A DNA stretch of 64,000 bases, from contig QZKQ01000071.1 of the NCBI GenBank assembly GCA_003599535.1, positions 4,454-68,453 of the forward strand, written 5' to 3'. Within the stretch, counting starts at the first letter, position 1, and every line of letters starts with the position of its first letter. The position numbers and the translations under genes were made by a program. The DNA comes from Candidatus Zixiibacteriota bacterium. Its GTDB lineage: Bacteria > Electryoneota > B3-LCP. Below are positions 1 through 64,000 of this stretch, piece after piece. The notes beneath the pieces were generated by a model that saw only the letters and a program-made list of their open reading frames with translations, did not search any database and was not told the DNA's origin.

Positions 1-2
1 AG

Positions 3-139
3 GGGGTATGGGGTATAGGGTATGGAACGGGCGATCCCTGCCGGGGTCGCCCCTTTTGTTATGGAAGAGGGAAAAAGTGAAAAGTGAAAAGTAAAAAGTA
101 AAAAGGAAAATGGAAAGATGGAAAGATAGAAAGATAGAG
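3..139. repeat. Short tandem 7-8 nt repeats (GGGGTAT, GTGAAAA/GTAAAAA, GGAAAGAT)
   Basis: Visible runs ggggtat-ggggtat-agggtat, gtgaaaa-gtgaaaa-gtaaaaa-gtaaaaa and ggaaagat-ggaaagat-agaaagat. Confidence 0.8.
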
Positions 140-140
140 G

Positions 141-164
141 GTGGGACAGACATGCTTGTCTGTC
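141..164 (+). repeat. REP-like palindrome GTGG-GACAGACA-tgct-TGTCTGTC
   Basis: GTGG tetranucleotide plus hairpin; related copy on minus strand at 63507-63530. Confidence 0.7.
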
Positions 165-178
165 GGTAGGGGAGGGGT

Positions 179-350
179 GTAGGGGCGATGCATCTGCCCT
201 CGGGAGGCCTCTGTCCCTCCCCAAACCCCGATTCTCCCCCGAAGGCAGCACCATCCAACCCGTCGAGCAGATGCTTCGCCCTCCTCTGGCAGCGGCACAC
301 CCCCTCCCGAAGGCAGCACCATCCAACCCGTCGAGCAGATGCTTCGCCCT
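179..350. repeat. GTAG-headed REP-like arm with a 45-bp direct repeat (238-282, 306-350)
   Basis: GTAGGGGCGATGCATCTG (179-196) is complementary, with one mismatch, to CAGATGCTTCGCCC present in both 45-bp copies. Confidence 0.75.
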
Positions 351-514
351 TTCGACGGTAGCGGCCTCGCCCCTGCACCTGCCGCACCCGGAGTTCCGCA
401 ACGGGGGGCGGCCCTGTCTGTTGGCTGTCTGCTGTAAGCTGACAGCTCTTTCCCGCCTCTTGGCTTTCTATCGCCCCGGACGGCCTCACTTCGCATTTAA
501 ACGCTTGAATTCGC

Positions 515-543
515 TTGACAAAAGGGGCTCAGTGATATATATT
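515..543 (+). promoter_or_regulatory. Sigma70-type promoter for the GNAT gene
   Basis: TTGACA-N17-TATATT. Confidence 0.7.
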
Positions 544-601
544 AAGAGCACAACACCAGACGGGCGCCCCCGCGGGCGCGATTTCACGCAAAGGAGGCAT
601 C

Positions 602-1066
602 ATGAACATTCGACCGGCTCAGGAGTCGGATCGGGCGACGCTGACCGCCCTGCACATCGCCGACGATATCGAAAAGTACAAGGACGCTCCCCAGGTCATG
701 CCGGCGCTGCGGCTGTCGGAGCTGTCCAGCCAGGGCCGGGACGTCATCCTGGTGGCCGAGGAGGAGGGCGAGGTGGTAGGTTACTTCTGGGCCGTGGCGT
801 TGCGGGTGTTCGACTACCGCCTGGGCCTGCTCTTTTACCTGTACGTGGAACGCAGTCACCGGCGCCGCGGCATCGGCCGCAAGCTGCTGCAGCAGGGCAT
901 CCAGGAACTGCACGCGTTGGGCGTGCGGCGTTTCTGGGCCACACCCGAAGCCCGTAACAGCATCACCCGGTCTCTCCTGGAAGCGGTCGGCTTCGAGCCC
1001 GGCCCGGAAAGGGTTTTCTACGTGAAGGTCGAGCCCGGCGCCCAGCACGAGTGGGATCGAGGTTAG
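602..1066 (+). CDS. GNAT family N-acetyltransferase
   Basis: LYVERSHRRRGIGRKLL acetyl-CoA binding motif; AGGAGG RBS. Confidence 0.9.
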   Translation: MNIRPAQESDRATLTALHIADDIEKYKDAPQVMPALRLSELSSQGRDVILVAEEEGEVVGYFWAVALRVFDYRLGLLFYLYVERSHRRRGIGRKLLQQGIQELHALGVRRFWATPEARNSITRSLLEAVGFEPGPERVFYVKVEPGAQHEWDRG

Positions 1067-1163
1067 GCGGGCGCCCCCATGCTGCTTCCGGTTCGTCCGG
1101 AGCGAAAAATGGCCGCACCGGAGTGCGGCCATTGCCGTTTCCAAAGCCAAACTGAAGAAAGCG

Positions 1164-1541
1164 TCAACCGGGCAGGTTCACGTCCGGCAGCAGCTTGGCG
1201 ATCAGTTCTTTCATCTGCCAGAACATGTAAGGCTTCTCCAGGAAGGCATCCGCCCGCTCTCGCTGCATCTGCATCTCCACGTCCGACAGTTGCACACCGC
1301 TGATCAGCACCACCGGAGCGGGATGCTCGTCTGACTTGATTTTTTCCAGGAGCTCCACTCCGGTCATGCCCGGCATGAAAATGTCGGCGATGACCAGGCA
1401 GGGCCGCTGACGCTGGTAGATTTCCCAGCCCGTGTGCCCATCTGTGGCGTGGAAAATGGTGAACCCCAGCGTCTCCAGGTAATCCTGCAGGATGGTGCGG
1501 ATGGTCGGATCGTCGTCCACAACCAGGACCATGCGATTCAT
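1164..1541 (-). CDS. Single-domain response regulator (CheY-like receiver)
   Basis: VLVVDDD, DIFMPGMTG, FLEKP. Confidence 0.92.
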   Translation of the reverse strand: MNRMVLVVDDDPTIRTILQDYLETLGFTIFHATDGHTGWEIYQRQRPCLVIADIFMPGMTGVELLEKIKSDEHPAPVVLISGVQLSDVEMQMQRERADAFLEKPYMFWQMKELIAKLLPDVNLPG

Positions 1542-1682
1542 GGACCTCTCCCAAGCAACGTGCGTGATCCGCCGGACAGGTCAGGTGGTCCGGCGAGGGA
1601 AGATAAAAATGTCGGAGGGAGAACAATCAGCGACGAGAAGCAGTCCGAGCCAAGAGACTGTGTGCGCCAACAGCCGAGGGAA

Positions 1683-1757
1683 TGGTGACCCCCAGGGGAT
1701 TCGAACCCCTGTTACAAGATCGAAAATCTTGAGTCCTAACCACTAGACGAGGGGGCC
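1683..1757 (-). tRNA. tRNA-Glu(TTC)
   Basis: Cloverleaf GGCCCCC...GGGGGTCACCA; anticodon arm CAAGA-TTTTCGA-TCTTG; GGTTCGAATCC T-loop. Confidence 0.97.
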
Positions 1758-2054
1758 GTGGCGGAAGGCATTTCAGCCAATTAATATACACAACTCCGAT
1801 TATAAATCCAAGCAATTTTTGGACATTCGCGTTTCCCCATGAGGGCCGCTGCACGTCCTCGCCGCCGGTTCTCCCGTCCCTACGCTTAAACCCATCTTCT
1901 CGCCCCGGGTGTTCCCGCCGGCCAACAGCGCCGCGCGGGAATTCGTACCTTTTACGACCCTTTTTCCCGGCCTGCATAAGGCTGATATTTTTTTTCGCCT
2001 GCGCCACGACTGTATTCGCCTTTCACGTACACCATTGCAGAAGGGTCATTACGC

Positions 2055-2522
2055 ATGAAATCCGACCTCGTCAAAGCGTTTATCGCCGCTCTGGAATCGG
2101 ACGATCCGCACCGTGCAGGCGAGTACTTGTCTGACGATTTCACCTTTCAGGGGCCCATTCCCGGCCCCTTGAATAAAGCGGAGTTTCTGGACTATTTCAG
2201 CGCTTTGAAGAAGGGCTTGCCGGACTTCGCCTTCAACCTGGACACCATCCGGGAAGAGGAAGGCATCCTCTTCGGCGTGCTCCACCGCACCGGGACCCAC
2301 ACCGGGGAACTGGCGCTGCCCGGCATCGTGCCCATCCTGCCCACCGGAATGTCGGTGGCCCTGCCCAACGAGCCCATCCATTTCCACTTTTGCGGCAACC
2401 AGATCTGCGAGCTGGAAATTGACCACGCCTCCGGGGGAGGCCTGGAGGGCATCCTGGAGCAGTTGGGGGCCGAAATGCCGCAAAACTGGAACTGGCACCA
2501 GGAACCCGTACCGTCGATATGA
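2055..2522 (+). CDS. SnoaL-like / ester cyclase (NTF2-like) protein, copy 1
   Basis: YLSDDF, LPDF, GTHTG, PTG and terminal LEQLG motifs. Confidence 0.85.
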   Translation: MKSDLVKAFIAALESDDPHRAGEYLSDDFTFQGPIPGPLNKAEFLDYFSALKKGLPDFAFNLDTIREEEGILFGVLHRTGTHTGELALPGIVPILPTGMSVALPNEPIHFHFCGNQICELEIDHASGGGLEGILEQLGAEMPQNWNWHQEPVPSI

Positions 2523-2566
2523 CCGGGGATACCGTGACCGTCGCGTAGCCGGATGGTACCTCGACT

Positions 2567-2603
2567 GGAAAAAACCGTGCCTGAAAAGCGCACGGTTTTT
2601 TCC
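2567..2603. terminator. Intrinsic (bidirectional) terminator
   Basis: GGAAAAAACCGTGC...GCACGGTTTTTTCC. Confidence 0.8.
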
Positions 2604-2726
2604 TTCCCGTGCCATCGAATTAAACTGGAAATAGCCAAATTCGGGCTAACTCCCTGCCGTATCCTTTAATGAATCACGCAAACGACCGGCCATGCTTGGT
2701 CGCTGTTTTATCCTTGACCCGAAGCC

Positions 2727-3260
2727 ATGATCGAACCACAAGAGATGACGGATACGCAGGACCGGCTGTCCACCCGGGTGGACTTCATCCTCGCGCTTAT
2801 GCCCGAGATGGAATCCGGCCATCCCGACCGAGCCGTCCGGTACCTCTCGGACGATTTCATATACACCGACACGTTCCCCGAACCCCTGAACCGGGATCAG
2901 TACCTGGAATTCCAGCGTCTCCTGAAGCAGGCCTTCCCCGATTGGTCGCATCACCTGCGGGATTTCGAAGCGGAGGGCGAAGATATCGTTCACGCGATCC
3001 TGGAGCGCGGCGGCACGCACACAGGCGAGCTGGTGTTGCCCGGATTGCAGCCCATACCTCCCACCGGCGTCACCGTACAGTTACCGCCCGAGCCGGTCAT
3101 CTTCTCCTTCTTCGAAGACATCATTGACAAAATCCAGGTAGAAGAAATCCCGGGCGGCGGTCTGGAAGGCCTCCTGAGCCACCTGGGGGTCGAAATGCCC
3201 TGGACCTACAGCGGCCTGTGGACCCGGCGCCTGATCAAACCGCCCGCCGCCATTCTCTGA
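2727..3260 (+). CDS. SnoaL-like protein, copy 2
   Basis: YLSDDF, AFPDW, GTHTG, PPTG, GGGLEGLLSHLG. Confidence 0.85.
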   Translation: MIEPQEMTDTQDRLSTRVDFILALMPEMESGHPDRAVRYLSDDFIYTDTFPEPLNRDQYLEFQRLLKQAFPDWSHHLRDFEAEGEDIVHAILERGGTHTGELVLPGLQPIPPTGVTVQLPPEPVIFSFFEDIIDKIQVEEIPGGGLEGLLSHLGVEMPWTYSGLWTRRLIKPPAAIL

Positions 3261-3327
3261 TTCCTCCTGCATCGCCATGCACCTTCCCGGGACCTCCCGC
3301 CGGGATATCCCTGCCTTTCGCGCCGGA

Positions 3328-3467
3328 TGTTATCAATTATAACATAATTGTTGCATTTGTAACAATTAGGCGCTTTTCGATCCAACGGGGCAGCAGTCGC
3401 CTCGTACCCCTTACGTACCCTTGATTTACCCGCCGTACGACCCGCTAAGTTACTGTTATTTATAACA
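3328..3467. promoter_or_regulatory. Two TGTTAT-N-ATAACA palindromes (candidate operators)
   Basis: TGTTAT-N5-ATAACA at 3328-3344 and TGTTAT-N2-ATAACA at 3454-3467 in an AT-rich spacer. Confidence 0.45.
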
Positions 3468-3515
3468 TTATTTAAAGCACCAACCCTCTCGTGGGGCTAT
3501 TCAGCAGAGGAACCC

Positions 3516-4034
3516 ATGGAAAAATTGAACCTCCTCAAGGCAGTCGCGGCGGAACTGGAAATGGAAAATCCCAGGGGCTTGGCCCGTTACCTGTCGGATG
3601 ATTTCGTCTACAGCGGCGCGATTCCGGAACCCTTGAGCAAGCACCAGTATATTGAGTTCATGGCGGCCATCAAGCAGGCGTTGCCGGACTGGTCTTACGC
3701 CATCGAGGCGATCAAGGATCTCGGCCACAATGTCATCCGGCTGTTGGTGCAGCCCCAGGGGACGCACATGGGAGATCTGATCCTGCCGGGGATGGAGCCG
3801 ATTTCTGCCACGGGCGCCCGGCTGGTCCTGCCCCACGAGATCGTGGATTACACCTTCAAAGACCATAAAATCCTGGAAATTGTCTCCTGGACGAGCTCGG
3901 GAGGAGGGTTCAGCGGTCTGCTGACGCAGCTGGGCGCCGACCTCACCCGCATTTTCTGGTCCATGTTGGGCCTGCCGCAAACGGAGCGGGAGACGCGGGA
4001 AAGAGCGCCGGCGCGCGAGGCGGTTCTGGCCTGA
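3516..4034 (+). CDS. SnoaL-like protein, copy 3
   Basis: YLSDDF, ALPDW, GTHMG, ATG, LLTQLG; GAGG RBS. Confidence 0.85.
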   Translation: MEKLNLLKAVAAELEMENPRGLARYLSDDFVYSGAIPEPLSKHQYIEFMAAIKQALPDWSYAIEAIKDLGHNVIRLLVQPQGTHMGDLILPGMEPISATGARLVLPHEIVDYTFKDHKILEIVSWTSSGGGFSGLLTQLGADLTRIFWSMLGLPQTERETRERAPAREAVLA

Positions 4035-4278
4035 TTCCAGCCGATTCCGGCCGGGAAAAAAGTGACAACAACGGGCCCGCCCCGGGGGTAGTCTGCGGAT
4101 ATCCCCGGAGCGGGTTTGTTGTTTTCCGGCGAATTTTTCGGCGTTTGCGCACCAAACTGGGGTTTCAGGCTGTGCGTATCTCATCACAGGCGGGAAATGG
4201 CAGCGCCATTCCCCGATCCCCCTGCGTTTCACGCATCACCCGCGCCTGCATCCCACTGCGACCCTTGAAAGTGACGCC

Positions 4279-4743
4279 ATGAAGAATTCCCAAATTGTCA
4301 AGACCGTCATGGACCATCTCGAATCGGACGATCCGGAGCGAGCGCGCAAGTTCCTCGCCCCCGACTTCCACTTCGAAGGGTCCGTGACCCGACCCCTGAA
4401 CCTCGACCAGATGCTGGAGATCGTCACCGCCATCATGAAGGCCTTTCCCGACTGGAGCATGCAGTTTTCCCTGCTCCACGAGGACGGCGAAGTGGTGCGG
4501 GGGATGGTCGAACCGCAGGGCACACACACGGGAGATGATTTACGCTTGCCGGGCATCGCGCCGATCCCGGCCACCGGCATCTCGGTCATTCTGGCCCGGA
4601 CGCCGATCCAATTCCTGGTCCGTGAAGGGAAAATTACGCAGATCCGCCTGGAGGCGGGGTCCAGCGCCGGCATTCCCGCAATTCTGGAACAACTGGGGCT
4701 GGAACCGGAGGCCATTTTACCGCAACTGCTGGAAGAAGAATGA
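4279..4743 (+). CDS. SnoaL-like protein, copy 4
   Basis: ESDDP, AFPDW, GTHTG, PIPATG, LEQLG. Confidence 0.85.
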   Translation: MKNSQIVKTVMDHLESDDPERARKFLAPDFHFEGSVTRPLNLDQMLEIVTAIMKAFPDWSMQFSLLHEDGEVVRGMVEPQGTHTGDDLRLPGIAPIPATGISVILARTPIQFLVREGKITQIRLEAGSSAGIPAILEQLGLEPEAILPQLLEEE

Positions 4744-4921
4744 CCGGCTCTTAGAGTTGCGGGCCGGGATCCTCTGGCTGCCTGATCCCGTCCCCGCTTG
4801 CGCCGATCCCCCTGTCCCGCCGGAGGCGATCCTCCGGCGCCTCCAGACCCTCAGCGTACGGTGCGCCACGACCTATCCTGATCGAGTATCGCGATCACTA
4901 TCGTAACGACGGGAGGCACCC

Positions 4922-5404
4922 ATGGAACGGGTGGACATCATCAAGGCGTTGGTCGCGGACCTGGAATCGGATGATCCGCGCCAGGCGGCAGCCTATCTTA
5001 CCGAGGACTTTCGACTGATCGGAGAAAGCCCCCAACCGCTAGACAAGGACGCGTTCCTGGAACTGGCTAAAGCCCTGAAACGCGGTTTCCCCGATTGGTC
5101 TTATGGTCTGGGCGAGTACATGAGCCAGCACGGCCGGGTGATCCGGACGGTGATGAGTAACTCCGGCACCCACGTGCAGGAGTTCTCGCTGCCGGGCCTG
5201 CGGCCGGTACCGCCGACGGGATTTTCCATCGCCCAGCCTCCGGAAGCCATGGAATTCGAATTCCGGGGATCGCGCATCTGCGTCATCCGGGTGGAAGCGG
5301 CCTCCGGCGGCGGACTCATGGGCCTGCTGGAGTGGCTGGGAGTCGAACTCCCCGTCTGTACCCATGGATTGTTCAAAAAAAAGCCGGAAGTGGAATACGC
5401 ATGA
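4922..5404 (+). CDS. SnoaL-like protein, copy 5
   Basis: ESDDP, GFPDW, GTH, PPTG, GGGLMGLLEWLG; GGAGG RBS. Confidence 0.85.
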   Translation: MERVDIIKALVADLESDDPRQAAAYLTEDFRLIGESPQPLDKDAFLELAKALKRGFPDWSYGLGEYMSQHGRVIRTVMSNSGTHVQEFSLPGLRPVPPTGFSIAQPPEAMEFEFRGSRICVIRVEAASGGGLMGLLEWLGVELPVCTHGLFKKKPEVEYA

Positions 5405-5435
5405 TGGCTGCGGCCATGATCTGCATGAGGTAAGG

Positions 5436-5891
5436 ATGGATAAAATCGCGATCGTTAAAACCTTCATGGCGGAAATCGAATCCCGGGACCCGACCCGCGC
5501 CAGCCGTTACCTGTCGGACGACTTCGTGTTCCAGGGGCCGGCGCAGCATCAACTGGACAAGGACGACTTTCTCCAAGCCATCGTTGCCATCCGGGAGGCA
5601 TTTCCCGACTGGTCCTTCAACTTGGGCGAAGTGACGGAACGCGGGGGCCGCGTCCGGGTGCAGATCAGTCCCGGCGGCACCCATACGCGGGCTCTGCGGC
5701 TGCTGGACATGATTTCCCTGCCGGCCACCGGGACCATCGTGGATCTGCCGCCCGAAACCCTCCAGTTCATCTTCGAAGGGCTGTTGATCCTGGAGATTCG
5801 CGTGGAGAAGGCTCGCAAGGGATGGATGGGGAAACTGCTGGCCGAGCTGGGGATCCCCCACCCCACCCGGGCCCTCGAGCCGGTAACGTAA
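5436..5891 (+). CDS. SnoaL-like protein, copy 6
   Basis: Start placed at MDKIAIVK after GAGGT RBS; YLSDDF, AFPDW, GTHT, PATG. Confidence 0.85.
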   Translation: MDKIAIVKTFMAEIESRDPTRASRYLSDDFVFQGPAQHQLDKDDFLQAIVAIREAFPDWSFNLGEVTERGGRVRVQISPGGTHTRALRLLDMISLPATGTIVDLPPETLQFIFEGLLILEIRVEKARKGWMGKLLAELGIPHPTRALEPVT

Positions 5892-5908
5892 CCGGCAACA
5901 AAGTATGG

Positions 5909-5974
5909 GGGGCGTCCGGGAAGGACACGATGAAGCTGACCAGGACCCGATACCATAGACCCGGGACGCCCCAC
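5909..5974 (-). repeat. Long-loop GTGG-headed REP-like hairpin
   Basis: Minus strand GTGGGGCGTCC...GGACGCCCC. Confidence 0.5.
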
Positions 5975-6000
5975 CTGACGTGCGATGACCCCGAAACGAC

Positions 6001-6029
6001 TCCGGGCCGGCAGAATCTGCCGGCCCGGA
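6001..6029. terminator. Hairpin terminator between convergent genes
   Basis: TCCGGGCCGGCAGA-A-TCTGCCGGCCCGGA followed by TTTATT. Confidence 0.75.
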
Positions 6030-6057
6030 TTTATTATCCCCATAACCGCGCCCGAAG

Positions 6058-7800
6058 TCAGGGGACCAGGTCCACTCTCTCCACCACTGCGCCTTCCGGC
6101 GTGATCACCGACAGGGTCACCCGGGAACCGTCCACCTCCACCAGGCTCAGGTGGGACAGCGGGTAAAAGGCCTGTACCGCCCCGGCCCAGGGGACCTCGC
6201 GGTCGCGCTGGTAGAACGGGGCGCCGGCGCCTCCGGTGACGATCTGCCACACGGGGTGGGTATAGGCGGAATCCACCCGGGCATCCACCAGGGTGCGGCT
6301 GTAGTTGTGCTCGTGGCCGAAGAAGGCGGCCGCCACCCGGTGGCGGACGAGAAGACCCCAGAAATGGTCGCGGAGAGCCAGAATTTCCGGGTCCTGGCCC
6401 TTCCACCACATGGCGTCCTGCACGTGCCCGCCGTTGGGGAAGGCGGGATCGTGGGCCAGTACGAAGAGGTGTTCCTGCCCCCGGGCGCGGGCGGCGGCCA
6501 GGTCGCGGTCGAGCCACTCCAACTGTTCGGGGCGGAAGAATCCCTGGCGCAGACCCGGCTCTCCGGCGGCTAACGGGCCGGGCCCTTTGAGGAACCAGGT
6601 GTTGTTGAGCATGACGAAATGGGCGGGGCCCCAGTCGAAGGAGTAGACGTTCTCGCGGTACGTCGGGAAGCCCGCGGCGGCGGAATCGGGGCCGTTTACG
6701 GGGTTGACGAAGTGCCGGGCGAAGAGGGCCTCCCCCGATTCTTCTCCCACACGGGGCAGGTAGTCGCCTTTGCCTCCCTCGGCCATCCACTGCACGGTCT
6801 GGTCGTGGTTGCCCATGCCTTCGTAGAGGGGAATCCGGGCGGCGATGGGGGCCGTGGCGCGGTTCCAGGCGCGCAGTTGCCGGGCCATGTCCTCGGGATC
6901 CGTGGTGAAGCCGCTGACCAGGTCGCCGGGGAAGAGGATGAACTCGGCGCCGGCGGCGGCCGCCTGGTTCAACAGCGCCTGGAGCGCCGGCTGGCTGACC
7001 CCTTCGACGAGGTACTCCCCGCCCAGGCTGTTACCCCGGCTGTCGCACAACACGGCGAAGCGAACCGGGGCTGCCGCGCCCGGGGCCGGGGCGGTGCGGA
7101 AGGCGTAGACGGGGGTGGAAAATTCCTGCCCGCCGCCGGCCTCCCAGGTGAGGCGGTAAGTATACCGGGTGGCCGGCTCCAGGCCATCCAGGGGCAGTTC
7201 GAAGGTTTGCGCCGGGGTCGGGGGAGCGATGATCCGCCCGCCGGGATCGAGGGTGAGGCGGAAATTGGCGGGGACGTCAAACGCTCCCGAAACCACCGCC
7301 CCGCGATCGCTGACCAGGTCCAGGAAGGGGCCCTCGGCCAGGGCGGGGGCGGAATGGTACCGGCCGTCGGGGGTGCGCCGGTAGGCGAAGCTGCGGTCCA
7401 GGACGCGCAGCCGCTCGCCGAGAATCTGGAGGCGCAGGCAGACAGAACCTCCGCCGCGGCCGGCCAGGTCGTTGACGTCGGCCCGGATATATTCCAGGTC
7501 CTTCAGGTGCAGGCGGACGGTCAGGCGCCGGCCGCCATCATCGGGGGACAGCGTGCCGGAGACACGGTAGGCGGGGTAGTCGAGGGGGGCATCCAGGGGC
7601 CGCACGCCCAGGAACGCCTGGCCGCCGGTGCAGGAGTCCCAGGTTTCCACGACCACCTGCACGGCGCCGTCGGGGGCGACGGTGACAGCCGGCTCGGACT
7701 TCAGGAAGGTGCCGGGGTTCGGCCGGTCCGCGGCGGCGGGCCGGGCGGCCAGCAGGAGGGCGGCGCAGAGGACAAAACGTACCCGCAGGGCAAGGGTCAT
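6058..7800 (-). CDS. Secreted metallophosphoesterase (purple acid phosphatase-like, FN3 domain)
   Basis: Signal peptide MTLALRVRF...AAA; LEPATRYTY (FN3); DSRG, GDLV, GNHD, GHEH motifs. Confidence 0.88.
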   Translation of the reverse strand: MTLALRVRFVLCAALLLAARPAAADRPNPGTFLKSEPAVTVAPDGAVQVVVETWDSCTGGQAFLGVRPLDAPLDYPAYRVSGTLSPDDGGRRLTVRLHLKDLEYIRADVNDLAGRGGGSVCLRLQILGERLRVLDRSFAYRRTPDGRYHSAPALAEGPFLDLVSDRGAVVSGAFDVPANFRLTLDPGGRIIAPPTPAQTFELPLDGLEPATRYTYRLTWEAGGGQEFSTPVYAFRTAPAPGAAAPVRFAVLCDSRGNSLGGEYLVEGVSQPALQALLNQAAAAGAEFILFPGDLVSGFTTDPEDMARQLRAWNRATAPIAARIPLYEGMGNHDQTVQWMAEGGKGDYLPRVGEESGEALFARHFVNPVNGPDSAAAGFPTYRENVYSFDWGPAHFVMLNNTWFLKGPGPLAAGEPGLRQGFFRPEQLEWLDRDLAAARARGQEHLFVLAHDPAFPNGGHVQDAMWWKGQDPEILALRDHFWGLLVRHRVAAAFFGHEHNYSRTLVDARVDSAYTHPVWQIVTGGAGAPFYQRDREVPWAGAVQAFYPLSHLSLVEVDGSRVTLSVITPEGAVVERVDLVP

Positions 7801-8990
7801 GACGACTCCAGGGGAAGATGGATGGTGAACCGGCTGCCGCGCCCCAACTCGCTGGCGACTTCGATGCTGCCGCCGTGGGCTTCCACGGTGCGCTTGACAA
7901 TGGCCATACCCAGCCCGGTGCCGTCCTGGCGCTGGGAAAAGAAGTCGTCGAACACCCGGGCGGCCACTTCCGGGGTCATCCCCGTGCCGGTGTCGCGGAA
8001 TTCCAGGCACAGGAGGCGCCCCTGGCGGCGGCAGGAGAAGGCGAATGTGCCCCCTTCGGGCATGGCGGCGGTGGCGTTGGCGGCCAGGTTGTAGAAAACG
8101 TTCTTGAACTTGTCCGGGTCGAAGAAGACCGGGCCGTCGTACTCCACGTGCGTCTGGAAGCGCACGCCGCTGCCTTCGAAGTCGCGGCCCAGGAACTCTT
8201 CCACCTCGCGCAGCCAGTCGGCCAGGTTCACCCGGCGCATGTGGATGTCGCGCTCGCCCTTGGAGAAGCGCAGAATTTCATTGGCCATGTCCACCAGTCG
8301 CTGCACCTCCCGCACGATGGTGTCGGCGTAGCGGCGGCGCTTTTCCGCGGCCAGGGCATCGCCGGCCAGGAGCTGGGCGTAGCCGCTGATGCAGGTCAGC
8401 GGCTTCTTCAGGTCGTGGATGATGCCGGAGGCGAGCCTGCCTACCAGTGAGAGACGCTCTTGTTGCAGGAGCTGTTCCTGGGCGGCCTTCAGGTCGGCCA
8501 GCGCCTGGGCGAGCTGGCGGTTCTTTTCCAGGATCTTTTCGGCGAAGCGGGTGTCGCTGCGGCGCAGGTTGTGGGACAGCGCCCGGGTCACCTCAAAGTG
8601 GATGGAGGGGTGCTCGCGGATCAGCTCGTCGAAATCGGGGCGGGAGATAACCAGCAGCTCGCAGGGGGTCAGGGCCCGCACGGTGGAGGATCGGGGGCGG
8701 GATTCGATCAGGGCCATCTCGCCGAAGAAGTCCCCGGAGCGGCCCAGGGTGGCCACCACCTCGCTGCCGGCGCTGGTGTCGCGAACGATCTCCACCCGGC
8801 CCCGCTCGATGATGTAGAAGGCTTCCGGCGGTTCCCCGCTGCTGATGATGACTTCGCCGGACTCCACCGAGAGGATGGAGACCAGGGTGGCCAGGCGTTC
8901 CAACTCTTCGAATTTCAGCCCGTCGAAGAAGTGGATGCGCCGCAGGAGCAGCACGATGGTTTCGTGGTTCGCCGTCAGGTCGGTGGTCAT
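7797..8990 (-). CDS. cNMP-binding-domain sensor histidine kinase
   Basis: FFGEMAL...PRSSTV; H-box IIHDLKKPL; N-box NLAANA; DTGTG; GTGLG. Confidence 0.92.
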   Translation of the reverse strand: MTTDLTANHETIVLLLRRIHFFDGLKFEELERLATLVSILSVESGEVIISSGEPPEAFYIIERGRVEIVRDTSAGSEVVATLGRSGDFFGEMALIESRPRSSTVRALTPCELLVISRPDFDELIREHPSIHFEVTRALSHNLRRSDTRFAEKILEKNRQLAQALADLKAAQEQLLQQERLSLVGRLASGIIHDLKKPLTCISGYAQLLAGDALAAEKRRRYADTIVREVQRLVDMANEILRFSKGERDIHMRRVNLADWLREVEEFLGRDFEGSGVRFQTHVEYDGPVFFDPDKFKNVFYNLAANATAAMPEGGTFAFSCRRQGRLLCLEFRDTGTGMTPEVAARVFDDFFSQRQDGTGLGMAIVKRTVEAHGGSIEVASELGRGSRFTIHLPLESS

Positions 8991-9204
8991 GGGAGGGGCC
9001 GTCGCGTCTGGGTTGATTTCTGCAGGCCAATATACGAAGGCGGCGCGGGCTTGTCAACGGAAATCACCACGGTTTGACCCATGCCCCCCCCGGACCGGCG
9101 GGCACACGGTAAAACCTGACTTTGTCCTTGCGCGAGGCCTCGGGGGGAGGTATCTTAAAAAAAAACGGCGATCGAGTGATCGCCGCTTAAGGACACCAGC
9201 GAAG

Positions 9205-9411
9205 TTATTCGATGATCCTCACGTTAACGGCCTTGGGGCCCTTGCGGCCTTCGGCAACTTCGAATTCGACGCGCTGATTTTCGAACACTTCGCGCCTGTA
9301 GCCAACTTCCGCCAAATCGCTGCGGTGCACGAAGATGTCTCCGCCTTCGTCCGACGTGATGAACCCGTACCCCTTCGTGGCGTTGAACCACTTGACCGTG
9401 CCCTGCGGCAT
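9205..9411 (-). CDS. Cold-shock protein (CspA family)
   Basis: GTVKWFN, KGYGFI, DIFVH. Confidence 0.95.
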   Translation of the reverse strand: MPQGTVKWFNATKGYGFITSDEGGDIFVHRSDLAEVGYRREVFENQRVEFEVAEGRKGPKAVNVRIIE

Positions 9412-9604
9412 ACTGTACCTCATTTCCTGTTGAACCATGTGCCAGGTCTCGTTGTGCCAGTTCTCAGGGCTGCTCCAAGCGGTTGCGCCACTGATGCTGG
9501 TAAGACACTCGGCATTCGACGTTTATAAATTTACACTAAATATTCCGGGAAGAAAAGAAAAAATTTAAATTTTTCACAATCACGCACCTTTTTCTCCATG
9601 TCCC

Positions 9605-10300
9605 ATGCAGGTTAAGTCCCTTCATTCCTGGGTCCGGGATCCCCGCGAGGCGGTCCGGATTCAAACGGAACTGGCGGGGCGGATTTCGCTGCGGGCGGAA
9701 CCCGGCGCGGATTACCGGGTAGTGGCCGGCGCGGACGTCTCTTCGGTCCTGTACGGCCACACCCTGTGGGCCGCGGTGGTGGTCCTGCGCCTGCCGGAAT
9801 TCGAGGTGCTGGAAGAGGCCTTCGCCGTGGGCCGGGCCGATTTCCCCTACGTGCCCGGGCTGCTGTCCTTCCGCGAGATTCCGGTGCTGCTGGAGGCCTT
9901 CCGCCGGTTGCGCACCGTGCCCCAGGTGGTGGTCTGCGACGGCCAGGGCATCGCCCATCCCCGCTTCCTGGGGCTGGCCAGCCACCTGGGGCTGTGGCTG
10001 GATCTGCCCACGGTGGGCTGCGCCAAGTCGCGGCTGGTGGGCCAGGGCCCCGAGCCGGGGCCGGATCCGGGGGACTGGGTCCCGCTGGACTTCGCCGGCC
10101 GCACCGTGGCGGTGGCGCTGCGCACCCGGCCGCGGTCGCGCCCCCTGTACGTCTCGCCCGGCCACCGCATGGACCTGGAGGGGGCGGTGCGCCTGGTGCT
10201 GGCTTCCCGCCGCAGCGCCCGCCTGCCCGAACCCACCCGCCTGGCGCACCTGGCGGTCAATAATTACCGCCGGAGGCAGGATTCCGGACCGGCCCTGTGA
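9605..10300 (+). CDS. nfi: Endonuclease V
   Basis: AGADVS, FPYVPGLLSFRE, DGQGIAHPR, GCAKSRL, RLPEPTRLAH. Confidence 0.95.
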   Translation: MQVKSLHSWVRDPREAVRIQTELAGRISLRAEPGADYRVVAGADVSSVLYGHTLWAAVVVLRLPEFEVLEEAFAVGRADFPYVPGLLSFREIPVLLEAFRRLRTVPQVVVCDGQGIAHPRFLGLASHLGLWLDLPTVGCAKSRLVGQGPEPGPDPGDWVPLDFAGRTVAVALRTRPRSRPLYVSPGHRMDLEGAVRLVLASRRSARLPEPTRLAHLAVNNYRRRQDSGPAL

Positions 10301-10865
10301 TGCAGAACACAAAAAATGGAATTAAGCCTTGACTTCTGCCGCTGACCGTGTTAACTTTCGGTGGTTGCGCCAGAAACTCCGATGAACTCTACGAAACCAT
10401 CGGGGCTTGCCGGGTGAAATGGTGTCCCCTCCCAACATTTCCCCATCATGGCAGGTCTCCGATGGTTTTTTATGAGCTTCCCCGGCGGCACCGGGACCAT
10501 TTCCCAAAACGGCCAATATTTCGTCCGGAACGGCACGGGAGGCAGGCCGGGCGGATAGCCAACAAGGGGTCTCCCTTGCCGTATATTCTAACGAGGCAGA
10601 AATTTTCCGAAATTTTCCTTTTGTGTGCTTAAGATCACCAATTATTAACCCGGCATATTCTATCTTAGTGTCCACAGCATGATAACCAGGTGAAAAGCCG
10701 GAGAGAACGCGGAACCTCGTTTGCGACCTGTTTTTATATCTTTATCTTTAGCGCAACCTGTAAACCCTCACGAGGGGCCGCCTCTCTTCGGGCTGGTAAC
10801 TCCATCCCTGATGTACGTCGCTCACGACACGATGAATAGGGGTGTGCCATCCATGTGAGGGTTGC

Positions 10866-11627
10866 ATGACGATTGAAAAGGCATTTTTCTCTGGAGTTCG
10901 GATTGACAAGGTAGACCTGGAACAAACGTTGGATCACTGCGATCGCTTCATTCGCACCCGGGTACCCCACCAGATCGTGGTGGTCAATGTGGCCAAACTC
11001 GTCAAAGCCAAGACCGACAAATTCCTGCGGCGCATCATAAATGAAGCGGACCTGGTAGGCGCCGATGGCGTTCCTCTCGTATGGCTGTCCAGGCTGCTCA
11101 AGGATCCCATTCCAGGCCGGGTCAACGGCACGGACCTGATGGAAAAGCTGGTGCAACGTGCTGCGCAGAAGGGCTACTCCATCTACTTCCTGGGGGCGCG
11201 CCTGGACGTGGTGCGCAAGGTCGTCGAGGTGTACCGGGCCAAGTATCCCACCCTGAAGGTGGCCGGTTACCGCGACGGGTACTTCCGGCCCCAAGAGGAA
11301 GCCCGGGTGGCGGATGAGATCCGGGCCAGCGGCGCGGACATCCTGTTCCTGGCGTTCGGGTCCCCCAAGAAGGAGAAATTCGTCCGCCGCTGGGTGTACC
11401 GCATGAACGTACCCCTGATCCACGGCGTGGGCGGCAGTTTCGACGTCGTGGCCGGGGTCACCAAGCGGGCTCCGGTGTGGATGCAGTCTGCCGGTCTGGA
11501 GTGGTTCTACCGCTTCCTGCAGGAACCCGAGCGCATGTGGAAGCGCTATCTCTTTACCAACGCCGAATTCTTCCTGGTGGTGGTGGCCGAGCTGTTCCGC
11601 CGGGCCCTTCCCTTCCAGAAAGCGTAA
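10866..11627 (+). CDS. WecB/TagA/CpsF family glycosyltransferase
   Basis: ADG, RVNGTDL, GVGGSFD, GLEWFYRFLQEP. Confidence 0.93.
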   Translation: MTIEKAFFSGVRIDKVDLEQTLDHCDRFIRTRVPHQIVVVNVAKLVKAKTDKFLRRIINEADLVGADGVPLVWLSRLLKDPIPGRVNGTDLMEKLVQRAAQKGYSIYFLGARLDVVRKVVEVYRAKYPTLKVAGYRDGYFRPQEEARVADEIRASGADILFLAFGSPKKEKFVRRWVYRMNVPLIHGVGGSFDVVAGVTKRAPVWMQSAGLEWFYRFLQEPERMWKRYLFTNAEFFLVVVAELFRRALPFQKA

Positions 11628-11647
11628 TCTCCCCATCACGATACCGC

Positions 11648-11677
11648 GCCGGGCTCTTCGGGGCCCGGCTTTTTTTT
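11648..11677 (+). terminator. Intrinsic terminator
   Basis: GCCGGGCTC-TTCG-GGGCCCGGC-TTTTTTTT. Confidence 0.88.
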
Positions 11678-11806
11678 GCCTTGGAGTTCAAGCTGATTTT
11701 TCTTCACGACTTGGAAAAAGCCGAGAAATCGCTTGAAACCTAAATTGAATTTTTCTATATTGTAACTTCCAGCTTTATTATTCCCACCCTGTGACGAGGA
11801 GGAGAC

Positions 11807-12553
11807 GTGAACATCCTGGTCTGCGTCAAACATGTGCCGGATACCGAAGCCGCGGTAAAGATTGCCGCGGACGGCAAATCCATCCAGACTCAAGACGTCA
11901 ACTTTGTTCTGAACCCCTACGACGAGTACGCCGTCGAGGAGGCGTTGCGCCTGCGCGAGGCCCGGGGCGGCGAAGTCACCCTGTTATCGGCGGGGCCGGA
12001 GGAGGCCAAGAAGAGCCTGCGCACCGGCCTGGCCATGGGCGCGGACAAGGCCGTGCACCTGGTCTGCGCGCACCGGCATGATACCCTGACTCTGGCCCGG
12101 GCCCTGGCTGCGGCCGCCGGACAGATCCCCTTCGACCTGATCCTGTGCGGCAAGCAGGCGGTGGACGACGACGAGGCACAGTTGGGCGTCATGCTGGCCG
12201 AAGCCCTGAGTCTGCCCAGCGTCTCGGCCATCGTGAAGCTCGAGGTGCTGGACGGCAAGGCCGTCGCCCGCCGCGAGGTGGAGAGCGGCCTGGAGGTGGT
12301 GGAAACCTCCCTGCCGGCCGTGTTCACCGCCCAGAAGGGGCTCAACGACCCCCGCTACCCCTCCCTCAAGGGGATCATGATGGCCAAGCAGAAGAAGATT
12401 GAGGAGATAGCCTGCGCCCAGAGCGACAGCCAGGTCGAAATCCTCGATTTAGCCTACCCCAAATCGCGCAGCGGCGGCAAGATCGTGGGGCAGGGCGCGG
12501 CCGCGGTCCCCGAACTGGTGCGGCTGTTGCATGAAGAGGCCAAAGTCCTGTAA
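11807..12553 (+). CDS. etfB: Electron transfer flavoprotein beta subunit
   Basis: ILVCVKHVPD, NPYDEYAVEEAL, GKQAVDDD, NDPRYPS. Confidence 0.95.
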   Translation: MNILVCVKHVPDTEAAVKIAADGKSIQTQDVNFVLNPYDEYAVEEALRLREARGGEVTLLSAGPEEAKKSLRTGLAMGADKAVHLVCAHRHDTLTLARALAAAAGQIPFDLILCGKQAVDDDEAQLGVMLAEALSLPSVSAIVKLEVLDGKAVARREVESGLEVVETSLPAVFTAQKGLNDPRYPSLKGIMMAKQKKIEEIACAQSDSQVEILDLAYPKSRSGGKIVGQGAAAVPELVRLLHEEAKVL

Positions 12554-12600
12554 ATTTCCATCTTCTTCCGCCGGACCCCGGCGGGATTGCCATTGGAGGC

Positions 12601-13572
12601 GTGATGAAAGTTCTGGTTTTCGCGGAACAGCGGGAAGGTGAGTTTCGCAAGGCCGCCCTGGAGGCGTGCGGCGCGGGCCGGCGCCTGGCCGAAGGCGGCG
12701 AACTGGTAGGCGTGGTGATCGGCCGGGGGGCTTCCGCCGCCGCACCCAAGCTGGCGGCCTACGGGCCCGACCGGATCCTGACGGTCGAGCACCCGCAGTT
12801 GGAACTGTACTCCACCGAAGGTTACACCACCGCCCTGGAAGCGGCCATCAAGCAGGAGCAGCCGGACGCGGTGCTGATCGCCGGCACGGCCACCGGCCGC
12901 GACCTGGGGCCCCGCCTGGGAGCTCGCCTGGGCGTGCCGGTGCTGGCCGACGTCATCAACCTGTCCTGGAATGAGGGCAAGCTGGCCGCGGTGCGGCCCA
13001 TCTACGCCGGCAAGCTGCACCTGTCGGTGCGCAGCCAGGCCCAGCCCGGAGTGGCCACCACCCGGCCCAAGGCCTTCCCCGCCGGCGCGCCCGATCCCGG
13101 GCGGCAGGCGCAGATTTCCCCCCTGGAGGTGGAGCTGGCCCCGGACGCCATCCGCGCCCGGGTGACCCAAATGCACTCCGAGGCCGAAGGCACCATCGAA
13201 CTGACCGAGGCCGACATCGTGGTCTCGGGCGGCCGCGGGCTGAAGAGCCATGAGAATTTCAAACTGCTGGAAGAGCTGGCCCGGACCCTGGGCGCGGCGG
13301 TGGGCGCTTCCCGCGCGGCGGTGGATTCCGGCTGGCGCACCCACGGCGACCAGGTGGGGCAGACCGGTAAAGTGGTTTCGCCCACCCTGTACATCGCCTG
13401 CGGCATTTCCGGCGCCATCCAGCACCTGGCGGGGATGACCTCGTCCAAGGTGATCGTGGCCATCAACAAGGACCCCGAAGCCCCCATCTTCAAGATCGCC
13501 GACTACGGCATCGTGGGGGACGTGTTCGAGGTGGTCCCAGCGCTGACGGAAGCCATAAAGGCGATGAAATAG
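12601..13572 (+). CDS. etfA: Electron transfer flavoprotein alpha subunit
   Basis: [34 protein letters not shown]. Confidence 0.95.
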
Positions 13573-13582
13573 GGAGTTACCC

Positions 13583-14890
13583 ATGTCCGACTCCGAAAAA
13601 TTCGATTGCCTGGTCGTCGGGGCGGGGCCGGCGGGAATCTCCGCCGCCCTGGCCCTGGCCCGGGCGGGAATCCAGGTGGCGGTGCTGGAACGGGGCGAAT
13701 ACCCCGGCGCCAAAAACGTCATGGGCGGGATTCTTTTCACCACCGTCCTGAACAAGCTGCTGCCCGAATTCTGGAAGCAGGCCCCGGTGGAGCGGCACGT
13801 CACCCAACGGCGCTTCTCCATGCTCTCCCGCGACGGCGAAGTGGCCCTGGACTTCCGCACCGGCGCCTACAACGAGCCGCCCTACAACCACACCTGGACG
13901 GTGCTCCGCTCCAAGTTCGACCGCTGGTTCGCCGAGCAGGCCGAGGCGGCCGGGGTGATGATCGTCCCCGGCATGATGGTCTCCGAGCTGCTGGTGGAAA
14001 ACGGCAAGGTGGTCGGGGTCAAAACCGAACCCGGCGGCGACGAGCTGCGCTCCGACGTGGTCATCTCCGCCGAAGGGGTCAACTCTTTCCTGGCCGAGCA
14101 GGTGGGTCTGCGCCGGCCCCACGACCCCCGGCACATGGCCGTGGCGGTCAAGGAAGTCATCGCCCTGCCCGCCTCCGTCATCGAGGACCGCTTCCGCATC
14201 AGCGGCGATGAGGGGAGCGCCTGGGAGGTGTTCGGGCAGGCGGTGCAGGGAACGTTCGGGTCGGGTTTCGTGTACACCAATAAGGACAGCATCTCCATCG
14301 GGGTGGGGTCCACCATCCACGACATGACGCGCCACCGCCTGAACCCCAACGAGGTGCTGGAGCAGTTCAAGCGGCATCCGGCCATCCGCCCGCTGGTGCG
14401 GGGCGGGGAGACCCTGGAATACGCCGCCCACATGATCCCCGAAGGCGGCTTCACCCATCTGCCCCGCATGGTCATGGACGGCCTGATCCTGACCGGCGAC
14501 GCCGCCGGGCTGGTCAACGCCAGCCATTACCACGAGGGATCCAACCTGGCCATGGCCTCGGGGCTCTACGCCGCCGAGACGGTGGTCGAGGCCAAGCGCC
14601 GGGGCGACTTCAGCGCCGCCACGCTGTCCCAATACGCCAACAAGCTGGAACACAGCTTCGTGCTGCAGGATCTGCGCAAGTTCCAGCGGGTGTCCGCCTA
14701 TTTCAACGAAAATCCGCACACGCTCCGGGATTACCCCGACGTCATGGTGAGGCTGCTCTCCGACTACTTCACCGTCAGTGAGAAGCCCAAGGCGGAAATT
14801 GAGAAGGAGGTCATCCGCAAGTTCCGCAGCGAAATCGGGGTACTCAATTTAGTCAAGGATGTATTCAAAATCGGGAGGGCCATGCGATGA
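13583..14890 (+). CDS. fixC: FixC-like flavoprotein (ETF:quinone oxidoreductase)
   Basis: VVGAGPAG, ERGEYPGAKN, LRSKFDRW, AHMIPEGG, GDAAG. Confidence 0.9.
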   Translation: MSDSEKFDCLVVGAGPAGISAALALARAGIQVAVLERGEYPGAKNVMGGILFTTVLNKLLPEFWKQAPVERHVTQRRFSMLSRDGEVALDFRTGAYNEPPYNHTWTVLRSKFDRWFAEQAEAAGVMIVPGMMVSELLVENGKVVGVKTEPGGDELRSDVVISAEGVNSFLAEQVGLRRPHDPRHMAVAVKEVIALPASVIEDRFRISGDEGSAWEVFGQAVQGTFGSGFVYTNKDSISIGVGSTIHDMTRHRLNPNEVLEQFKRHPAIRPLVRGGETLEYAAHMIPEGGFTHLPRMVMDGLILTGDAAGLVNASHYHEGSNLAMASGLYAAETVVEAKRRGDFSAATLSQYANKLEHSFVLQDLRKFQRVSAYFNENPHTLRDYPDVMVRLLSDYFTVSEKPKAEIEKEVIRKFRSEIGVLNLVKDVFKIGRAMR

Positions 14891-15198
14891 GCGAACCAGT
14901 GGCGCCGGCCGACGACAAGCTGAAAGAGACCATTGAAGATAAGCTGTACCTGGTCAAGTACAAGCCCGACAAGCAGTCGCACATTGAAGTCATTCAGGAA
15001 GTCTTCAAGGCGGACAAGCTCAAGGTGGTGTTGTACATCTGCCCCGCCAAGGTCTACACCCTGAACGAGGAGACGGGCGAGTGCCTGGTCAATCACGAGA
15101 ATTGTCTGGAATGCGGCACCTGCGCCATCGCCGCGCCGGAATACGTCAAGTGGCGTTACCCCCGGGGCGGATTCGGCGTGCAGTATAAACTGGGATGA
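14887..15198 (+). CDS. fixX: FixX-like ferredoxin
   Basis: CPA...CLECGTC, WRYPRGGFGVQY; ATGA overlap with fixC. Confidence 0.9.
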   Translation: MSEPVAPADDKLKETIEDKLYLVKYKPDKQSHIEVIQEVFKADKLKVVLYICPAKVYTLNEETGECLVNHENCLECGTCAIAAPEYVKWRYPRGGFGVQYKLG

Positions 15199-15228
15199 TC
15201 ACACGGTGAAACCACGGGGGGATTTCCG

Positions 15229-16674
15229 GTGAACTGGATACGCCGACGCTGGAACCGGCTGACTGCGGCGGAGCAACGTTACGTTCTCATCCTGGCGGCC
15301 CTTGCCCTGGCGGTGCGCCTGGTTTACGCCTTTTCGGTGGACCTGATCCCCGCAGATTACATGGGGATTGACCTGGACGCCGTGGAATACGATTACCTGG
15401 GCGTCAACGTGGCCGAAGGCAAGGGCCTGGTGGACCGCTTCGGGTTTCCCACCTCGTTTCGCTTCCCCGCCTACCCCTTCCTCCTGGGATTCATCTACTT
15501 CCTGTTCGGGCACAGTCACATGGCGGTGCTGGTGATCCAGGCCTTCATGGGCGTGGCGACGCCGCTGCTGATTTACTTCACCGCCCGCCATCTCCTGCCG
15601 GAAACCACCAGCCGCATCGCCGGGGCGGTGGGCGCCATCTACCCCGGGTTCGTGTACTTCGTCGGCTGGCTGATGACGGAGAACCTGTTTCTCCTGCTGA
15701 TCAGCCTGCTGTTGTACTACACAGTCAGTCTGGGGCGGGTGGCCTCCTGGAGAAAACTGGTGTTCCTGGGGGTCCTGCTGGGACTGCTGGGGCTGACCCG
15801 GGGGGTGGGCCTGCCCTTCCTGGGCCTGATTCCCGCCTACATTTTCCTGCGCCACCGGGGCGATTTCCGCACCCGGCTGGTGCGTTCCGGGGCGGTTATG
15901 GCCGTCGGCTGCCTGACCCTGCTGCCCTGGACGGTGCGCAATTACCTCCAATTCGACCGCCTCATGCTGCCCTCGGCGGAAGGCGGCGTGGTTCTGTGGC
16001 TGGGGTTCAACGATGTGCCCCTGATTCACTACCAGACTGACGCCGCGTTCGAGTACGTCGAGCGAGTGGGACGGGAGCACGCCCGCAGCGAGGAATTCTA
16101 CCGTCTGCTGGCCGACCACAACCTCTTCGGCATCACCGCCATGAAGGAGTTGTTCCGCCTCTACTACCCGGACGAGCCGCCGCCGCAGAGCGAGGTGGAG
16201 GCGTCCGACCGGCTGGGGGCCAAGGCCCAGGTGCTCCTGTTCCAGAGCCCCATGGCCTGGGTGTACAAGTCCATCAAGCAGGTATTCCGCTTCTGGCACG
16301 TGCTGGATGAGCGGGGGCGCTACGTCTACGGCTACGGGTTTATCATCCCCTTCTTCTTCGCCGGGGCCTGGCTGCAGCGGCGCCGGGTGATGGACTTCAT
16401 GCCCCTCTACCTCTACCCCGCGGTGCTTTACGCTGTGGCCATCGTCTTCTTTGCCGACGCCCGCTTCCGGCTCCCCTTCGAAGGGGTACTGATCATCGTG
16501 GGGGCCTGGGGCATCGAGCGCTTCCTGGCCCGCTTCAAGCCGGTGTACTGGGGATACGGGATCCTGGCCGTTTTCTTCCTGGCCAACTACTACCTGAGGC
16601 TGCATTCGCCGCAGGTCCGCCTGGCCATCCGTTCGGTGGCGGGAGCCCTGGGCTTTCAGATGGCGGAAATATAA
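15229..16674 (+). CDS. Polytopic membrane GT-C glycosyltransferase (ArnT/GT39-like)
   Basis: DAVEYD loop, FRFPAYPFLL, LMTENLF, PWTVRNY, ARFRLP; many TM helices. Confidence 0.75.
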   Translation: MNWIRRRWNRLTAAEQRYVLILAALALAVRLVYAFSVDLIPADYMGIDLDAVEYDYLGVNVAEGKGLVDRFGFPTSFRFPAYPFLLGFIYFLFGHSHMAVLVIQAFMGVATPLLIYFTARHLLPETTSRIAGAVGAIYPGFVYFVGWLMTENLFLLLISLLLYYTVSLGRVASWRKLVFLGVLLGLLGLTRGVGLPFLGLIPAYIFLRHRGDFRTRLVRSGAVMAVGCLTLLPWTVRNYLQFDRLMLPSAEGGVVLWLGFNDVPLIHYQTDAAFEYVERVGREHARSEEFYRLLADHNLFGITAMKELFRLYYPDEPPPQSEVEASDRLGAKAQVLLFQSPMAWVYKSIKQVFRFWHVLDERGRYVYGYGFIIPFFFAGAWLQRRRVMDFMPLYLYPAVLYAVAIVFFADARFRLPFEGVLIIVGAWGIERFLARFKPVYWGYGILAVFFLANYYLRLHSPQVRLAIRSVAGALGFQMAEI

Positions 16675-16704
16675 CCCGCCGGTTCACCCGGCGCCTCGAT
16701 ACGC

Positions 16705-18180
16705 ATGGAAATACCCCGGCCGTTGCGCCTGCTGCTGCTCAGGCCCAGTTCCGAAGTCTACACCTCCACCCCTCCCATGGGGATCTTGACCCTGGCCGCC
16801 TACTACCGCGACCTGGGGTTGTGCGAGGTGGAGGTCTTCGATGGCCGGGCGCATGTCGCCACCACGGAACAGGTGGTGGAAAAAGCGCGGGAATTCCAGC
16901 CCGACGTGGTGGGCCTGAGCCTGTTTTCCATGGAGCGCACCGAGGGGCATGAGACGGCCTGGGCCCTCAAGCAGGCGCTGCCGAACGCGACCATCGTCTG
17001 CGGCGGGCCGTACCCCACCACCGAGTACCGCGAGGCGCTGCAGAACCCGGCCATTGACTTCGCCGTGGTGGGCGAAGGGGAAATCAGCGGGGCTGAACTG
17101 CTGCGCGCCCTTCAAGTCGGGCAACTGCCCGACAGCATTCCCGGCGTCTCCTGGCGCCGTGACGGGGTGGCGGTGGAACCTCGGGACCGCGAGTTCATCC
17201 AGAATCTGGACGCCCTGCCTCATCCCGCTTGGGACCTGCTCGACCTGGAGTACTACTTCTACCATTCGCCCAAGCCGGCGCCCATGAACCTGTACCAGAA
17301 GCGGGTCCGCTCGGCGCCGGTGTTCACCTCCCGCGGCTGTCCTTACCGCTGCACCTACTGCCATAACCTCTTCGGCAAGAAGCTGCGCCGCCATTCCGTC
17401 CCCTACGTGCTGGACGAGATCACCTATCTGAAAGAGAAGAAGGGGGTCGAGGAGATCGAGGTCACCGACGACATCTTCAACCTCGATCCGGAATGGACCC
17501 GGGAGTTCACCCAGGCCATCATTGACCGCAACCTGGGCCTGACCTTCTCCTTCCCCAACGGGCTGCGCGCCGACCGCATGACCGAAGAGGTGGTGGACGC
17601 CCTGGTGCGCATGGGCACCTACCGCATCGTCTACGCCGTGGAAACCGGCTCTCCGCGCATTCAGAAGGAGATCCACAAGAACGTGGACCTGGAGAAGGCC
17701 CGGCGCATGATTGACTACACCGCCTCCAAGGGGGTCTCCGTGGGGTCCTTCTTCATCCTGGGCTTCCTGGACGAGACTGAGGCGGAGATGCGCCAGACCA
17801 TCCACTTCGCCTGCCGGTCGCGGCTGTCCACCGCCTCCTTCTTCATCCTGACTCCCTTCCCCGGCACGGAGATCTACCGCCAGGCGCAGGCCCGGCAGGT
17901 GGCCCTGGAGAGCGTAAACTACACCCATTACTACGCCCTGAGCGCCAATTTAAGCCGGGTGCCGGACAAGAAGCTGCTGCGGCTGCGGCTGTGGGCCTAC
18001 CTGCGGTTCTACGGCAACCCGCTGCGGCTGCTGCGCATGGTGCGCACCACCCCGCTGCACCGGCATTTCTTCCGCACCCTGGCCAAGGCGTTCCTCTACT
18101 TTGTCGTGACGCCCAAGAACGCCCCCCGCCGGGACGTGAAGGAATTCCTGACCCAGGGACCGGTCCCGGCGCCGGAATGA
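16705..18180 (+). CDS. B12-binding radical SAM protein
   Basis: PPMGILTLAA, GGPYPT, GEGE, SRGCPYRCTYC. Confidence 0.92.
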   Translation: MEIPRPLRLLLLRPSSEVYTSTPPMGILTLAAYYRDLGLCEVEVFDGRAHVATTEQVVEKAREFQPDVVGLSLFSMERTEGHETAWALKQALPNATIVCGGPYPTTEYREALQNPAIDFAVVGEGEISGAELLRALQVGQLPDSIPGVSWRRDGVAVEPRDREFIQNLDALPHPAWDLLDLEYYFYHSPKPAPMNLYQKRVRSAPVFTSRGCPYRCTYCHNLFGKKLRRHSVPYVLDEITYLKEKKGVEEIEVTDDIFNLDPEWTREFTQAIIDRNLGLTFSFPNGLRADRMTEEVVDALVRMGTYRIVYAVETGSPRIQKEIHKNVDLEKARRMIDYTASKGVSVGSFFILGFLDETEAEMRQTIHFACRSRLSTASFFILTPFPGTEIYRQAQARQVALESVNYTHYYALSANLSRVPDKKLLRLRLWAYLRFYGNPLRLLRMVRTTPLHRHFFRTLAKAFLYFVVTPKNAPRRDVKEFLTQGPVPAPE

Positions 18181-18226
18181 TCCCGTTCCTTCCCGGCCTT
18201 CCACTTCTTTGCGACGTACTACGCCC

Positions 18227-19126
18227 ATGAACCATTCTTCCCGGATTTCCCGCCCCCTCCTGTCCGCCCTGGTTTGCGTTCTCCTGGCGCTGGCCTGGCT
18301 GCTGGCCTCCTGCGACAGCGACGACTCCGGCGGCACCTTCGCTCTGCCCCCGCCCCAGCCCCTGGTTCATCCCGCCGACTGCACCCTGGTCCTGGTGCCC
18401 GCCGGCCCCGTGGTCCTGGGGAACGTCCCGGAGGGATGGGGCAATTACCAGGTCACCCCGGAGGTGGTCCCGGTGGATTCCTTTTACCTGGAACGCTACG
18501 AAGTCAGCAACCTGCGCTACGCCGCCTACCTGGCGGCGGCGCTGGATTCCGGTTTGGTGGAGTATGATGGACAGAATGTCTACCAGGTTTCCACCGGAAA
18601 GCTGCTGCTGCGAACTGCGGCGGCGGAATCGCGCCTCCAGTACGTGGATTCCCTGGACACCTTCGTGGCCGAAGCCGGGTACGAGAACCTCCCGGTGGCC
18701 CTGGTGAGCTGGTACGGCGCCCAGGCCTTCGCCGAGTTCTACGGCCGGCGGCTGCCCACGGAAGTCGAATGGGAGAAGGCGGCGCGCGGCACGGTGGACC
18801 TGTTCGGTAAAGTAGACGGCGTGGGGGTGGGCTACCCCTACCCCTGGGGCGACCAGGCCCCCAACGCCCAACTGGCCAACTTCGACAGCGGCCTGGGGGG
18901 GCTGGAGGTAGTGCAGTCCTATCCCCAGGGCATGAGCTGGTACGGAGCCTTCAACATGGGAGGCAATGCGTGGGAATGGACCGCCACCGCCAACGGGAGT
19001 TCCCGGGTGCGGCGGGGCGGCAGTTATCTCTCCTCGGCGGAAATGCTTCTGACCGCCGCCCGCTTCTTCTCCGATCCTGCCATCACCGACAAGGCCATCG
19101 GCTTCCGCTGCGCGATGGATCCCTGA
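18227..19126 (+). CDS. FGE-sulfatase domain (SUMF1/EgtB/PvdO family) lipoprotein
   Basis: Lipobox LLASC; RLPTEVEWEKAARG, YPWG, NMGGNAWEW, RGGS, GFRC. Confidence 0.88.
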   Translation: MNHSSRISRPLLSALVCVLLALAWLLASCDSDDSGGTFALPPPQPLVHPADCTLVLVPAGPVVLGNVPEGWGNYQVTPEVVPVDSFYLERYEVSNLRYAAYLAAALDSGLVEYDGQNVYQVSTGKLLLRTAAAESRLQYVDSLDTFVAEAGYENLPVALVSWYGAQAFAEFYGRRLPTEVEWEKAARGTVDLFGKVDGVGVGYPYPWGDQAPNAQLANFDSGLGGLEVVQSYPQGMSWYGAFNMGGNAWEWTATANGSSRVRRGGSYLSSAEMLLTAARFFSDPAITDKAIGFRCAMDP

Positions 19127-19293
19127 CCCCGAACTCACCCTTCCATATCCCGCCCAGTAACTGCGGCGGGATTTTTTTTGCGCCTCTCTTCACAAATGTT
19201 GCTGCGGCTTCGTATCATCAGCACGGGGCCGTGTTGGCCTTTCTGTACCCTCACGGGCACTTGTCACGACCGCATGATTTTCTTGGAGGGCGT

Positions 19294-20505
19294 ATGAGAG
19301 GGATTTCCCGGCTGGCTATTCCGGCGCTCCTGGCGGCGATGATTCCGGCGGCCGCCTTGGCGCAGACGGTGGATATCTACGGGCAGGTGGGGACCTACGA
19401 CGGTTCCTGCATCCCGGGTGAAGGCATCAACGGCCTCACCGTGCAACTGTACACCAGTGAAGCACCGTACCTGAATTTCTGCGATACCACCTGCACCGAT
19501 TCCAACTTCATGACCCAACACTCGCTGAACTCCCCCCACGGCATCTTCTATTTCGACGACGTGCCGCAGCGCGGCGACTATTGGCTGGAGATCTGCGTCC
19601 CCGACGGCTGGGCGGTGGCGGCGGATCCCACCCAGTTTCCCGGCTGGAATGCCAATCCCCGCGAGGTCGGCGACGATTACTTCCGCTGCTTCCTGCTGCT
19701 GCCGGCCTGCGGTTTCTCCCCGCACAGCAAGGGCTTCTGGAAGCACCAGGCGACGGTGGCCGCGGGAGGCCCGGGCAATGCCCAAGTCCCGGCGGACGAC
19801 CTGCAGGATTTCCTGGACTGGATTTACGCCGAATTAGACGGCGCCAACTACTTCCCGGTGGAAGGCGTCACTTCGGTGGGCGGCGCGGCGCTGACGCCCC
19901 AGGATATGCTGAACACCTTCGAACTGCCCAACGGCGGGGCCGCCGGCATGGTCAACAAGGCCAGGAAACAGCTCCTGGCCCTGCTGCTGAACGTGGCGGC
20001 GGACTACCTGGACGTCTACGGGGTCATCAGCCAGGACGGCCGCACCGTGTCCCAGGCCTTCCAGTTCGGCGCGGACATGATCACCGGCGGCGGCGATGAA
20101 ATTGAGACCGCCAAGGACGTCATGGATTGGATCAACAACGGCAATGTCGTGCCGGAAGGGTGGATTCCGGGCACCTACGGGCTGGCCTACGCCCCCGGCG
20201 ATGACGAGGAGCGGCCGGTGGAAGAACCGCTGGCGGCGTCGGACCGCTTGACGCTCTACCGCAACTATCCCAACCCCTTCAACCCCTCTACCGTCATCCG
20301 TTTCGATCTGCGCGAGGCGGGCCGGGTGGACCTGCGCGTGTACGACCTGGCAGGCCGGCTGGTACAGGCCGTCGAGGCGGGATGGCGGGAGGCGGGGTTG
20401 CAGGAAATCGCCCTGGACGCCGCGGGTCTGCCTTCCGGGCTCTACCTGTACCGCCTGGAAAGCGGGGGAACCGCCGCTGCGGGAAAAATGATCCTGATGA
20501 AATAG
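19294..20505 (+). CDS. Secreted protein with T9SS C-terminal domain, paralogue A
   Basis: Signal peptide; NYPNPFNPST...LPSGLYLYRL...KMILMK. Confidence 0.85.
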   Translation: MRGISRLAIPALLAAMIPAAALAQTVDIYGQVGTYDGSCIPGEGINGLTVQLYTSEAPYLNFCDTTCTDSNFMTQHSLNSPHGIFYFDDVPQRGDYWLEICVPDGWAVAADPTQFPGWNANPREVGDDYFRCFLLLPACGFSPHSKGFWKHQATVAAGGPGNAQVPADDLQDFLDWIYAELDGANYFPVEGVTSVGGAALTPQDMLNTFELPNGGAAGMVNKARKQLLALLLNVAADYLDVYGVISQDGRTVSQAFQFGADMITGGGDEIETAKDVMDWINNGNVVPEGWIPGTYGLAYAPGDDEERPVEEPLAASDRLTLYRNYPNPFNPSTVIRFDLREAGRVDLRVYDLAGRLVQAVEAGWREAGLQEIALDAAGLPSGLYLYRLESGGTAAAGKMILMK

Positions 20506-20526
20506 CCGGAGAAACTGCTTGCTAAC

Positions 20527-20552
20527 GGGCGGGTTGACACCCGCCTTTTTTT
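20527..20552 (+). terminator. Intrinsic terminator
   Basis: GGCGGGT-TGAC-ACCCGCC followed by a T tract. Confidence 0.8.
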
Positions 20553-20634
20553 ATTCCTGTGCGCCGCGTCACCATCGGGCGGTCCGGGATTGCGCATATT
20601 ATGGCCGGAATGTCACATAAACCAGGGGGGATAC

Positions 20635-21840
20635 ATGCATCATATGCACCGCTTTGTCGCACTTCCGTTGGTCTTGCTGGTCGTGTTGGTGGGAAGCGCC
20701 CAAGCTGAAGTCTGGGACGTTTACGGCCAGGTCCGCATTTATAACGGCACCTGCAATACCGGCATCGGCATGAACGGAGTCACCGTCGTGCTGCGTAACA
20801 CGTCTACCGGGCAAACCTGGTCCACGGTCACCGTGACCGATCAGGCCTTTATGAATACCCACGGGCTGACCTCGCCCCTGGGGATTTACTATTTCCACGA
20901 GGTGCCCTACAGCACCGCCTACGAAGTGGAAGTCATCGAACCGCTGGGCGTGGTCTGTTCCACCGCTGAACCGCCGCCCTGGAACGCCAATCCCCGCCCG
21001 GTGGGCTCACAGAACTACCGCTGCTTCCTGATGGATCTGGCCGGCACCGATTTCTCCCCGCACACCATCGGCTACTGGAAGCACCAGTGCACCGTGGCGG
21101 CCGGAGGCAACGGCCATCCCCAGGTGCCGCCGGCCCAGTTGGCCGTCTACTTCCAGATGATCTACGACCTGTTCAACGACGCTCCGCACTTCCCCATCGC
21201 GGGCGTCAGCCATCATAACAACGGCCCTCTGACGCCGCAGGCGGCGCTGGCCACCTTCAACGCCCCCAACGGCGGCTCGGCGGGTATGGTCAACAAGACC
21301 CGGAAGCAGCTCCTGGCCCTGCTGCTGAACGTCGTCTCGGAATACGTGTACGTGTGGCAGGACATCAGCACCGACGACCGGGTCATCTCCCAGGCCATCA
21401 CCTTCGCCGCGGACATGATCACCCCGGCGGCGGGATCGGCCATCTCCACGGCGCAGAGCGCCCTGGACAAGATCAATAACGGGCAGGTGGTCCCCGCCGG
21501 CTGGATTCCCGACAGCTATGAGCTGATCTACTACGGTTCGCCCCAGGGTGCCGTGATCCCGGCGGCGACCCTGCCGGAAACGCCCCTGCTGCTGGACAAT
21601 TACCCCAATCCCTTCAACCCCGTCACCACCGTCATCTTCGCGCTGCCGGAAGCAGGTGAAGTCACCGTGGCGGTGTACGACCTGGCCGGCCGGGAAGTGG
21701 CCCGCCTGGCGGACGGCTGGCGGGAAGCGGGCCGGCATGAAATCACCTTCGACGCCTCCGGTCTGGCCTCGGGCCTGTACCTCTGCCGCCTGACGTCCGG
21801 ACCACATTCCGGCATCACCCGGATGATACTGGTCAAATAG
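20635..21840 (+). CDS. Secreted protein with T9SS C-terminal domain, paralogue B
   Basis: Signal peptide; NYPNPFNPVT...LASGLYLCRL; colinear with paralogue A. Confidence 0.85.
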   Translation: MHHMHRFVALPLVLLVVLVGSAQAEVWDVYGQVRIYNGTCNTGIGMNGVTVVLRNTSTGQTWSTVTVTDQAFMNTHGLTSPLGIYYFHEVPYSTAYEVEVIEPLGVVCSTAEPPPWNANPRPVGSQNYRCFLMDLAGTDFSPHTIGYWKHQCTVAAGGNGHPQVPPAQLAVYFQMIYDLFNDAPHFPIAGVSHHNNGPLTPQAALATFNAPNGGSAGMVNKTRKQLLALLLNVVSEYVYVWQDISTDDRVISQAITFAADMITPAAGSAISTAQSALDKINNGQVVPAGWIPDSYELIYYGSPQGAVIPAATLPETPLLLDNYPNPFNPVTTVIFALPEAGEVTVAVYDLAGREVARLADGWREAGRHEITFDASGLASGLYLCRLTSGPHSGITRMILVK

Positions 21841-21928
21841 GGAGGAAACCGGTTGCGGCGAGGGTGGCGACAGGGCAGTCACCCGCGCCCGGCACAGAGT
21901 TCCTTTCACCGTTCCCCTTAACCAGAAA

Positions 21929-21953
21929 GGACGGAAGCTTCGGGCTTCCGTCC
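21929..21953 (+). terminator. Intrinsic terminator
   Basis: GGACGGAAGC-TTCGG-GCTTCCGTCC. Confidence 0.8.
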
Positions 21954-22083
21954 TTTCCGTTTTCTCCCCACCCTTTAAGTCTTAAAAAAATCTCTTGCAT
22001 TTCCCGCCACTGATTATTATTTTACTGCCTGAGTTAATATTTCCATCCTCCCGAACCGGAAACCATTCTAACTTGGCAATCCC

Positions 22084-23115
22084 ATGAACGATGAGGTACT
22101 GGAGGAACGGGCGGTCCGCCCGGAGACGGGGACCGATTTACGCAGCAGGATTATCGCGGTAGGCAGCGGCAAGGGAGGCACGGGGAAATCCACCTTCGCC
22201 ATCAACCTGGCCTGCAGCCTGGCCGCCCTGGGACAGGACGTCGTTTTAGTGGACGCCGATTTGGGGGGCATGGACATTTCCAACCTCCTGGGCCGCGACT
22301 TGTACCACTACACCCTGAACAGTTACATCGCCCGAGAAGTGGAAGAACTCTCCGAGGTGCTGGAACCCACCCCCTCGCCGCGCCTGCACCTGATCAGCGG
22401 CGGGTCGGAAATCATCTCCCTGTCCAACCCCTTCTATCAACAGAAATTGAGGTTGATACGCGGCCTCCTCCGGCTCAAGACGAACTACATCGTCGTGGAC
22501 CTGGGGCCGGACATCGGCTTCAACACCCTGGACTTCTTCAACACGGCCCATGTGCGCTTCCTGATCACGCAGAACGTGGATCCGGTCATCATGGGGACCT
22601 ACCGCTTCCTGAAGGCCGCCTTCATCCGGCAGATGAAGCAGGAATTCAAGGACAACAAAGCGGTCATCGAACTGATCAACCGGCACCAGAACAGCAGCGG
22701 GGAGGCGGTCCGGGCCAGCTTGATCGAAGCCATCCGCCAGGAAAACGGAAACCTGAACGCCCGCCTGGACAAGCTGATATTCGCCTTTCAACCCCGGCTG
22801 GTTTTCAATATGACGAAAAACCAGGCCAGCCGCAAGACCGCCGACCGTATCTTCTCCTTCATCCTGGAAAGCTACGGCTTCCGGCTGAAGACCGCGGGAT
22901 TCATTCCCTTCGACAAGGACGTCGAACAGGCCTACGCCCATGCCGAACCCGCCATTCTGCGCTTCCCCCGCAGCCTGACCGCCCGGGCCATGTTCGACCT
23001 GATGGCCGTCACCGGGTTGAACCTCCATGCCAGCGGCAACCCGGTGCCCGGATTCGCCAACTTCATGCCCCTGCTGGAGAAAGAGGCGGCTCACTGGAAG
23101 TTTGCCCGGCACTAA
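22084..23115 (+). CDS. MinD/FlhG/ParA-family ATPase
   Basis: Deviant Walker [23 protein letters not shown]. Confidence 0.85.
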
Positions 23116-23246
23116 AGGCTGGCGCATTCCCGCCCTCGCGGCCCCCAGAAATACCGGCGCCGGCTCGAATATCGGGCCGGCGCCGTCCGCTTCGCCGCTG
23201 CGGAAGGTCCCGGAGGTTCGGGGGCCACCGGGGATGCTGCTATCTA

Positions 23247-24131
23247 TTAATCCGGGATGAGCTCGATCCTCAGGCTGCCAAGGCCCACCTCCGCGTCAAT
23301 GAGCAGCTTGGAGGCGGCGCGATTCCAGTTGTCGCTCCGGTGCAACCCCTTGCGCACCTCGTTGATGTGGCGATCCAGGTCCAGCGAGGCCAGGAAGTTC
23401 TCCTCGGCATGGACTTCCACCCCCAGGCTGGCGGGAACTTCCAGGCGCGCCGACCCGAGTCCCACTTCCACCTTGATGTCGGCTTCCGGCACTCGCCACT
23501 GACCGCTCAGGTCCAGCACGATGCTGCCCAGTCCGCCTTCGGCCCGCAACCGCTCGAAGTTGGCGTTGCCCAGGTTGCGGCCCTTGAAATCCCCCAGCCC
23601 GCATTCGATGCGCAATTCCTTCATGATCACGGGGTTGGGTTCGTCGAAGTAGAGGTCGAGGTCGGACAGGCCGCTGCTGATGTCCAGGTCCGTCACCTTC
23701 ATGCCGCTTAAGTCGAGCCTGCCGTCCACCAGGCCCACGTCCACGGTGAAACTGGTGGGTATCTTGGGGCTGAAGCGCAGTTCCCAGTTCTCGTCGCCGG
23801 ATCTCAGCCCGTTGACGTGGGTTCCGTCATCGTCATTCTCGTCGGATTCGGCCGATTTGATGGTCAAGTAGCCCACCCTGCCGGATCGTTCGAAGCGGAT
23901 CCGCGGTTCACCCCGATCCACCTTGTAGTGGATGTCGGCTTCCAGCAGATGATTCCCCTTGACCGCCTCCACCAGCAGGTCGGCCACGCCGATTTCGATC
24001 TCGACGCGCAGCTCGTCCAACTCCTCGAAGGGAATGGTCTTTACCAGGTCCTCGTATTGGTCCCGGGACCAGGCCGGCCCGGCCAGCAGCAGGGCCAGCC
24101 CCAGGATCGGCAGCCAGCGTTGCGCTTTCAT
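23247..24131 (-). CDS. Secreted beta-strand-repeat (toast-rack/DUF2154-like) protein
   Basis: Signal peptide; repeated GLG/GLS turns; GGAGG-like RBS. Confidence 0.7.
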   Translation of the reverse strand: MKAQRWLPILGLALLLAGPAWSRDQYEDLVKTIPFEELDELRVEIEIGVADLLVEAVKGNHLLEADIHYKVDRGEPRIRFERSGRVGYLTIKSAESDENDDDGTHVNGLRSGDENWELRFSPKIPTSFTVDVGLVDGRLDLSGMKVTDLDISSGLSDLDLYFDEPNPVIMKELRIECGLGDFKGRNLGNANFERLRAEGGLGSIVLDLSGQWRVPEADIKVEVGLGSARLEVPASLGVEVHAEENFLASLDLDRHINEVRKGLHRSDNWNRAASKLLIDAEVGLGSLRIELIPD

Positions 24132-24198
24132 GGTATCCTCCTTATGTACAGGGTGGGAAACCCACCGCGTGATCATCCCACCGGTCGGGCGGCCGCCG

Positions 24199-25656
24199 TC
24201 AGAAGGGGCGCTCGATCCGGAGCATCCAGGTGTAGGCGTCTTCGGACGTATCGGTGCGCTTGGCCACCTGCAGGCGCACCTGGCCCGAGGCGCTGCTCAG
24301 GCCCACGCCCACGTCGCTGGCCCAGTCCCGCGCCGCCAGGTCGGCCAGAGACCCGTCCGCGGTCATGCCCACGTCGGCGAAGAAGATCAGCCCGACTTCG
24401 TCGAAGAAGCCGCGGCCGTGCTCGTCGTGCAGGCGGATTTCCCCATTCCACAGGGCCATCTCCGTGCCGGCGAACTCCTTCAGGCCGAACCCCGGCAGGC
24501 TGGACGGCCCGCCCAGGTAGAAGAGTTTCTGGGGCGGCGGATCGCCCTCGGAACGGCCCAGCCGCAGCCGGGTGTCCAGGTTGACGAACCGGTACAGGGG
24601 CTGGTAGCGGCGCAGGTCCAGCAGGTAGCGGGTGTAGTCGAAATCACTGGCCAGATCCGGATCGGTCAGCTCCATTTCGGCCGCCAGGCGCCAGCCGCAT
24701 TCGGGGCGGTCGTCCCGGTCGCGGGTGTCCAGGCCGGCGGCGAAGATAAAGGCCCGCAGCATGCCTTCGGTGATGGGCAGGTTCAGGCGGAAGCTCTTGG
24801 ACCCCCAAAACAGCGCCCATTCGGTCTCGTTGCCCAGGCTGTGGTGCTGCTCCGCCTGGTAGCGGGCGCTCAGGTCGAAGGCCGGGACCGGATTCCAGGC
24901 CAGGGTCGTACCAAACCCCTCGCGCTCGTAGTAGTCGCGGAAATCCTCGTGCAGGAAAAAGGCGGCCAGGGTGTTCTCCCGGTCGGACATATACCAGGCG
25001 TCCTCGGTGTAGGTCAGGTGGTAGGCGTCCACCGACAGCTCCATCTGCCCCCGCGGCAGGAAGCCGAAGCCGAACCCGCCCCGCCCCTGCCAGGAATGGG
25101 AGGAGAAGCCGTAACCGCCGGAGGCGAAGGTGCGGAAGTGGATCCCGTAGTCGCTGAAGGGGAACTCCTCGACTTCCAGCCCCAGGAACAGTCCGTCCAC
25201 CTTGTTGTAGGCCAGCTTCAGGTCGGTTTCGCCGATCAGGGAATGATCATCGTCGCAGCATTCCTCCCGCTCCCGCAGGCTGCGGCGGCTCTCCCAGTCG
25301 CCTTCCCAGGCCAGCGCGGGGCTGTCATCCCGCCCGATTTGCACCCCCGGCAGAGACCCCTGCACGAGGTTGCCGGTCACCTGGGACCCCGGGGCGCGGA
25401 AGATGCGGCCCTGGCGGGCTACCACGTCGCCCTCTACCACGGCGGCGGAATCCAGGGTAATGTCGCCCACGTAGGCCACGCAGGTTCCCGTCACCCGGCC
25501 GCGAATGACCAGGTCCCCGGTGACGGCAATGATATCGCCGGTGACCGTCTCGTCCGCTTCCACCACCTTGTCGCCAAAGACCCGGACGTCGCCCGCCCCG
25601 GCCGCGCCGGCGGCCAGCAGGCCGATCAGGACGGTCATCATGAATCGCGTCGCCAT
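24199..25656 (-). CDS. Omp85-like (BamA/TamA) barrel with N-terminal bactofilin-like repeats
   Basis: VxGDxxx repeats; YNKVDGLFLG; FYLGG..LPGF; DVGVGL; terminal Phe. Confidence 0.75.
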   Translation of the reverse strand: MATRFMMTVLIGLLAAGAAGAGDVRVFGDKVVEADETVTGDIIAVTGDLVIRGRVTGTCVAYVGDITLDSAAVVEGDVVARQGRIFRAPGSQVTGNLVQGSLPGVQIGRDDSPALAWEGDWESRRSLREREECCDDDHSLIGETDLKLAYNKVDGLFLGLEVEEFPFSDYGIHFRTFASGGYGFSSHSWQGRGGFGFGFLPRGQMELSVDAYHLTYTEDAWYMSDRENTLAAFFLHEDFRDYYEREGFGTTLAWNPVPAFDLSARYQAEQHHSLGNETEWALFWGSKSFRLNLPITEGMLRAFIFAAGLDTRDRDDRPECGWRLAAEMELTDPDLASDFDYTRYLLDLRRYQPLYRFVNLDTRLRLGRSEGDPPPQKLFYLGGPSSLPGFGLKEFAGTEMALWNGEIRLHDEHGRGFFDEVGLIFFADVGMTADGSLADLAARDWASDVGVGLSSASGQVRLQVAKRTDTSEDAYTWMLRIERPF

Positions 25657-25686
25657 GCTGTCTCCCTTCGCTTTTCCCGCGCGGAT

Positions 25687-27063
25687 TTAGTTCTGCCGTT
25701 CGATGCGGATGTCGCCGTTGACGGTCTCCAGTTCAATCAGGGGGCCGCCGCCGTTGAGGTCGCCGGTGGCGCGGATCTGATGCCGCCCGCGGCGTCCGCC
25801 GTCGCCTTCCACCTCTTCGATCTTCAGCTTGAAGTCGCTGCGGATCTCGTACTCCTGCAGCAGCATGGGGTGGTCCACCCGGATGACGGCAGAAACGCTG
25901 GCCTGCACGTTGGAAGGCAGGCGCAGCTCGACTTCGCCGCCGGAAGTGGTCAGGCGGATGGGCCCGCGAAGCTTGCCGCCGTTGGCTACTTCAGCGCGCA
26001 CGTCGCCGCCGGAGGTTTTGCCCGTCAGGCTCCCCTGGATTTCGCGCAGATCCAGGTCACCGCCGGAAGTGGAGATGTCCACATCGCCGGTCACGGCGTA
26101 AATTTCCATATTCCCCCCGGAAGTGTGCCCCTGCACCCGGCCCTGCACCCGGTCGGCGATGACGTTGCCGCCGGAGGTGCGCAGGTCCACGCTGCCCGTC
26201 ACTACGCGGGCTTCAACGTCCCCGCCGGAAGTGCTGGCGCGGTGGCTGGCGCCCCGGATCTCTTCGATCAGCACGTCCCCGCCGGAGGTGCGCACGTCCA
26301 GTTCCCCCTGCACGTTGCGGGCGTCAATGTCGCCCCCGGAGGTGGTGCCCCGGACCTTCCCGGTCACCTGCTGCAGGGAAATGTCCCCGCCGGAGGTCTT
26401 CACCGTGAAGGGGCCGGTCTTGGCCTCGATCAGGGTCACGTCGCCGCCGGAGGTGCTCAGGTCCACGGCGCCGTCCAGGGCGCGCCCCACGATGTCGCCG
26501 CCGGCGGTGTTGGCGTCCACCACTCCGGTGACGCGGCTGATCTCCACGTCGCCCCCGGCGGTTTCCACTTCCGCCCGCCCCTTCAACTGGGTCACGGTTA
26601 CGTCTCCCCCCGTGGTGGCCACGTCGGCGTTGAAATTGTTGGGCACACGAATGGTGAAGGTGCCGCCGGTTTCCCCCATATTGCGCAGGAAGAAGACGTG
26701 CAGCTTGGGCTCAAGCATCCCGATTCCGGTGCGGTCGCGGGTGCCGTTGACATTCACCTGGTTGCCCAGCTTCTTGACCTCGGCGCGCATCTCCTCGAAC
26801 GCCTCGCGGGCCTCAGATTCCTTGTCCGCCCGGATGAAGAATTCCTGGATCACTTCCACCTGACCGGAGGCGTCGCCGGTGACGGTCACGTCGCCGATGA
26901 CGTCATCCACCTTCAGGTCCCCGCCCGGGGACACATCGAACTTGTCCGTGGCGCGGACCAGGAAGCCGTTGCGCTGCTTTTCGACGGTAACCTGGGCGCC
27001 GGCGCCGGCGGCCATCCAGGCCAGGGCCAGCGCTATGATGATGGGAGTAGCTGTCGGTCGCAT
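25687..27063 (-). CDS. DUF4097 family beta-solenoid (adhesin-like) protein
   Basis: Signal peptide; 13 T[STA]GG[DNE] repeats of about 18 aa. Confidence 0.85.
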   Translation of the reverse strand: MRPTATPIIIALALAWMAAGAGAQVTVEKQRNGFLVRATDKFDVSPGGDLKVDDVIGDVTVTGDASGQVEVIQEFFIRADKESEAREAFEEMRAEVKKLGNQVNVNGTRDRTGIGMLEPKLHVFFLRNMGETGGTFTIRVPNNFNADVATTGGDVTVTQLKGRAEVETAGGDVEISRVTGVVDANTAGGDIVGRALDGAVDLSTSGGDVTLIEAKTGPFTVKTSGGDISLQQVTGKVRGTTSGGDIDARNVQGELDVRTSGGDVLIEEIRGASHRASTSGGDVEARVVTGSVDLRTSGGNVIADRVQGRVQGHTSGGNMEIYAVTGDVDISTSGGDLDLREIQGSLTGKTSGGDVRAEVANGGKLRGPIRLTTSGGEVELRLPSNVQASVSAVIRVDHPMLLQEYEIRSDFKLKIEEVEGDGGRRGRHQIRATGDLNGGGPLIELETVNGDIRIERQN

Positions 27064-27066
27064 GTT

Positions 27067-28137
27067 TTACTTTCCTTTCCCCGCCTCATCCAGTTTGAAC
27101 CCCGGTATGGACGGCGTATTCTCTTGGCTGCCCTCCAGCATGCGATAATCGGCGGTGGAGAGGCGTATGGCCTTGCGGGCCTGCATCCGGACGTACGCGT
27201 TGGAATCCGATTCGGCGGCCTGCAGCAGGATTCGGTCGGTATCCTGCGCCGGACCTTTCTGCAGCAGGGCGTCAATGGCGGCGATGCGTACGGCCGGGTT
27301 GGGATCCTTCAATAGGGCGTTCAGGATGGCCTGCTCGGCCAGTTCGTCGCGCTGGGTCCCCTGCAACGCCTCGATGGCCTTCAGACGCACGCCGTCGTTC
27401 TGGTCGTTGACCAGGGCGTAGGCCAGCACCTGGCGGGCCTTGGGGCTGAGCTCGGAAGCCCGAGCCAGCTCCTCGACCGACTGCAGCCGCACCCCGGAAT
27501 TCTCTTCATTCTTCACCGCCCAGCCCAGCAGGTCCAGAATCACCTTGTCGTCGGGCTGGCCTTCGATGACGTAGTTTTTCACCGCCCGGAAGCTGACTTC
27601 CACGTGGCCCTCCTTCTTGCTCGAGGGCTTGACTTTGACGTCGGACACCTCGGTCCCGCTCTTCAGCAGGTCGCCGATCAGGTACTTGCGATTGACTTCC
27701 TTCTGGTCCACGTAGGCGGCGGTGGTCATGTCCACGCCGGTCTCCCAGGGCATGATCTCGGGCAGCGGCTGGCGCAAAGTCAGGCGGCCGACGAACAGGC
27801 CGATGGCCAGTGCGGCGGCAGCGAAGCCCAGTTCCCAGCCCCAGGTGCGGCGGGGCCGGAGGCGATCCCAAAGATCGCTCAGGATGCTGGCCGGGCTGCG
27901 GCGCCGGCCGGTCTGGAGCCGGGCCAGGAGGCGGGCGCGGGCGGTTTCCAGGGCTTCGGGGCGCGGTTCGCAGGGGACCCGCACGTTCACCAGGGCCCGG
28001 ACCCGCTCCAGCTCCTCCTGCCGCGCCTGGCAGCGGGGGCAGCTTTCCACGTGCCGCAGGAAGCCATCCTCCCCCCCGGGAAGGGCTTCCCCGTAGGCTC
28101 GCAGCCAGAACAGTTCATCGAATGCTTCGCACTTCAT
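27067..28137 (-). CDS. Anti-sigma factor: zf-HC2 + TM helix + HEAT repeats
   Basis: HVESCPRC; TM helix; NSGVRLQSV, NDGVRLKAI, NPAVRIAAI repeats. Confidence 0.85.
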   Translation of the reverse strand: MKCEAFDELFWLRAYGEALPGGEDGFLRHVESCPRCQARQEELERVRALVNVRVPCEPRPEALETARARLLARLQTGRRRSPASILSDLWDRLRPRRTWGWELGFAAAALAIGLFVGRLTLRQPLPEIMPWETGVDMTTAAYVDQKEVNRKYLIGDLLKSGTEVSDVKVKPSSKKEGHVEVSFRAVKNYVIEGQPDDKVILDLLGWAVKNEENSGVRLQSVEELARASELSPKARQVLAYALVNDQNDGVRLKAIEALQGTQRDELAEQAILNALLKDPNPAVRIAAIDALLQKGPAQDTDRILLQAAESDSNAYVRMQARKAIRLSTADYRMLEGSQENTPSIPGFKLDEAGKGK

Positions 28138-28161
28138 ACGTAATCCTTAATGGGTCTTGGC

Positions 28162-28764
28162 TCACTCGCCGGCCTGGTAGTACGGCTCCAGGACGCGGCG
28201 CAGGGTTTCCACGGCGCGGAACAGGTACGCCTTGGCGGTGCCTTCGCCGATGCCCAGGAGGCGGGCAATTTCCTTCAGTTTCAATCCCTGGTCGTGCTTC
28301 ATGACGAAGACGGTGCGCTGCCGGGCCGGGAGCGTCTCCAGGGCTCGTTCGATCTGCTCCAGAATTTCCCGGCGCAGTTGCCGGTTTTCCGGGTCGTCCC
28401 AGGGGTTGCAGGGGACGGATTGGAAGAAGTCGTCGTCGCCGTCCATCACCCGTTCCTTGGCCCGCCGGCGGTCCAGGCTGCGCTTGCGGCTCAAGGCAGC
28501 GTTGACCGCCACGCGGTGCAGCCAGGTGGTAAATTCCGATTCAAAGCGAAACTCGGGCAGGGACCGGTGGACTTTCAGGAAGACTTCCTGATAAACCTCC
28601 TCGGCGTCGAACCCGGGACCCAGGACGGAGCGCACCAGGGACATGACGCGGGCGTCGTGGCGCTCCACCAGCCGGGCGAAGGCCGCATCGTCACCGGAAC
28701 GCGCCCGGGTTATCAGTTGGATCTCTTCATTATCCATGGACTTCGATTCGTTGGCCGGTCCCAT
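28162..28764 (-). CDS. ECF RNA polymerase sigma factor
   Basis: GDDAAFARLV, AEEVYQEVFL, FTTWLHRVAVN, LKEIARLLGIGEGTAK. Confidence 0.92.
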   Translation of the reverse strand: MGPANESKSMDNEEIQLITRARSGDDAAFARLVERHDARVMSLVRSVLGPGFDAEEVYQEVFLKVHRSLPEFRFESEFTTWLHRVAVNAALSRKRSLDRRRAKERVMDGDDDFFQSVPCNPWDDPENRQLRREILEQIERALETLPARQRTVFVMKHDQGLKLKEIARLLGIGEGTAKAYLFRAVETLRRVLEPYYQAGE

Positions 28765-28782
28765 TCCCCCCGCTCACCCGAT

Positions 28783-28810
28783 TGGACGCCGCCACCCGGG
28801 GAAAAGTTGC
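28783..28810 (-). promoter_or_regulatory. Putative autoregulatory ECF promoter
   Basis: Minus strand GCAAC-N17-CGTCCA just upstream of the sigma gene. Confidence 0.6.
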
Positions 28811-28846
28811 TCCGGAGCAAAAAGTTATTTATGCAAAAAAATGCAC

Positions 28847-28875
28847 TTGACAAAGCGAAATAAATTGTTTATATT
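28847..28875 (+). promoter_or_regulatory. Sigma70-type promoter
   Basis: TTGACA-N17-TATATT. Confidence 0.7.
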
Positions 28876-28907
28876 GAAGCGCCTTTGTCAAAATGACGGG
28901 AGGAGCC

Positions 28908-31274
28908 GTGAAATCCATCACTGTGGGGATCGCCGCCATCCTGGCGCTGGGGTTGGCACTGCCGTGCGGGGCGCAGGATGAGTATTGGACACTGTTGGAA
29001 GAGTACCCTTCTCCGGCGAATTATGCCCTGGGATTATACTATGATGGAAAATTGCTCTGGCACGTGGACTGGGATTCTTCCCAGAACATCCATACTGTGT
29101 ATACTCTTAATCCTTACAATATGCAAGTAATTGAGACCTTCGCCTCGCCGGTGACTCAACCCTGGGGAATTACTTTCGACGGAACCAACTACTGGATGAC
29201 GAGCCACGGAACTCATGGACAGCCTACAGCACAACTGTGTAAAATTGATGCGGACAGCTTTATTGTGGATACAACTTTTACTTTCCCTGGTTACTATTTC
29301 TACGGAATAACCTGCGATACCAGCACCGGGAATATTTGGGTGGCATCGCAGACTACTGCCTGGGTGAAGTGGTTCCTGGAGTTTAATCCCGGAACGGGAC
29401 AGGTGGTGGAATGGCACCATTGGCCCTGGACATGGACGGTCGGCCTGCACTGGTTTCAGGGCAACTTGTGGGCCAACACCTACGATTACTTCTACCCCGA
29501 TCACACCTACATTGTGGATGTGGATACCTGGACTATCCAGAATATACTCATCCCCCCCTATGCCTGCCCGGAAGGGATTGCCACCAACGGCTTGGTATGG
29601 TGGATTTCCTACTGGCGGTATAATCATCACTGCATTCAAAAGCTGGTTCCCCCCGGCGTCACCATCCATGATATCGCCGCGCATACCATCATCGAGCCGC
29701 CAGGAGGGATTTTACCCGATTTATCCTTCATCCCGATTGGCAGGTTCGTTAATTACGGGTCGTGCGATGAAGAAGATGTGCCCTTCTTGTGCATGATCAT
29801 TGATGATTCCAATGAGGTCGTGTATTACGACAGTATCGTCTACGAGGCGGTGATCCAGCCGGACCAGATAGTGGACATCACGTACGCCCAGGCAACCTTG
29901 GAGCCAAGCACCGATTACAAGGTAAAATTCTACAGCAATTTGGATATTGATCAATATCGCAGTAACGACAGTATGCACGTTTATATTACGACCCCTACCT
30001 TCGAGCATGATTTGGCGGTTCTTTCGATTCTGGAGCCGGATTCGCTGGAACCGTTCGCCGCGATTTATCCCTTGGCCCGGGTTCAGAACCTGGGGAACTT
30101 ATTCGAACCGGTGGCCCCCGTTCAGCTCCAGGTCCGCCATGAAGGGACGGTCGTCTTGAATGTCCAGGCCCCGGCGACGAACCTGTCTCCCGGGGAAATT
30201 GACACCGTCGCCTTTCCTCCATTCATGCCTGCCGAAGAAGGCGAATACACATTTTTCTTCGACGGACTGCTGCCCTTGGACAGCAATCCCGTCAACGACA
30301 GCGTAACCGTGGTCTGCCTGGTGGGCCCCACCCATGACGTGGCCCCGGTGCAGGTCACCAGCCCGCCGTCGTCCGTTTCCCTGGGCGTCATCTCCCCGCG
30401 GGCGATCGTGCGCAACCTGGGCGACTTTGACGAGACGGTGTTCAATGTCTTCTGCACCATCGGCAACAGCGGCGGATACCTGTACGCCCATTTGGCCTCC
30501 TGCCCGCCGCTGGCTCCCGGCCAGCAGTTCGAAGTGGCCTTTCCCAACTTCTCCTTCACCGTGCCGGACTTCTACACGGTCAGCTTCATCACCATGCTAA
30601 GCGGCGACATGGTGCCGGAAAACGATTCGCTGGGGCAAGTGACCCAGGCGGCGCTGGTTCTGGATGTGGCGCCCACCGCGGTGCTGTCGCCCCCGCCGAC
30701 GGTAGTCCCGGGCGTATACAATCCCACCGCCATCATCACCAATGTGGGGAACTATCCGGCGGAAAGCTTTACCGTCACCTGCCAGGCGGATTCCGGTTCG
30801 CAACCCTACTTCCTGCAGGAGACGATCCTGGACGGGCTGTCCCCGGGGGAAGCCGATACGGTGACGTTCGCCGCCATTCCCTTCTCGAATACGCAGGTAT
30901 CCCGCCTGCTGTTCATCGCCGACTGGGAGCTGGACCAGAACCCGGACAACGACACGCTGGTCTACTACACGCAGCCCCCTTCCGGGGTTACCGGCGGGAA
31001 CGCCTCCGTTACCGGTTTCCAGGTGGCGGGTTGTTTCCCCAACCCCTTCAATGCCAGCACCTGTCTGCGGGTGCATTTGCCGGTCGAATCCCCGGTGAAG
31101 GTGGATCTGTACAGTCTGGACGGCCGCCGGGTGCTGAGCCGGGATTGCGGCAGCCTGCCGGCCGGAATTCAGACGGTTGTTCTCGAGGCTGACGATTTGC
31201 CCAGCGCCGTGTATATCGTTCATCTACGTGCAGGGAAGTGGCAACAATCCCAAAAAATCGCCCTTTTGAAATAA
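28908..31274 (+). CDS. T9SS cargo: propeller-like N-terminus + four CARDB-like Ig repeats + CTD
   Basis: GTG start after GGAGG; GITFDGTNYW blades; HD[ILV]A...N.G...ND repeats; FPNPFN. Confidence 0.8.
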   Translation: MKSITVGIAAILALGLALPCGAQDEYWTLLEEYPSPANYALGLYYDGKLLWHVDWDSSQNIHTVYTLNPYNMQVIETFASPVTQPWGITFDGTNYWMTSHGTHGQPTAQLCKIDADSFIVDTTFTFPGYYFYGITCDTSTGNIWVASQTTAWVKWFLEFNPGTGQVVEWHHWPWTWTVGLHWFQGNLWANTYDYFYPDHTYIVDVDTWTIQNILIPPYACPEGIATNGLVWWISYWRYNHHCIQKLVPPGVTIHDIAAHTIIEPPGGILPDLSFIPIGRFVNYGSCDEEDVPFLCMIIDDSNEVVYYDSIVYEAVIQPDQIVDITYAQATLEPSTDYKVKFYSNLDIDQYRSNDSMHVYITTPTFEHDLAVLSILEPDSLEPFAAIYPLARVQNLGNLFEPVAPVQLQVRHEGTVVLNVQAPATNLSPGEIDTVAFPPFMPAEEGEYTFFFDGLLPLDSNPVNDSVTVVCLVGPTHDVAPVQVTSPPSSVSLGVISPRAIVRNLGDFDETVFNVFCTIGNSGGYLYAHLASCPPLAPGQQFEVAFPNFSFTVPDFYTVSFITMLSGDMVPENDSLGQVTQAALVLDVAPTAVLSPPPTVVPGVYNPTAIITNVGNYPAESFTVTCQADSGSQPYFLQETILDGLSPGEADTVTFAAIPFSNTQVSRLLFIADWELDQNPDNDTLVYYTQPPSGVTGGNASVTGFQVAGCFPNPFNASTCLRVHLPVESPVKVDLYSLDGRRVLSRDCGSLPAGIQTVVLEADDLPSAVYIVHLRAGKWQQSQKIALLK

Positions 31275-31937
31275 ATGAATGAACCCATAGACATCTACAT
31301 TCCTTGCTATCAGCCGGATGAGTACCTGGACCGCTGCCTGCGCTCCATCTTCAAGCACACCCGCGGAGACTACAACGTCACCGTGATTGTGGGGAAACGT
31401 TCCATCGCCAAGAACCGGAACCAGGGACTGCGCAAGAGCGCCTCGGAGTGGATCTGTTCTTTGGATGCGGATTGCGAGGTGACCCAGGATGGCTGGCTGG
31501 AACTACTTCTGGAAACCGCGCGCAGCCGACCCGAGGTGGGGATCGTGGGGGCCAAAATCGTCATGCACGACGGTAAAATTTTCTCAGCCGGGACCGGACC
31601 GGACGGTTACCCCATGCTCTATGGCGAGCAAGACACCGGGCAGCGCGAAATTGTGGAAGAGGTGCACGCGGTCAGTGAGAACTGCCTGCTGATGCGCAAG
31701 GGAATCTTTGAATTCGATGAGTGGTTCTGGCAGTCCCGCAGTTCGGAAGGCCAGGACGCCTGCATCCGGCTGCGCCAGCAGGGATACAAGATCATCTACG
31801 ATGGCCGGGTTAAAATCCAGCACGACAAGTACCCGCGAAAATCCAGTCCTTTCAACTGGGATCACATTTACTTTCACCTGAAGCATCCTTCCACCTATCT
31901 GGACCATTATCGCAAACGCCGCCGGTCGGGCAAATAA
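31275..31937 (+). CDS. Glycosyltransferase family 2
   Basis: IYIPCY, RNQGL, LDAD, GIVGAK. Confidence 0.85.
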   Translation: MNEPIDIYIPCYQPDEYLDRCLRSIFKHTRGDYNVTVIVGKRSIAKNRNQGLRKSASEWICSLDADCEVTQDGWLELLLETARSRPEVGIVGAKIVMHDGKIFSAGTGPDGYPMLYGEQDTGQREIVEEVHAVSENCLLMRKGIFEFDEWFWQSRSSEGQDACIRLRQQGYKIIYDGRVKIQHDKYPRKSSPFNWDHIYFHLKHPSTYLDHYRKRRRSGK

Positions 31938-31963
31938 CTTTTATTCCACTTTGGAGGTGCATC

Positions 31964-33550
31964 ATGAAAAGCCTGATTCTCGCTACAGTTGCCGTGGCAT
32001 TACTTTTCATCCCTGCCTCTGCCGTCACGATCTATGTGCCAGAGGATTACCCCACCATCGGCGCTGCCGTCAACGCCGCCTGCGACGGCGATTCCATTCT
32101 GGTGGGACCCGGCATCTATGATCCAGTTCCCATCGTGTACCATGAGCCGGATGATATCACGTTGCTGGGCAACGGGTTCTACGGACCCGACCGCACCACC
32201 ATCATGGGCAATTTCAGCGGCGAAGTGGAAGCCAAGATAGACATCCGCCACGCGGATGGATGGGAAATCGGTGGTTTTGAGCTGGTGGTGGGGCACAAAG
32301 GGATCAACACCGAAGGCAACAACGGCTGCCATATCCACGATATTTATGTTCATGACGTGACTTGGGATTATGCGGATGGGGTAATGGTCAACGGCAACAA
32401 CTTCCTCATCGAGCGGAGCATATTCCAGGGCTGCCCTTACGCCGGCATTGAGATCTGGTATCCCCCGCAGTCAGGGCACATTTTCCGCAACAACACCATC
32501 GTGAATTGCAATAACGGAATCCTGGTGCGCGGCCAGACACAGAACCTGGTGATTGAGAACAACATCATCATGAACAACGATGATGGGGTGGAATTCACCT
32601 ACGGAACCTGGACGGGGAGCGCAGTGCTGGATTACAACAATGCTTTCGGCAACTCCCCCAATTGGTCCGGCTGCACCCCCGGCCCGCACAACCTATCCGC
32701 CGATCCGCAGTTCATGGGTGGATCGGGCGGGGAACAGTACATGCTCCAGCCCACCTCCCCCTGCATTGACGCCGGGGATCCCGCCTCGCCGCCCGACCCT
32801 GACGGCACCATCGCTGATATCGGCTGCTTCTACTTCAACCAGGCCTTCACCCCCGGACAGCTGACCCTGGCCGTGGTCCCGGTCAGCCCGCCGGTGGTTC
32901 TCCCCCCGCAGGGCGGGTCTTTCGACTACACCTGCGCCATGGCCTGCGATTCCACCGGGTACGCCTTCTACGACGGCTGGGTCACCCTGCGCCTGCCCGA
33001 CGGCCAGACCATGGGCCCGGTGCTGACCAAGACCAACATGCTCCTGGGTCAAGGCGCCTCCAACACCGTGACGCTGTCCCTGTTCGTATCCCCGTGGGCC
33101 ATGCCGGGGATCTACGCCCTGCACGCCTGCCTGGGACAGGCGGAATCCGGCACGGTGTGGGCCGAAGACAGCCTGACCTTTGAGAAGCTGCCGTTCGACG
33201 GCCCCGGAATCGAAACGGGCTACGCCATCTTCTGCGGCTGGGAGCAGAGCGAGAAGGTTTACCTGGGTGCGGTGGATCTGGGCGTGGAGAAGGGGCCGGA
33301 ACTGTCCGCCGGGCCCAATCCGTTCAACCCCTCGACGGTTGCGAGATACGAGATGCGAGATGCGAGTTACGTTACTCTCCGGGTCTATGATACGGCCGGG
33401 CGGGAGGTGGCTACCCTGGTGGAGGGATGGAGAGCCGCGGGGTCCCACGAAGTGTCCTTCGACGCGTCCGGGCTGCCGTCGGGGATCTATTTCGCCCGCC
33501 TCCAGGCGGGGGACGTGGCCCAGGTGCAGAAGTTGATTCTTCTGAAGTAG
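31964..33550 (+). CDS. T9SS cargo with right-handed parallel beta-helix
   Basis: VPEDYPTI, NNTI/NNII repeats, SPCIDAGDP..DPDG..ADIG, PNPFNP CTD. Confidence 0.85.
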   Translation: MKSLILATVAVALLFIPASAVTIYVPEDYPTIGAAVNAACDGDSILVGPGIYDPVPIVYHEPDDITLLGNGFYGPDRTTIMGNFSGEVEAKIDIRHADGWEIGGFELVVGHKGINTEGNNGCHIHDIYVHDVTWDYADGVMVNGNNFLIERSIFQGCPYAGIEIWYPPQSGHIFRNNTIVNCNNGILVRGQTQNLVIENNIIMNNDDGVEFTYGTWTGSAVLDYNNAFGNSPNWSGCTPGPHNLSADPQFMGGSGGEQYMLQPTSPCIDAGDPASPPDPDGTIADIGCFYFNQAFTPGQLTLAVVPVSPPVVLPPQGGSFDYTCAMACDSTGYAFYDGWVTLRLPDGQTMGPVLTKTNMLLGQGASNTVTLSLFVSPWAMPGIYALHACLGQAESGTVWAEDSLTFEKLPFDGPGIETGYAIFCGWEQSEKVYLGAVDLGVEKGPELSAGPNPFNPSTVARYEMRDASYVTLRVYDTAGREVATLVEGWRAAGSHEVSFDASGLPSGIYFARLQAGDVAQVQKLILLK

Positions 33551-33580
33551 GGGTTGGCTGTTGGCCTTTGGCCATTAGCG

Positions 33581-33608
33581 GTAGGGGCACGGCGTGCTGT
33601 GCCCCTAC
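33581..33608. repeat. REP-like palindrome GTAGGGGCACGGC-GT-GCTGTGCCCCTAC
   Basis: GTAG/CTAC-bounded hairpin flanked by short tandem repeats. Confidence 0.8.
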
Positions 33609-33696
33609 AACTTTGTAACTTTCCAACCATGTACCTTTCGAACCAAAAGAAGAGGGGCGGCCCGTTGTGGCCGCCCCTTTCGCTCGCCTCTCACAG

Positions 33697-35823
33697 CTAC
33701 TTCAGTCCCCGCTTCTCCAGCAGCGGTTCAACGGAGGGCTCGTGGCCCCGGAAGCGGCGGTACATTTCCATGGCTTCCACGCTGCCGCCCTGCTCCAGGA
33801 TATGGGTGCGGAAAGCCCGCGCGGTGGCCGGGTCGAACAGGCCGTTCTCCTTGAAGGCCTGGAAGGCGTCGGCGGAGAGCACGTCGGCCCAGACGTAGTT
33901 GTAGTACCCCGCGGCGTAGCCTCCCGAGAAGATATGCTGGAAGTAGGGGCTGCGGTAGCGCACCGGGATCTCCGGCATCAGCCCGATTTCCGCCAGGGCC
34001 TCCGCCTCAAAAGCGGTAGCGTCCACCTCGGCGCCCGGAGCCAGGCGGTGCCAGGCCAGATCCAGGTAAGAGGCGGCCAGGTATTCCACGTTGGCGAATC
34101 CCTGGTTGAACTTTTTGGCCTTCTGCAGCTTGTCAATCAGAGTGTCGGGGATGGCCCGGCCGGTCTGCCAGTGGCGGGCGTACTCCTTCAGTACCTCCGG
34201 TTCCAGGGCCCAGTTCTCCATGATCTGGGAGGGGAGTTCGACAAAGTCGCCGGGGACGTCGCTTAAAGTCTTGTAGCGCACCCGGGACAGCAGCGAGTGC
34301 AGCCCGTGTCCCAGTTCGTGGAACAGCGTCTCCACCTCGTCCATGGTCAGCAGGGCGGGGGCATTCCCGGCGGGGCGGGTGAAGTTGCCCACGTTGACCA
34401 CGATGGGGCGGACGTCCTTCCCGTCCCGGTAATACTGGTTGCGGTACTCGCCGCTCCAGGCGCCGAAGCGTTTGCCGGCCCGGGGGTGGTAATCCACCAG
34501 GAACACGCCCAGGTGGGACCCGTCGGCGTCGAGCACCTCGTAGGTGCGCACCTCGGGGTGGTACTTGGGCAGGTCGGTCCGTTCCACGAAGCGCACCCCG
34601 TAGAGCCGCCCGGCCACACCGTAGGCCCCTTCGATCACCGCTTCCAGGGGGAAGAAGGGGCGCAGCTCGTTATCGTCCACGTGGTAGCGTTCCTGGCGCA
34701 CCTTTTCGGCGTAGTAGCGCCAGTCCCACGGCTCCAGGGCAAAGTCGTACCCTTCCCGGCGGATCATGGTCTGCAGGTCGGCGGCTTCGCGGCGGGCGGC
34801 GGCCTGGGCCGGCTCCCACAGGCGGTCCAACAGATCCCGGGCCCGTTCGGGAGTGCCGGCCATGCGGTCGGCCAGAGCGTAGTCGGCGTAGGTGGGGTAG
34901 CTTAGGAGGTTGGCCTTCTGGGCCCGCAGTTCGGCGATGCGGGTCAGGATGGGCTTATTGTCGTGCTCGTCGCCGTGATGGCCCCGGTCGAGGTACGCCT
35001 GCAGGATCTGCCGGCGCAGGTCGCGATGGGGGCTGTAGGTCAGGAACGGCCACAGGCTGGCCGCCTGCAGGGTGAAGACCCATCGGCCCTCCAGTCCGGC
35101 CTCCCGGGCGGTGGCGGCGGCGGCTTCCACGACGCTCTCCGGCATTTCGCCCAGGGCGGCGGGATCGTCCACCACCAGGCGGAACGCGTTGGTCTCGGCC
35201 AGGACGTTGTCGCTGAAGGTCGGGTGCAGCACCGACAGTTCGGCGTTGATGGCCCGCAGCCGCTCCTTGTCCTTGGGCGATAGTTTGGCCCCACCCCGGA
35301 CGAAATCCTTGCGGGTCTCCTCCATCAGCCGGAGCTGCACCGGGGCCAGGCCCAGGGAATCGCGCCGTTCCCACACGGCTTCCAGGCGGGCGAAGAGCGC
35401 CTCGTTCATCAGGATGTCGTCATTCAGGGCCGCCTTCAGGGGTGCCACTTCCCGGGCCAGGTCCTGCATTTGGTCGTTGGTTTCGGCCGCGTTCAGGTGG
35501 GAGAAGACCGCGTTGACCTTCTCCAGCAGCTCCCCGGCGGCGTCCAGCGCCTCGTAGGTGTTGGCGAAGGTGGGCGCTTCGGGGTGGGCGGCGATGGCCT
35601 CCACTTCGGCGCGCTTGCGGGCGAGGGCTTCCTGGTAGGCGGGCAGATAGTGCTCGGTCCGGATACTATCGAACGGGGGAACGCCGAAGGGGGTGGACCA
35701 CTCCTCCAGCAGCGGATTGGCCGAACCGGCGGAAACGGGTGCTCCGCCCAGGCAGACGTAAACCATGATGACGCTCGCGATAAGGGAAATCCCTGCGGAT
35801 GCCAGGGAATGTCGTTGACGCAA
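33697..35823 (-). CDS. M3 family metallopeptidase (Dcp-like)
   Basis: NPLL, PPFD, HELGH, DFVELPSQ, YAAGYY; TTG start after GGAGG (inferred). Confidence 0.92.
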   Translation of the reverse strand: MRQRHSLASAGISLIASVIMVYVCLGGAPVSAGSANPLLEEWSTPFGVPPFDSIRTEHYLPAYQEALARKRAEVEAIAAHPEAPTFANTYEALDAAGELLEKVNAVFSHLNAAETNDQMQDLAREVAPLKAALNDDILMNEALFARLEAVWERRDSLGLAPVQLRLMEETRKDFVRGGAKLSPKDKERLRAINAELSVLHPTFSDNVLAETNAFRLVVDDPAALGEMPESVVEAAAATAREAGLEGRWVFTLQAASLWPFLTYSPHRDLRRQILQAYLDRGHHGDEHDNKPILTRIAELRAQKANLLSYPTYADYALADRMAGTPERARDLLDRLWEPAQAAARREAADLQTMIRREGYDFALEPWDWRYYAEKVRQERYHVDDNELRPFFPLEAVIEGAYGVAGRLYGVRFVERTDLPKYHPEVRTYEVLDADGSHLGVFLVDYHPRAGKRFGAWSGEYRNQYYRDGKDVRPIVVNVGNFTRPAGNAPALLTMDEVETLFHELGHGLHSLLSRVRYKTLSDVPGDFVELPSQIMENWALEPEVLKEYARHWQTGRAIPDTLIDKLQKAKKFNQGFANVEYLAASYLDLAWHRLAPGAEVDATAFEAEALAEIGLMPEIPVRYRSPYFQHIFSGGYAAGYYNYVWADVLSADAFQAFKENGLFDPATARAFRTHILEQGGSVEAMEMYRRFRGHEPSVEPLLEKRGLK

Positions 35824-35976
35824 TGAAACCTCCGTGATACCCGGTAATACCAGTATTTGATACGAAAGGGCGCGGCCCGGGCAATAGCCGTGGCCGGTAC
35901 ATCTTCTAACAGGACCTGCGCGATTGCCTGAAAGCGGTGCTGAAGAAAACAAAATGCGTAAGTCCTGTTATAAACG

Positions 35977-36008
35977 AAAAAAAGCGGCTACCAGATCCGG
36001 TAGCCGCT
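35977..36008 (-). terminator. Terminator downstream of tRNA-Gln
   Basis: AGCGGCTACC...GGTAGCCGCT-TTTTTT on the minus strand. Confidence 0.85.
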
Positions 36009-36015
36009 GTCGCGT

Positions 36016-36089
36016 TGGCTGGGAGACAGGGATTCGAACCCCGATTCTATGGTCCAGAGCCATATGTCCTGCCGTTGGACGATCTCCCA
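36016..36089 (-). tRNA. tRNA-Gln(CTG)
   Basis: TGGGAGA...TCTCCCAGCCA; anticodon arm TATGG-CTCTGGA-CCATA; GGTTCGAATCC. Confidence 0.97.
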
Positions 36090-36321
36090 GTGTTGTTCTC
36101 TAATATAATACGCAATCTGCGTCCTGTCAAGAGGAACTCGGAGAAAAATTTCAGGTTCCAGGCTACGCGCCCCACTTCACCGTGGCCCGCAGGCAGCCGG
36201 AGTGGCAATTTCCAGGACCGCCCGGAAGGTGAGGGGCAATAAACCAGGCCAATCTTTCCAATGCGATCAATCCTCCCGCCCGGCGGAGCAGAAATACGAT
36301 CCGCGCACGCTTGGGCGGCAT

Positions 36322-37155
36322 TCAGAGGCTGATCTCCCCTTCCAGGTACGTCACCGCCTGGCCGGAAAGGTCCAGGCGCGACCCGCGGTGGCGGCACTTC
36401 AGGTATCCCCCCCGCGCCGACACCTGCCGCGCCGTCAGTTCGGTTTGGCCCAGGCGCCCGGCCCAGTAGGGGACCAGGCTGGTGTGCGCCGATCCCGTCA
36501 CCGGGTCCTCGTCAATGCCCAGGGCGGGGGCGAAGAAGCGGGAGACGAAGTCCACGTCCCGCCCCGGCGCGGTAACAATCAGCCCGTGCGGCGCGACTTG
36601 CTTCAGGCGGGCGAAGTCGGGCGCCAGAGCTTCGACCGGTTCGGCCGTCTCGTACACGGCAAACCAATTGTCACGGGTCTGCCGCACTTCCTGCGGCGGG
36701 AGGTTCAGGGCGGCTCGGAGCGGTTCCAGGCCGGCGGTGAGGCTCTCGCCGGGGGGATCGGCGGGGAAATCGAGGGTCAGCCAATCGTCCTCCCGGGTCA
36801 CGCGCAATTCTCCGCTGCGGGAGGCGAAGCGGATAACCCGACCGGCGTACCCCCGGTGGCGGAACAGGACGTGCCCCGTGGCCAGGGTGGCATGACCGCA
36901 CAGGTCCACTTCAACCTGGGGAGTGAACCAGCGCAGGTGGAAATCAGCCCCAAGAACGCCGTGGGGCCCCGGACGGCCGGGATCGCCGGAAGCGGCCAGC
37001 GGCACGAAGAAGGCCGTTTCCGACAGGTTGTTTTCCGCGGCTACGGCTTGCAGGGTCGCGTCCGGCAGCCATTGATCCAGGGGCACCACAGCCGCCGGAT
37101 TGCCGCCGAACAGCCTGTCGGTGAAGGCGTCAACCTGGTACAGGGGAAGCTTCAT
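36322..37155 (-). CDS. PhzF family isomerase/epimerase
   Basis: QVDAF, GGNPAAV, NLSETAF, EVDLCGHAT, EDPVTGSA. Confidence 0.93.
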   Translation of the reverse strand: MKLPLYQVDAFTDRLFGGNPAAVVPLDQWLPDATLQAVAAENNLSETAFFVPLAASGDPGRPGPHGVLGADFHLRWFTPQVEVDLCGHATLATGHVLFRHRGYAGRVIRFASRSGELRVTREDDWLTLDFPADPPGESLTAGLEPLRAALNLPPQEVRQTRDNWFAVYETAEPVEALAPDFARLKQVAPHGLIVTAPGRDVDFVSRFFAPALGIDEDPVTGSAHTSLVPYWAGRLGQTELTARQVSARGGYLKCRHRGSRLDLSGQAVTYLEGEISL

Positions 37156-37294
37156 GGGGAGACTCGCGTTATGGACACCCGGTAAACGGGTTCCGAATGG
37201 AGGCGGTTCCGGGGCGCAATAAAAAAGGCGACTCTGGCGAGTCGCCCCCTTCGCGAACTGGGAAATTCAGGGCCATCCAGCCTGATAAAATCGT

Positions 37295-37513
37295 TCAGTT
37301 CCAGCCGAGCTCAATGGCTCTCTGGTGGCATTCCGAGCACAGCACGATGCAATTTTCCAGGGAGAACGGGCCGTCCGAAATTCTGCGGAAATGCTCCAGA
37401 CTCTTTGAGTTCCCGCAACGTCCGGTGTGCACGCACTCGGGATGGTTGCATTCGCAACGGTAGTTAGCCCGCACCAGAGCCAGGAACTGGACGAGATCCG
37501 AAAACGCAGCCAT
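37295..37513 (-). CDS. Small Cys-rich HNH-like protein (72 aa)
   Basis: RCEC...C..H...C...H...ENCIVLCSECH; GGAGG RBS; own terminator. Confidence 0.65.
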   Translation of the reverse strand: MAAFSDLVQFLALVRANYRCECNHPECVHTGRCGNSKSLEHFRRISDGPFSLENCIVLCSECHQRAIELGWN

Positions 37514-37751
37514 CGGACCTCCGGGGAAAAGAAAAGTGGCTCAATATAGCCAATTAATTGCGAAAAGTCAAGCTCAATTTAATTTATTCTTTTGAACACC
37601 GTATCGCATATCACAATTAACCCTATTAAGCCGGCTGCTGCGAAGTCTCTGCCGTCCGCTTATCATGCGTATATATAATGATCGAGGCACGAAAAATCCC
37701 AGGGAGGTTTTAAAGTCTGCAAAGTGATGAATGTATTTGTGGAGGACCGCC

Positions 37752-38093
37752 ATGCACGAATTTAAGACAAATCTGTTCCGCTGGGCTGGTTTCGTCCTGG
37801 CCTTGGGGCTACTCTGCGGCCCGGCTCTGGCGCAACGTCCTGAAGGTCGGGGCTACAGTGGGTGGGATCATATGATGGGATGGGGTTGGGGAGGCGGCTG
37901 GGTCATGATGCTGATCTGGTGGGCCATCATCATCGGCGGCTTGGTGCTGCTGATACGCTGGTTAATCTCCTCGCGCTCCCAAACTTCACAGAGCTCGCGG
38001 GATACTGCCCTGGACATCCTGCGGGAACGCTACGCCCGCGGCGACATCAACCGGGAGGAGTTCGAGGAGAAAAAGAAGGACTTGGTGTCGTGA
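37752..38093 (+). CDS. SHOCT domain membrane protein
   Basis: HMMGWGWGG, TM helix, ALDILRERYARGDINREEF. Confidence 0.88.
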   Translation: MHEFKTNLFRWAGFVLALGLLCGPALAQRPEGRGYSGWDHMMGWGWGGGWVMMLIWWAIIIGGLVLLIRWLISSRSQTSQSSRDTALDILRERYARGDINREEFEEKKKDLVS

Positions 38094-38113
38094 AATCGCC
38101 GTAAAGGAGGCAC

Positions 38114-38533
38114 ATGAACCCGCAATCGCGCCGTCTGGCCGGCTTGTTGCTGGTCATTTTCCCCACCGTCATCGCCGGCGGCGTCAGCCTGTTGACGCTG
38201 CTGATCGCCGATCCCGCCTACCCGGCCAATCCCTTGCGGCAGGACCTGTGGCGCGCCGGCCACGCCCACGCCGGGGTGATCCTGGTGCTGGCGCTGCTGG
38301 CCCTGCGCTATGTGGACCAGGCCCGGCTGTCTGAGGGGATGAGACGCTTCGTGCGTTCGGCCATTCCCTCCGCGGCTATCCTGCTGCCCGCGGCCTTTTT
38401 CCTCTCGATACTGGATCCCCGGGCTACGCAGCCGAACGGGTGGATTTACTTGGCCTATCTCGGGGCGGTGGTGCTGGCGGCGGGATTGGTAACGCTGGGC
38501 GTGGGAATGCTAAGGCAGAAGCGTGAAAGGTGA
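38114..38533 (+). CDS. Hypothetical 4-TM protein with HAH motif
   Basis: AGGAGG RBS; RAGHAHAG; hydrophobic segments. Confidence 0.7.
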   Translation: MNPQSRRLAGLLLVIFPTVIAGGVSLLTLLIADPAYPANPLRQDLWRAGHAHAGVILVLALLALRYVDQARLSEGMRRFVRSAIPSAAILLPAAFFLSILDPRATQPNGWIYLAYLGAVVLAAGLVTLGVGMLRQKRER

Positions 38534-38573
38534 GCGCTTATTCGGGTGATGCACGATATGGCCTCTTCCCCGC

Positions 38574-38624
38574 GTAGGGGCGGGATAGGCTTACTTCCGG
38601 GATAATCAGCCTCCTCTCCCGCCC
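38574..38624 (+). repeat. Long-loop GTAG REP-like hairpin
   Basis: GTAG-GGGCGGGA...TCCCGCCC between convergent genes. Confidence 0.55.
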
Positions 38625-38673
38625 AACTCCCCGAGGTCGAACATGAGCCACTCCCCTTAACGACGCGGGGAAG

Positions 38674-39171
38674 TCACCGGCGCAACCAGGGCCACAGGAA
38701 GGGGACGCGGCGGCGGTAGGCCAGGTACGCCTCGCCGTAGCGGGCGGCCAGCTCGCGCTCCTCCCATTTCCCCACCGCCAGGACGTGCAGGTAAACCAGA
38801 ACCGTTGCCGGGATCATGGGCGTCCAGCGCAGCAGCAGCGCCAGCGCGGCGAAGATGAAAATGCCCGCCAGGTACATGGGATTGCGGGTGTAGGCAAACA
38901 GCCCCGACGTTTCCAGCTGAACGCCTTCCGCCCCGGGAAAATATTCCACTCCCGCCGCCCGCTGAAATCCGAGGCGGAACAGGCCGGCCAGAATCAGGAA
39001 TCCCCCCGCCAGCAGCAGCGGCAACCCCAGAACCCAGGCCGCCCAAACGGGCAGGGGCAGCTCTCCGGGCAAGCCCGCGGCCTTCACCGCCCACCACGAG
39101 ACCAGGATGTAAGCGGCCATCCCGCCAGCGTTGATGAGTGGTATGGGAAGAAGGGGCTTGGGGTGTGGCAT
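38674..39171 (-). CDS. Isoprenylcysteine carboxyl methyltransferase / PEMT family membrane protein
   Basis: GLFAYTRNPMY, EERELAARYGEAYLAYRRRVP. Confidence 0.88.
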   Translation of the reverse strand: MPHPKPLLPIPLINAGGMAAYILVSWWAVKAAGLPGELPLPVWAAWVLGLPLLLAGGFLILAGLFRLGFQRAAGVEYFPGAEGVQLETSGLFAYTRNPMYLAGIFIFAALALLLRWTPMIPATVLVYLHVLAVGKWEERELAARYGEAYLAYRRRVPFLWPWLRR

Positions 39172-39385
39172 GGGAGGTTCCTTTTCCATTCCGGGAGAGG
39201 ACGGCGAAGAAACGGACCGGAAGGCGACCGGTCGCGCATGATGTTACCTGAATGATGCTCCGGGGTCGGCGTTATTTTAAATATACGACGCCGCCCTGGC
39301 GGAGGCAATGATTTTTTCCCCGGGGTTGGTATCGCGGCTGGCCGGCGGCCCCCTCCTTTTCTCCCGTAATTCCCGCAATCCGCGC

Positions 39386-39414
39386 TTGACATCGGGAATA
39401 ATTTGCCGTACTTT
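39386..39414 (+). promoter_or_regulatory. Sigma70-type promoter
   Basis: TTGACA-N17-TACTTT. Confidence 0.7.
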
Positions 39415-39420
39415 CTGGGT

Positions 39421-39512
39421 GGCCGGGGGCATCTCCATCACGGATTCGACGGATTCGATGGATGAAGCGGAGGGCCGCTTCGTGGCGGGAGGGAATCTCC
39501 CGACTCCCGGCT
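39421..39512 (+). ncRNA. Candidate structured RNA (four-way junction) in the ppx leader
   Basis: Closing stem GGCCGGGGG/CTCCCGGCT plus three internal hairpins; starts at the predicted TSS. Confidence 0.4.
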
Positions 39513-39559
39513 CCTGTTCTTCTGCCTGCTGGCTACTCTCCAACCCGTCTGCACCACCC

Positions 39560-40513
39560 ATGCCTGACCCGACGCCTGAAACCCGCCGCCTGGCCGCCCT
39601 GGACGTGGGCACCAATTCCACCCTGTTCCTGCTGGCTGAGGTGGACGACGCCGGCCGCGTGCGCCCCCTGCGCCACGAAGCGGTCACCAATGACCTGGGC
39701 CGGGGCCTGTCCGCTTCGGGGGAACTATCCCCCGAGGTCATCGAGTTGAATTTGCGCCAGTTGGAAGATTTGACGCAAATCGCCGTACAGGACGGCGCCA
39801 TAGAAATCCGCGCGGCGGCCACCGAGGCGCTGCGCCGCGCCGCCAATGCCACGGATCTGATCGCCCGGGCCCGCGCCGAGCTGGGGCTGGAAATCCGCCT
39901 CATCAGCGGCCAGGAAGAGGCGGCCCTGACCTATTTGGGGGTGGCTTCCGGCCTGCCGGACCCCGCCGCCCCGGTTCTGGTGGCCGACGTGGGCGGAGGG
40001 TCCAGCGAAGTCCTCCTGGGACAGGCCGGGAACGTCCGCTTTTCCGTATCACTTAAGGTGGGCGCGGTCTCCCTGGACCGGAGCTTCATCCGCCACGATC
40101 CGCCGCTGGCGCCGGAGCTGGACGCCATCCGCCGGCGGCTGGGTGAGATTACCCCGGCCCTGGCGGATCTGCGCCGCCAGACCGGTGTTCCCCTGGTGTT
40201 CTGCGGCGGCACGGCTTCCGCCCTGGCCCACGCCGACCTGGGCCTGGCGGACTACCAGCCCGAAGCGATCTCCGGCCACCGCCTGACCCGGCAGCGTCTG
40301 GACGAATTCATCGCCCAATTCGCCGCCATGCCCCTGGAACAGCGCCGCATTATCCCCGGAATCGGCCGGCGGCGGGCGGAAATCATCCTGCCCGGAACCC
40401 TGATCCTGGCGCACCTGCTGGAGGTCCTGGAGCGAGCCGAGGCTGCCGTGTCGGAACGGGGCTTGCGGTACGGTTTGCTGCTGGCCCCGGAAAACTGGGG
40501 GGAAGTCCATTAA
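39560..40513 (+). CDS. ppx: Ppx/GppA exopolyphosphatase
   Basis: ALDVGTNS, ATEALRRA, ISGQEEA, DVGGGSSE, GLRYG. Confidence 0.92.
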   Translation: MPDPTPETRRLAALDVGTNSTLFLLAEVDDAGRVRPLRHEAVTNDLGRGLSASGELSPEVIELNLRQLEDLTQIAVQDGAIEIRAAATEALRRAANATDLIARARAELGLEIRLISGQEEAALTYLGVASGLPDPAAPVLVADVGGGSSEVLLGQAGNVRFSVSLKVGAVSLDRSFIRHDPPLAPELDAIRRRLGEITPALADLRRQTGVPLVFCGGTASALAHADLGLADYQPEAISGHRLTRQRLDEFIAQFAAMPLEQRRIIPGIGRRRAEIILPGTLILAHLLEVLERAEAAVSERGLRYGLLLAPENWGEVH

Positions 40514-40528
40514 AATCCGGGAATTCAC

Positions 40529-40557
40529 TTGACATTCTGACCTTGACGTATTAACTT
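40529..40557 (+). promoter_or_regulatory. Sigma70-type promoter of the hrcA operon
   Basis: TTGACA-N17-TAACTT. Confidence 0.65.
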
Positions 40558-40665
40558 TGTAACGGTAGAACCCGGTGTCATGAGAAGCGAAGCAAAGCCC
40601 GGCGCTCGGCGCCCGGCCGCCTTCGGCAGCCGGCAGCAGCAAGGGTGAAGGGCAGGTTTGCCAAG

Positions 40666-41694
40666 ATGAAACGAGAACTGAGCGATCGCGAAAAACTCAT
40701 CCTGCGGGAAGTCGTCGCCCAATACGTGTTAACTGCGGACCCCATCAGCTCCCGCACCCTGTCCAAGCGGTTGAAGGGACGCTTTTCTCCGGCCACCATC
40801 CGCAATGCGATGGCCGACCTGGAAGAACTGGGCCTGCTGGATCATCCCCACACCTCGGCGGGCCGCGTCCCCACGGAACTGGGCTACCGCCTGTTCGTGG
40901 ACGACCTGATGGCGCACGCCCGCCTGAGTCCGCGGGAGAAGGAGCTGCTGGATCGGGAAATCACCCGCCTCGGTTCGACCGACGTGGTGAACGTCCTGGA
41001 ACAGACCGCGCACCTGCTGGCGGAAATCACCAACCTGCTGTGCGTGGTCATGTCGCCCCGCTTCCAGGAAGGCATTCTCCACCGCATTGACCTGATCGGC
41101 ATCGGCGGGGAAAAAATCCTGGCGGTGATCACCATCCAGTCCGGCATGGTGCGCTCCCTGCTGCTGGAAGTCACCGCCGGCATCACCCGCGACGAGATTG
41201 AATGGGTCGCGGCCTTCCTGAACCAGCGGCTGTCCGGCCTGTCCCTGTCGGAAATCCGCCACAGCATCGGCCAGCGCCTGAAGGACGGCCCCATGGACAA
41301 CTTCTCCGTCCTGCGCACCATGGTGGACCGCGCCGACCAGGTCTTCTCCTTCGACGACCGCAACGCTTACCTGGTCGAAGGGGTCAGCCACCTGGCGCTC
41401 CAGCCCGAATTCTATGACGTGGACCAGTTGCGCCGGGTGCTGGAACTGCTGGAAGACCGCAAGTTGTTCGTGCACCTCTTCGCCCGCCGGGAAGGGGGCG
41501 TGGAGGTCCGGATCGGCCGGGAGAACGCCCTGGTGCCGCTGTCTTCGCTGTCCGTGGTTTCGGCCACCTACAAGTACGGCAACCTGGGCGGCGCCATCGG
41601 GTTGATCGGCCCCACCCGCATGAACTATCCCAAGGCTGTATCCATCGTCGAATATACCGCCCGGAAAATTGATTCCATCACGGGCGAACAGTAA
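40666..41694 (+). CDS. hrcA: Heat-inducible transcription repressor
   Basis: SPATIRNAMADLEELG, PHTSAGRVPT, IGPTRMNY. Confidence 0.96.
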   Translation: MKRELSDREKLILREVVAQYVLTADPISSRTLSKRLKGRFSPATIRNAMADLEELGLLDHPHTSAGRVPTELGYRLFVDDLMAHARLSPREKELLDREITRLGSTDVVNVLEQTAHLLAEITNLLCVVMSPRFQEGILHRIDLIGIGGEKILAVITIQSGMVRSLLLEVTAGITRDEIEWVAAFLNQRLSGLSLSEIRHSIGQRLKDGPMDNFSVLRTMVDRADQVFSFDDRNAYLVEGVSHLALQPEFYDVDQLRRVLELLEDRKLFVHLFARREGGVEVRIGRENALVPLSSLSVVSATYKYGNLGGAIGLIGPTRMNYPKAVSIVEYTARKIDSITGEQ

Positions 41695-41724
41695 CCCTTC
41701 TATTTTGTACATGGGCAAGACACC

Positions 41725-42306
41725 ATGAAGCATGACAAAGACCGCCCCATGGATTTGGATAACCCGGAAAACCCGGCGGCCGGCGAGGTCAACGACGGCG
41801 GCGCGGGGGACGAAAACGAGAACCTGCCGGAACCGTCGGGTGCCATTGATCTGGATGAGGAGATCCAGCGGCTGCGCCTGGAACTGGACGAGTACAAGAA
41901 CCTTTACCTGCGCAAGGCGGCCGAATTCGAGAATTTCCGCAAGCGCAAGCAGCAGGAATTTTCCGCCCTGGTGGCCACCGCCGAGGAGAGCCTGGTCTCC
42001 GACCTGCTGCCCGTCCTGGACGACCTGCAGCGCCTGCTGGCCACGGCCCAGGATGAGTCCTGGAGCCGGGAGAGTTTCCTGCGCGGCGCGCAGATGATCC
42101 ACGACAAGATGATGGACATCCTGGCCGCCCGGGGCCTGAAGCCCCTGGAAGCGGCCGGCATGCCCTTCGACCCCAACCTCCACGAAGCTCTGATGCAACA
42201 GCACGAAAGCGGAGCCGAGCCGGGCACGGTACTGCAGGAATTCCTGCGCGGCTACCGCCTGGGAGATAAAATCATTCGCCACGCCCAAGTCGTGGTGTCT
42301 GCCTGA
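41725..42306 (+). CDS. grpE: Nucleotide exchange factor GrpE
   Basis: [33 protein letters not shown]. Confidence 0.96.
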
Positions 42307-42317
42307 AACCATACGGC

Positions 42318-43466
42318 ATGTCCAAATCTGATTACTACGCCGTCCTGGAGGTGGATCACAACGCCACCCCCGAGGACATCAAGAAAGCCTATCGCCGCCT
42401 GGCCATCCGCTACCACCCGGACAAGAACAAGGGGGATAAGCAGGCGGAGGAAAAATTCAAGGAGGTCGGGGAAGCCTACACGGTGCTCTCCGACCCCCAG
42501 AAACGCTCCAACTACGACCGCTTCGGCCACGCCGCGCCGGGCGTGGGCGATTTCGGCGGGTTCGACTTCGACCTGTCCGACGCCCTGCGCATCTTCATGG
42601 AAGGCGGCTTCTCCGGCTTCGGCGGATTCGGGGACATCTTCGGCGGCGGGACCCGGGTCTCCACCCGCGAGCGCATCCGCCGGGGCAGCGACCTGCAGAT
42701 CCCGCTGAAGCTGGACCTGGAGGACATCGCCGCCGGGGGCACCAAGAAGATCAAGATTTCCCGGCTGAAGACCTGCGAGCAGTGCAGCGGATCCGGCGCC
42801 GCCCCGGGGTCGCGCCCCAACGTCTGCGGCACTTGCGGCGGGCGCGGCGAAGTGCGCCAGGTGACCCGTTCCTTCCTGGGTCAGTTCGTGCAAACCGCCC
42901 CCTGCCCGGCCTGCGCCGGGACCGGCGAGGTGATTTCCAGCAAATGCCCCAAGTGTGGCGGCGAAGGCCGCTACAAGGGGGACGTGACCCTGTCGGTCAG
43001 CATTCCCGCGGGGGTGACCACCGGGAATTACCTGACTCTGCGCGGCCAGGGCAACGCCGGGCTGCGCGGCGGGCCCCCGGGCGACGCCTACGTGGTGGTC
43101 GAAGAGAAGCAGCACGAACTGTTCGAACGGCACGGCGACGACGTCATTTATCGCATGCTGGTCTCCTTCCCCCAGGCCGCCCTGGGCGACGACATTGACG
43201 TCCCCACCCTGGACGGCCGCGCCCGGGTCACCATCCCGGCGGGGATCCAGTCCGGCAAGGTGCTGCGGCTGAAGGGCAAGGGCATCAAGCACCTGAACAG
43301 CGCCGGCATCGGCGACCAGTTGGTGATGGTCAACCTCTATACCCCGGGCAAGCTGAGCGCCCGCGAGCGCCAGTTGCTGGAAGAGCTGGCCCAAAGCGAG
43401 AACCTGAAACCGCGCGAAGAGGAGCGCAAGTCCTTCTTCCGCAAAGTCAAGGACGCCTTTCGCTGA
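42318..43466 (+). CDS. dnaJ: Chaperone DnaJ
   Basis: J domain HPD, G/F region, four CxxCxGxG motifs. Confidence 0.97.
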
Positions 43467-43888
43467 TGTCCCTCCGGCCTGGATCCTGGGGGTTCACACC
43501 GGGGGAACGCCGCGCCCTGCTGACGCTCTGCGCGGCCGCGGTTCTGGGCTTGGGCTACCGCGCCTGGCAGGCGCAGGAACTGCCGCCGTCGCCGCCCTTG
43601 AGCGCCGCTGATTCCAGCGCCCTGGCCGCCATCCGGCTGGCCGCGCTGCCGGATTCGGCGCCGCCCGCGGCGAATCTCCCCGCGACGGGCAAACTGGACC
43701 TGAACACCGCCACCGCCCGGCAGCTCGAAGCGCTGCCCGGCATCGGCCCGGTGCTGGCCGCCCGCATCATCGCGGAGCGGGAGCGGAGGCAGGGGTTCCG
43801 CCAGGCCGCCGAACTGCTGGAGGTTCCCGGCATCGGTCCGGGGCGCTGGAAAGCCCTGGAGCCCCTGGTGACCTGTACCCCGCCGTAG
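43466..43888 (+). CDS. comEA: ComEA-family helix-hairpin-helix DNA-binding protein
   Basis: N-terminal TM helix; LNTAT..LEALPGIGP..A, LLEVPGIG. Confidence 0.85.
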   Translation: MSLRPGSWGFTPGERRALLTLCAAAVLGLGYRAWQAQELPPSPPLSAADSSALAAIRLAALPDSAPPAANLPATGKLDLNTATARQLEALPGIGPVLAARIIAERERRQGFRQAAELLEVPGIGPGRWKALEPLVTCTPP

Positions 43889-43928
43889 CCGCCGATTATC
43901 AACGGATATATCCGGTATAACCTGCATC

Positions 43929-45386
43929 GTGAGGCTGACCGTGTCCCTCGTACTCCGATGGCAACCCCGGGAAATCACCCTTTCCCGCCGCACCGAGACC
44001 GACCTCGCCGAGACGCTCCTGGAACGGGCTCCGCTGGATGCTCCCATTTCCCCCCGCAAACTGGTCCGTGAAGGGGAACGCCGCGAGCTGGCGGAAGCGC
44101 TCTCCGGCCTGCGCGCCCAGGCGCCCGAAGAGGACGCCGCCGTGGAATTGGCCGTGCCCCGGGACTGGGGCGTGAAGCTCATCATCTCCCATCCCGGCCT
44201 GGAAGGGTCCGACCTGGACCGGCACCTGGAGTGGGAGCTGTCCAAGGCGCTGCTGGACCCGGTGGACCGCTACCGCTACGCCCACCGGACCGACAAGGGC
44301 ATCATCATCCATTTGGTGGCGTTGCGCAATGCCGTGATCGAGGCCGCCGCGCAGGCCGCCCGGGAGGCTGGATTCCGCCCGGTGGGCCTGTTCCTGGAAG
44401 ACTGCCTCTACGAGGAACTCGATCTGCTGCCCCCGTCGCTGCGCCAGCCCGCGCCCCCGGCCGCCGCGGAGGCGCCTCCGCCCGTTGCCCCCGCACCCCC
44501 ACCGGAACCGGCTGCGCTCGAACCGGCAGAACCGGAGCCGGAAGCGGAACCCTTCATGACCGAGCCGCCTCCGGAGGAGGAACCCGCCGAATCCTCCGCC
44601 GACTGGGAAGAGGCCACGGCGAGCGTCGAGGAATTGCTGCCGCCGGAACACCGGGGATCGTCCCGAACCTTCGCCCTGGTGGCCGTCGCGGCCGTGATCC
44701 TGCTGGGCCTCTTCGTGGTTCTGCGGCTGACCGGCCGACAGACTACTCCGCCCCCCGCCGTTTCCCCGCCAGAGGCGTCGCTGAGCCCGGCTGAAACCCC
44801 GGCGGTTCCGGAAGAGTCCCTCCCGGCCGACAGCCTGAACCCGGCGGGTGACGAAACCGCCCCGGCGCCGTCCACGGAATTGGCCTCCACCGAACCGCTC
44901 CGCGCCGCGCGGCCGGACGCTTCCAGCCCGGCGGCCCTGCCCCAGCGGCTGGCGGTGGCCCACGAATGCCTGAATTCCGCCGGCCCGGCCACCTTCGACC
45001 TGCTCTCCTTCACCGTGGACCGCTTCCTCTTCCAGGTGTCGGCTCCCGACAGCGCTACGCTGTACGGCCTCCTGGCCCAAATCGAGGCGCAGCCCGGAGT
45101 GCGCGAAGCGCGGCTGAAGCGTTCGAACTTCGCCGGAACCCGTGCCGGCGGCACCATTACCGGGAAGTTGTCGGCGGTGTCCGCCGCCTCCGCGCCGCCT
45201 GACAGCGAGGCAGTGGCCCTGCTGGCAGAAAAGCACGATCTGCAGCGCCGCGCCATGGTGTTCACCGGGGCGCCGCAGGCCACCCTGGATTTCCTCCAGG
45301 ACATGGCCGAGCGGGACTACGCCATCTACCGGGTGATCATGACCCCCTGGGAAGGCGGCAAGTACCGCACCATGCTGGACTTTTAA
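43929..45386 (+). CDS. Hypothetical bitopic membrane protein (possibly PilM/PilN-like domains)
   Basis: Long ORF with acidic Pro-rich linker and central TM helix; family call tentative. Confidence 0.55.
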   Translation: MRLTVSLVLRWQPREITLSRRTETDLAETLLERAPLDAPISPRKLVREGERRELAEALSGLRAQAPEEDAAVELAVPRDWGVKLIISHPGLEGSDLDRHLEWELSKALLDPVDRYRYAHRTDKGIIIHLVALRNAVIEAAAQAAREAGFRPVGLFLEDCLYEELDLLPPSLRQPAPPAAAEAPPPVAPAPPPEPAALEPAEPEPEAEPFMTEPPPEEEPAESSADWEEATASVEELLPPEHRGSSRTFALVAVAAVILLGLFVVLRLTGRQTTPPPAVSPPEASLSPAETPAVPEESLPADSLNPAGDETAPAPSTELASTEPLRAARPDASSPAALPQRLAVAHECLNSAGPATFDLLSFTVDRFLFQVSAPDSATLYGLLAQIEAQPGVREARLKRSNFAGTRAGGTITGKLSAVSAASAPPDSEAVALLAEKHDLQRRAMVFTGAPQATLDFLQDMAERDYAIYRVIMTPWEGGKYRTMLDF

Positions 45387-45484
45387 GGCTTACCCCGCAC
45401 CGCGGGTCGGGCCTCGGGGACCGCGCCACGGTTCCCCTTTTTTGCTTGTATGGATTCGTCATTTCCGCGTCAGCCCATTCTAAA

Positions 45485-46045
45485 ATGCGCATCATTTCCG
45501 GAACTTGGCGCGGACACGGCCTGAGGGTGCCGCCGGGTGCACGCGCCACCACCGACCGGGTCCGCGAAGCCATCTTTTCGATCCTCGAGGAAGCGGAGGG
45601 CCGGTCGGTGCTGGACCTCTACGCCGGGTCGGGATCGCTGGGCCTGGAGGCCCTCTCCCGCGGCGCCCGGAGCGCCTGCTTCGTGGACCTTTCCCGCCAC
45701 GCCCTGGCCGCCATCCGCGATAACCTGCGGGGCAAGGAGGCCGGTGCGGTGGGCCTGGTGAAGGCCGACGCCCTGGATTTCCTGCGCCGGGAGAAGCGCT
45801 CCTACGACTGGATCTTCTGCGACCCGCCCTACAACCGGGTGGACTACCCCGCCCTGCTGGAAGCCCTGAAACGCTCGGAAACGCTGGGCCCGCTGTCGCT
45901 GCTGATCCTGGAATCGGATCGCTATCACCCCTTCGAGATCCCCTCCGGCCTGGTCCTGGAGAGCCGCCGCCAATTCGGAGATACCATCATTCATTTCCTG
46001 CACCGGGCGGAAACTGCGCCGCCGGAGGAGCCCCAGGTTGCGTAG
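45485..46045 (+). CDS. rsmD: 16S rRNA m2G966 methyltransferase
   Basis: MRIISG, TTDRVREAIF, LDLYAGSGSLGLEALSRGA, DPPY. Confidence 0.93.
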   Translation: MRIISGTWRGHGLRVPPGARATTDRVREAIFSILEEAEGRSVLDLYAGSGSLGLEALSRGARSACFVDLSRHALAAIRDNLRGKEAGAVGLVKADALDFLRREKRSYDWIFCDPPYNRVDYPALLEALKRSETLGPLSLLILESDRYHPFEIPSGLVLESRRQFGDTIIHFLHRAETAPPEEPQVA

Positions 46046-46901
46046 CCCCGCCCACGTCCGCGGCCCCCGGCCCTTGAAGGAGCTGGGGCAGCACTTCCTG
46101 GTGGACGAGGAAGTCGCCGCCCGCATCGTCGCCGCCCTGGAACTGCGCTGGGAGGAGCGGGCCATGGAGATCGGCCCCGGCCGCGGGGTGCTGCTGCGCT
46201 TCCTGCTGAAGGCCGGCAGCCGCATCACCGCGGTGGAGGTGGACCCGCGCATGTTGCGCACCCTGGAGCGGGTCTTCGGCGGCCACCCCGGGCTGAACCT
46301 GGTGCACCAGGATTTCATGCAGTTCGACCTGGCCGGCTGGCTGGAGAGCGACCCCGCTCCCGCGCGCATCGTGGGCAATCTGCCCTACTACCTCTCGAGC
46401 CCCATCATCTTCCGGCTGTTTGAAGCGGCCGGAGAGCTGGCCCGGAACGACCGCTTTCCCCTGACTACGGCGGTGCTGATGCTGCAGAAGGAGGTGGCCC
46501 AGCGGCTGGCGGCCTCGCCCGGCGGGCGCGACTACGGCGCCATGACCGTATTCCGGGCCCTGGTGGCCGAGGCGGAACTGCTCTTCACCGTGCCGCCGGA
46601 CGCCTTCCTGCCGCCCCCCAAGGTGACCTCTGCGGTGGCGCGGCTGCGTTTCCATTCCCGCCGCCGCTACGACATTCCCGACCCGGCCCTGTTCGGCCAG
46701 CTGGTGCACCACGTGTTCGCCCAGCGCCGCAAGATGCTGAAGAACACCCTGGGGACCTTCCCCTGGGCGCGCCCCGGCTGGGAACGGACCCCGGACTTTG
46801 ACTTCACCCGCCGCCCCGAAGAGCTGGGAGTGGAAGAGTTTATCAAGCTGTATCAGTTGGTGGTGGAGAAGAACGCTTCGCCGACTCCCTCCCAGGAATG
46901 A
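46038..46901 (+). CDS. rsmA: 16S rRNA dimethyladenosine transferase
   Basis: LGQHFL, EIGPGRG, GNLPYY, MLQKEVAQR, FxPPPKV. Confidence 0.95.
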   Translation: MRSPAHVRGPRPLKELGQHFLVDEEVAARIVAALELRWEERAMEIGPGRGVLLRFLLKAGSRITAVEVDPRMLRTLERVFGGHPGLNLVHQDFMQFDLAGWLESDPAPARIVGNLPYYLSSPIIFRLFEAAGELARNDRFPLTTAVLMLQKEVAQRLAASPGGRDYGAMTVFRALVAEAELLFTVPPDAFLPPPKVTSAVARLRFHSRRRYDIPDPALFGQLVHHVFAQRRKMLKNTLGTFPWARPGWERTPDFDFTRRPEELGVEEFIKLYQLVVEKNASPTPSQE

Positions 46902-46972
46902 ATTCCTGGGCTGCTATCATGCTACCCGCTGATGATTATAAAGTAATTGATACCCCCTAACATGCCCAGGCT

Positions 46973-47193
46973 GTGGTGGCATGCTTCTGGTTCCCGGATG
47001 GTGGGGAGAAGGGTTGTTTTCCTCGCTTCTGAATGACCTGACCACGACCTCCGGCCAACGCCTCTGCCATCCGGGAAACGAAGCATGGGGGGCCAGGGTC
47101 CAGGGGGTACATGCTTCGTCTCCCGACCGGTTCAGGGGGGAGATCACGCGAGATAATCCGGTGTCCGGTCAGGAGCCAGAAGCATGCCACCAC
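46973..47193. mobile_element. Non-autonomous REPIN/MITE-like element (two inverted long-loop hairpins)
   Basis: Ends GTGGTGGCATGCTTCTGG / CCAGAAGCATGCCACCAC and inner motifs match the RAYT flanks. Confidence 0.85.
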
Positions 47194-47343
47194 CCGGACA
47201 CCAAATCAGCGCATTAATTTCTCAATGACCATAAGTGGGTGCTCGGGTAGGGTGGAGGCAGGGACAACAGGCAAACCCATGCAAATTGCCCGAAATAAGT
47301 TTCCAACTTTTCAACTTTCCAACCTTCCGACTTTTATTCTGCT

Positions 47344-48702
47344 TTGACCGACGAAACCCTAAATACCCTCCGCCAGCACATCGAGAACCTGGTGGAGTCC
47401 GGCGAGGTCGAAGAGCTGCAGCAGGTGCTGGCCGGGCTGCATCCCTCTGACATCGCCGATCTCTTCCCCCGGCTGGGGCGGCTGGAGCAGAACTTCATCT
47501 GGGATCTCCTGCCCGAGGAGGTCACCCCCGACGTCCTGGTCGAGCTGGACGAAGCCTTCCAGGAGAAGGTGCTGGACACCCTGACCGAGGGCGAGATCGG
47601 GCGGCTGATTGACGACATGGAGTCGGACGACGCCGCCGACGTGGTGGGCGCCCTGGACGAGGAGAAGGCCCAGAAGGTCCTGAACACCCTGGACCTGGAA
47701 GCGCGCCGCGAGATGCGCGCCCTCCTGGCGTACGAAGAGGACACCGCCGGCGGCATCATGGCCCTGGAGGTGGCCGCCGTCCGCGAGACCGACAACGTGG
47801 ATCAGGCCATCCACCGGCTGCGGGAATTCCACGAGACGGAGGGGGTGGAAGATATCTACACCGTGTACGTGGTGGACAACGACGGGGTGTTGAAGGGGGC
47901 CGTATCCCTGCGCCAGCTCATCCTGGCCAAGCCGGAGGTCCCGGTACGCGACCTGATGGAGCCCAACGTCATCTCCGTGGATACCTCCACCGACCAGGAG
48001 GAGGTCGCCACCCTGGTGCGCAAGTATGACCTGCTCTCCATCCCGGTGGTGGACGACCACCACCGACTCATGGGCCGTATCACCGTGGACGACGTGGTGG
48101 ACGTAATGGCCGAGGAGGCCGAAGAGGACCTGTCCATCATCGCCGGCACCGGCGAGGAGAACCCGGGGGAAACCTCGGCCCTAAGGACCTCCCGCGAACG
48201 CCTTCCCTGGCTCCTGACCGGACTGCTGGGCGGCCTGGTATCGGCGGTGGTGTTGCAGCATTTCCAGGAATCCCTGCTGCAGGTCATCGCCCTGGCCTTC
48301 TTTGTGCCGGTCATCACCGCCATGGGCGGCAACACCGGGATCCAGTCCTCCTCCATTGTGGTGCGCGGGCTGGCCACGGGGGAAATCGGTCTGGGCGACC
48401 TCCTGCCCCGCATCTGGAAAGAGTTGCGCGTGGCCCTGCTGAACGGCCTGGCCCTGGGCCTGGTGCTGGCTACCATCGTGGCCCTCTGGCTGCAGCAGCC
48501 CCACCTGGGCATCCTGATCGGCCTAATCCTGTTGCTGAACATCCTGATCGCCACGGTGCTGGGCGCCACCGTGCCCATCATCCTGAAGCGGCTGGATTTC
48601 GACCCGGCGCTGTCCATGGGCCCCTTTGTGACCACCGCCAACGACATCATCGGGCTGCTGATCTACCTGGGATTGACGGCCACGTTTTTATCGCTGCAGT
48701 AG
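47344..48702 (+). CDS. mgtE: Magnesium transporter
   Basis: HPSDIA, MESDDAAD, CBS pair, RLPWL, GGNTGIQS, GPFVTT.ND. Confidence 0.95.
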   Translation: MTDETLNTLRQHIENLVESGEVEELQQVLAGLHPSDIADLFPRLGRLEQNFIWDLLPEEVTPDVLVELDEAFQEKVLDTLTEGEIGRLIDDMESDDAADVVGALDEEKAQKVLNTLDLEARREMRALLAYEEDTAGGIMALEVAAVRETDNVDQAIHRLREFHETEGVEDIYTVYVVDNDGVLKGAVSLRQLILAKPEVPVRDLMEPNVISVDTSTDQEEVATLVRKYDLLSIPVVDDHHRLMGRITVDDVVDVMAEEAEEDLSIIAGTGEENPGETSALRTSRERLPWLLTGLLGGLVSAVVLQHFQESLLQVIALAFFVPVITAMGGNTGIQSSSIVVRGLATGEIGLGDLLPRIWKELRVALLNGLALGLVLATIVALWLQQPHLGILIGLILLLNILIATVLGATVPIILKRLDFDPALSMGPFVTTANDIIGLLIYLGLTATFLSLQ

Positions 48703-48743
48703 GAATCAATATGTTTCAATAAGAAATTCGCGGGCCCAAGGGG

Positions 48744-49540
48744 GTGGTGGCATGCTTCTGGTTCCCTTATGGCTTTCTGGCAGTTCACTGAGTTCCAAAT
48801 GCCAGAACGGTCCAATGGCGTACTGATTTCCTTTGAATCCATAGCAGCCATAAGGGAAACGAAGCATGCATGAAGAGGCCAGATACAAGCGCATCAAACA
48901 TTATCATGAACCCGGACAAGCGCATGAGTTGAGTTTTTCCTGTTTTCAGAAACAAAGCCTCTTATCTAATGATCAATTCTGTCAATGGTTTATTGAAAAT
49001 CTTACTTCAGTGCGGGCGAGACACCAATTTGATCTGTGGGCGTATGTTGTCATGCCCAATCACGTCCACCTGTTGATTCGACCTTCCGGAGAAGTATTGA
49101 GTATTGGTCGCATCCTGTGGGACTTGAAGTTACCGGTAAGTATCCGTGTAGTGAATTACTGCAAAGCCCATGCTCCTGGAATATTGCAACGAATGCTGGA
49201 TATTAATAAGACAGGAACGATTACTTACCGTTTCTGGCAACGTGGTGGCGGATATGATCGCAACATGATTCATTCTGAGATCATCCGCGCTTCCATCGAG
49301 TATTTGCATCTCAACCCTGTGCGCAAGCATCTGGTGGAAAGACCGGAAGATTGGCCCTGGTCCAGCGCCGGATTTTACACCGGCAAGGATACTTATCCGA
49401 TTCGGATGGATGTTGAGACCCTGCCGTACAATATGCCGATTCGATAAGGTTGTGGAACATGCTTCGTCTCCCGACCGATTCAGGTTTATTCTCCATGAGA
49501 TGGTATGGTGCCCGGTCGGGAGCCAGAAGCATGCCACCAC
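48744..49540. mobile_element. RAYT locus bounded by inverted long-loop REP hairpins
   Basis: Left hairpin 48744-48868 and right hairpin 49458-49540 flank the transposase; lower GC than host genes. Confidence 0.88.
48866..49447 (+). CDS. REP-associated tyrosine transposase (Y1 HUH)
   Basis: AYVVMPNHVHLL, FWQ, EYLHLNPVRK.LV..PEDWPWSS. Confidence 0.92.
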   Translation: MHEEARYKRIKHYHEPGQAHELSFSCFQKQSLLSNDQFCQWFIENLTSVRARHQFDLWAYVVMPNHVHLLIRPSGEVLSIGRILWDLKLPVSIRVVNYCKAHAPGILQRMLDINKTGTITYRFWQRGGGYDRNMIHSEIIRASIEYLHLNPVRKHLVERPEDWPWSSAGFYTGKDTYPIRMDVETLPYNMPIR

Positions 49541-49645
49541 ATTTCGCAACACTGGGCTGAAATTGTGGGAGCCACTACGCGAGGCACATACATTTATTGA
49601 ACTTGTTTCTTACCGAGCATCACTCATTTCCAATCACTTTGCCTC

Positions 49646-50407
49646 ATGCCCTTATTCAAAACCGAAGCGGTCATCCTGCAGAGCCGCAAATTCAGCGAAA
49701 CTTCCAAGATCCTGGTCGCCTTCACCCGGGAAAAGGGGAGGATGTCGGTCCTGGTCAAGGGGGGGCGCAAGGGGACCAAGGGATTTGCCGGCGGGCTGGA
49801 GACGCTGAACCGGGTGGAGATGCAGATCTACCACAAGGGGGGACGGGAGCTGCAGAACTTCAAGTCCTCCGACCTGGTGGATGGCTACGCCGAGCTGCGC
49901 AAGGACTTGAAGCGCACGTACACCGCCCTGTCCCTGGCGGAAGTGGCCGTGCGCGGCACGGAGACGGAAGATCCCCACGCCGACCTCTACCGGGCGCTGG
50001 TGGAGACCCTGGAGGTGCTGGATCGCACCGGGGAAAACCCCTGGTCGGTGCGCTGGAACGGGCTGCTGCGCTTCTGCCGGGAGCTGGGCTTCGGCATGGC
50101 CCTGCAGGAGTGCCGCCAGTGCGGATCGAAAACCGGCCCGGTGAAGGGCTTCGACCTGGAGCGCGGGGGGTTCCTGTGCGGCGACTGCAAGCTGGAAAAA
50201 CCGCACCAGATGCCCATGCCGGGGGAGTCCTGGGGGGTGCTGCGCTTTCTCGACACCTGCCGTCCCGAAGCCGCCGCCCGCATGGCCGTCCACGCCGACG
50301 CGGGCCGGCGCATCGAAGCCCTGTTCAACGCCTACTTCCGCTACCATCTGCCCGGCCTGCGGGGGTTCGACAGTTGGAAAATGTTGCCGCAACTGTACTG
50401 GGAATAG
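49646..50407 (+). CDS. recO: DNA repair protein RecO
   Basis: TEAVIL..KFSETSKI...FTREKG; CRQC...LCGDC zinc finger. Confidence 0.93.
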   Translation: MPLFKTEAVILQSRKFSETSKILVAFTREKGRMSVLVKGGRKGTKGFAGGLETLNRVEMQIYHKGGRELQNFKSSDLVDGYAELRKDLKRTYTALSLAEVAVRGTETEDPHADLYRALVETLEVLDRTGENPWSVRWNGLLRFCRELGFGMALQECRQCGSKTGPVKGFDLERGGFLCGDCKLEKPHQMPMPGESWGVLRFLDTCRPEAAARMAVHADAGRRIEALFNAYFRYHLPGLRGFDSWKMLPQLYWE

Positions 50408-50422
50408 CCTGGGATTGACGCC

Positions 50423-51358
50423 ATGGATGAAACCGTATACTGGGCCCACCTGGCCGCCGTGGAAGGGGTGGGCGGCGCCCTGATTGACGAACTGATCAAG
50501 CGCTTCGGCAGCCTGAAGCGGGCCATGGAGGCGCCGCTGGACCAGGTCAAGGAGATCCCCAACCTGGACGCGCGCACCGCCGAAGCGGTCTGCCGGGCCG
50601 CGCACACCCTGCCCGCCACCCGGGCCAAAATGGCCGCCCTGGCCAAGCTGGGCCTGCGGGTGGTGATCCGCCTGGACAACGCCTATCCCCCCCGCCTGCG
50701 GCAGGCCTTCAATCCCCCCCCGGTGATCTACCTGGCCGGCGAATTCCAGCCCGGAGACCGGCGCACCGTGGCCATCATCGGCAGCCGGCAGTGCAGCGAC
50801 ATATCCGCCCGGCGGGCCCGGGAATACGCCGCCGAACTGGCCCGCGCCGGCCTGACCGTGGTTTCCGGCTACGCCCCCGGGGTTGACGAAGCGGCGCACC
50901 GCGGCACCCTGGAAGCGGGCGGGCGCACCATCGTCGTGCCCGGCTGCGGCGCTGAACGGTTCGACTTCACTCCCCTGGCTGACCAGGGCGTCGCCTCCTT
51001 CGCCGACCTGGCCGGACGGGGAGTGTGGCTCTCCGAGCAGCCGCCCGAGGCCGGCTGGTCGGGGCAGGGATCGCTGGCCCGCAACCGCCTGGTGGCGGCT
51101 CTGGCCGGAGTTCTGCTGGTGATCGAAGCCCAGACGCATTCGAGCACTCTGAACACGGTGGAACGGGGAATAGCCCTGGGCCGGCCGGTTTTCGTCCAGG
51201 ATTTCGCCACCCTGACCCAGCGGGTCATGGGCAACGAAGCCCTGAAGCGGGAAGGCGCCGGCATCATCCGCACCGCGGCCGACCTGGATCAGGTGGTGGC
51301 CGCGGCGGGAGATTCGGACAACGGACGGCCGGAGCGGACGGAAGATCCCCGGCGTTGA
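50423..51358 (+). CDS. dprA: DNA-processing protein DprA-like
   Basis: YPPRL...PPP, VAIIGSR, VVSGYAPGVD..AH, RNRLVAAL, VIEA. Confidence 0.85.
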   Translation: MDETVYWAHLAAVEGVGGALIDELIKRFGSLKRAMEAPLDQVKEIPNLDARTAEAVCRAAHTLPATRAKMAALAKLGLRVVIRLDNAYPPRLRQAFNPPPVIYLAGEFQPGDRRTVAIIGSRQCSDISARRAREYAAELARAGLTVVSGYAPGVDEAAHRGTLEAGGRTIVVPGCGAERFDFTPLADQGVASFADLAGRGVWLSEQPPEAGWSGQGSLARNRLVAALAGVLLVIEAQTHSSTLNTVERGIALGRPVFVQDFATLTQRVMGNEALKREGAGIIRTAADLDQVVAAAGDSDNGRPERTEDPRR

Positions 51359-51392
51359 TACGGGCAACTCGGTTTAACGGGAGAGACACGCA

Positions 51393-52058
51393 GTGAAGGT
51401 ACGTACGTGGGGAATCGCGGCGCTGGCGGGCATGATGCTGGCCGCCGCCTGGGCAGATCCCGCCGCCGCACAGCCGCGCACCCGGCGGCCCGCATGGAAG
51501 CCCCGCCTGATGGTCACGGCGGGAGGGTCGGTGTGGTCACCGGGCAGCGAGGACAAGGAGCGCTTTCTGGCCAGCTTCGGCGGAAGTTTGACGGCCATCT
51601 ACTGGGCGCGGTGGAACACCCAGTTGGCCCTCTCGCTGGGCTATTCGCCCCTGAACACAGACCAATTCTACTGGAAGCCGGAAGCCCTGCAGGACACCAC
51701 CGTGGACGTCTGGGAGGTGGAGGGCAGCCTGTGGACGGTCTCGGCGGAGATCCGGCAGATGTTCCCCACCGACCAGGTCAACTACCTCTACCTGGGCGCA
51801 GGCGTGGACTTCTATTACTTCGGGGATGTGGAAGGGCGCTGGGAGGCGTACGGCACGGCCCAGCCCCTGCAGGGAAACATTGTCGCGCAGCGCGACCCTT
51901 CCCAGGCCTTCGGGCTGCACGCTTCGCCGGGGCTGTTCTTCCTGTTCCATCCCCGCGTCCCGGTGGACATCGCCCTGCGCCTGCACCTGCTCTACGACGG
52001 GGAGGAGACGGCCTTCTGGCTGCAACCAACCTTCAACCTGGGATACCGGATATTTTAG
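51393..52058 (+). CDS. Putative outer-membrane beta-barrel protein
   Basis: Signal peptide; amphipathic strands; C-terminal LGYRIF. Confidence 0.7.
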   Translation: MKVRTWGIAALAGMMLAAAWADPAAAQPRTRRPAWKPRLMVTAGGSVWSPGSEDKERFLASFGGSLTAIYWARWNTQLALSLGYSPLNTDQFYWKPEALQDTTVDVWEVEGSLWTVSAEIRQMFPTDQVNYLYLGAGVDFYYFGDVEGRWEAYGTAQPLQGNIVAQRDPSQAFGLHASPGLFFLFHPRVPVDIALRLHLLYDGEETAFWLQPTFNLGYRIF

Positions 52059-52089
52059 TAATGTAAAGTGTGAGATTTACAACACAAAA

Positions 52090-52111
52090 AGGGCGGCCGC
52101 ATGGCCGCCCT
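52090..52111 (-). terminator. Terminator, same palindrome as at 53356-53378
   Basis: AGGGCGGCCGCATGGCCGCCCT next to an A tract. Confidence 0.75.
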
Positions 52112-52134
52112 TTGGCGTTTCTGTCCCGCCGCCG

Positions 52135-53271
52135 TCAATTCCCGCCGGCGCTCAGGGTGAAAGTGTAAGAGTACCGTTCGCCGGTAACGATCTCCACGGA
52201 CTGGACGTCGGCCAGATCGAATTGTAATTGCAGGGGGAGAGTATCCTGATTCACACGAATCCCCACGGAAAACCCCCACGCCTCGGGGTAATTCGCGGAA
52301 TGCAGCAGCTCGGGATAGCGCCCTCCCCAGCGCAGGGCCGCCCGGAGCAGGTTCCCATGCAGATCGCGCCAGCCGACCTGGGCTTCAGTGCCGACATAGG
52401 TGTTGACTCCGCCACCGTATGTGGCGGGGTGGCCGTCCCGCCAGAACTCATATATCGCCCTCCGGCTCCAGAATAGATTTTCCGCCGAACTGGGATCGGT
52501 CAACTCTCTCTCGAGATCGGCGTTCAGGTAGAGGTGCGTCCGCCAGGGGGAATCTTCCGGAATCTGCAACGCCGGGATCAGGGCGAACGCGTCCAGGGAC
52601 GCCCCCATCCGCAGGGTCAGGGGCAGCGGTTCGATGATATCCAGTTGGCTGTACCCCAGGGCCGGCCCGAAGTTGGTCACGGTCAGCCCCAGGCGCAGGC
52701 CGGGCAGAAACGGCGCCCGGTAGAGCAGCCCGGCGTCCAGGGCCAGGGAAGTGGAGCTCTCCGCGATGGTAGTGGAGCGCCGGGCGGCGATGAACTTGCC
52801 CGCCACTCCAACTCCCAGCCCGGATGCAATTTGAGTGCCCGTGCCCAGCGTCACCACCGCATCGTAGCCGCGTTCCGCGGCGTACGGCGATTCTCAGTCA
52901 TAGGGCCAATAAATTTCATCATGTGTGCGGAGCCACCCGCTGAGGCTTGCCGTACCCCAACCTGAAAAAGTGCGCAGGACGGTGAAGTTGGGGATGGTAT
53001 AGCCTCCCTCGGAAGCGAGAATGGCGAGGTCGGACACCGCCGCGTACGGCGCGTAGTGAATGAATCCCAGCCCCCCCGGATTCCACCACATGGCGGAGGC
53101 ATCGTCCACGGCGGCGGTGAAGGCCTCCCCCAAGCCGGTCGAACGGGCGTCCGGCGGCAGCCGCAGGAAGAACGCTCCCGGCGACTTGCTGCGCCCCTCA
53201 CCCGCAGCGGTGCCGATAAAAACGGCCAGCAGCGCCGTAAACATTATCGTGAATCTTACCCTGGAACCCAT
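52135..53271 (-). pseudogene. PorV/PorQ-family barrel interrupted by one in-frame TGA (pseudogene or recoded)
   Basis: ORFs 52894-53271 and 52135-52857 share a frame: ...YWPYD*ESPYAAERGYDAVV...; FLRLPPDARSTGLGE, WWNPGGL, DAGLLY. Confidence 0.75.
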
Positions 53272-53406
53272 GGTGTTCTCTCCGGCAGACAGTGTGGTAT
53301 GGCTTCTATTGTGAATACCTTCCCGAATTGCCGCAGGATCCCAGGAAAAAAGAAAAGGGCGGCCGCATGGCCGCCCTGGGGCGTTTCGGAATCCGGCAGG
53401 GAAAGC

Positions 53407-54558
53407 CTATTTCAGTTGCAACCCCAGCACCAGGCCGTACGTCTCCTGTTTGTCCAGAGGATTGTCATGTGCGGCACTCAGCTGGGCGTAGTCGAAGCGG
53501 TACCAGAAGTCCAGGCCGGGAGTAGAAAAGTCCGCTCCCAGGGAGAAACCCTGCGAGCTGGGGTTCCGGTCTCCGAGGATGTCATAGTAGGTCCCCGAGC
53601 GGACCGCCGCTCGCAGGAGCAGATCGGGGGTAGCCCGCAGCTTCCCCCAGGCTTCCATCCCCACGTGCCGGATGATGCCGTCCTTTTCGTTCTGGGGATC
53701 ATCGTCGCTCCAGGCGGTAAACAGCGCCTGGTAGAACGGCCTCGGGCTCCGGTCCTCGCGCAGATCCACCAGTTCCTTGTCAAATTCGGCGTTCACCACC
53801 CAGCCCATGATGAAGGGTTCGGCTTCCAGGTTGGCCCCGGCCAGGCCGGCTAACGCCGCGAACACGTCGCAGGAGAGGCCCAGGCGAAGATTCTGGGGCA
53901 GCGGTTTCTCCGGCCCTATTCCGTAGTCCAGGGAGGGACCAATATTGGTCAGGGTGGCGCCCAGCCCCAGGCCCTGCATCCAGCCCGGCCGGTAGAGAGC
54001 GCCCAGGTCCGCGGCCCATCCCTGGCTGGTTTTGTTTCCTGCAGTGCTCTGGGGGGACAGGTGGCTGCCGAGGTATTTGAAGGCCAGGCCCACCCCCAAA
54101 TCCGGGTGGACGCGGGCGCCGCCGGCGACCGCCGCGGCCAGCTCATAGCTGTGAAAGGTGCCAGCAGGATTGTTGTTCTCGTTCCGGCTTTCGGTCGTGC
54201 CGTAACTGGTGTAGATGAAATGTCCGCCCAACGTCGCACCCCAGGCCGGTACGGGGTAGACGGCCGCGGCGTAGCGGTGGTACAGGTCGGGCAGGTTAAA
54301 CGACGGCAGCAGGTCGGTATTGGCGTAATAGCCTTCGATCCGCGTCTGGAATCCCAGCGCGCCGGGGTTCCACCAGACGGCGGCGGGGTTGTCCCATCGC
54401 GCCACTCCGGTTTCGCCCATGCCCGCCGAGACCGCATCAGGGACCAGCTTCAGGAAGATCGCCCCCGCTTCGCTGGGGCCGTCCGCCCGGGCGGTGCCCG
54501 CCAGCGCGCCGGCCAGCAGCATAACCCCCAACCCTCGCCGTACCATCTCCACCTCCAT
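53407..54558 (-). CDS. PorV/PorQ family T9SS outer-membrane protein
   Basis: FLKLVPDA..GMGE, WWNPGALG, DLGALY, NIGP, LPQNLRLG. Confidence 0.88.
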   Translation of the reverse strand: MEVEMVRRGLGVMLLAGALAGTARADGPSEAGAIFLKLVPDAVSAGMGETGVARWDNPAAVWWNPGALGFQTRIEGYYANTDLLPSFNLPDLYHRYAAAVYPVPAWGATLGGHFIYTSYGTTESRNENNNPAGTFHSYELAAAVAGGARVHPDLGVGLAFKYLGSHLSPQSTAGNKTSQGWAADLGALYRPGWMQGLGLGATLTNIGPSLDYGIGPEKPLPQNLRLGLSCDVFAALAGLAGANLEAEPFIMGWVVNAEFDKELVDLREDRSPRPFYQALFTAWSDDDPQNEKDGIIRHVGMEAWGKLRATPDLLLRAAVRSGTYYDILGDRNPSSQGFSLGADFSTPGLDFWYRFDYAQLSAAHDNPLDKQETYGLVLGLQLK

Positions 54559-54723
54559 GGATAAAAACCGGTTATCAATGATATTTCAATATAATCCCCG
54601 CCGGCGTGGAAGTCAAGATGAAATCAGGCTAATTCGGCACGAGGTTCAAAGCGTTGATGGTTCCCCAATTAAAAAATCCCAAAGCCGGTTGGCGATGGGA
54701 TTAAATGTCCTTGGGAGATGGCT

Positions 54724-54927
54724 CTACGCGAAATGCGCCACCGCCTCGTTCAGTTCGCGCAGCAGGGCGTCCTTGTCGGCGACCTGGGAGCGGTCCATGG
54801 CTTCGCCCAGAGTGCCCCACACCGGTTCGCCGCACTGGATGCAGACCACGCCCCAGCGTACCAGCAGCGGCACGGTCTGGGGGAATTCCTGCACCAGGTC
54901 CTCCATGCTGATATCCAGGGTGATCAC
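54724..54927 (-). CDS. DUF1858 domain protein (CxxC)
   Basis: GTG start after GGAGG; ITLDISMEDLV.EFP...GVVCIQCGE...TLGEA...LLRELN. Confidence 0.8.
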   Translation of the reverse strand: MITLDISMEDLVQEFPQTVPLLVRWGVVCIQCGEPVWGTLGEAMDRSQVADKDALLRELNEAVAHFA

Positions 54928-55175
54928 AGGTCCTCCGGAAGATCCATTAACGGCAGGTTCAGGCGCGCCAGCAGGCGCTTTTGCATTTCCCCCGGCACGT
55001 GGGCGCAGGGGATGGAACGGTATATTTCCACGGTGCGCCGGACGCTGTCCAACTGCAGGGTGCAGTCGGGGCAGCTTTCCAGGTGCTCCTTCAGCTCGGT
55101 GCAGACGGGCGAATTCAGGTCTTCGCCCAGGGCCGTGCACAGCCTCTCCATAAAAGCCCGGCATTTGTCTTGCAT
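54924..55175 (-). CDS. Soluble zinc-binding anti-sigma factor (zf-HC2)
   Basis: HLESCPDC plus three more Cys; no TM helix; follows the ECF gene. Confidence 0.85.
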   Translation of the reverse strand: MQDKCRAFMERLCTALGEDLNSPVCTELKEHLESCPDCTLQLDSVRRTVEIYRSIPCAHVPGEMQKRLLARLNLPLMDLPEDL

Positions 55176-55181
55176 GGCGAT

Positions 55182-55808
55182 CTATCCTACTCGCTTCTGG
55201 GACGACTTCTGATCGGCGGCTTCGCGCGCCTCGATGAATTCCGCCAGGTGATCGCGCAGGGCGGTGCGGCCGCGGTGCAGGGCCGCCTTGACCGCGGGCA
55301 CGGTGGTGTTCATGGTCTGGGCGATTTCCTGCAGGGACAGGCCTTCGATATCTTTCAGGACGAAGGGAACGCGCCAGGAATCGGGCAGTTGGGCCATGGC
55401 GCGTTCCAGCGCGTCCTTGAATTCCGTATCGAGCAACAGTTCCAGGGGGTCGCGGTCCAGGGATTTCAGCATCCGGGCGTAGCGGGAGGTCTCCTCGTCG
55501 TCCCCCTCCTCTTCCATGGGCACCAGGCGCCCTTTGCGCTGGCGCAGCATCATCAGGGCGGCGTTGGTGGCGATGCGGTAGATCCAGGTGCCCAGCGCGG
55601 AGTCGAGGCGGAAGGTGTCCAGTTTTTCGAAGACCTTGAGGAAGGTCTCCTGCAGGACGCATTCCGCCCTCTCCGGATTGCCCGTCAGCTTCAAGGCCAG
55701 GTTGTAAACCAGATCCTGGTGCCGCAGCACGATCTCCGTGCGGGCGCGCACGTCGCCGTCCAGCGCGCGCTGCACCATTTCCTTTTCCGGCAGGGGTTGC
55801 AGGGTCAT
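55182..55808 (-). CDS. ECF RNA polymerase sigma factor
   Basis: AECVLQETFL, TWIYRIATNAALM, LSLQEIA...VPAVKAALHRGR. Confidence 0.92.
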   Translation of the reverse strand: MTLQPLPEKEMVQRALDGDVRARTEIVLRHQDLVYNLALKLTGNPERAECVLQETFLKVFEKLDTFRLDSALGTWIYRIATNAALMMLRQRKGRLVPMEEEGDDEETSRYARMLKSLDRDPLELLLDTEFKDALERAMAQLPDSWRVPFVLKDIEGLSLQEIAQTMNTTVPAVKAALHRGRTALRDHLAEFIEAREAADQKSSQKRVG

Positions 55809-55836
55809 CCCAGGCGTTTCCTTGCGCTTGGAGGTC

Positions 55837-56178
55837 TTACACTTTCTGTATGGGGGCCAGGTGGGGCTTCAGGCCCTGTTCCAGCATGGGGCGGGGCAGC
55901 GCGCCGATCCACTGGCCCACCGGCTTGCCGTTCTTGAACAGCAGCAGGGTGGGGATGCCGGTGATGCCGAAGCGGGCGGCCACGGCCGGATTTTCGTCCA
56001 CGTTCACCTTGCCCACGGTCAACTGGCCGGCGTAATCCTGGGCCAGGCCGGACAGCACCGGGGCGATGATGCGGCAGGGGGCGCACCAGGGCGCCCAGAA
56101 ATCCACCAGCACGGGCGTGGCGCTCTGCGTGATCTGTTCGTCAAAAGTGGCGTCGGTCAGGGTGATTTCGTGTTCCAT
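55837..56178 (-). CDS. trxA: Thioredoxin
   Basis: VLVDFWAPWCAPC, GIPTLLLFKNG. Confidence 0.95.
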   Translation of the reverse strand: MEHEITLTDATFDEQITQSATPVLVDFWAPWCAPCRIIAPVLSGLAQDYAGQLTVGKVNVDENPAVAARFGITGIPTLLLFKNGKPVGQWIGALPRPMLEQGLKPHLAPIQKV

Positions 56179-56202
56179 CAGTCCCTCATGGTTGCAACAG
56201 TC

Positions 56203-56406
56203 TTACGGGGTTGGCGGTCCGGCCGGCGGTTCCGGCGTACCGGTGGTCTGTTCGGTGCGCGGAGTCTGGGCCCGATCCTCGGGCCCGCAGGCGCCCGACA
56301 TTCACGTCGGCACGCCCAGCCGGGGCAACACCCAGCGGGACAGGGTGAACCAGGCGACGAATATCAGGATGATCAGAATGGCATCCATACCGTTTCGCTT
56401 TCTCAT
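56203..56406 (-). CDS. Candidate small membrane selenoprotein (UxxxC); absent from the ORF track
   Basis: MRKRNGMDAILIILIFVAWFTLSRWVLPRLGVPT-TGA(56302-56304)-MSGACGPED...TP-TAA; AAGGA RBS; SECIS-like hairpin; alternative start at 56388. Confidence 0.7.
56268..56286 (-). promoter_or_regulatory. Candidate bacterial SECIS element
   Basis: GGGCCCGA-GGA-TCGGGCCC; G-first loop 23 nt after the UGA. Confidence 0.55.
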
Positions 56407-56686
56407 AAGTATCCTTCGGTTCAACTCCGGATGGTGCGCTCCGGGTCCCGCCGGGGGCCGCCCCGACCTCCACGGCATTTCATGGAATTAGATGCAGGAA
56501 GGGCGCGGAGGATGCGCGGGGGATCCGGGTATCAGCAGAGCGTCGGCATAATACTTGACTCATGCCCCTTCAGTGCTTATACTCTAAAAGCGATTTCTGC
56601 TTTGGATCATGCAACTGGATGATCAGCGGAATGGAGTGACTTCTGATATTGTCATACGATGAATATGCCAGGAAAGGTGTTGTTAG

Positions 56687-56815
56687 ATGCCGGTAATTTT
56701 CTCCCACATCGGGGCCCATGAGGTGTACGTACTGACGGATCCCGGGGATCTCTACTTCGCCCGGTTGACGGCGGGTTCATCCACCGCCACGCAGAAGTTG
56801 CTGCTGGTGAAGTAA
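56687..56815 (+). pseudogene. Orphan remnant of a T9SS C-terminal domain (42 aa)
   Basis: GAHEV...GDLYFARLTAGSSTATQKLLLVK resembles the CTD at the end of 31964-33550. Confidence 0.6.
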
Positions 56816-56837
56816 TCGCCCTCGGGATACAACACCA

Positions 56838-56861
56838 AAGCCCCCTCACCTGAGGGGGCTT
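56838..56861. terminator. Intrinsic terminator
   Basis: AAGCCCCCTCA-CC-TGAGGGGGCTT. Confidence 0.75.
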
Positions 56862-56946
56862 CTTAGTTTATCGGCGTTGACGGACGCGAGGTCCTTTGCC
56901 TTTGCAGATCGCGATGAGCCGACAGCCAACGACCGACGACTAACGA

Positions 56947-57852
56947 CTATTTCTGCGTCACCGGCGTCCCGGTGGAAAATTCCTTCAATTCCGCGGAGAT
57001 GGCCCCGATCAGCACCTTGGACTGCATCTGCACCGGGAAGCGGTATTCGTCGTCGGAAAACCAGATGAAGATGCGCCCCTTCTGCTTGAAGATGCCCGCC
57101 GATTCCAGCACCGGCTCCACCTTGTAAGCCCAGAATTCGCCCGCCGGCACCTTGACCTTCTCCCGCTCCAGCACGTCCACCCGCAGCGGGTAGGTCTTGT
57201 GGATGTCGTGCACCTCGACGTGGTAGGACTTCCCCACCTCGATTTCCGGCAGCAGACGGAAGTAATACAGCGAGGAGATGGCGTCCTGGACGTAGAGGGG
57301 GATGTCGCTGGTATCCTGGGGTACCCCTTCGTCAAAGGTGTAGGCCTTGCCCAGCCGCTGATCGTAGTCCACCACCTTGACGTCGTGGTACTTGCCTTCG
57401 TTCAGGCGCTTTTCGAAGTACCAGGTGAACATGCCCCGGGTGTCCATGTAGGAATGCACCTGGTCGTCCACCTTGAACACGCGGCTGAAGGTCTTGGACG
57501 ACCGGGCCCAGGTGTGGATGTGGTAGCAGGGCGCCCCGCGGTAGGTTTCGAGGTCGGGCAGGATTTCGATGCCCGCTTCCCCGGCGGTGATGACCCCGTA
57601 GTTGACGTCGAAGAGGAACCGTTCGCCCAGGCCGAAGCGTCCGTTGTCCAGATGCCGGACAATGAACCCGGTGTTGTCAATGATGAATTCCGGCTCCGGG
57701 GCGGGATTCACGGGCAGGGCCGTCCCCAGGAACAGGACGAGCGGCAGGAGCGCCAGCGGCCATCGCCGTCGCGCCGCACCCGGCCGGGAAGAAGGGAAAC
57801 TGCCGTGATTGATCCGCCGCAGCGGCCGAAACAAGCGGGAAATATGCCTCAT
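56947..57852 (-). CDS. DUF3108 domain protein
   Basis: GERFLFDV.YG.I.AG, FKVDD, D..S.LYYFR, VKVPAGEF, IWFSDD; start uncertain. Confidence 0.78.
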   Translation of the reverse strand: MRHISRLFRPLRRINHGSFPSSRPGAARRRWPLALLPLVLFLGTALPVNPAPEPEFIIDNTGFIVRHLDNGRFGLGERFLFDVNYGVITAGEAGIEILPDLETYRGAPCYHIHTWARSSKTFSRVFKVDDQVHSYMDTRGMFTWYFEKRLNEGKYHDVKVVDYDQRLGKAYTFDEGVPQDTSDIPLYVQDAISSLYYFRLLPEIEVGKSYHVEVHDIHKTYPLRVDVLEREKVKVPAGEFWAYKVEPVLESAGIFKQKGRIFIWFSDDEYRFPVQMQSKVLIGAISAELKEFSTGTPVTQK

Positions 57853-57853
57853 G

Positions 57854-59269
57854 TCAGTAAGCCTGCTTTCCGAACAGCACCTCGCGGACGGTCAACAAGA
57901 GGATTTTCAGGTCGAAGCCCGGAGACCAGTTCTCGACGTAGAAGATGTCGTATCGCGTGCGCTCCTCGATGGACGTGTTGCCGCGCAGGCCATTAACCTG
58001 CGCCCAGCCTGTTATACCCGAACGCACCCGGTGGCGTTCCAGATAGCGAGGCACGGCCTGGCGGAACTGGCCCACGAAGTGCGGCCGCTCCGGGCGCGGC
58101 CCCACCAGGCTCATGTCGCCTTTCAGGACGTTGAAGATCTGGGGCAGCTCGTCCAGGGAGAGGCGGCGCAGGAGGCGTCCCAGGCGGGTGGTGCGAGGGT
58201 CGCCCCGGCGGGCCCACACCGGCCCGGAAGCGGCCTCGGCGTCCGGCGCCATGGTGCGGAACTTGGTGATCAGGAAGGCGCGGTTGTCCAGCCCGATGCG
58301 TTCCTGGCGGTAGAACACCGGCCCCCGCGAATCCAGCTTGATCAGCAGGGCGATCAGGACCATAAGGGGCGCCGCCAGGGCCAGGGCCAGGGCCGCCACC
58401 ACGATGTCGAAGGCGCGCTTGACCACGCCCTTCCAGCCGAACAGGGGGGATTCCTTGATCTTCAGCAGGGGCAGGCCGGCCAGGGTGGTGGACTGGATTT
58501 TCCCCTCGGCTACCACCAGGGAATCGGGGGCGAAGTAGAATTCCAGGTCCAGGCCGTCGCAGCGGCGCACGATCTCGTCCAGCCGAGGCCGCTCGGACAG
58601 GTCCAGGGCGATGAGCATCAGGTCCAGCTCCTCGCGCCGCACGAGGTCGGCGATGGCCTCCGTGTCGCCCAGCAGCGGCTGGACCTGCGGCTGGGGATCG
58701 TCGACCCGGATGAAACCCCGGCTGCGGTACCCCAGGTGAGGATTGCCGTTCAGCTTCTCGTGAAGGCAGCGGGCCAGGACGCCGGTGCCGCACACCGCCG
58801 CGTTCAGCACGCCGACCCCGCGGCGATAGAGCTTGCGCTGGACGCTCTGGATCAGGGCCCGCTCGGCGGTCACGATGACCAGCGCGTTGACCGCGATCAG
58901 CCCGAAGACGGCCCGGGAATAGGAAAAGTCGCGGTAGAAAAAGGCCACGGTGAAGAGCCAGGGCAGGGCCAGCAGGGTGGCCTTCAGCACCCGGGAAAAC
59001 TCCTCCACGGTGCTGACCCGGTGGTGCAGGCGGTACAGCCCCCGGGCGGCGAAGACCGCCAGGAAGATGACCACCGCCGCCAGGGAAAATTCCCAGTAGC
59101 GCCCCACCGGCGGCACGCCCAGAGTCACCGGCAGGATTTGGGTCAGGGGGGAATAGAAGCGCAGCCAGTACGACAGCCCGAAGCTGCCCATGATGGCCAG
59201 CGCGTCCAGGGCCACCGCGGCCAAGGGGAACAGGACTTCGGCGCGGGAGGCGGGCAGGTTACGCACCAT
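57854..59269 (-). CDS. Undecaprenyl-phosphate sugar phosphotransferase (WcaJ-like)
   Basis: KRAFDI, KFRTM, SLDELPQIFNVLKGDMSLVGPRPE, GITGWAQVNG. Confidence 0.95.
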   Translation of the reverse strand: MVRNLPASRAEVLFPLAAVALDALAIMGSFGLSYWLRFYSPLTQILPVTLGVPPVGRYWEFSLAAVVIFLAVFAARGLYRLHHRVSTVEEFSRVLKATLLALPWLFTVAFFYRDFSYSRAVFGLIAVNALVIVTAERALIQSVQRKLYRRGVGVLNAAVCGTGVLARCLHEKLNGNPHLGYRSRGFIRVDDPQPQVQPLLGDTEAIADLVRREELDLMLIALDLSERPRLDEIVRRCDGLDLEFYFAPDSLVVAEGKIQSTTLAGLPLLKIKESPLFGWKGVVKRAFDIVVAALALALAAPLMVLIALLIKLDSRGPVFYRQERIGLDNRAFLITKFRTMAPDAEAASGPVWARRGDPRTTRLGRLLRRLSLDELPQIFNVLKGDMSLVGPRPERPHFVGQFRQAVPRYLERHRVRSGITGWAQVNGLRGNTSIEERTRYDIFYVENWSPGFDLKILLLTVREVLFGKQAY

Positions 59270-60464
59270 GGCGGTCTCCCGCAGGCGGCAGGACCAGGTC
59301 CCGGTCGAAATGTTCGCGGACTTTTTCCCGGAGGAAGCGGGCCATCCGTTCCACGTAGAGCGGCCGGGCGAACCGTTCCGCCTGCCGCCGAATGACCTGC
59401 GGATCGAAAGCGTGGCGATCCAGGTCCCGCACCGCCGCGGCCAGCGCTTCCGGCGTGGGCTGGTGGAAGAACAGCCCGGTGGCCTCCGCCGCCGGCGGCG
59501 CGCCGTGGGCCGGGATCACCGTCTCCAGCACGCCACCGCGCCCGTAGGCGATCACCGGGCGGCCGCAGGCCTGCGCCTCCAGGGGGACGATGCCGAAGTC
59601 CTCTTCCCCCGGGAAGATCAGCGCCCGGCAGCCGCTGTAGAGTTCGCGCAGGGCCGGCGGGTCCTGCCAGCCCAGGAATTCGACGTTGCCCCGGGCCAGG
59701 CGGGTCAATTTGGCCTTCTCCGGGCCGTCGCCCACCACCACCAGCTTCAGCCCCAGGCGGTTGAAGGCCTCGACGGCCAGGCGAACCTGCTTGTAGGGCA
59801 CCAGGGCGGTGACTACCAGGAAGTAGTCGCCCGGGCCGCGGGTGGCGCGGTAGAATTCAGCGTCCACCGGCGGGCAGATGACCTCCGCTTCGCGGTGGTA
59901 GTGCCGCCAGATGCGCCGGCGCACGTTCTCGGAATTGGCGATGAAATGGTCCACCCGGTGGCTGGAGACCACGTCCCAGGTGCGCAGGCGGGAGGCGATC
60001 AGGGGGCCCAGCACCCGCTTGACTGGATTGCGGCTGGATCCCAGGTAGTGCGGGTACATCTCCCAGATGTAGCGCATGGGCGTGTGCAGGTAGCTGAGGT
60101 GCAGCGCCCGGGGCGAGGGAATTACTCCTTTGGCCACGCAGTGGCTGGTGGAAATGACCAGGTCATATTCAGCCAGGTCGAAGCTCTCGATGGCGGCGGG
60201 AAACAGCGGCAGGTAGCCCCGGAACCGCTTTTTCGCGCCCGGCAGCTTCATCACCCAGGAGGTGTGGATATCCATCGCCTCGATGCGCGGCGACATGGCC
60301 CCCTTCTGGTGGAACAGGGTGAAGAGCGCGGCCTGGGGGAAGAACTCGCAGAGCACTTCCAGGCATTTTTCGCCGCCGCGCATGCCGGTCAACCAGTCGT
60401 GCACCAGGGCCACGCGCAGGGGCGGCAGGGGAATGGATTCGGGGGTGGGAATGGGGTACTGCAT
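59259..60464 (-). CDS. Glycosyltransferase family 4
   Basis: VALVHDWL..MRGGE, HTPMRY, EDFGIVPLEAQACG. Confidence 0.92.
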   Translation of the reverse strand: MQYPIPTPESIPLPPLRVALVHDWLTGMRGGEKCLEVLCEFFPQAALFTLFHQKGAMSPRIEAMDIHTSWVMKLPGAKKRFRGYLPLFPAAIESFDLAEYDLVISTSHCVAKGVIPSPRALHLSYLHTPMRYIWEMYPHYLGSSRNPVKRVLGPLIASRLRTWDVVSSHRVDHFIANSENVRRRIWRHYHREAEVICPPVDAEFYRATRGPGDYFLVVTALVPYKQVRLAVEAFNRLGLKLVVVGDGPEKAKLTRLARGNVEFLGWQDPPALRELYSGCRALIFPGEEDFGIVPLEAQACGRPVIAYGRGGVLETVIPAHGAPPAAEATGLFFHQPTPEALAAAVRDLDRHAFDPQVIRRQAERFARPLYVERMARFLREKVREHFDRDLVLPPAGDRHGA

Positions 60465-60470
60465 CGGTAA

Positions 60471-61568
60471 CTAACCGGCAATTATCCGGCGATACGCCTC
60501 CAGAGTCTGCTGGGCGCAACGTCTCCAGGTGAAGGTCCGGGCCCGCTCCGGCCCCGACCGGGACAGCCGCCGGCGCAGCTCCTCATCGGTGATGATGGAT
60601 TCCAGCGCGGCGGTCATCTCGTCACTTTTCCCCGGATCGAACACCAGCGCCGCCGGACCGGCCACTTCCGGCAGGGACGCACGGTTGGACACCACCGTGG
60701 GCACGCCTCCGGCCATGGCTTCCAGCGGCGGCAGGCCGAAACCCTCATACCAGGAAGGCTGCACGCAGGCCAGGGCACCCTGATACAGGGAGGGCAGGTC
60801 TTCCGTCGCCACGGCGCCGGTGAAGATCACTTCCGCCGGGCGGCCCAGGGCGTGGACGCGACCTTGCAGCGCGGGGTACTCTTCGGTCCTGGGGCCGGTG
60901 ATCACCAGCGGCGGGCGCCGGGAGGCCGCCAGGCGGGACCACGCTTCCAGCAGGCCGTCCACGTTCTTGTGCGGCTTCAGGTTGCCCACATAGAGCAGGT
61001 ATCCATCCGGCAGGCCGCGGCGGCGCCGGAACGCTTCCAGGGATTCCGGCTCCACCCGTTGAAAGAAACGCTCGTCAATGCCGTTGTACGTCACCACCAC
61101 CCGGTCCTCGGTGTATCCCAGGTCGTTCAGCAGATCGCTCCGGGTCCACTGGGAGGGGGTCAGCACCACCCGGGCCTGGCGCTTCACCCGGCTCAGCATC
61201 CAGCGGGCGTAGGCCCGCTGCAGCGGCGAGAAGATCCGCGGGAACTTCAGGTGAATCAAATCGTGGACAGTGACCACCAGCGGCGGCTTCAGCCCCAAGG
61301 GGATGACGTAGTGCGGGGCGTGAAACAGGTCCGCGCCGCTGCGATTGGCTTGCCGGGACACCTGGAACAGTTCGCCCAGCGAATAATTTCCCGCGCCGCA
61401 GTGGTGAATGCGCGCGGCCGGACACTCCGGGAGCGCCGCGCCCCCGGGGGGCACCAGGAGGTCCCAACTCATTTCCGCACCGACCTCGCGGAATCCCGCC
61501 AGCAGGCCGCGGATGTAGGTGCCGATACCCGAATCCCACAGTTTGCGGGCGTCCAGGCAGACTCTCAC
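60471..61568 (-). CDS. Glycosyltransferase family 4
   Basis: GTG start VRVCLDAR; GIGTY, TVHDLI, KPHKN, YEGFGLPPLEAM. Confidence 0.92.
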   Translation of the reverse strand: MRVCLDARKLWDSGIGTYIRGLLAGFREVGAEMSWDLLVPPGGAALPECPAARIHHCGAGNYSLGELFQVSRQANRSGADLFHAPHYVIPLGLKPPLVVTVHDLIHLKFPRIFSPLQRAYARWMLSRVKRQARVVLTPSQWTRSDLLNDLGYTEDRVVVTYNGIDERFFQRVEPESLEAFRRRRGLPDGYLLYVGNLKPHKNVDGLLEAWSRLAASRRPPLVITGPRTEEYPALQGRVHALGRPAEVIFTGAVATEDLPSLYQGALACVQPSWYEGFGLPPLEAMAGGVPTVVSNRASLPEVAGPAALVFDPGKSDEMTAALESIITDEELRRRLSRSGPERARTFTWRRCAQQTLEAYRRIIAG

Positions 61569-62551
61569 GGCGCCCTCTCCAGAAGTCCCCGGGCGCGGTC
61601 CAGGACCGCTTCCACCGGCAGGCGGTCCAGGCCTTCGCCTTCCGGCGCGACCAGGAAACCGTCCGGCTGCCCGTAAGGTCCCCAGCGGCGCGGCGACATG
61701 GCGTGCACCGCAGGAAACAGCCCCAGCACCGGCGCGCCCACGGCCCGGGCCAGGTGCAGCGGCCCGGTGCTGTTGGTCACCACCAGGGCGCACTCGCGGT
61801 AAAACGCCGCCAACCGGGGCAGATCGAAGCGCCCGCCCAGGTTCTCCGCGCCGGACTCGTCCGCCACGGTCCGGCAGAGGGCCTCTTCGCCCGGCCCGCC
61901 GGTAACGGCCACGGTTCGCCCGGTAGTCTCCCCCAGGCGGCCGGCCAGCCGGGTGAAATATTCCGCCGGCCAGCGGTGGGCCGACCCGCCACCGCCGGGG
62001 TGAATCGCGATCCGGCGGGTAGGGGAGGGCGGCAGGGGCGGAACTTCTGGCAGTTCCAGGGGCAGGGGAAAGATGGCTTCCGGCGCCAGGGTATCCTCCC
62101 AGCGCCCCGCTTCCCCCAGCGCCGTCCAGACCAGCGACAGGTTGTATTCCAGCTCGTGCTTGAGATTGTGCTTGCGGTGCTCCCGGTGGCGGTAGGTGAA
62201 CGACGGCGAATACCAGCGGTAGGCGATTCCCGCGCGGAACGGGATGCCGGCGGTCCGCAGCGCCCCGGCCAGGCGCCGTTCGGGGTAGAGCGCCGCGGCG
62301 AAATCGAACTGCCCCTCCTTCAGCCGGCCGGCCAGGGCGCGGCTGCTCTCGTCCGGGCCGGCGACGATGACCTCGTCCAGCCCCCGCAGCATCCGCGCCA
62401 CCGGCGCGGTGTAAGGTTGCACCAGGAAAGCGAGGTGGGCCTGCGGGAAGCGGCGGCGCAGCAGCAACGCAGCGGGCAGCGCCAGGAGGACGTCGCCCAG
62501 CTTGTCGGTGCGGCACAGCAGGAACCGCCGCGGACCGGGGAAAGCGGTCAT
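61565..62551 (-). CDS. Glycosyltransferase family 9 (heptosyltransferase-like)
   Basis: RTDKLGDVLL, IHPG, NSTGPLHLARAVG. Confidence 0.92.
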   Translation of the reverse strand: MTAFPGPRRFLLCRTDKLGDVLLALPAALLLRRRFPQAHLAFLVQPYTAPVARMLRGLDEVIVAGPDESSRALAGRLKEGQFDFAAALYPERRLAGALRTAGIPFRAGIAYRWYSPSFTYRHREHRKHNLKHELEYNLSLVWTALGEAGRWEDTLAPEAIFPLPLELPEVPPLPPSPTRRIAIHPGGGGSAHRWPAEYFTRLAGRLGETTGRTVAVTGGPGEEALCRTVADESGAENLGGRFDLPRLAAFYRECALVVTNSTGPLHLARAVGAPVLGLFPAVHAMSPRRWGPYGQPDGFLVAPEGEGLDRLPVEAVLDRARGLLERAP

Positions 62552-63324
62552 CGAGCCGGATGCGCCAGTTTGGCCGCCAGAGTGCGCAGCTTGCGGTAGC
62601 GCTGGCGGAAGTTGCGGACGTCCATCAGGGCGGCCTGCAGGCCGGGGCGGCCGTCGAGGAAGCCCCCTTTCAGCAGGTAGCGGCGCAGGAAGCGTTGCGC
62701 GGGAGTGGCGTACAGCAGGCGCAGGGCGTGCAGCGGGGAGGGCCGCACCCCGGTGCGGTACAGGTGTTCTGCCTCGAAGGCGGTGTAGAAATCCAGCTTG
62801 CGGCGGATGTCTTCGGGTGTGGAGTAGGGGTAGTGGTCCAGGGGATGGCGCAGCCGCCCCACCGTACCTTCCACCTTCAGGCGCTCATGGATGTGCGCTT
62901 CCGGGAACCGCCCCTGCCCCCGGCGGAAGAGCCGCAGTTGCCAGTCGGGATATTGGCCGCCGTGCCGCAGCCACTGCCCGAAGAAGTGGTTGCGGCGGGG
63001 CAGGTAAAACCCCGCCTGCGCCGGCTTCCGGCGGATCACCTCCTGGATCTCGCGGGCGGTTTCCGGCGGCACCACCTCGTCGGCGTCCAGGCACAGAATC
63101 CACTCCGACTTGGCCTGATCGAAGGTGAAGTTCTTGTTGATGTTCAGGTTGGCCAGGTTGGGCCGGGAGAACACCCGCGCCCCGAAGCTTCGGGCGATCA
63201 GGTTGGTCTCGTCCCGGCTGCCGCAGTCGGCCACGATGACTTCATCGGCGAAGCGCACGCTTTCGAGGACTTCCGGGAGCTTTTCCTCTTCGTTGTGCGC
63301 GATGATGCAAACGGTCAGGGACAT
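62548..63324 (-). CDS. Glycosyltransferase family 2 (LPS biosynthesis)
   Basis: IIAHNEE, D.GS.D, LDADE, YPDWQLRLF, GFLDG. Confidence 0.92.
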   Translation of the reverse strand: MSLTVCIIAHNEEEKLPEVLESVRFADEVIVADCGSRDETNLIARSFGARVFSRPNLANLNINKNFTFDQAKSEWILCLDADEVVPPETAREIQEVIRRKPAQAGFYLPRRNHFFGQWLRHGGQYPDWQLRLFRRGQGRFPEAHIHERLKVEGTVGRLRHPLDHYPYSTPEDIRRKLDFYTAFEAEHLYRTGVRPSPLHALRLLYATPAQRFLRRYLLKGGFLDGRPGLQAALMDVRNFRQRYRKLRTLAAKLAHPAR

Positions 63325-63386
63325 GGTGGTTTATCCATAGGTCAGAGTTCGAAATGAAGAGAAGAAGCCCGGAGCCGGGAGAAAAG

Positions 63387-63572
63387 TAGCCGGTAGTCTG
63401 TAGTCAGGATATCCGGAGTCCGGAGGGCCACGCTTCGTCGTGGCCAATCCGTGGCGCAAGCGTCCCCCGCTTGCGACCGGCAGAGACATCGGCCCTACGA
63501 ACCTCTGACAGGCAAGAATGCCTATCCTACCCTCATGTTTTCTTTATACTTTATCCTTTATACTTTAGACTT
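63387..63572. repeat. Cluster of four REP-like hairpins plus heptamer repeats
   Basis: GGAG-GGCCACG/CGTGGCC, GTGG-CGCAAGC/GCTTGCG, two CTAC-ended hairpins; TATACTT-like x4 at 63545-63572. Confidence 0.7.
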
Positions 63573-63617
63573 CCTCTCCCCCAGCCCCCCCTTTTCTTTG
63601 CGTCTTTACGAGAAACC

Positions 63618-64000
63618 CTAACGCCGCTTCTCAATGATCTCCTCGAAATGCCCTTCCAGCGCCCGCAGGTGGTCTTCCAGGCGAAATTTTTCCCGTACGA
63701 TGCGAAGTCCGGCCTGGCCCAGGCGGCGGCGCAAATCAGGGTCGTCCCTTAGCCGTTCCAGGGCGGCGGCCAGTTCCGCTTCGTCCCGGCCGATCAGCAG
63801 TCCGTTGACCCCGTCCTGGACGATTTCCGGCACGCCTCCGGCCCGGGTGGCCACAATGGGCACTCCCTGGGCCATGGCTTCCAGCAGCACCAGTCCGAAA
63901 GCCTCTTCCCGCGAGGCCAGCACCGACACGTCCAGGGCGGCGAACAGCGGCGCGGTATCCACCTGGAACCCGGCGAAATGGGTTCGTTCCGCCACGCCCA
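63618..64000 (-). CDS. Glycosyltransferase family 4 (5' end outside the window)
   Basis: EAFGLVLLEAM, AGGVPEIV.DG.NG. Confidence 0.9.
   Translation of the reverse strand, partial: GVAERTHFAGFQVDTAPLFAALDVSVLASREEAFGLVLLEAMAQGVPIVATRAGGVPEIVQDGVNGLLIGRDEAELAAALERLRDDPDLRRRLGQAGLRIVREKFRLEDHLRALEGHFEEIIEKRR

Follow-up and report, generated by a model that had tools for sequence, protein, structure and literature searches.

A RAYT gene with its own dispersed family of long REP hairpins in a Candidatus Zixiibacteriota genome

Two units with the same pair of hairpins lie in the window, the whole 64,000-nt stretch of DNA from a Candidatus Zixiibacteriota bacterium that was analyzed here, and only one of them holds a gene, that of a REP-associated tyrosine transposase (RAYT). 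What is the gene-less twin, and how do hairpins of this length relate to the enzyme?

The RAYT unit and its gene-less twin

The first-pass annotation had described 48744-49540 as a hairpin, a RAYT, and an inverted hairpin, and 46973-47193 as two hairpins 22 nt apart, each hairpin being 83-125 nt long. Reading of the sequence bore out both layouts, and the four hairpins measure 115, 84, 125, and 83 nt. The 797-nt RAYT unit opens with a left (L-type) REP hairpin (48744-48868, + strand, 125 nt; fold z -5.96) that has the inner stem TTATGGCT/AGCCATAA and an AT-rich interior, for which a search of the genome matched the interior itself alone. The RAYT gene (48866-49447, + strand, 193 aa) has its start codon (48866-48868) within the 3' arm of this hairpin, and the unit closes with a right (R-type) REP hairpin (49458-49540, - strand, 83 nt; fold z -5.14). 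In the twin, the L hairpin (46973-47087, + strand, 115 nt; fold z -3.89) is made up, in order, of the tag GTGGTGG, the 8-bp stem CATGCTTC/GAAGCATG, the bulge TGG/AC, and the stem TTCCC/GGGAA, above which come the inner stem GGATGGTGGGG/CTCTGCCATCC and a 55-nt interior. A 22-nt spacer of type S1, GGGGGCCAGGGTCCAGGGGGTA (47088-47109, no strand), sits where the RAYT gene would be, and the R hairpin (47110-47193, - strand, 84 nt; fold z -4.47) repeats the tag, stem, and bulge of the L hairpin and then continues with the stem CTCCT/GGGAG and GACCGG.../...CCGGTC. The two alternative inner stems reported initially, TTATGGCT/AGCCATAA (repeat I16) and GGATGG/CCATCC, are both present. All four hairpins fold as drawn (z -3.9 to -6.0), and none of 200 shuffles folded as well. 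In a repeat search, inverted repeats 22-25 nt long (95-96%; I1-I4) were found at the termini and shorter ones of 15-16 nt (I8-I12) farther in, and the 13-mer GGCATGCTTCTGG, with up to two mismatches, has seven matches in the window, four of them exact (shuffle mean 2.6; 0/100 shuffles reached seven). Both units are intergenic, inside a co-directional rsmA-mgtE-recO array.

The encoded protein passed the NCBIfam model for REP-associated tyrosine transposases (NF047646; 84.1 bits, cutoff 80) and fell below the cutoff of Pfam Y1_Tnp (21.3 bits, cutoff 23). It has an HUH motif (H66-V-H68) and a catalytic tyrosine (Y146), and these motif residues are invariant in 25/25 aligned sequences. Its best solved relative is E. 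coli TnpA-REP (PDB 4er8; E 8.9e-10 in a profile comparison, two stretches), and ISDra2 TnpA was found at 2e-3. The search returned 1098 homologues of the RAYT, some annotated as REP-associated tyrosine transposases. In this genome, tblastn found one full copy and three paralogues with 29-30% identity; the assembly is 93.75% complete in 140 contigs and may lack a second copy. The GC content of the RAYT gene is 46%, against 63% for the genome and 62% for the doublets, so the gene and most copies may differ in history.

A common hairpin base with an expanded apex

Genome-wide, the 13-nt word of tag plus stem occurs 34 times (control 0), and 28 hairpins were counted, a number obtained from 29 pairs minus C15, which has neither tag nor bulge. 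The family is dispersed, and the window copies are therefore not the only ones. There are 16 doublet junctions, each an L hairpin, a spacer, and an inverted R hairpin, the spacers being 22-25 nt long and falling into five types by sequence; we take this doublet, 221-263 nt long and present in about 12-16 copies, to be the copied unit. Doublets predominate over singlets, as 26/28 hairpins lie within doublets or the RAYT unit, the exceptions being a solo R hairpin (C105) and one with a degenerate partner (C32); a single, double-footed copy (C19) and one with its left half deleted (C84) stand outside the 28. From one subfamily to another, the L interior, the spacer, and the R interior change together. 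The copies adjoin unrelated genes, and many are found at contig ends. Because the inverted hairpins that flank the RAYT share their tag and foot with the 34 genomic copies of the 13-mer, the RAYT has its own dispersed REP family. The whole is very probably a REPtron, that is, a domesticated Y1 (HUH) single-stranded DNA transposase of the RAYT clade with its own flanking REPs, together with gene-less doublets that are the equivalent of REPINs. A TIRtron (TIRYT), in which the long terminal inverted repeats around a RAYT-like gene have no relation to REPs, was ruled out, since the RAYT here lies between REP hairpins that have the family's tag and foot.

The base of these hairpins consists of GTGG at 0 nt from the stem, an 8-bp basal stem, a TGG/AC bulge, and a second stem. 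The hairpins are 81-137 nt long, two to three times a normal REP, and 32-73 nt beyond the stems are unpaired or loosely paired. To compare them with those of relatives, we sampled 22 REPs from three sister genera, in 20 regions picked from the 13-mer matches of G005, G002, and G006; 21 are 35-43 nt long and one is 61 nt. TGG follows the basal stem in 21/22 (AGG in one), and their apical stems vary yet stay paired. Lengths in relatives were taken by direct hairpin inspection; the length of the flanking inverted repeats proved misleading as a proxy, as it mixes single REPs with dimers and in G000 gives only a 23-nt arm. The tag, stem, and bulge are the base of an ordinary REP of this bacterial family, and the apex has been expanded to 33-73 nt in this genome only, against the short REPs of its relatives. 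The 13-mer itself occurs in seven sister genomes (G005, 29; G002, 17; G003, 12; G006, 9; G008, 7; G004, 2; G001, 1) and has no match in G007; G001 and G007, with one and zero tags, lack a close RAYT. The closest RAYT (G003, 53-54% identity) lies between 44-nt REPs that share this base. Among 80 metagenome loci, nine have hairpins of this type of 29-55 nt and none has a long one. The initial designation as an atypical REP/REPIN class thus holds for length relative to the sister REPs, but the long form is not unique, since single hairpins that are 62-78 nt long and have loops of 30-35 nt flank RAYT relatives at four other loci.

Housekeeping proteins are 53-79% identical across these genera, and the tag, foot, and bulge are the same while the apex ranges from ~15 to ~100 nt, which argues that the enzyme reads only the hairpin base. 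If the RAYT behaves like E. coli TnpA-REP, as described in the sections of PMC3479197 used here, it would bind single-stranded DNA at the tag, foot, and bulge and would not read the apex, and an apex that is not read would be free to grow and drift, with the inner stem of the L type staying paired through compensatory change. Such change had been claimed for the stems from the outset, and it was found in one of the two types: in the L hairpin, 95.3% of cells are paired (39-55% with the partner slid) and seven pairs are changed on both sides, which 0/500 shuffles reach, and in the R hairpin there are no compensatory pairs. It was also claimed that the bulge is kept in all four hairpins. The bulge is real, as established only by the solo short REPs of sister genera; the pattern in the window is ambiguous, because perfect pairing between the left outer and right outer arms would give it too. 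Indeed, the minimum-energy fold of the whole twin (z -4.0) is a four-way junction in which the left and right outer arms pair, as do the left and right inner arms, rather than two hairpins side by side. The simple TGG/AC bulge is present in 15/28 hairpins and the remaining 13 have an extra 12-22 nt there, inserted exactly at the bulge in 10/14 R and 3/15 L hairpins, which fits poorly with the enzyme having to read the bulge.

The first-pass annotation had seen the hairpins as variable DNA carried inside conserved structured ends. The conserved part is indeed the structured hairpin base, but the idea of carried DNA was not supported. One left interior is common to eight copies and one right interior to eight or more; interior classes differ by indels around shared motifs and are completely different between subfamilies. 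The interiors have no other match within the genome, and neither the twin with its arms nor the RAYT unit has a match in phage or plasmid collections (blastn, "distant"). As they are subfamily-specific, related by indels, and unmatched elsewhere, we reject captured cargo in favor of a lineage-specific expansion of the REP apex.

Both window units occupy spacers that are short in sister genera. The order rsmA-mgtE-recO is adjacent in 6/6 sister loci, where the mgtE-recO gap, between aligned ends, is 30-38 nt in four loci compared with 946 nt here, and the rsmA-mgtE gap is 14-149 nt compared with 445 nt. The DNA of the twin was not found in the searched genomes of 40 relatives.

The enclosing palindrome and the spread of doublets

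The gene-less repeat extends past GTGGTGG into ~40 nt of conserved, mutually inverted arms. The outer left arm (46932-46972, + strand) is of a diverged ATGGTCATAAAGTAATTGATAT type, matched at C5:51385 with three mismatches, and its final 8 nt, CCCAGGCT, form the tail immediately 5' of the tag. The outer right arm (47194-47232, + strand) ends in ATGACCAT and is of a type that also flanks the C63 copy. As inverted repeats of each other, these arms reach a score attained by 16/500 shuffles; beside the RAYT unit, no outer arms above chance were found (138-312/500 shuffles reach the alignment score). Doublets in this genome are usually nested in such a palindrome, of 76 nt, and the palindrome also occurs in twin-less copies that retain one CCACCAC tag. 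Target duplication, reported as absent, is absent at the tag boundaries, but CATGCC occurs just left of the twin and again within its right end.

To our knowledge, how RAYTs copy REPs or REPINs has never been shown, and the published evidence that we know of comes down to a single E. coli enzyme that cleaves in vitro and a single Pseudomonas in which three reads show excision. The filled and twin-less forms led us to a tentative model in which doublets may enter or leave beside CACCAC, which equals the tag, in the apex of the 76-nt palindrome. Cleavage would be expected at C|C if a GTGG guide works as GTAG does toward C|T, and strand joining would be at ATGC|CACCAC. The doublet would carry the 5' tail and leave one tag behind, so that DNA skipping the doublet is predicted to read ...ATGCCACCAC... 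at the joint. Combined with the reading of the hairpin base, this gives a broader scheme that we regard as doubtful: the RAYT would read only tag, foot, and bulge, the apex would be an expansion slot in which a 42-nt REP has grown into branched modules of 80-137 nt, and doublets would integrate at CACCAC, bringing the 5' tail and one tag and completing the second tag from the target. If true, the filled, empty, and partly deleted copies would be a natural series showing the positions of RAYT cleavage in vivo, at C|C, and the mechanism of REPIN spread, long unproven, would become directly testable. The palindromes with and without a doublet offer candidate insertion or excision junctions for oligonucleotide tests, and the comparison with sister genera supplies ready substrates for testing whether only the base is read. 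Should the junction model fail, an ordinary REPtron with unusually long hairpins remains.

The copies with and without a doublet are paralogues within one genome. The arm variant CTACATG/CGTAATG, which we used as a marker of insertion history, is found in both twin-bearing and twin-less forms, and spacer types S1 and S2 each occur with both arm variants, so that all four combinations are present. This requires repeated gain or loss, or recombination; the marker shows reassortment in which recombination and repeated insertion are not separable, and the arms, at only about 30 nt, are too short for a tree. Other derivatives join at short direct repeats (8 nt in C65, 5-6 nt in C38, and also C84 and C19), and the twin-less forms could therefore come from replication slippage between ATGCC repeats rather than from the enzyme.

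We also considered it possible, though unlikely, that the doublets travel as passengers: what spreads, through recombination, another enzyme, or segmental duplication, would be the 76-nt palindrome or a larger nested mosaic, a doublet having entered one copy once, and the RAYT would have no role in today's copy number. Most doublets do lie between the same outer arms, whose orientation is fixed, the twin-less palindromes are themselves dispersed (seven standard junctions, plus two loci that share a second junction), three copies (C95a, C86, and C95b) share extended flanks, more inverted layers lie outside the arms, and the RAYT unit lacks outer arms, all of which this account would explain. 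It does not readily accommodate the doublets with unrelated flanks (C46 and C32), the solo R hairpin, or the four combinations of arm and spacer, nor the fact that the tag of the doublet is the very sequence retained in the twin-less form.

Far less probable is that the 797-nt unit is an autonomous insertion sequence of the IS200/IS605 type, with the twins as miniature derivatives like the palindrome-associated elements of that group. A Y1 HUH enzyme without target duplication would suit such an element, the twin resembles the unit with its gene replaced by 22 nt, and the unit forms a low-GC island of ~1 kb where relatives have a spacer of 30-38 nt. Against it, there is one gene copy only, which scored 14 bits against the IS200 model (NF033573, cutoff 55) while passing the RAYT model; the two end hairpins are mutually inverted; and the tag and foot are common to the REPs of seven sister genomes, which fits long residence.

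That the host has selected the hairpins as RNA or DNA structures (terminators, mRNA stabilizers, or protein-binding sites), with the apex under selection and the RAYT link historical, is hardly credible, for despite their intergenic position in a co-directional array, the compensatory change in the L inner stem, and flanks that often resemble terminator stems (e.g., AAAAGCCCCAT...ATGGGGCTTTT), no Rfam family reached threshold (the sole match was Acido-Lenti-1 at 46891-46923, with 24.6 bits, below the gathering score of 37), a promoter and terminator scan found nothing within the elements, the copies adjoin unrelated genes, interiors are completely different between subfamilies, and sister genera lack the hairpins at the same sites.

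Comparison with known systems

The very probable reading as a REPtron can be set against several systems. Both end hairpins of IS200/IS605 elements are read on one strand. The likeness to them lies in the Y1 HUH enzyme, the hairpin ends, and insertion beside a short specific sequence without duplication; the single copy, the inverted end hairpins, and the failed IS200 model set the present unit apart. The REPtron, or REP-BIME system, of E. coli is reportedly the subject of Ton-Hoang 2012. In the parts of PMC3479197 considered here, that system has, as in this genome, a single-copy Y1 HUH enzyme between inverted REPs. In both, an imperfect hairpin that is bulged in mid-stem has a 5' GT[AG]G-type tag directly at its foot, REPs of two subtypes (Y and Z there, L and R here) form inverted pairs, and there is no target duplication. 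The tag is GTGG(TGG) here and GTAG in E. coli, and the hairpins of 81-137 nt with an apex of 33-73 nt contrast with hairpins of about 35 nt (PMC3479197, same parts). The present RAYT has low protein identity to E. coli TnpA-REP (4er8).

The REPINs of P. fluorescens SBW25, as portrayed in the portions of PMC3116915 drawn on here, are similar in that REPs replicate as inverted doublets, which are far more numerous than singlets and are each predicted to form a single long hairpin, and in that the associated RAYT is single-copy. According to the same portions of that paper, by Bertels and Rainey, when a REPIN is excised, ~6 bp at the end of the right REP stay behind, a remnant that may be compared with the CCACCAC kept by the twin-less form here. 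Excision was seen there in reads, while here it is inferred from paralogous copies. Doublets in this genome are 221-263 nt long, compared with REP spacings of 71 or 110 bp in SBW25, and number about 12-16 rather than hundreds; unlike SBW25 REPINs, each REP is a long branched hairpin, and the two halves have unrelated interiors.

Surveys of REPs give loops of 2-20 nt (Di Nocera 2013, PMC3733652, in its Table 1) or 2-5 nt (Quentin 2018, PMC6006769, in its descriptor). That descriptor, as far as the excerpt used here goes, places GTAG/GTGG 0-2 nt 5' of a stem whose basal part (7-20 bp) is separated from a second stem by a bulge of 1-3 nt, and the hairpins of this genome have the same tag, basal stem, bulge, and second stem, with the simple bulge in 15/28. 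They lie outside the small REP size (20-40 bp, loop 2-5 or 2-20 nt), within which 21/22 of the sampled sister REPs fall, and searches with the published descriptors would miss such long-apex families. The sections of these two surveys considered here also include GTGG tags, a "long hairpin" type, tail-to-tail heterodimers, and conserved spacers, as well as "double-foot" REPs from central deletion, with which the C19 copy may be compared. A full-text literature search for the motif strings returned unrelated primers only, and no papers that join "Zixibacteria" with "extragenic palindrom" were found; related families may be listed in the supplementary tables to the two surveys, Di Nocera 2013 and Quentin 2018. 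REP dimers within long palindromes, as here, are mentioned for A. variabilis and H. neapolitanus in the same sections of PMC3733652 and PMC6006769, and the enclosing palindromes of this genome differ from those, as these sections present them, in also occurring without the twin. REPtrons and REPINs are thus a known kind, and what departs from them here is the length of the hairpins, while the nested palindrome and its twin-less copies are newly seen in this genome.

The window elements and the RAYT gene

Both elements in the window lie beside mgtE (47344-48702; Pfam MgtE, MgtE_N and CBS). Downstream of this gene, the RAYT (REP-associated tyrosine transposase) unit at 48744-49540 is composed of a 125-nt left hairpin (48744-48868), a 193-aa ORF (48866-49447), and, in inverted orientation, an 83-nt right hairpin (49458-49540). 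Upstream is the gene-less twin (46973-47193), with left (46973-47087) and right (47110-47193) hairpins 22 nt apart, and this pairing of a hairpin/RAYT/inverted hairpin unit with a gene-less copy of the same two hairpins is present in the window sequence as the first-pass annotation had described it. All four hairpins start with GTGGTGG (the tag), followed by an 8-bp basal stem, or foot (CATGCTTC/GAAGCATG), and a TGG opposite AC; above this bulge come YTCCC/GGGAR, another stem, and a long interior. A repeat finder recovered both the terminal and the inner inverted repeats, the core 13-mer had seven matches in the window (shuffle mean 2.6; 0 of 100 shuffles as high), and local folding of each hairpin as drawn gave z values of -3.9 to -6.0. 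Because the RAYT start codon lies within the 3' arm of the left hairpin, it would be hidden in read-through RNA.

The ORF passed the NCBIfam REP-associated tyrosine transposase model (84.1 bits, cutoff 80), failed the IS200 model (14 bits against a cutoff of 55), and was slightly below the cutoff for Pfam Y1_Tnp (21.3 against 23). In an alignment with 24 homologs, H66 and H68 of the HUH motif and Y146, the tyrosine of the Y..NP motif, were invariant. The top solved relative of the alignment profile was E. coli TnpA-REP (4er8, E 8.9e-10), with the ISDra2 transposase ranking behind it (E 2e-3). A large protein collection yielded 1098 relatives at E <= 0.001 of 1134 candidates, with a highest identity of 54-55%, and Planctomycetota assemblies predominated among those with organism names. 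The source genome itself encodes one full RAYT and three paralogs at 29-30% identity (on contigs C50, C132, and C111).

In each of the six loci recovered from sister genera, rsmA, mgtE, and recO are neighbors that run in one direction. Between aligned ends, the mgtE-recO gap is 30-38 nt in four of these and 72 and 194 nt in the other two, where the mgtE alignment ends early, compared to 946 nt in the source genome; the rsmA-mgtE gap is 14-149 nt compared to 445 nt. Both elements have thus been added to intergenic gaps that are short in the sister genera. GC drops to 0.41-0.51 across the mgtE-recO spacer, compared to 0.63 for the genome. This low-GC island (48700-49700) extends beyond the hairpin-bounded unit, as it takes in the 105 nt that separate the right hairpin from recO. 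The RAYT ORF had lower GC than its own locus in all five relatives inspected, with a smaller gap than in the source genome.

The hairpin family: pairing, folding, and interiors

A genome-wide search of the source assembly (3.77 Mb, 140 contigs, 93.75% complete) for the core word GGTGGCATGCTTC returned 34 copies, and none for the reversed control, establishing a family beyond the window copies. Pairing of 8-bp arms gave 29 candidate hairpins, of which C15 was removed because it had neither tag nor bulge. The remaining 28 comprise 15 of L (left) type (TTCCC/GGGAA) and 13 of R (right) type (CTCCC/GGGAG), and C19, an R-type copy with one stem change, joined the R alignment to give 14. The central junction, in which an L hairpin is followed after 22-25 nt by an inverted R, was sighted 16 times on 15 contigs; as ten of these lie no more than about 310 nt from where a contig stops and some may be two ends of one locus, a fair count is at least about 12 doublet loci. 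Doublet spacers are of five sequence types, and the L interior, spacer, and R interior vary jointly across subfamilies, which suggests that the doublet behaves as a single unit. Two degenerate short-apex copies remain in the genome (C47 and C102:7914). Elsewhere, a perfect 18-nt palindrome, GTGGTGGCATGCCACCAC, joins the tag and half-stem to their own complement and is isolated between unrelated sequence (C121:3389-3406).

The first-pass annotation had held that pairing is conserved and sequence is not, and this was confirmed for the L hairpins only. Across the 15 of them, 95.3% of cells in the three-part stem are paired, compared to 39-55% with the 3' partner slid, and seven pairs are altered on both sides (12 cells), values reached by 0 of 500 shuffles. 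These include the changes noted originally (GG/CC to TT/AA and the fourth pair from G:C to T:A), as well as a second-stem pair of C46 that went from C:G to T:A. Stems of the 14 R hairpins are 99.2% paired with no pair changed on both sides, and they are uninformative on compensation, neither for nor against. The basal stem is invariant across L hairpins, and its sole change in R hairpins is one-sided (C to T, in C19).

The same asymmetric bulge is indeed present in all four window hairpins. However, the whole twin with its arms is predicted to fold as a four-way junction rather than as side-by-side hairpins (-65.9 kcal/mol, z -4.0), with the left outer arm perfectly paired with the right, the inner arms around the 22-nt spacer, and the interiors as branches. 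Because of this left-to-right pairing, the shared bulge alone is no proof of local hairpins; that proof comes from sister-genus REPs, which carry the bulged foot.

The view that variable DNA is carried inside the ends as cargo can be rejected, as interiors are common to many copies, related by indels, and without phage or plasmid matches. One left interior is common to eight copies (90-100%), with the twin a remoter ninth, and one right interior to eight or more; the left interior beside the RAYT matched only itself in the genome. Interior classes have short motifs in common with indels between them, and searches of phage and plasmid collections returned no match for the twin or the RAYT unit.

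REPs in sister genera and distant relatives

Twin DNA was found in none of 40 related genomes searched, a set with eight members of the source genome's own family and none of its genus. The tag-plus-stem 13-mer occurs in the eight sister-genus genomes 29 (G005), 17 (G002), 12 (G003), 9 (G006), 7 (G008), 2 (G004), 1 (G001), and 0 (G007) times, with all controls at 0. In the six genomes with a close RAYT (E 1e-36 to 2e-71), tag counts range from 2 to 29, and the two without have one (G001, best E 2.6e-8) and none (G007, no RAYT match), a comparison of related, non-independent genomes. Twenty regions sampled from the matches in G005, G002, and G006 gave 22 REPs, the majority solitary. From GGTGG to GAAGCATG, 21 span 35-43 nt and one 61 nt. 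All except a G006 copy with AGG in place of TGG follow GGTGG-CATGCTTC-TGG-(5-7-bp stem with a 3-4-nt loop, variable yet paired)-[AG]AC-GAAGCATG or a close variant. The nearest RAYT (G003, 53-54% identity) is flanked by 44-nt REPs with the same base; because housekeeping neighbors are 53-65% identical between G003 and the source genome, the RAYT is about as diverged as the genome.

A metagenome 15-mer scan found at least 118 stretches; 9 of 80 fetched carry such hairpins (29-55 nt), and no long hairpin of this type was found among the 80. The bulged foot is therefore, by these comparisons, ancient and kept across genera, with an apex that probably varies freely everywhere. Apices of 43-100 nt were seen in the source genome only, compared to the sister-genus and metagenome loci examined. 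Among more distant RAYT relatives, 64 of 71 loci with both flanks had flanking inverted repeats (median 37 nt, range 14-116), and the 27 hairpins spanning 55-160 nt were mostly REP dimers. In four of these loci (L018, L033, L039, and L044), which come from other assemblies, the REPs are single hairpins of 62-78 nt whose 16-bp stem (CATGCTTTCGCGGCCC/GGGCCGCGAAAGCATG) encloses a freely variable loop of 30-35 nt. Long apices are thus not unique to the source genome, these loci being a second instance within this RAYT clade.

Enclosing palindromes, junctions, and known systems

Most gene-less copies have conserved arms beyond GTGGTGG, ending in ATGGTCAT and ATGACCAT and forming mutually inverted repeats; these outer arms are absent beside the RAYT unit. 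Without the doublet, the same arms form an empty 76-nt palindrome, with the standard apex ...ATG CCACCAC AGCAT... in seven copies (C11, C12, C23, C86, C87, C95b, and C128) and ...ATGCC CATGCCACCAC... in two more (C94 and C137). The filled form exceeds the empty by CCCGGCC, GTGGTGG, L, spacer, and R up to GAAGCATGC; both of its junctions carry ATGCC, and the empty form retains one CCACCAC tag. Extended flanks are common to filled C95a and empty C86 and C95b, suggesting gain or loss of the doublet between paralogous positions. A three-base marker in the arms (CTACATG/CGTAATG) is shared by filled and empty forms and combines with either main spacer type, which requires repeated gain/loss or recombination.

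The C|T cut of the E. coli enzyme is specified by the last two bases of its GTAG tag (PMC3479197). Were the GTGG tag used in the same way, it would direct cuts at C|C, and both junctions can be placed at ATGC|C, matching C|C, but only five registers are possible. Slippage across the long palindrome, rather than an enzyme, would explain the derivatives and the standard empty form. Derivatives with junctions at short direct repeats include C65 (an 8-nt repeat), C38 (GCATG), C84, which is without the left hairpin, and C19, a single “double-foot” hairpin of a kind described by Quentin et al. (PMC6006769). Exactly at the TGG bulge, 10 of 14 R and 3 of 15 L hairpins carry 12-22 extra bases (columns 16-37 of hairpin alignments A2 and A3; C2, C36, C45, C51, C61, C62, C63, C95, C122, C126, C138, and C19). 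These fold into one or two 4-bp mini-hairpins (e.g., CCCCGCAGGGG and CCACTGCGTGG) and recreate GTGGTGG beside the inner stem in ten R and one L copy (C63), with ATGG at that position in the L copies of C45 and C51. Such copies should be crippled if the enzyme reads the bulge, yet no other form is as frequent among R hairpins, and their L partners mostly retain the plain bulge.

Outside the arms are further short inverted repeats, which are locus-specific, and another hairpin motif that recurs upstream. A small hairpin, CCCAGGAATGAATTCCTGGG, overlaps the rsmA stop codon (46891-46910; a weak Rfam Acido-Lenti-1 match, 24.6 bits where the gathering score is 37). Several other copies (C2, C63, C23, and C137) have similar hairpins (CCCGGGAATGAATTTCCGGG, CCCGAATAAATTCGGG) 20-50 nt beyond the outer arm, at times inverted on the opposite side. 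Immediately upstream of mgtE (47296-47340) are CAACTTT-like 7-base units (TTTCCAACTTTTCAACTTTCCAACCTTCCGACTTTT), and other copies are followed by arrays of GATGCGA (C95, C86) or GAACTAA x8 (C11). Other families around the elements include GCCATGCTTCGTCGTGGCC-type hairpins and CAGTGTCATTGCGAGG ... CGAAGCAATCTCAAGCTCCG units (C29:7154, C11:17810, and the flanks of C36, C95, C86, and C133). The three RAYT paralogs could own some of these neighboring families.

The system is a REPtron (a RAYT with its own REP hairpins) plus REP doublets, arranged as L/R heterodimers mostly within another palindrome. Its REPs keep the family tag, foot, and bulge, with an apex expanded two- to three-fold. The first-pass annotation was accurate in its observations, and of its interpretation the RAYT with structured REP ends stands and the cargo does not. 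We infer the mechanism by analogy, and the junction model offers a lead open to testing rather than a result. The empty form that keeps one tag parallels the REPIN (inverted REP doublet) excisions described by Bertels and Rainey (PMC3116915), in which the lost stretch opens with the left conserved sequence and the final ~6 bp of the right REP stay behind. The doublet-in-palindrome arrangement parallels the REP dimers nested within long palindromes reported by Di Nocera et al. (PMC3733652), who describe two species in which unoccupied palindromes were not found. The entire repeat, as a nested mosaic of inverted layers, is reminiscent of BIMEs.

Follow-up and report, generated by a model that had tools for sequence, protein, structure and literature searches.

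In the SigR-RsrA pair of Streptomyces coelicolor and the SigH-RshA pair of Mycobacterium and Corynebacterium, which represent the ECF12 thiol-oxidative stress switch, oxidation of a zinc-binding-type anti-sigma (ZAS) releases the sigma factor, and thioredoxin (Trx) resets the switch. In the Orp1/Gpx3-Yap1 system, a thiol peroxidase is oxidized first and hands its oxidation on to a less reactive regulator, with thioredoxin resetting both. Here, we describe a locus from a 64,000-nucleotide stretch of the genome of a Candidatus Zixiibacteriota bacterium (hereafter, the window), in which a minus-strand run of five tightly packed genes, flanked by a conserved ECF-type promoter and a terminator hairpin, encodes a small selenopeptide, a Trx, an ECF sigma factor, a short ZAS, and a DUF1858-like protein. 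The reading that we favor, with slightly better than even confidence, is that the locus is an autoregulated ECF sigma/soluble RsrA-like anti-sigma operon for thiol-redox stress, with the peptide as a Trx-reducible redox partner at the membrane side.

A first-pass annotation of this DNA had listed five minus-strand ORFs separated by 24, 28, 6, and -4 nt, and we found all five at exactly this spacing. It had also read an ECF-like promoter, GCATC-N16-CATCTA, upstream of them, and this element lies precisely at 56515-56489 and far exceeds chance expectation. In an alignment of nine upstream regions, the promoter (56488..56515, minus strand) was the sole conserved block, consisting of a -35 block GCATCCTC (family consensus GAATCCTT), 11 nt, and a -10 block TGCATCTAA, and the ECF-like two-block motif was present upstream of the operon in all nine related genomes. 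When five relatives were searched with the promoter pattern, we obtained 12 matches, compared to none for the same pattern read backwards as a control. At the other end of the operon, 22 nt past the DUF1858 stop, lies a terminator-like hairpin with a U run (54675..54702, minus strand; fold energy, -23.5 kcal/mol; z, -2.72), which a simple terminator scan missed because the loop is too long for the scan's rule. The order of the five genes is kept in all eight same-family genomes and in one public LCP-89 record (L042). Together, the single conserved promoter, the tight spacing, the terminator, and the retained gene order support the earlier proposal of a shared operon, in which the five genes would behave as one transcription unit. 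Long alternative-frame ORFs over the operon (e.g., 54724-55662, 312 aa) were put down to high GC content and rejected, as the region is accounted for by the five genes that have family support. No Rfam family was found within the operon, and the only matches elsewhere in the 64-kb window were two tRNAs.

The first gene (56203..56388, minus strand) comprises 61 codons from an ATG at 56388 to a TAA stop at 56203-56205. The longest version of this ORF spans 56203-56478, with alternative starts at 56406 and 56478; the true start is likely the ATG at 56388 or at 56406, and Cys homologs begin at an M-x-D equivalent to the selenopeptide start. The product has an N-terminal transmembrane helix followed by WVLPRLGVPT-U-MSGAC and a polar tail, such that the motif initially read as UxxxC is actually U-M-S-G-A-C, or U-x4-C. 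The in-frame TGA that we read as selenocysteine (Sec) is located at 56302..56304 (minus strand). Of 41 related genomes, 18 carry exactly one TGA, aligned with this one, and in every one of these 18 the frame stays open for another 20 to 46 codons; a Cys is found at +5 from the TGA in 17 of the 18 sequences, while the other downstream codons vary. In the best 150 of 1491 database relatives, the Sec position is occupied by Cys (C-x4-C), with the same M-S-G-x-C after it, in 108 and by W, as a translation of the TGA, in 20; 7 entries end precisely at this point. The genome also encodes selA, selB, selD, and tRNA-Sec, all above curated cut-offs, with two copies each of selA, selB, and tRNA-Sec and an in-frame TGA in selD itself.

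Located 16 to 34 nt after the UGA is a SECIS-like hairpin (56268..56286, minus strand) with an 8-bp stem and a GGA apex. We tested this helix, which we had named ourselves, across all 18 sequences, keeping every row and counting as broken the approximately five that have the hairpin in another register. Even so, 70.1% of cells were paired, compared to 53.6% in shuffles (a level reached by 0 of 500), the covariation score was 0.418, compared to 0.171 in shuffles (0 of 500), and slid registers all gave 44.4% or less. In the minimum-free-energy folds of 16 of the 18 sequences, a hairpin is centered about 24 to 30 nt after the UGA, a position that fits the rule for bacterial SECIS elements. RNAalifold predicted no pairs when given the 60 nt that follow the TGA, aligned with MAFFT, and single-sequence hairpin folds compared to shuffled sequences had z values from -2.17 to +1.72, which are not individually significant. 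Given the conserved TGA, the covarying hairpin, the Cys homologs, and the sel machinery, we conclude from sequence that the first gene encodes a genuine selenoprotein, as the first-pass annotation had proposed.

An exhaustive search for Cys homologs returned 1491 representatives at an E value of 1e-3 or lower, and the family comprises at least 1491 clusters at 50% identity. Neither the peptide nor its Cys homologs were matched by any Pfam or NCBIfam model, a single-sequence word-index search with the peptide gave no matches, and the ESM Atlas offered only an unnamed "hypothetical protein" cluster (0.87). A search for longer, fused forms returned nothing, which is weak evidence; the exhaustive search contained two natural fusions of the peptide to Trx (P0113 and P0129). 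The motif string "UxxxxC" does not occur in the table passages of PMC13188914, and the peptide apparently represents a selenoprotein family absent from catalogs. Across 117 parsed homologs, the median N-terminal tail is 2 residues long, and the flanks of the helix have mean charges of -0.34 (N side) and +1.13 (C side). The peptide is predicted to be a single-pass membrane protein and probably has an N-out/C-in orientation, which would place the U-x4-C selenol/thiol pair just inside the membrane.

The second gene, trx (55837..56178, minus strand), matches TIGR01068 at 119.1 bits (cut-off, 96.8) and carries the WCAPC active site that had been read previously; the alignment of relatives gives WC[A/M/G/Q]PC. 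It is followed by a 208-aa ECF (group 4) sigma factor (55182..55808, minus strand) that scores 58.9 bits against Sigma70_r2, 52.5 bits against Sigma70_r4_2, and 99.3 bits against TIGR02937 (cut-off, 42.9), with regions 2 and 4 as the only sigma domains matched. This protein is not a SigR/SigH orthologue, as it scored 93.8 bits against a TIGR02947 cut-off of 251.55. The ZAS gene begins 6 nt downstream of the sigma gene.

The ZAS (54924..55175, minus strand) is a short soluble protein of 83 aa that falls below the curated cut-offs of both PF13490 zf-HC2 (22.0 versus 22.2 bits) and TIGR03988 antisig_RsrA (37.2 versus 62.5 bits). TIGR03988 is nonetheless its sole NCBIfam match at an E value of 0.001 or lower (E = 2.3e-9, covering residues 4-73), and it is the only family that matches all 21 peptide-linked ZAS proteins, so the earlier description of this protein as RsrA-like holds, though below the equivalog cut-off. 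The HxxxCxxC motif of the first-pass annotation is indeed present as H31-x3-C35-x2-C38, but the further cysteines number four (C5, C13, C25, and C56) rather than three. All family members share C5, C13, and C25 but not C56, and C5-x25-H31-x3-C35-x2-C38 is invariant in all 21 peptide-linked ZAS proteins, which come from three phyla. By analogy with RsrA, we infer that C5, H31, C35, and C38 bind zinc. A structure model of the ZAS consists of four helices (pLDDT, 73.1; pTM, 0.37), and Foldseek found no match for it; in VIA-align, RsiW (5wuq_C) ranked 10th amid unrelated helical proteins (Z, 4.0; rmsd, 9.0), and the sequence match of RsiW to the ZAS had an E value of 0.057. Of the four RsrA residues that PMC3177212 names as redox determinants (E39, E40, L45, and E46), the corresponding window ZAS segment, H-L-E-S-C-P-D-C-T-L, keeps just one (the first Glu); the definition of these determinants comes from actinomycetes alone.

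The last gene (54724..54927, minus strand) starts at a GTG, in a 4-nt overlap with the ZAS stop, and encodes a 67-aa CxxC protein with a DUF1858 fold. Its sequence scores lie below thresholds (PF08984, 22.4 versus 32.2; TIGR03980, 29.9 versus 44.95). The AF2 model (pLDDT, 89.2) has 2K53 as its top PDB match (TM, 0.76; probability, 0.99; rmsd, 2.7 over 64 columns; Foldseek E, 0.17), and 2K53 also matches the protein in sequence (E = 0.011). The CxxC noted earlier was confirmed as part of a C-I-x-C-G-E-P-x-W-G-T segment that is invariant in all eight DUF1858-like sequences. According to the passages available from PMC9312934 and PMC13188914, cataloged Sec forms of DUF1858 carry CxxU, with which the invariant CxxC aligns; this points to a redox dithiol and not to a cluster site, in disagreement with the metal/Fe-S effector role that had been suggested for this protein.

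The promoter motif is not confined to the operon. At two or fewer mismatches, the window's own genome contains five sites, compared to none in the reversed genome, and the motif recurs before genes for an FmdB Zn-ribbon protein (with a rubrerythrin-like protein), a 1-Cys peroxiredoxin, and a multihaem cytochrome, as well as before a DsbD/Trx cluster. The FmdB orthologue also has this motif ahead of it in four of the five relatives searched, and the cytochrome orthologue in one of the five. One site (C74) falls at or inside the start of a SPOR-domain ORF, which counts against our preferred reading. Matches with three mismatches, at C1 (within a RelA/SpoT-like ORF) and C65 (upstream of nifS), were discarded as no more frequent than expected by chance, since the reversed genome gives 3 such matches and simulated genomes give 1 to 5.

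Under the reading that we favor, the reduced ZAS would hold the sigma factor, by analogy with SigR-RsrA, and oxidation or another modification of the ZAS cysteines would free it. The free sigma would then transcribe the five-gene operon in which it is encoded, presumably from the GAATCC-N13-TGCATCTAA promoter, and would also drive a small regulon of FmdB and the rubrerythrin-like protein, the multihaem cytochrome, the 1-Cys peroxiredoxin, and DsbD/Trx. The switch would be re-reduced by the operon's own Trx, and the Trx-reset autoregulated loop suggested at the outset fits both the gene set and this predicted regulon. The peptide would most likely be a Trx-reducible partner of the anti-sigma, acting as a membrane-side sensor or relay that passes oxidizing equivalents to the ZAS cysteines, a role to which the ZAS linkage in three phyla and the two natural Trx fusions point. 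The DUF1858 protein may be a further redox accessory of CxxC type whose translation is coupled to that of the ZAS. What weighs against this reading are the ZAS scores below curated cut-offs, the single retained RsrA determinant of the four, the distance of the sigma factor from SigR/SigH, and the occurrence of the selenopeptide by itself in nine genomes of other families. A bolder version of this mechanism, which we consider rather unlikely, is that the peptide and the short ZAS are the two pieces of a split anti-sigma sensor, in which Sec-x4-Cys would detect membrane-proximal oxidants and oxidize the ZAS by selenenyl-sulfide exchange, with Trx resetting both. Quinone, lipid-peroxide, or polysulfide chemistry could supply such oxidants.

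How far the peptide belongs to the sigma module can be judged from its neighborhoods, for which we searched related loci with a 10-row alignment, clustered all nearby ORFs to define neighbors, and counted ZAS genes from this clustering plus a ZAS alignment. The small ORF accompanies the module in all eight same-family genomes. In Planctomycetota and Desulfobacterota, Cys-form peptides adjoin the same RsrA-like short anti-sigma at 17 of 80 loci (14 with the ZAS directly upstream of the peptide, 2 in the order peptide-sigma-ZAS, and 1 with the full five-gene order), and Trx adjoins the peptide at 9 of the 80. Most of the 80 Cys-type loci lack any nearby sigma or ZAS gene. At about 60 of them, the peptide stands beside neither ZAS nor Trx, the contexts being mostly ArsR, rhodanese-DUF2892, TauE, and MBL-rhodanese, and in the nine other-family genomes of the same phylum none of the four partners lies within 1.5 kb of the selenopeptide gene. 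The basic function of the peptide therefore appears to be independent of the sigma module, and it is possible, if doubtful, that sigma, ZAS, and Trx form a self-contained thiol switch with the selenopeptide as a mere regulon product that takes no part in signaling. The peptide could then be a plain effector, as would befit a gene that stands first in a sigma-dependent operon, the usual effector place; the peptide-Trx fusions and the effector character of the rest of the predicted regulon (peroxiredoxin, rubrerythrin-like protein, DsbD/Trx) also agree with this. Such an effector might act as a selenol/thiol reductase or peroxidase, anchored in the membrane and dependent on Trx, that shields the inner membrane face from agents such as lipid hydroperoxides or quinone-derived oxidants. 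However, in nine Planctomycetota loci the peptide follows the ZAS with no sigma gene found within ~4 kb, which looks like a ZAS-peptide pair and not like a member of a sigma regulon, and the linkage persists through three gene orders in three phyla.

The same neighborhoods raise the potential that the signal could be reactive sulfur or selenium species or a thiophilic metal rather than oxidants, with the peptide acting as a membrane-side carrier or buffer of sulfane sulfur (or of selenium or metal) and the ZAS answering persulfidation or metal exchange. Beside the Cys-type peptides, rhodanese-DUF2892/YgaP-like proteins (24 of 80 loci) and ArsR (19 of 80) are found most often, with TauE at 8 of 80 and an MBL-rhodanese protein and an SQR-like flavoprotein also present; such neighbors match sulfide/persulfide response clusters of the BigR, SqrR, and CstR types. 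In one relative (L132), a gene for a heavy-metal P-type ATPase follows the promoter motif. Yet this L132 site has one mismatch and occurs in one genome only, and the window's operon and predicted regulon contain none of these sulfur genes but do include a peroxiredoxin and a rubrerythrin-like protein; we therefore regard a sulfur or metal signal as unlikely. It is less probable still that the peptide faces the periplasm (N-in/C-out) within a DsbD-fed envelope thiol-disulfide pathway unrelated to the cytoplasmic ZAS and Trx. A start at ATG 56406 or 56478 would give a strongly basic N-terminus (MRKRNG...), which favors N-in, and the promoter motif is also found on the DsbD-like gene, but Cys homologs have just 1 to 3 residues, including an acidic one, ahead of the helix and a basic C-flank, and the linked Trx, ZAS, sigma, and DUF1858 proteins, as read by eye, apparently lack signal peptides. 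Finally, if the TGA were a true stop, the gene would encode a membrane micropeptide of 28 to 58 aa and the conserved downstream sequence would be an RNA element only, such as an attenuator. Gene callers do cut the protein at this point, as in the seven truncated entries, and the nucleotide sequence of the GAGGAUCG block is conserved; even so, the open frame and +5 Cys beyond the TGA, the Cys-containing relatives, the hairpin, and the Sec machinery make a true stop highly improbable.

The first-pass annotation knew of no description of this gene arrangement, and our literature search likewise found none. The peptide family now gains its first functional handles, namely, its linkage to an RsrA-like anti-sigma and thioredoxin in three phyla, two Trx fusions, and a sulfur-stress cluster context, and the promoter motif with its target genes provides a ready-to-test regulon for an ECF sigma of an uncultured phylum. 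If the relay reading is true, it would provide a way for a soluble ZAS to read membrane events and a signaling role for selenocysteine in bacteria; if the split-sensor version is true, the locus would be a bacterial example of a peroxidase-style relay that uses selenium and acts on a sigma factor, with Cys versions of the pair widespread in Planctomycetota and Desulfobacterota.

With respect to individual parts, the closest parallels to the peptide are only partial. SelS and SelK have a single-pass anchor, a flexible cytosolic segment, and a Sec-Cys pair proposed to form a selenosulfide (PMC3628699), and the peptide resembles them in its anchor and its Sec-Cys pair, both predicted from its sequence. 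Their sequences are unrelated, however, and Sec sits at the very C-terminal end of SelS and SelK, which use a 3'UTR SECIS of eukaryotic type; in the peptide, Sec lies beside the membrane and the hairpin is within the coding region. With the prokaryotic selenoprotein families cataloged in table passages of PMC13188914 and PMC9312934, which include two others found in this system, DUF1858 (CxxU) and FmdB (UxxU), the peptide shares a Sec/Cys pair in a redox motif, although no NCBIfam or Pfam model matches it. The likeness to Orp1/Gpx3-Yap1, a highly reactive Sec/Cys protein ahead of a regulator, would apply to the relay reading only; there is no relation in sequence or fold, and here a membrane-anchored peptide of 61 aa would be the relay and an anti-sigma its target.

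The locus is most similar to SigR-RsrA and SigH-RshA, with which it shares an ECF sigma paired with a short soluble ZAS, an N-terminal ZAS Cys ~26 residues ahead of H-x3-C-x2-C, and, as predicted here, an autoregulated operon with thioredoxin under sigma control as negative feedback. Unlike in those systems, trx lies inside the sigma operon together with the selenopeptide and the DUF1858 protein, the sigma and ZAS fall under the curated SigH and RsrA cut-offs, just one of the four redox determinants named in PMC3177212 is kept, C13 and C25 are additional conserved cysteines, the promoter words differ, and the host belongs to an uncultured phylum. The system thus appears to be of the known SigR/RsrA-like kind, in a variant form containing a selenoprotein family apparently absent from catalogs.

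The five minus-strand genes described in the first-pass annotation were all recovered on reading positions 54500-56800, and their intergenic gaps, when reread, had the same values of 24, 28, 6, and -4 nt. The leading gene encodes a selenopeptide with no Pfam or NCBIfam match, whose reading frame carries an in-frame TGA at 56302-56304 and ends with a TAA stop at 56203-56205. Its motif had been put down as UxxxC, which needs correcting: the sequence reads U-M-S-G-A-C, a U-x4-C pair. Next on the same strand are trx (55837-56178; TIGR01068, 119.1 bits against a cut-off of 96.8), a gene for a 208-aa ECF sigma factor (55182-55808; Sigma70_r2 and r4_2; TIGR02937, 99.3 against 42.9), a gene for an 83-aa zinc-finger anti-sigma protein (ZAS; 54924-55175), and a gene for a 67-aa DUF1858-like protein (54724-54927), which matches DUF1858 and TIGR03980 below both cut-offs and whose GTG start overlaps the ZAS stop. 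Neither flank is related to the operon: downstream lies a PorV-like gene, and upstream lie DUF3108 and sugar transferase genes. In the active site of the operon's Trx, the residue that separates the first Cys from Pro is A, M, G, or Q among close relatives, a variability atypical of a housekeeping thioredoxin, and a separate WCGPC Trx is encoded on contig C74 of the window's own genome. Two minus-strand tRNA genes lie elsewhere in the window (1686-1757 and 36019-36089; Rfam RF00005, 61.8 and 59.2 bits).

Comparison with related genomes argues that these genes form one conserved, probably autoregulated unit, in agreement with the earlier proposal of a single operon. Using tblastn with the window's proteins, we found the order peptide-trx-sigma-ZAS-DUF1858 in 8/8 relatives of family f1, so that the small ORF and the module occur together in all of them, while in nine genomes of other families none of the four partners lay within 1.5 kb of the peptide. 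Among public named records, L042 alone shares this five-gene order; it is labeled candidate division LCP-89, and its trx, ZAS, and DUF1858 proteins align as identical to those of one relative, G002. The upstream regions of nine genomes have in common only the block G[AC]ATCCTT-N11-TGCATC[TC]AA, which falls on the ECF-like promoter site previously claimed; in the window its two parts, GAATCC and GCATCTAA, occupy 56515-56488. We take this motif to resemble sigma-E-type ECF promoters. A hairpin with a U-run follows the DUF1858-like gene (54702-54675, minus strand; z -2.72), and a terminator scan found no terminator-like site on the minus strand within the operon. The spacer separating the operon from the upstream DUF3108 gene (56479-56946) is unusually long, at ~470 bp, and comparatively AT-rich; it contains the upstream gene's terminator hairpin (56862-56837, minus strand) along with the ECF promoter, and it yielded neither an Rfam match nor a convincing ORF.

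Several lines of sequence evidence identify the small first ORF as a real selenoprotein gene, as had been claimed. The genome encodes selA (contigs C12 and C2), selB (C31 and C79), tRNA-Sec (C49 and C95), and selD (C49:23609-24535), every one above its curated cut-off; selD has an in-frame TGA of its own and lies ~340 nt from one tRNA-Sec. That selA, selB, and tRNA-Sec are each present as two full-length copies may reflect either a duplicated Sec system or redundancy in the assembled genome (contamination 1.05%). We searched 41 genomes, the window's own and 40 relatives, in a stop-tolerant manner, and 18 returned a peptide with a single in-frame TGA (by family, f1 8/8, f2 4/4, f5 1/2, f6 3/8, and f7 1/1). 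The remaining matches, which bring the tally to 27/41 at E <= 1, had E > 0.01 and were taken as chance. In 18/18 genomes the frame stays open for another 20-46 codons past the TGA, with a consensus that runs from a hydrophobic helix into W-[VI]-L-P-[RK]-x-G-[VI]-x-[TS]-U-x-S-x-x-C; the Cys at +5 from Sec is kept in 17/18 sequences. Within the 60 nt 3' of the TGA, a helix that we named by hand (columns 19-26 with 30-37, GGA apex) was paired in 70.1% of cells across all 18 sequences versus 53.6% in shuffles (0/500), with a covariation score of 0.418 versus 0.171 (0/500), and slid registers each reached 44.4% at most. RNAalifold predicted no structure from the raw alignment of this region, and single-sequence folds gave unremarkable z-scores.

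The peptide belongs to a large, apparently unnamed family. An exhaustive profile search returned 1491 representatives at E <= 1e-3, 57 of them at E <= 1e-10. Among the best 150 of the 1491, the motif is C-x4-C in 108, W stands at the Sec position in 20 (TGA read as Trp by the gene caller), 7 proteins end exactly there, and 15 are other or unparsed. No Pfam-A or NCBIfam model matched the peptide part of the window's protein or ten Cys homologs, source annotations read "hypothetical protein," and the ESM Atlas offers only an unnamed cluster. A literature search with the core peptide word found nothing related, and the string UxxxxC is absent from the table passages of a 2026 prokaryotic selenoproteome review (PMC13188914). 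In two representatives, P0113 (208 aa) and P0129 (171 aa), the peptide, with its C-x4-C intact, is naturally fused to a thioredoxin domain (active sites WCGPC and WCSPC, respectively); the C-terminal part of P0113 resembles out-of-frame sequence. Since Cys homologs begin 1-3 residues ahead of the helix, mostly with M-x-D, and the C-flank is basic (flank charge averages -0.34 N-terminally and +1.13 C-terminally; 117/150 homologs parsed), we infer an N-out/C-in topology, in which the redox pair would sit close to the inner side of the membrane; ATG 56388 is the likely start of the selenopeptide.

The neighborhood survey proposed in the first-pass annotation revealed peptide-ZAS adjacency in further phyla. 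Our scan of species-representative genomes gave 80 loci with a Cys-type peptide, mostly from Planctomycetota and otherwise from Desulfobacterota, Acidobacteriota, Spirochaetota, Armatimonadota, and Verrucomicrobiota; Sec forms are under-sampled among them, as one of the two scan patterns demanded a Cys codon. A short ZAS lies immediately upstream of the peptide in 14/80 loci, two of which read trx-sigma-ZAS-peptide (L051 and L088), and in nine of the 14 no sigma gene was detected within ~4 kb. Two Desulfobacteraceae loci read peptide-sigma-ZAS, and L042 has the full five-gene order. Three planctomycetotal loci (L072, L105, and L117) carry trx-ZAS-peptide-DUF2892 and then, ~1 kb off, trx-ZAS-sigma, placing two trx-ZAS sets within 2.5 kb; the arrangement suggests duplication of an anti-sigma module, with the peptide retained beside one copy only. 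The peptide-linked ZAS proteins align over their full length with that of the window, with C5, H31, C35, and C38 invariant, and 21/21 match TIGR03988.

Trx adjoins the peptide in 9/80 loci, and the commonest neighbors are rhodanese-DUF2892 or short DUF2892 proteins (24/80) and ArsR regulators (19/80), followed by TauE and a cytochrome-bd-like protein (8/80 each); the neighbors further include an MBL-rhodanese protein as well as an SQR-like flavoprotein. Because the commonest of these neighbors (DUF2892, ArsR, TauE, and cytochrome-bd-like proteins) differ from the sigma module, the family probably serves thiol or sulfur chemistry at the membrane more broadly, and the sigma module would have recruited the peptide several times. 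In eight planctomycetotal loci (L047, L056, L059, L083, L086, L089, L090, and L100), downstream of ZAS-peptide lies a conserved gene whose product joins a cytochrome-bd-subunit-I-like protein to a c-type cytochrome domain (in L100, Cyt_bd_oxida_I plus Cytochrome_CBB3), which may point to a connection with the quinone pool; a short DUF2892 gene sits beside the pair in all of these except L059 and L090.

We searched the window's genome for the promoter motif with an 11-nt spacer, using the reversed genome as a control. Five sites had <=2 mismatches, versus none in the reversed genome: the operon's own promoter and sites upstream of a 634-aa multiheme cytochrome (C15), upstream of an FmdB-type Zn-ribbon protein and then a rubrerythrin-like protein (C22), at the start of a SPOR gene that precedes DsbD-like, cupin, and Trx genes (C74), and upstream of the genes for a 1-Cys peroxiredoxin and for a small HTH protein (C75). 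At <=3 mismatches there were seven matches versus three in the reversed genome and 1-5 in five simulated genomes, and we therefore discarded the two 3-mismatch sites. Five relatives gave 12 matches at <=1 mismatch versus 0 for the backwards control: five operon promoters, the FmdB ortholog in four genomes, the cytochrome ortholog in one, and one each, both with one mismatch, ahead of a heavy-metal P-type ATPase with a GMTCASC motif (L132, in G006) and mutS (L130, in G002), two sites that could reflect either lineage-specific regulon membership or chance. Since FmdB (UxxU) and DUF1858 (CxxU) are both catalogued as selenoprotein families in passages of PMC13188914 and PMC9312934, their Cys motifs are marked as probably redox-active.

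The best-supported reading of the operon is a SigR/RsrA-like thiol switch. Reduced ZAS would sequester the sigma factor; oxidation or modification of its cysteines would release sigma to drive transcription of its operon along with a small redox regulon; and the operon-encoded Trx would restore the reduced state, with the selenopeptide acting as a Trx-linked, membrane-anchored selenol/thiol pair. The switch and the Trx reset of the redox loop first proposed fit the gene set, whereas a sensor or relay role for the peptide is suggested by genomic linkage. Because the peptide-ZAS pairing recurs even without a nearby sigma gene, we tentatively regard direct functional partnership with ZAS, as sensor or relay, as the likeliest single role, and an effector-only role as somewhat less likely. 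The signal could be oxidants, favored by the peroxiredoxin and rubrerythrin-like protein in the predicted regulon, or reactive sulfur, favored by the wider genomic contexts of the peptide family.

While the ECF/ZAS/Trx logic is already known, the operon composition (trx inside, selenopeptide first, plus DUF1858) appears to be new, as do the peptide family with its Sec forms, the peptide-ZAS pairing across phyla, and, for an uncultured lineage, a defined promoter with its predicted regulon. Literature searches for a selenoprotein, anti-sigma, thioredoxin, and ECF together found nothing, consistent with the earlier view that the arrangement is undescribed, although supplements of ECF or selenoproteome surveys may list parts; in the ECF reclassification paper (PMC7826278), whose supplements may hold entries, the main text is silent on thioredoxin, selenocysteine, and DUF1858. 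Structural models were informative for the DUF1858-like protein (AF2 pLDDT 89.2; best match 2K53, a solved family member, TM 0.76), while searches with the four-helix ZAS model (pLDDT 73.1) did not single out anti-sigma folds. By sequence, the window's ZAS appears to be RsrA-like and not an RsrA ortholog. C5, C13, C25, H31, C35, and C38 are invariant across its family, and it matches TIGR03988 antisig_RsrA over residues 4-73 (E 2.3e-9), scoring under the curated cut-offs of both that model (37.2 versus 62.5) and zf-HC2 (22.0 versus 22.2). Its C5-x25-H31-x3-C35-x2-C38 has the ligand spacing of RsrA, with numbering after the abstract of PMC3177212, whereas of the four RsrA redox determinants in that abstract it keeps the first Glu alone.

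Follow-up and report, generated by a model that had tools for sequence, protein, structure and literature searches.

SigR, RsrA and thioredoxin make up a thiol-stress module in actinobacteria, and to our knowledge no membrane selenoprotein heads the operon in that system. In SELENOK and SELENOS a single membrane helix at the N-terminus leads into a disordered tail, which bears the selenocysteine (Sec), and the selenenylsulfide of SELENOS can be reduced by thioredoxin. MerT, a further membrane protein that invites comparison, has several helices. Selenoproteins are often mis-annotated because their UGA looks like a stop, and micro-proteins are missed because they are short; the gene described here falls in both blind spots, with its UGA read as a stop and its short length. 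For prokaryotes, Table 1 of a 2026 review gives 119 selenoprotein families and subfamilies (PMC13188914). The bacterial SECIS (bSECIS) model as outlined in that review describes a loop of 3-9 nt on a stem of 4-16 bp, with a G in the first two loop positions, a distance of 16-37 nt from UGA to loop and a minimum free energy of at most -7.5 kcal/mol (PMC13188914).

The window analysed here, a stretch of 64,000 nucleotides from a Candidatus Zixiibacteriota bacterium, carries on its minus strand a candidate gene that shares features with each of these systems (see the table). Like bacterial Sec/Cys-pair selenoproteins with a bSECIS inside the reading frame (e.g. the thioredoxin-like UxxC proteins in Table 1 of PMC13188914), it has an in-frame UGA, a bSECIS-type stem-loop, Cys homologues, a nearby resolving Cys and a linkage to thioredoxin. 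Unlike the thioredoxin-like UxxC families, the family found here has neither a thioredoxin fold nor a known domain, its spacing is U-x4-C and its members are proteins of about 45-70 residues with one membrane helix. TsoA (NF045695, LULAXC), whose motif comes closest among those in print, likewise has a short Sec-to-Cys spacing in its named motif, but in the review table this is U-x3-C (PMC13188914) and here it is U-x4-C; in a comparison made by the NCBIfam model alone, the 144 positions of NF045695 gave no match in 21 members of our family at E ≤ 1, nor in the window's genome at E ≤ 10. The MerT-like putative mercuric transport selenoprotein (PF02411) of the same table is likewise membrane-embedded with Sec near a Cys or Ser (PMC13188914), and PF02411 had no match in the 21 members at E ≤ 1. 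The likeness to SELENOK and SELENOS is one of layout: their Sec lies at the far C-terminus and their SECIS in the 3'-UTR, whereas here Sec abuts the helix and the hairpin lies in the ORF. The likeness to SigR-RsrA-thioredoxin is one of gene content, in that thioredoxin, a sigma factor of the ECF type and a putative anti-sigma factor (small, soluble, zinc-finger) are encoded together behind a promoter-like motif of ECF type. The anti-sigma factor differs from RsrA in scoring 37.2 bits with TIGR03988, its best NCBIfam match (cut-off 62.5), so that it is not an equivalog member, and is borderline in Pfam as well (PF13490, 22.0 bits, just below the cut-off of 22.2); the host belongs to a candidate phylum of the FCB group.

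Features of the candidate selenoprotein locus (positions in the window)
Feature	Position	Strand	Evidence
ECF-sigma-type promoter-like motif	56488..56515	-	GCATCC 56515-56510, spacer, CATCTAA 56494-56488
Ribosome-binding-like AAGGA	56412..56416	-	5 nt upstream of ATG; read from sequence
Candidate small selenoprotein gene	56203..56406	-	67 codons if TGA encodes Sec
Single predicted transmembrane helix, residues 4-29	56320..56397	-	AlphaFold2; holds invariant Trp19 and Pro28
In-frame TGA, proposed selenocysteine codon, residue 35	56302..56304	-	TGA in 28/28 in-phylum homologues; natural homologues with Cys (TGC/TGT) there
Cys40 codon, proposed partner of Sec in U-x4-C motif	56287..56289	-	Cys in 26/28 in-phylum homologues; invariant in 128 Cys forms
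SECIS-like hairpin GGGCCCGA-GGA-TCGGGCCC	56268..56286	-	8-bp stem, GGA apical loop 56278-56276
TAA stop of full-length product	56203..56205	-	read from sequence
trxA, thioredoxin, WCAPC active site	55837..56178	-	TIGR01068 119.1 bits vs cut-off 96.8; PF00085
ECF-type sigma-70 family sigma factor	55182..55808	-	TIGR02937 99.3 bits vs cut-off 42.9; PF04542 (Sigma70_r2), PF08281 (r4_2)
Small soluble zinc-finger (zf-HC2, RsrA-like) anti-sigma factor, 83 aa	54924..55175	-	borderline

The first-pass annotation had proposed a small membrane selenoprotein that the ORF track had missed, and direct reading of the sequence returned its ORF, TGA, Cys and hairpin details exactly. The plain ORF list shows the gene as two pieces of 58 and 32 aa. 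Read through, the minus-strand frame runs from ATG 56406-56404 as MRKRNGMDAILIILIFVAWFTLSRWVLPRLGVPT-TGA-MSGACGPEDR...PTP-TAA, a 67-aa ORF that is preceded by the AAGGA and ends 24 nt before the trxA ATG (56178), and four residues separate the UGA from the only Cys, residue 40. Translation may start at Met1, which bears the AAGGA, or at Met7 (ATG 56388-56386), the usual start position in the family and the one that matches most homologues in other phyla. We rejected the longer 58-aa ORF from ATG 56478, upstream of which position relatives show stops or unrelated sequence. Judged from this reading and from the comparisons below, the product is very probably a genuine selenoprotein of about 61-67 residues.

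Conservation extends across the TGA. A read-through six-frame protein search gave a match spanning exactly one TGA in 20 of 60 relatives' genomes, and when the alignment was used as query with stops read through, the gene was found in 28 of the 79 genomes of the phylum, with one TGA each. Homologues ending at this position in TAA or TAG had been named at the outset as evidence against a selenoprotein; the codon at residue 35 is TGA in all 28 and TAA or TAG in none. A loss of conservation beyond the UGA had been named likewise, and it is not what the alignment looks like. Position +1 is Met or Leu in 26 sequences and Ala in two; 22 sequences have Ser at position +2, 20 of them with a TCN codon and two with AGC, from an unrelated codon family; and Cys stands at position +5 in 26 sequences, TGC and TGT being used 13 times each. 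This synonymous variation at Ser+2 and Cys+5 argues for selection past the TGA at the level of the protein and not of the RNA. Trp19, Pro28, Gly31 and residue 35 are invariant in the in-phylum alignment. The homologues thus keep the UGA in frame, and the coding sequence is conserved before and after it, as is asked of selenoprotein genes. The pattern is beyond chance: within the phylum, 27 further genomes show the combination of TGA, Ser, Cys and hairpin, and so do 71 cross-phylum loci, in most though not in every locus.

A TGA that served as an ordinary stop would leave a membrane peptide of only 28-34 residues as the product, with the downstream conservation and the hairpin belonging to an RNA element, for example one that governs how the trxA message is translated or how stable it is. 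Gene callers do stop at this point: among the 24 matches that a profile gave in a collection of 5.8 billion proteins, nine are fragments that end at the T before TGA (...GV(S/P/Q)T). The other 15 are full-length Cys forms (...LP+xG(V/I)xT-C-MSGAC...), that is, homologues that read on through the TGA position into C-M-S-G-A-C, and together with the lack of TAA and TAG in the phylum and the codon usage at Ser+2 and Cys+5 they make the ordinary stop very unlikely. Sec decoding being generally inefficient, the truncated peptide is probably made too: ribosomes failing to recode the UGA would release a peptide of 34 residues.

Homologues with Cys exactly at the TGA position, which the first-pass annotation had named as something to look for, were found in other collections as well. 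Searching 1.84 billion representatives with the profile gave 1826 proteins at E ≤ 0.001, including 145 at E ≤ 1e-10, and 127 of the best 150 of these 1826 carry P..G..[TS]-C-x4-C. A DNA pattern scan of species-representative genomes (Trp19...Pro28...Gly31...TGH-ATG-TCN...TGY) yielded at least 119 matching stretches with this degenerate pattern. Eighty loci were taken from these matches, 71 with TGA and nine with TGC or TGT; since TGH cannot match TAA or TAG by construction, the 80 loci are silent on those two stops. Titles of the matches include Geobacter, Geomonas, Citrifermentans bremense R1, Desulfuromonas relatives, Syntrophobacter, Desulfomonile and Thermodesulfatator autotrophicus, and further Planctomycetota, Acidobacteriota, Verrucomicrobiota, Armatimonadota, Anaerolineales, KSB1 and others, as well as the candidate division LCP-89 bacterium B3_LCP (FCB group), whose locus codes for the same protein as that of a relative within the window's own family, so that the family occurs in at least ten differently labelled lineages. 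In the Geobacter-type order, which includes Citrifermentans bremense, 107 of the 121 sampled genomes had a match, and among the matches listed each holds at least one TGA somewhere in the match. With 1826 cluster representatives the family is large, and within a well-studied order of metal reducers most genomes have it.

The genome of the window (3.77 Mb in 140 contigs, 93.75% complete) is equipped to make Sec. It encodes two SelB over the curated cut-off, two SelA and two different tRNA-Sec genes with anticodon tca, and selD itself contains an in-frame TGA, located at the usual ...ACAG-U-ASKLG... site; selA, selB and selC, whose absence had been put forward as an argument against the selenoprotein, are therefore all at hand, as is selD. 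SelB scored over the cut-off in 26 of the 28 in-phylum genomes carrying the gene, the two exceptions being fragmented assemblies. SelB also scored over the cut-off in 68 of the 79 phylum genomes, among them families without the gene, which makes the co-occurrence itself uninformative. One could also imagine that the UGA is read by a standard amino acid, through near-cognate suppression by Trp or Cys or a local change of code, and W does stand at the TGA position in about 13 of the best 150 representatives; this we take to be TGA translated as Trp by the gene caller. TGA closes seven of the 24 long, non-overlapping ORFs of the window, which speaks against a genome-wide reassignment. The complete Sec machinery, a hairpin whose position and loop fit the bSECIS model, and the replacement by Cys in homologues, the classic Sec/Cys pair, also point away from a standard amino acid, and we regard decoding of this kind as extremely improbable.

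The hairpin follows directly after the Cys40 codon, its GGA loop starts 23 nt after the TGA and its 8-bp stem is perfect, in agreement with the initial description. On its own it has a folding energy of -15.5 kcal/mol, and the surrounding 91 nt fold with z = -3.58 relative to shuffles. Set against the bSECIS model as outlined in the review, all four features fall in range, namely a 3-nt GGA loop on an 8-bp stem, G as first loop base, 23 nt from the UGA and -15.5 kcal/mol (PMC13188914). When 21 in-phylum sequences were aligned from the TGA, 72.6% of the cells in the stem columns were paired, compared with 54.4% in shuffles, and double-sided changes in the stem numbered 34 versus 16.8 ± 3.2 in shuffles, a count reached by none of 500, although relatedness can inflate this comparison. 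Sliding the stem partner by 1-3 columns brought the pairing down to 21-42%, and one stem position mixes GC (6), CG (5) and UA (5) pairs; these slid controls and the mix of pairs are the stronger argument for covariation than the shuffle comparison. Since the hairpin is part of the coding sequence, selection on the protein could account for a share of its conservation, which the covariation counts make less likely.

Across phyla the hairpin goes with the TGA. By a simple rule (at least 5 bp, with the loop beginning 20-30 nt away, counted from the codon's first base), it was present in 62 of the 71 TGA forms and absent in nine, versus 1 of the 9 Cys forms and 14.45 of 71 in composition-matched shuffles. 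A G-first or GG loop was seen in 51 of the 62 hairpin-bearing TGA forms and in 0 of the 9 Cys forms. The overall folding energy is alike (Sec forms -14.4, Cys forms -14.0 kcal/mol), and only the position of the hairpin and the loop type separate the two. Only TGA forms from this phylum conserve the residues E-D-R after Cys40, where GAG-GAU-CG provides the loop and closing pairs, and Cys forms vary freely there, as expected of an RNA constraint laid over a disordered tail. An element acting on trxA would be well placed in the window, where 62 nt separate the hairpin from the TAA and about 90 nt separate it from trxA. The hairpin is, however, kept in loci that have no downstream trxA, and its presence in only one of nine Cys forms fits a recoding signal and not a regulator of trxA. 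A search of Rfam gave two chance-level matches only (E 0.41 and 1.5).

Conserved UGA, flanking conservation, Sec/Cys pair, SECIS and machinery are, as far as sequence can tell, all found for this gene, and they are every bioinformatic criterion in use. We consider it very likely that the locus holds a real Sec-encoding gene of a conserved family. By analogy with the established bacterial pathway, SelB with Sec-tRNA would recognise the hairpin on the translating mRNA, and selenocysteine would be incorporated at the UGA.

We then compared the family with curated models and the literature. None of 21 members reached the cut-off of a Pfam or NCBIfam model, those that NCBIfam has for selenoproteins among them, and the best matches were at chance level (E ≥ 0.005); a profile search of the PDB found no relative at E < 0.1. 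The nearest ESM Atlas cluster of a Cys form is a 'hypothetical protein' with no Pfam family. Neither a U-x4-C motif nor a name suggesting a single-helix micro-protein occurs in the 119 rows of Table 1 of the review (PMC13188914), and the part of the 2025 deep-Sep survey that concerns Geobacter sulfurreducens gives 13 known and no new selenoproteins. Text searches of the literature found CMSGAC in no paper and UxxxxC variants in none that is relevant; supplements (BSepDB, or deep-Sep Table S2) could list the family. No prior description was found in curated models, the 119-family table or searchable text. Very probably the gene represents a new family inside the bacterial selenoproteins, which is notable in being small, membrane-located, widely distributed and overlooked by standard pipelines. 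If confirmed, it would bring to the bacterial selenoproteome a membrane-anchored addition, a cheap marker of Sec use and a compact natural SECIS.

For the protein, AlphaFold2 with a 36-row alignment gave one helix over residues 4-29 (pLDDT 94 over residues 11-20) and disorder afterwards, with a mean pLDDT of 67.5. The invariant Gly31 and Sec35 sit just past the predicted helix, with Sec six residues beyond its end, so that the model agrees with the placement of Sec just beyond a transmembrane helix in the first-pass annotation. The motif after the helix is T-U-(M/L)-S-x-x-C, and behind it about 26 residues form a disordered, charged tail in which Pro, Ala, Ser and charged residues abound. A lipoprotein signal peptide, with the Cys or Sec as lipobox cysteine, was rejected: by the general rules for lipoboxes, the two Arg between the hydrophobic core and the Cys and the Thr at -1 do not fit. 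A homodimer prediction of one Cys form gave no support for a dimer.

The small gene heads an operon with trxA, the sigma factor and the anti-sigma factor, and this order is kept in 8 of 8 loci of the window's family. In another family of the phylum trxA alone lies downstream (5 loci), and 14 of the 27 in-phylum loci examined have no trxA in flanks of roughly 1.5 kb. All nine loci compared within the window's family share an alignable motif, G[AC]ATCC...TGCATCTAA, some 80 nt ahead of the start, and it would be similar to ECF promoters of the GGAAC...TCTAA kind. It was preferred over an alternative promoter guess, GGGACC-N18-GTT, which relatives do not conserve. Since the small gene comes first in the operon and a putative ECF-type promoter precedes it, the sigma factor would turn on its own expression along with that of the selenoprotein and thioredoxin.

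Genes within 2.5 kb of the 80 cross-phylum loci were clustered. Thioredoxin is the commonest neighbour with 21 of the 80 loci, the other 59 having none within this distance; it is followed by ArsR-type regulators (12), FmdB zinc ribbons (9), ECF sigma/anti-sigma genes (8) and YgaP-like membrane domains (7), and NikR, RND efflux and histidine kinase genes also occur. In Planctomycetota the gene comes after a zf-HC2 protein. In three Cys-form loci (L104, L123 and L146) it lies between thioredoxin and a downstream gene of one look-alike cluster, which in L104 is a DsbD_TM-thioredoxin fusion by Pfam and in L123 and L146 is a look-alike of it. In four Acidobacteriota-type loci the gene lies between a class-V aminotransferase (Pfam match in L121), presumably of the cysteine-desulfurase type, and thioredoxin.

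From the motif and these neighbours we propose, tentatively and at somewhat less than even odds, a redox role coupled to thioredoxin. The Sec35/Cys40 pair at the membrane surface would cycle between the selenol/thiol and selenenylsulfide forms, the latter would be re-reduced by thioredoxin, and the part of the protein in a response to thiol or metal stress would be that of a redox-active (or soft-metal-binding) element anchored in the membrane. The same protein could instead be a real selenoprotein that binds or traffics soft metals or metalloids, or sulfur or selenium, at the membrane. Such a role would suit the ArsR-family, FmdB and YgaP-like neighbours, as well as NikR, RND efflux and the histidine kinases, the class-V aminotransferase directly upstream in four similar loci, and the mercury-transporting selenoproteins of the membrane that the review has in its Table 1 (PMC13188914). 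On the other side, thioredoxin is the single commonest neighbour, and the lineage of the window pairs the gene with thioredoxin and an anti-sigma factor of redox type. The spacing C-x4-C is, moreover, not typical of metal binding. We therefore hold a metal, metalloid or chalcogen role to be unlikely, though of real weight; it overlaps with the thioredoxin-coupled redox role and the two are not mutually exclusive.

Going further, one may speculate that the genes of many phyla make up an unrecognised selenoprotein family, maybe among the smallest, whose membrane-interface Sec-x4-Cys redox switch heads thiol-stress operons and serves as a relay or a sensor; in this full form we hold the idea to be less likely than not. 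If it were true, selenoproteome counts as they now stand would overlook micro-proteins in a systematic way, given that nearly all Geobacter-type genomes have the gene. Citrifermentans bremense and Thermodesulfatator autotrophicus are carriers that can be cultivated, so that, once the gene is confirmed, genetics could address the role of a membrane-surface Sec. As a relay, the protein may pass electrons between cytoplasmic thioredoxin and membrane or periplasmic partners, as the position of the gene between thioredoxin and a DsbD-type carrier in some genomes would suggest. As a sensor, it may feed the zinc-finger anti-sigma factor from the membrane. The predicted topology is not the same throughout the family: the Lys/Arg-rich N-terminal extension in the window's lineage predicts a C-terminus outside, and the short N-termini of most other members predict a C-terminus inside. 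In these other members a median of 2 residues precedes the hydrophobic core, with a mean of 0.7 Lys/Arg there versus 1.7 between helix and Sec. Some of the neighbouring thioredoxins in Planctomycetota have an N-terminal hydrophobic anchor of their own.

The genome holding the window carries its selenocysteine (Sec) machinery in duplicate, with two different tRNA-Sec(tca) genes, two copies of selA and two of selB that scored over the cut-off. The cut-off was likewise passed by a selB pair in six relatives from the genome's own family and, in other families of the phylum, in three genomes. The duplication appears to be a trait of the lineage rather than contamination.

Of the 150 top-ranking database representatives in the small-gene family, about 13 (including P0083, P0112, P0113, P0127 and P0128) have a tryptophan exactly at the position of the TGA, which is probably a Sec codon that was read with a TGA=Trp table in public gene calls. 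A few others of these 150 have R, S or G there. The Cys form, with cysteine at the TGA position, was found at three loci (L104, L123 and L146, in genomes labelled deltaproteobacterial or Polyangia) flanked by a cytoplasmic-type thioredoxin and a gene from one look-alike cluster, the member at L104 being a DsbD_TM-thioredoxin fusion by Pfam. With the micro-protein at its centre, this layout resembles a full transmembrane reducing pathway.

The promoter-like motif G[AC]ATCC...TGCATCTAA, kept in 9 of 9 family loci, precedes the small gene by about 80 nt. It is likely to be an ECF-sigma promoter that would be autoregulated and drive the four-gene operon of the small gene, trxA, the ECF-type sigma factor and its zinc-finger anti-sigma factor. 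The small-gene frame itself stays open for 24 further codons upstream, to an ATG at 56478 (56420-56478 of the window, minus strand); this extension is not conserved in relatives and is not supported as part of the gene. The DUF3108 and PorV-like genes on either side of the operon are consistent with an organism of the FCB group.

Sec machinery of genome G000 (contigs marked C) and features around the operon in the window
Feature	Location	Strand	Remark
tRNA-Sec (tca)	C49 23173-23269		
tRNA-Sec (tca)	C95 11610-11703		second, different gene
selA	C12 21512-22879		
selA	C2 74575-75933		second copy
selB	C31 14036-15889		over cut-off
selB	C79 2665-4557		second copy, over cut-off
DUF3108 protein gene	window 56947-57852	minus	upstream of operon
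Promoter-like motif	window 56488-56515	minus	conservation in family loci
PorV-like (type IX secretion) outer-membrane protein gene	window 53407-54558	minus	downstream of operon
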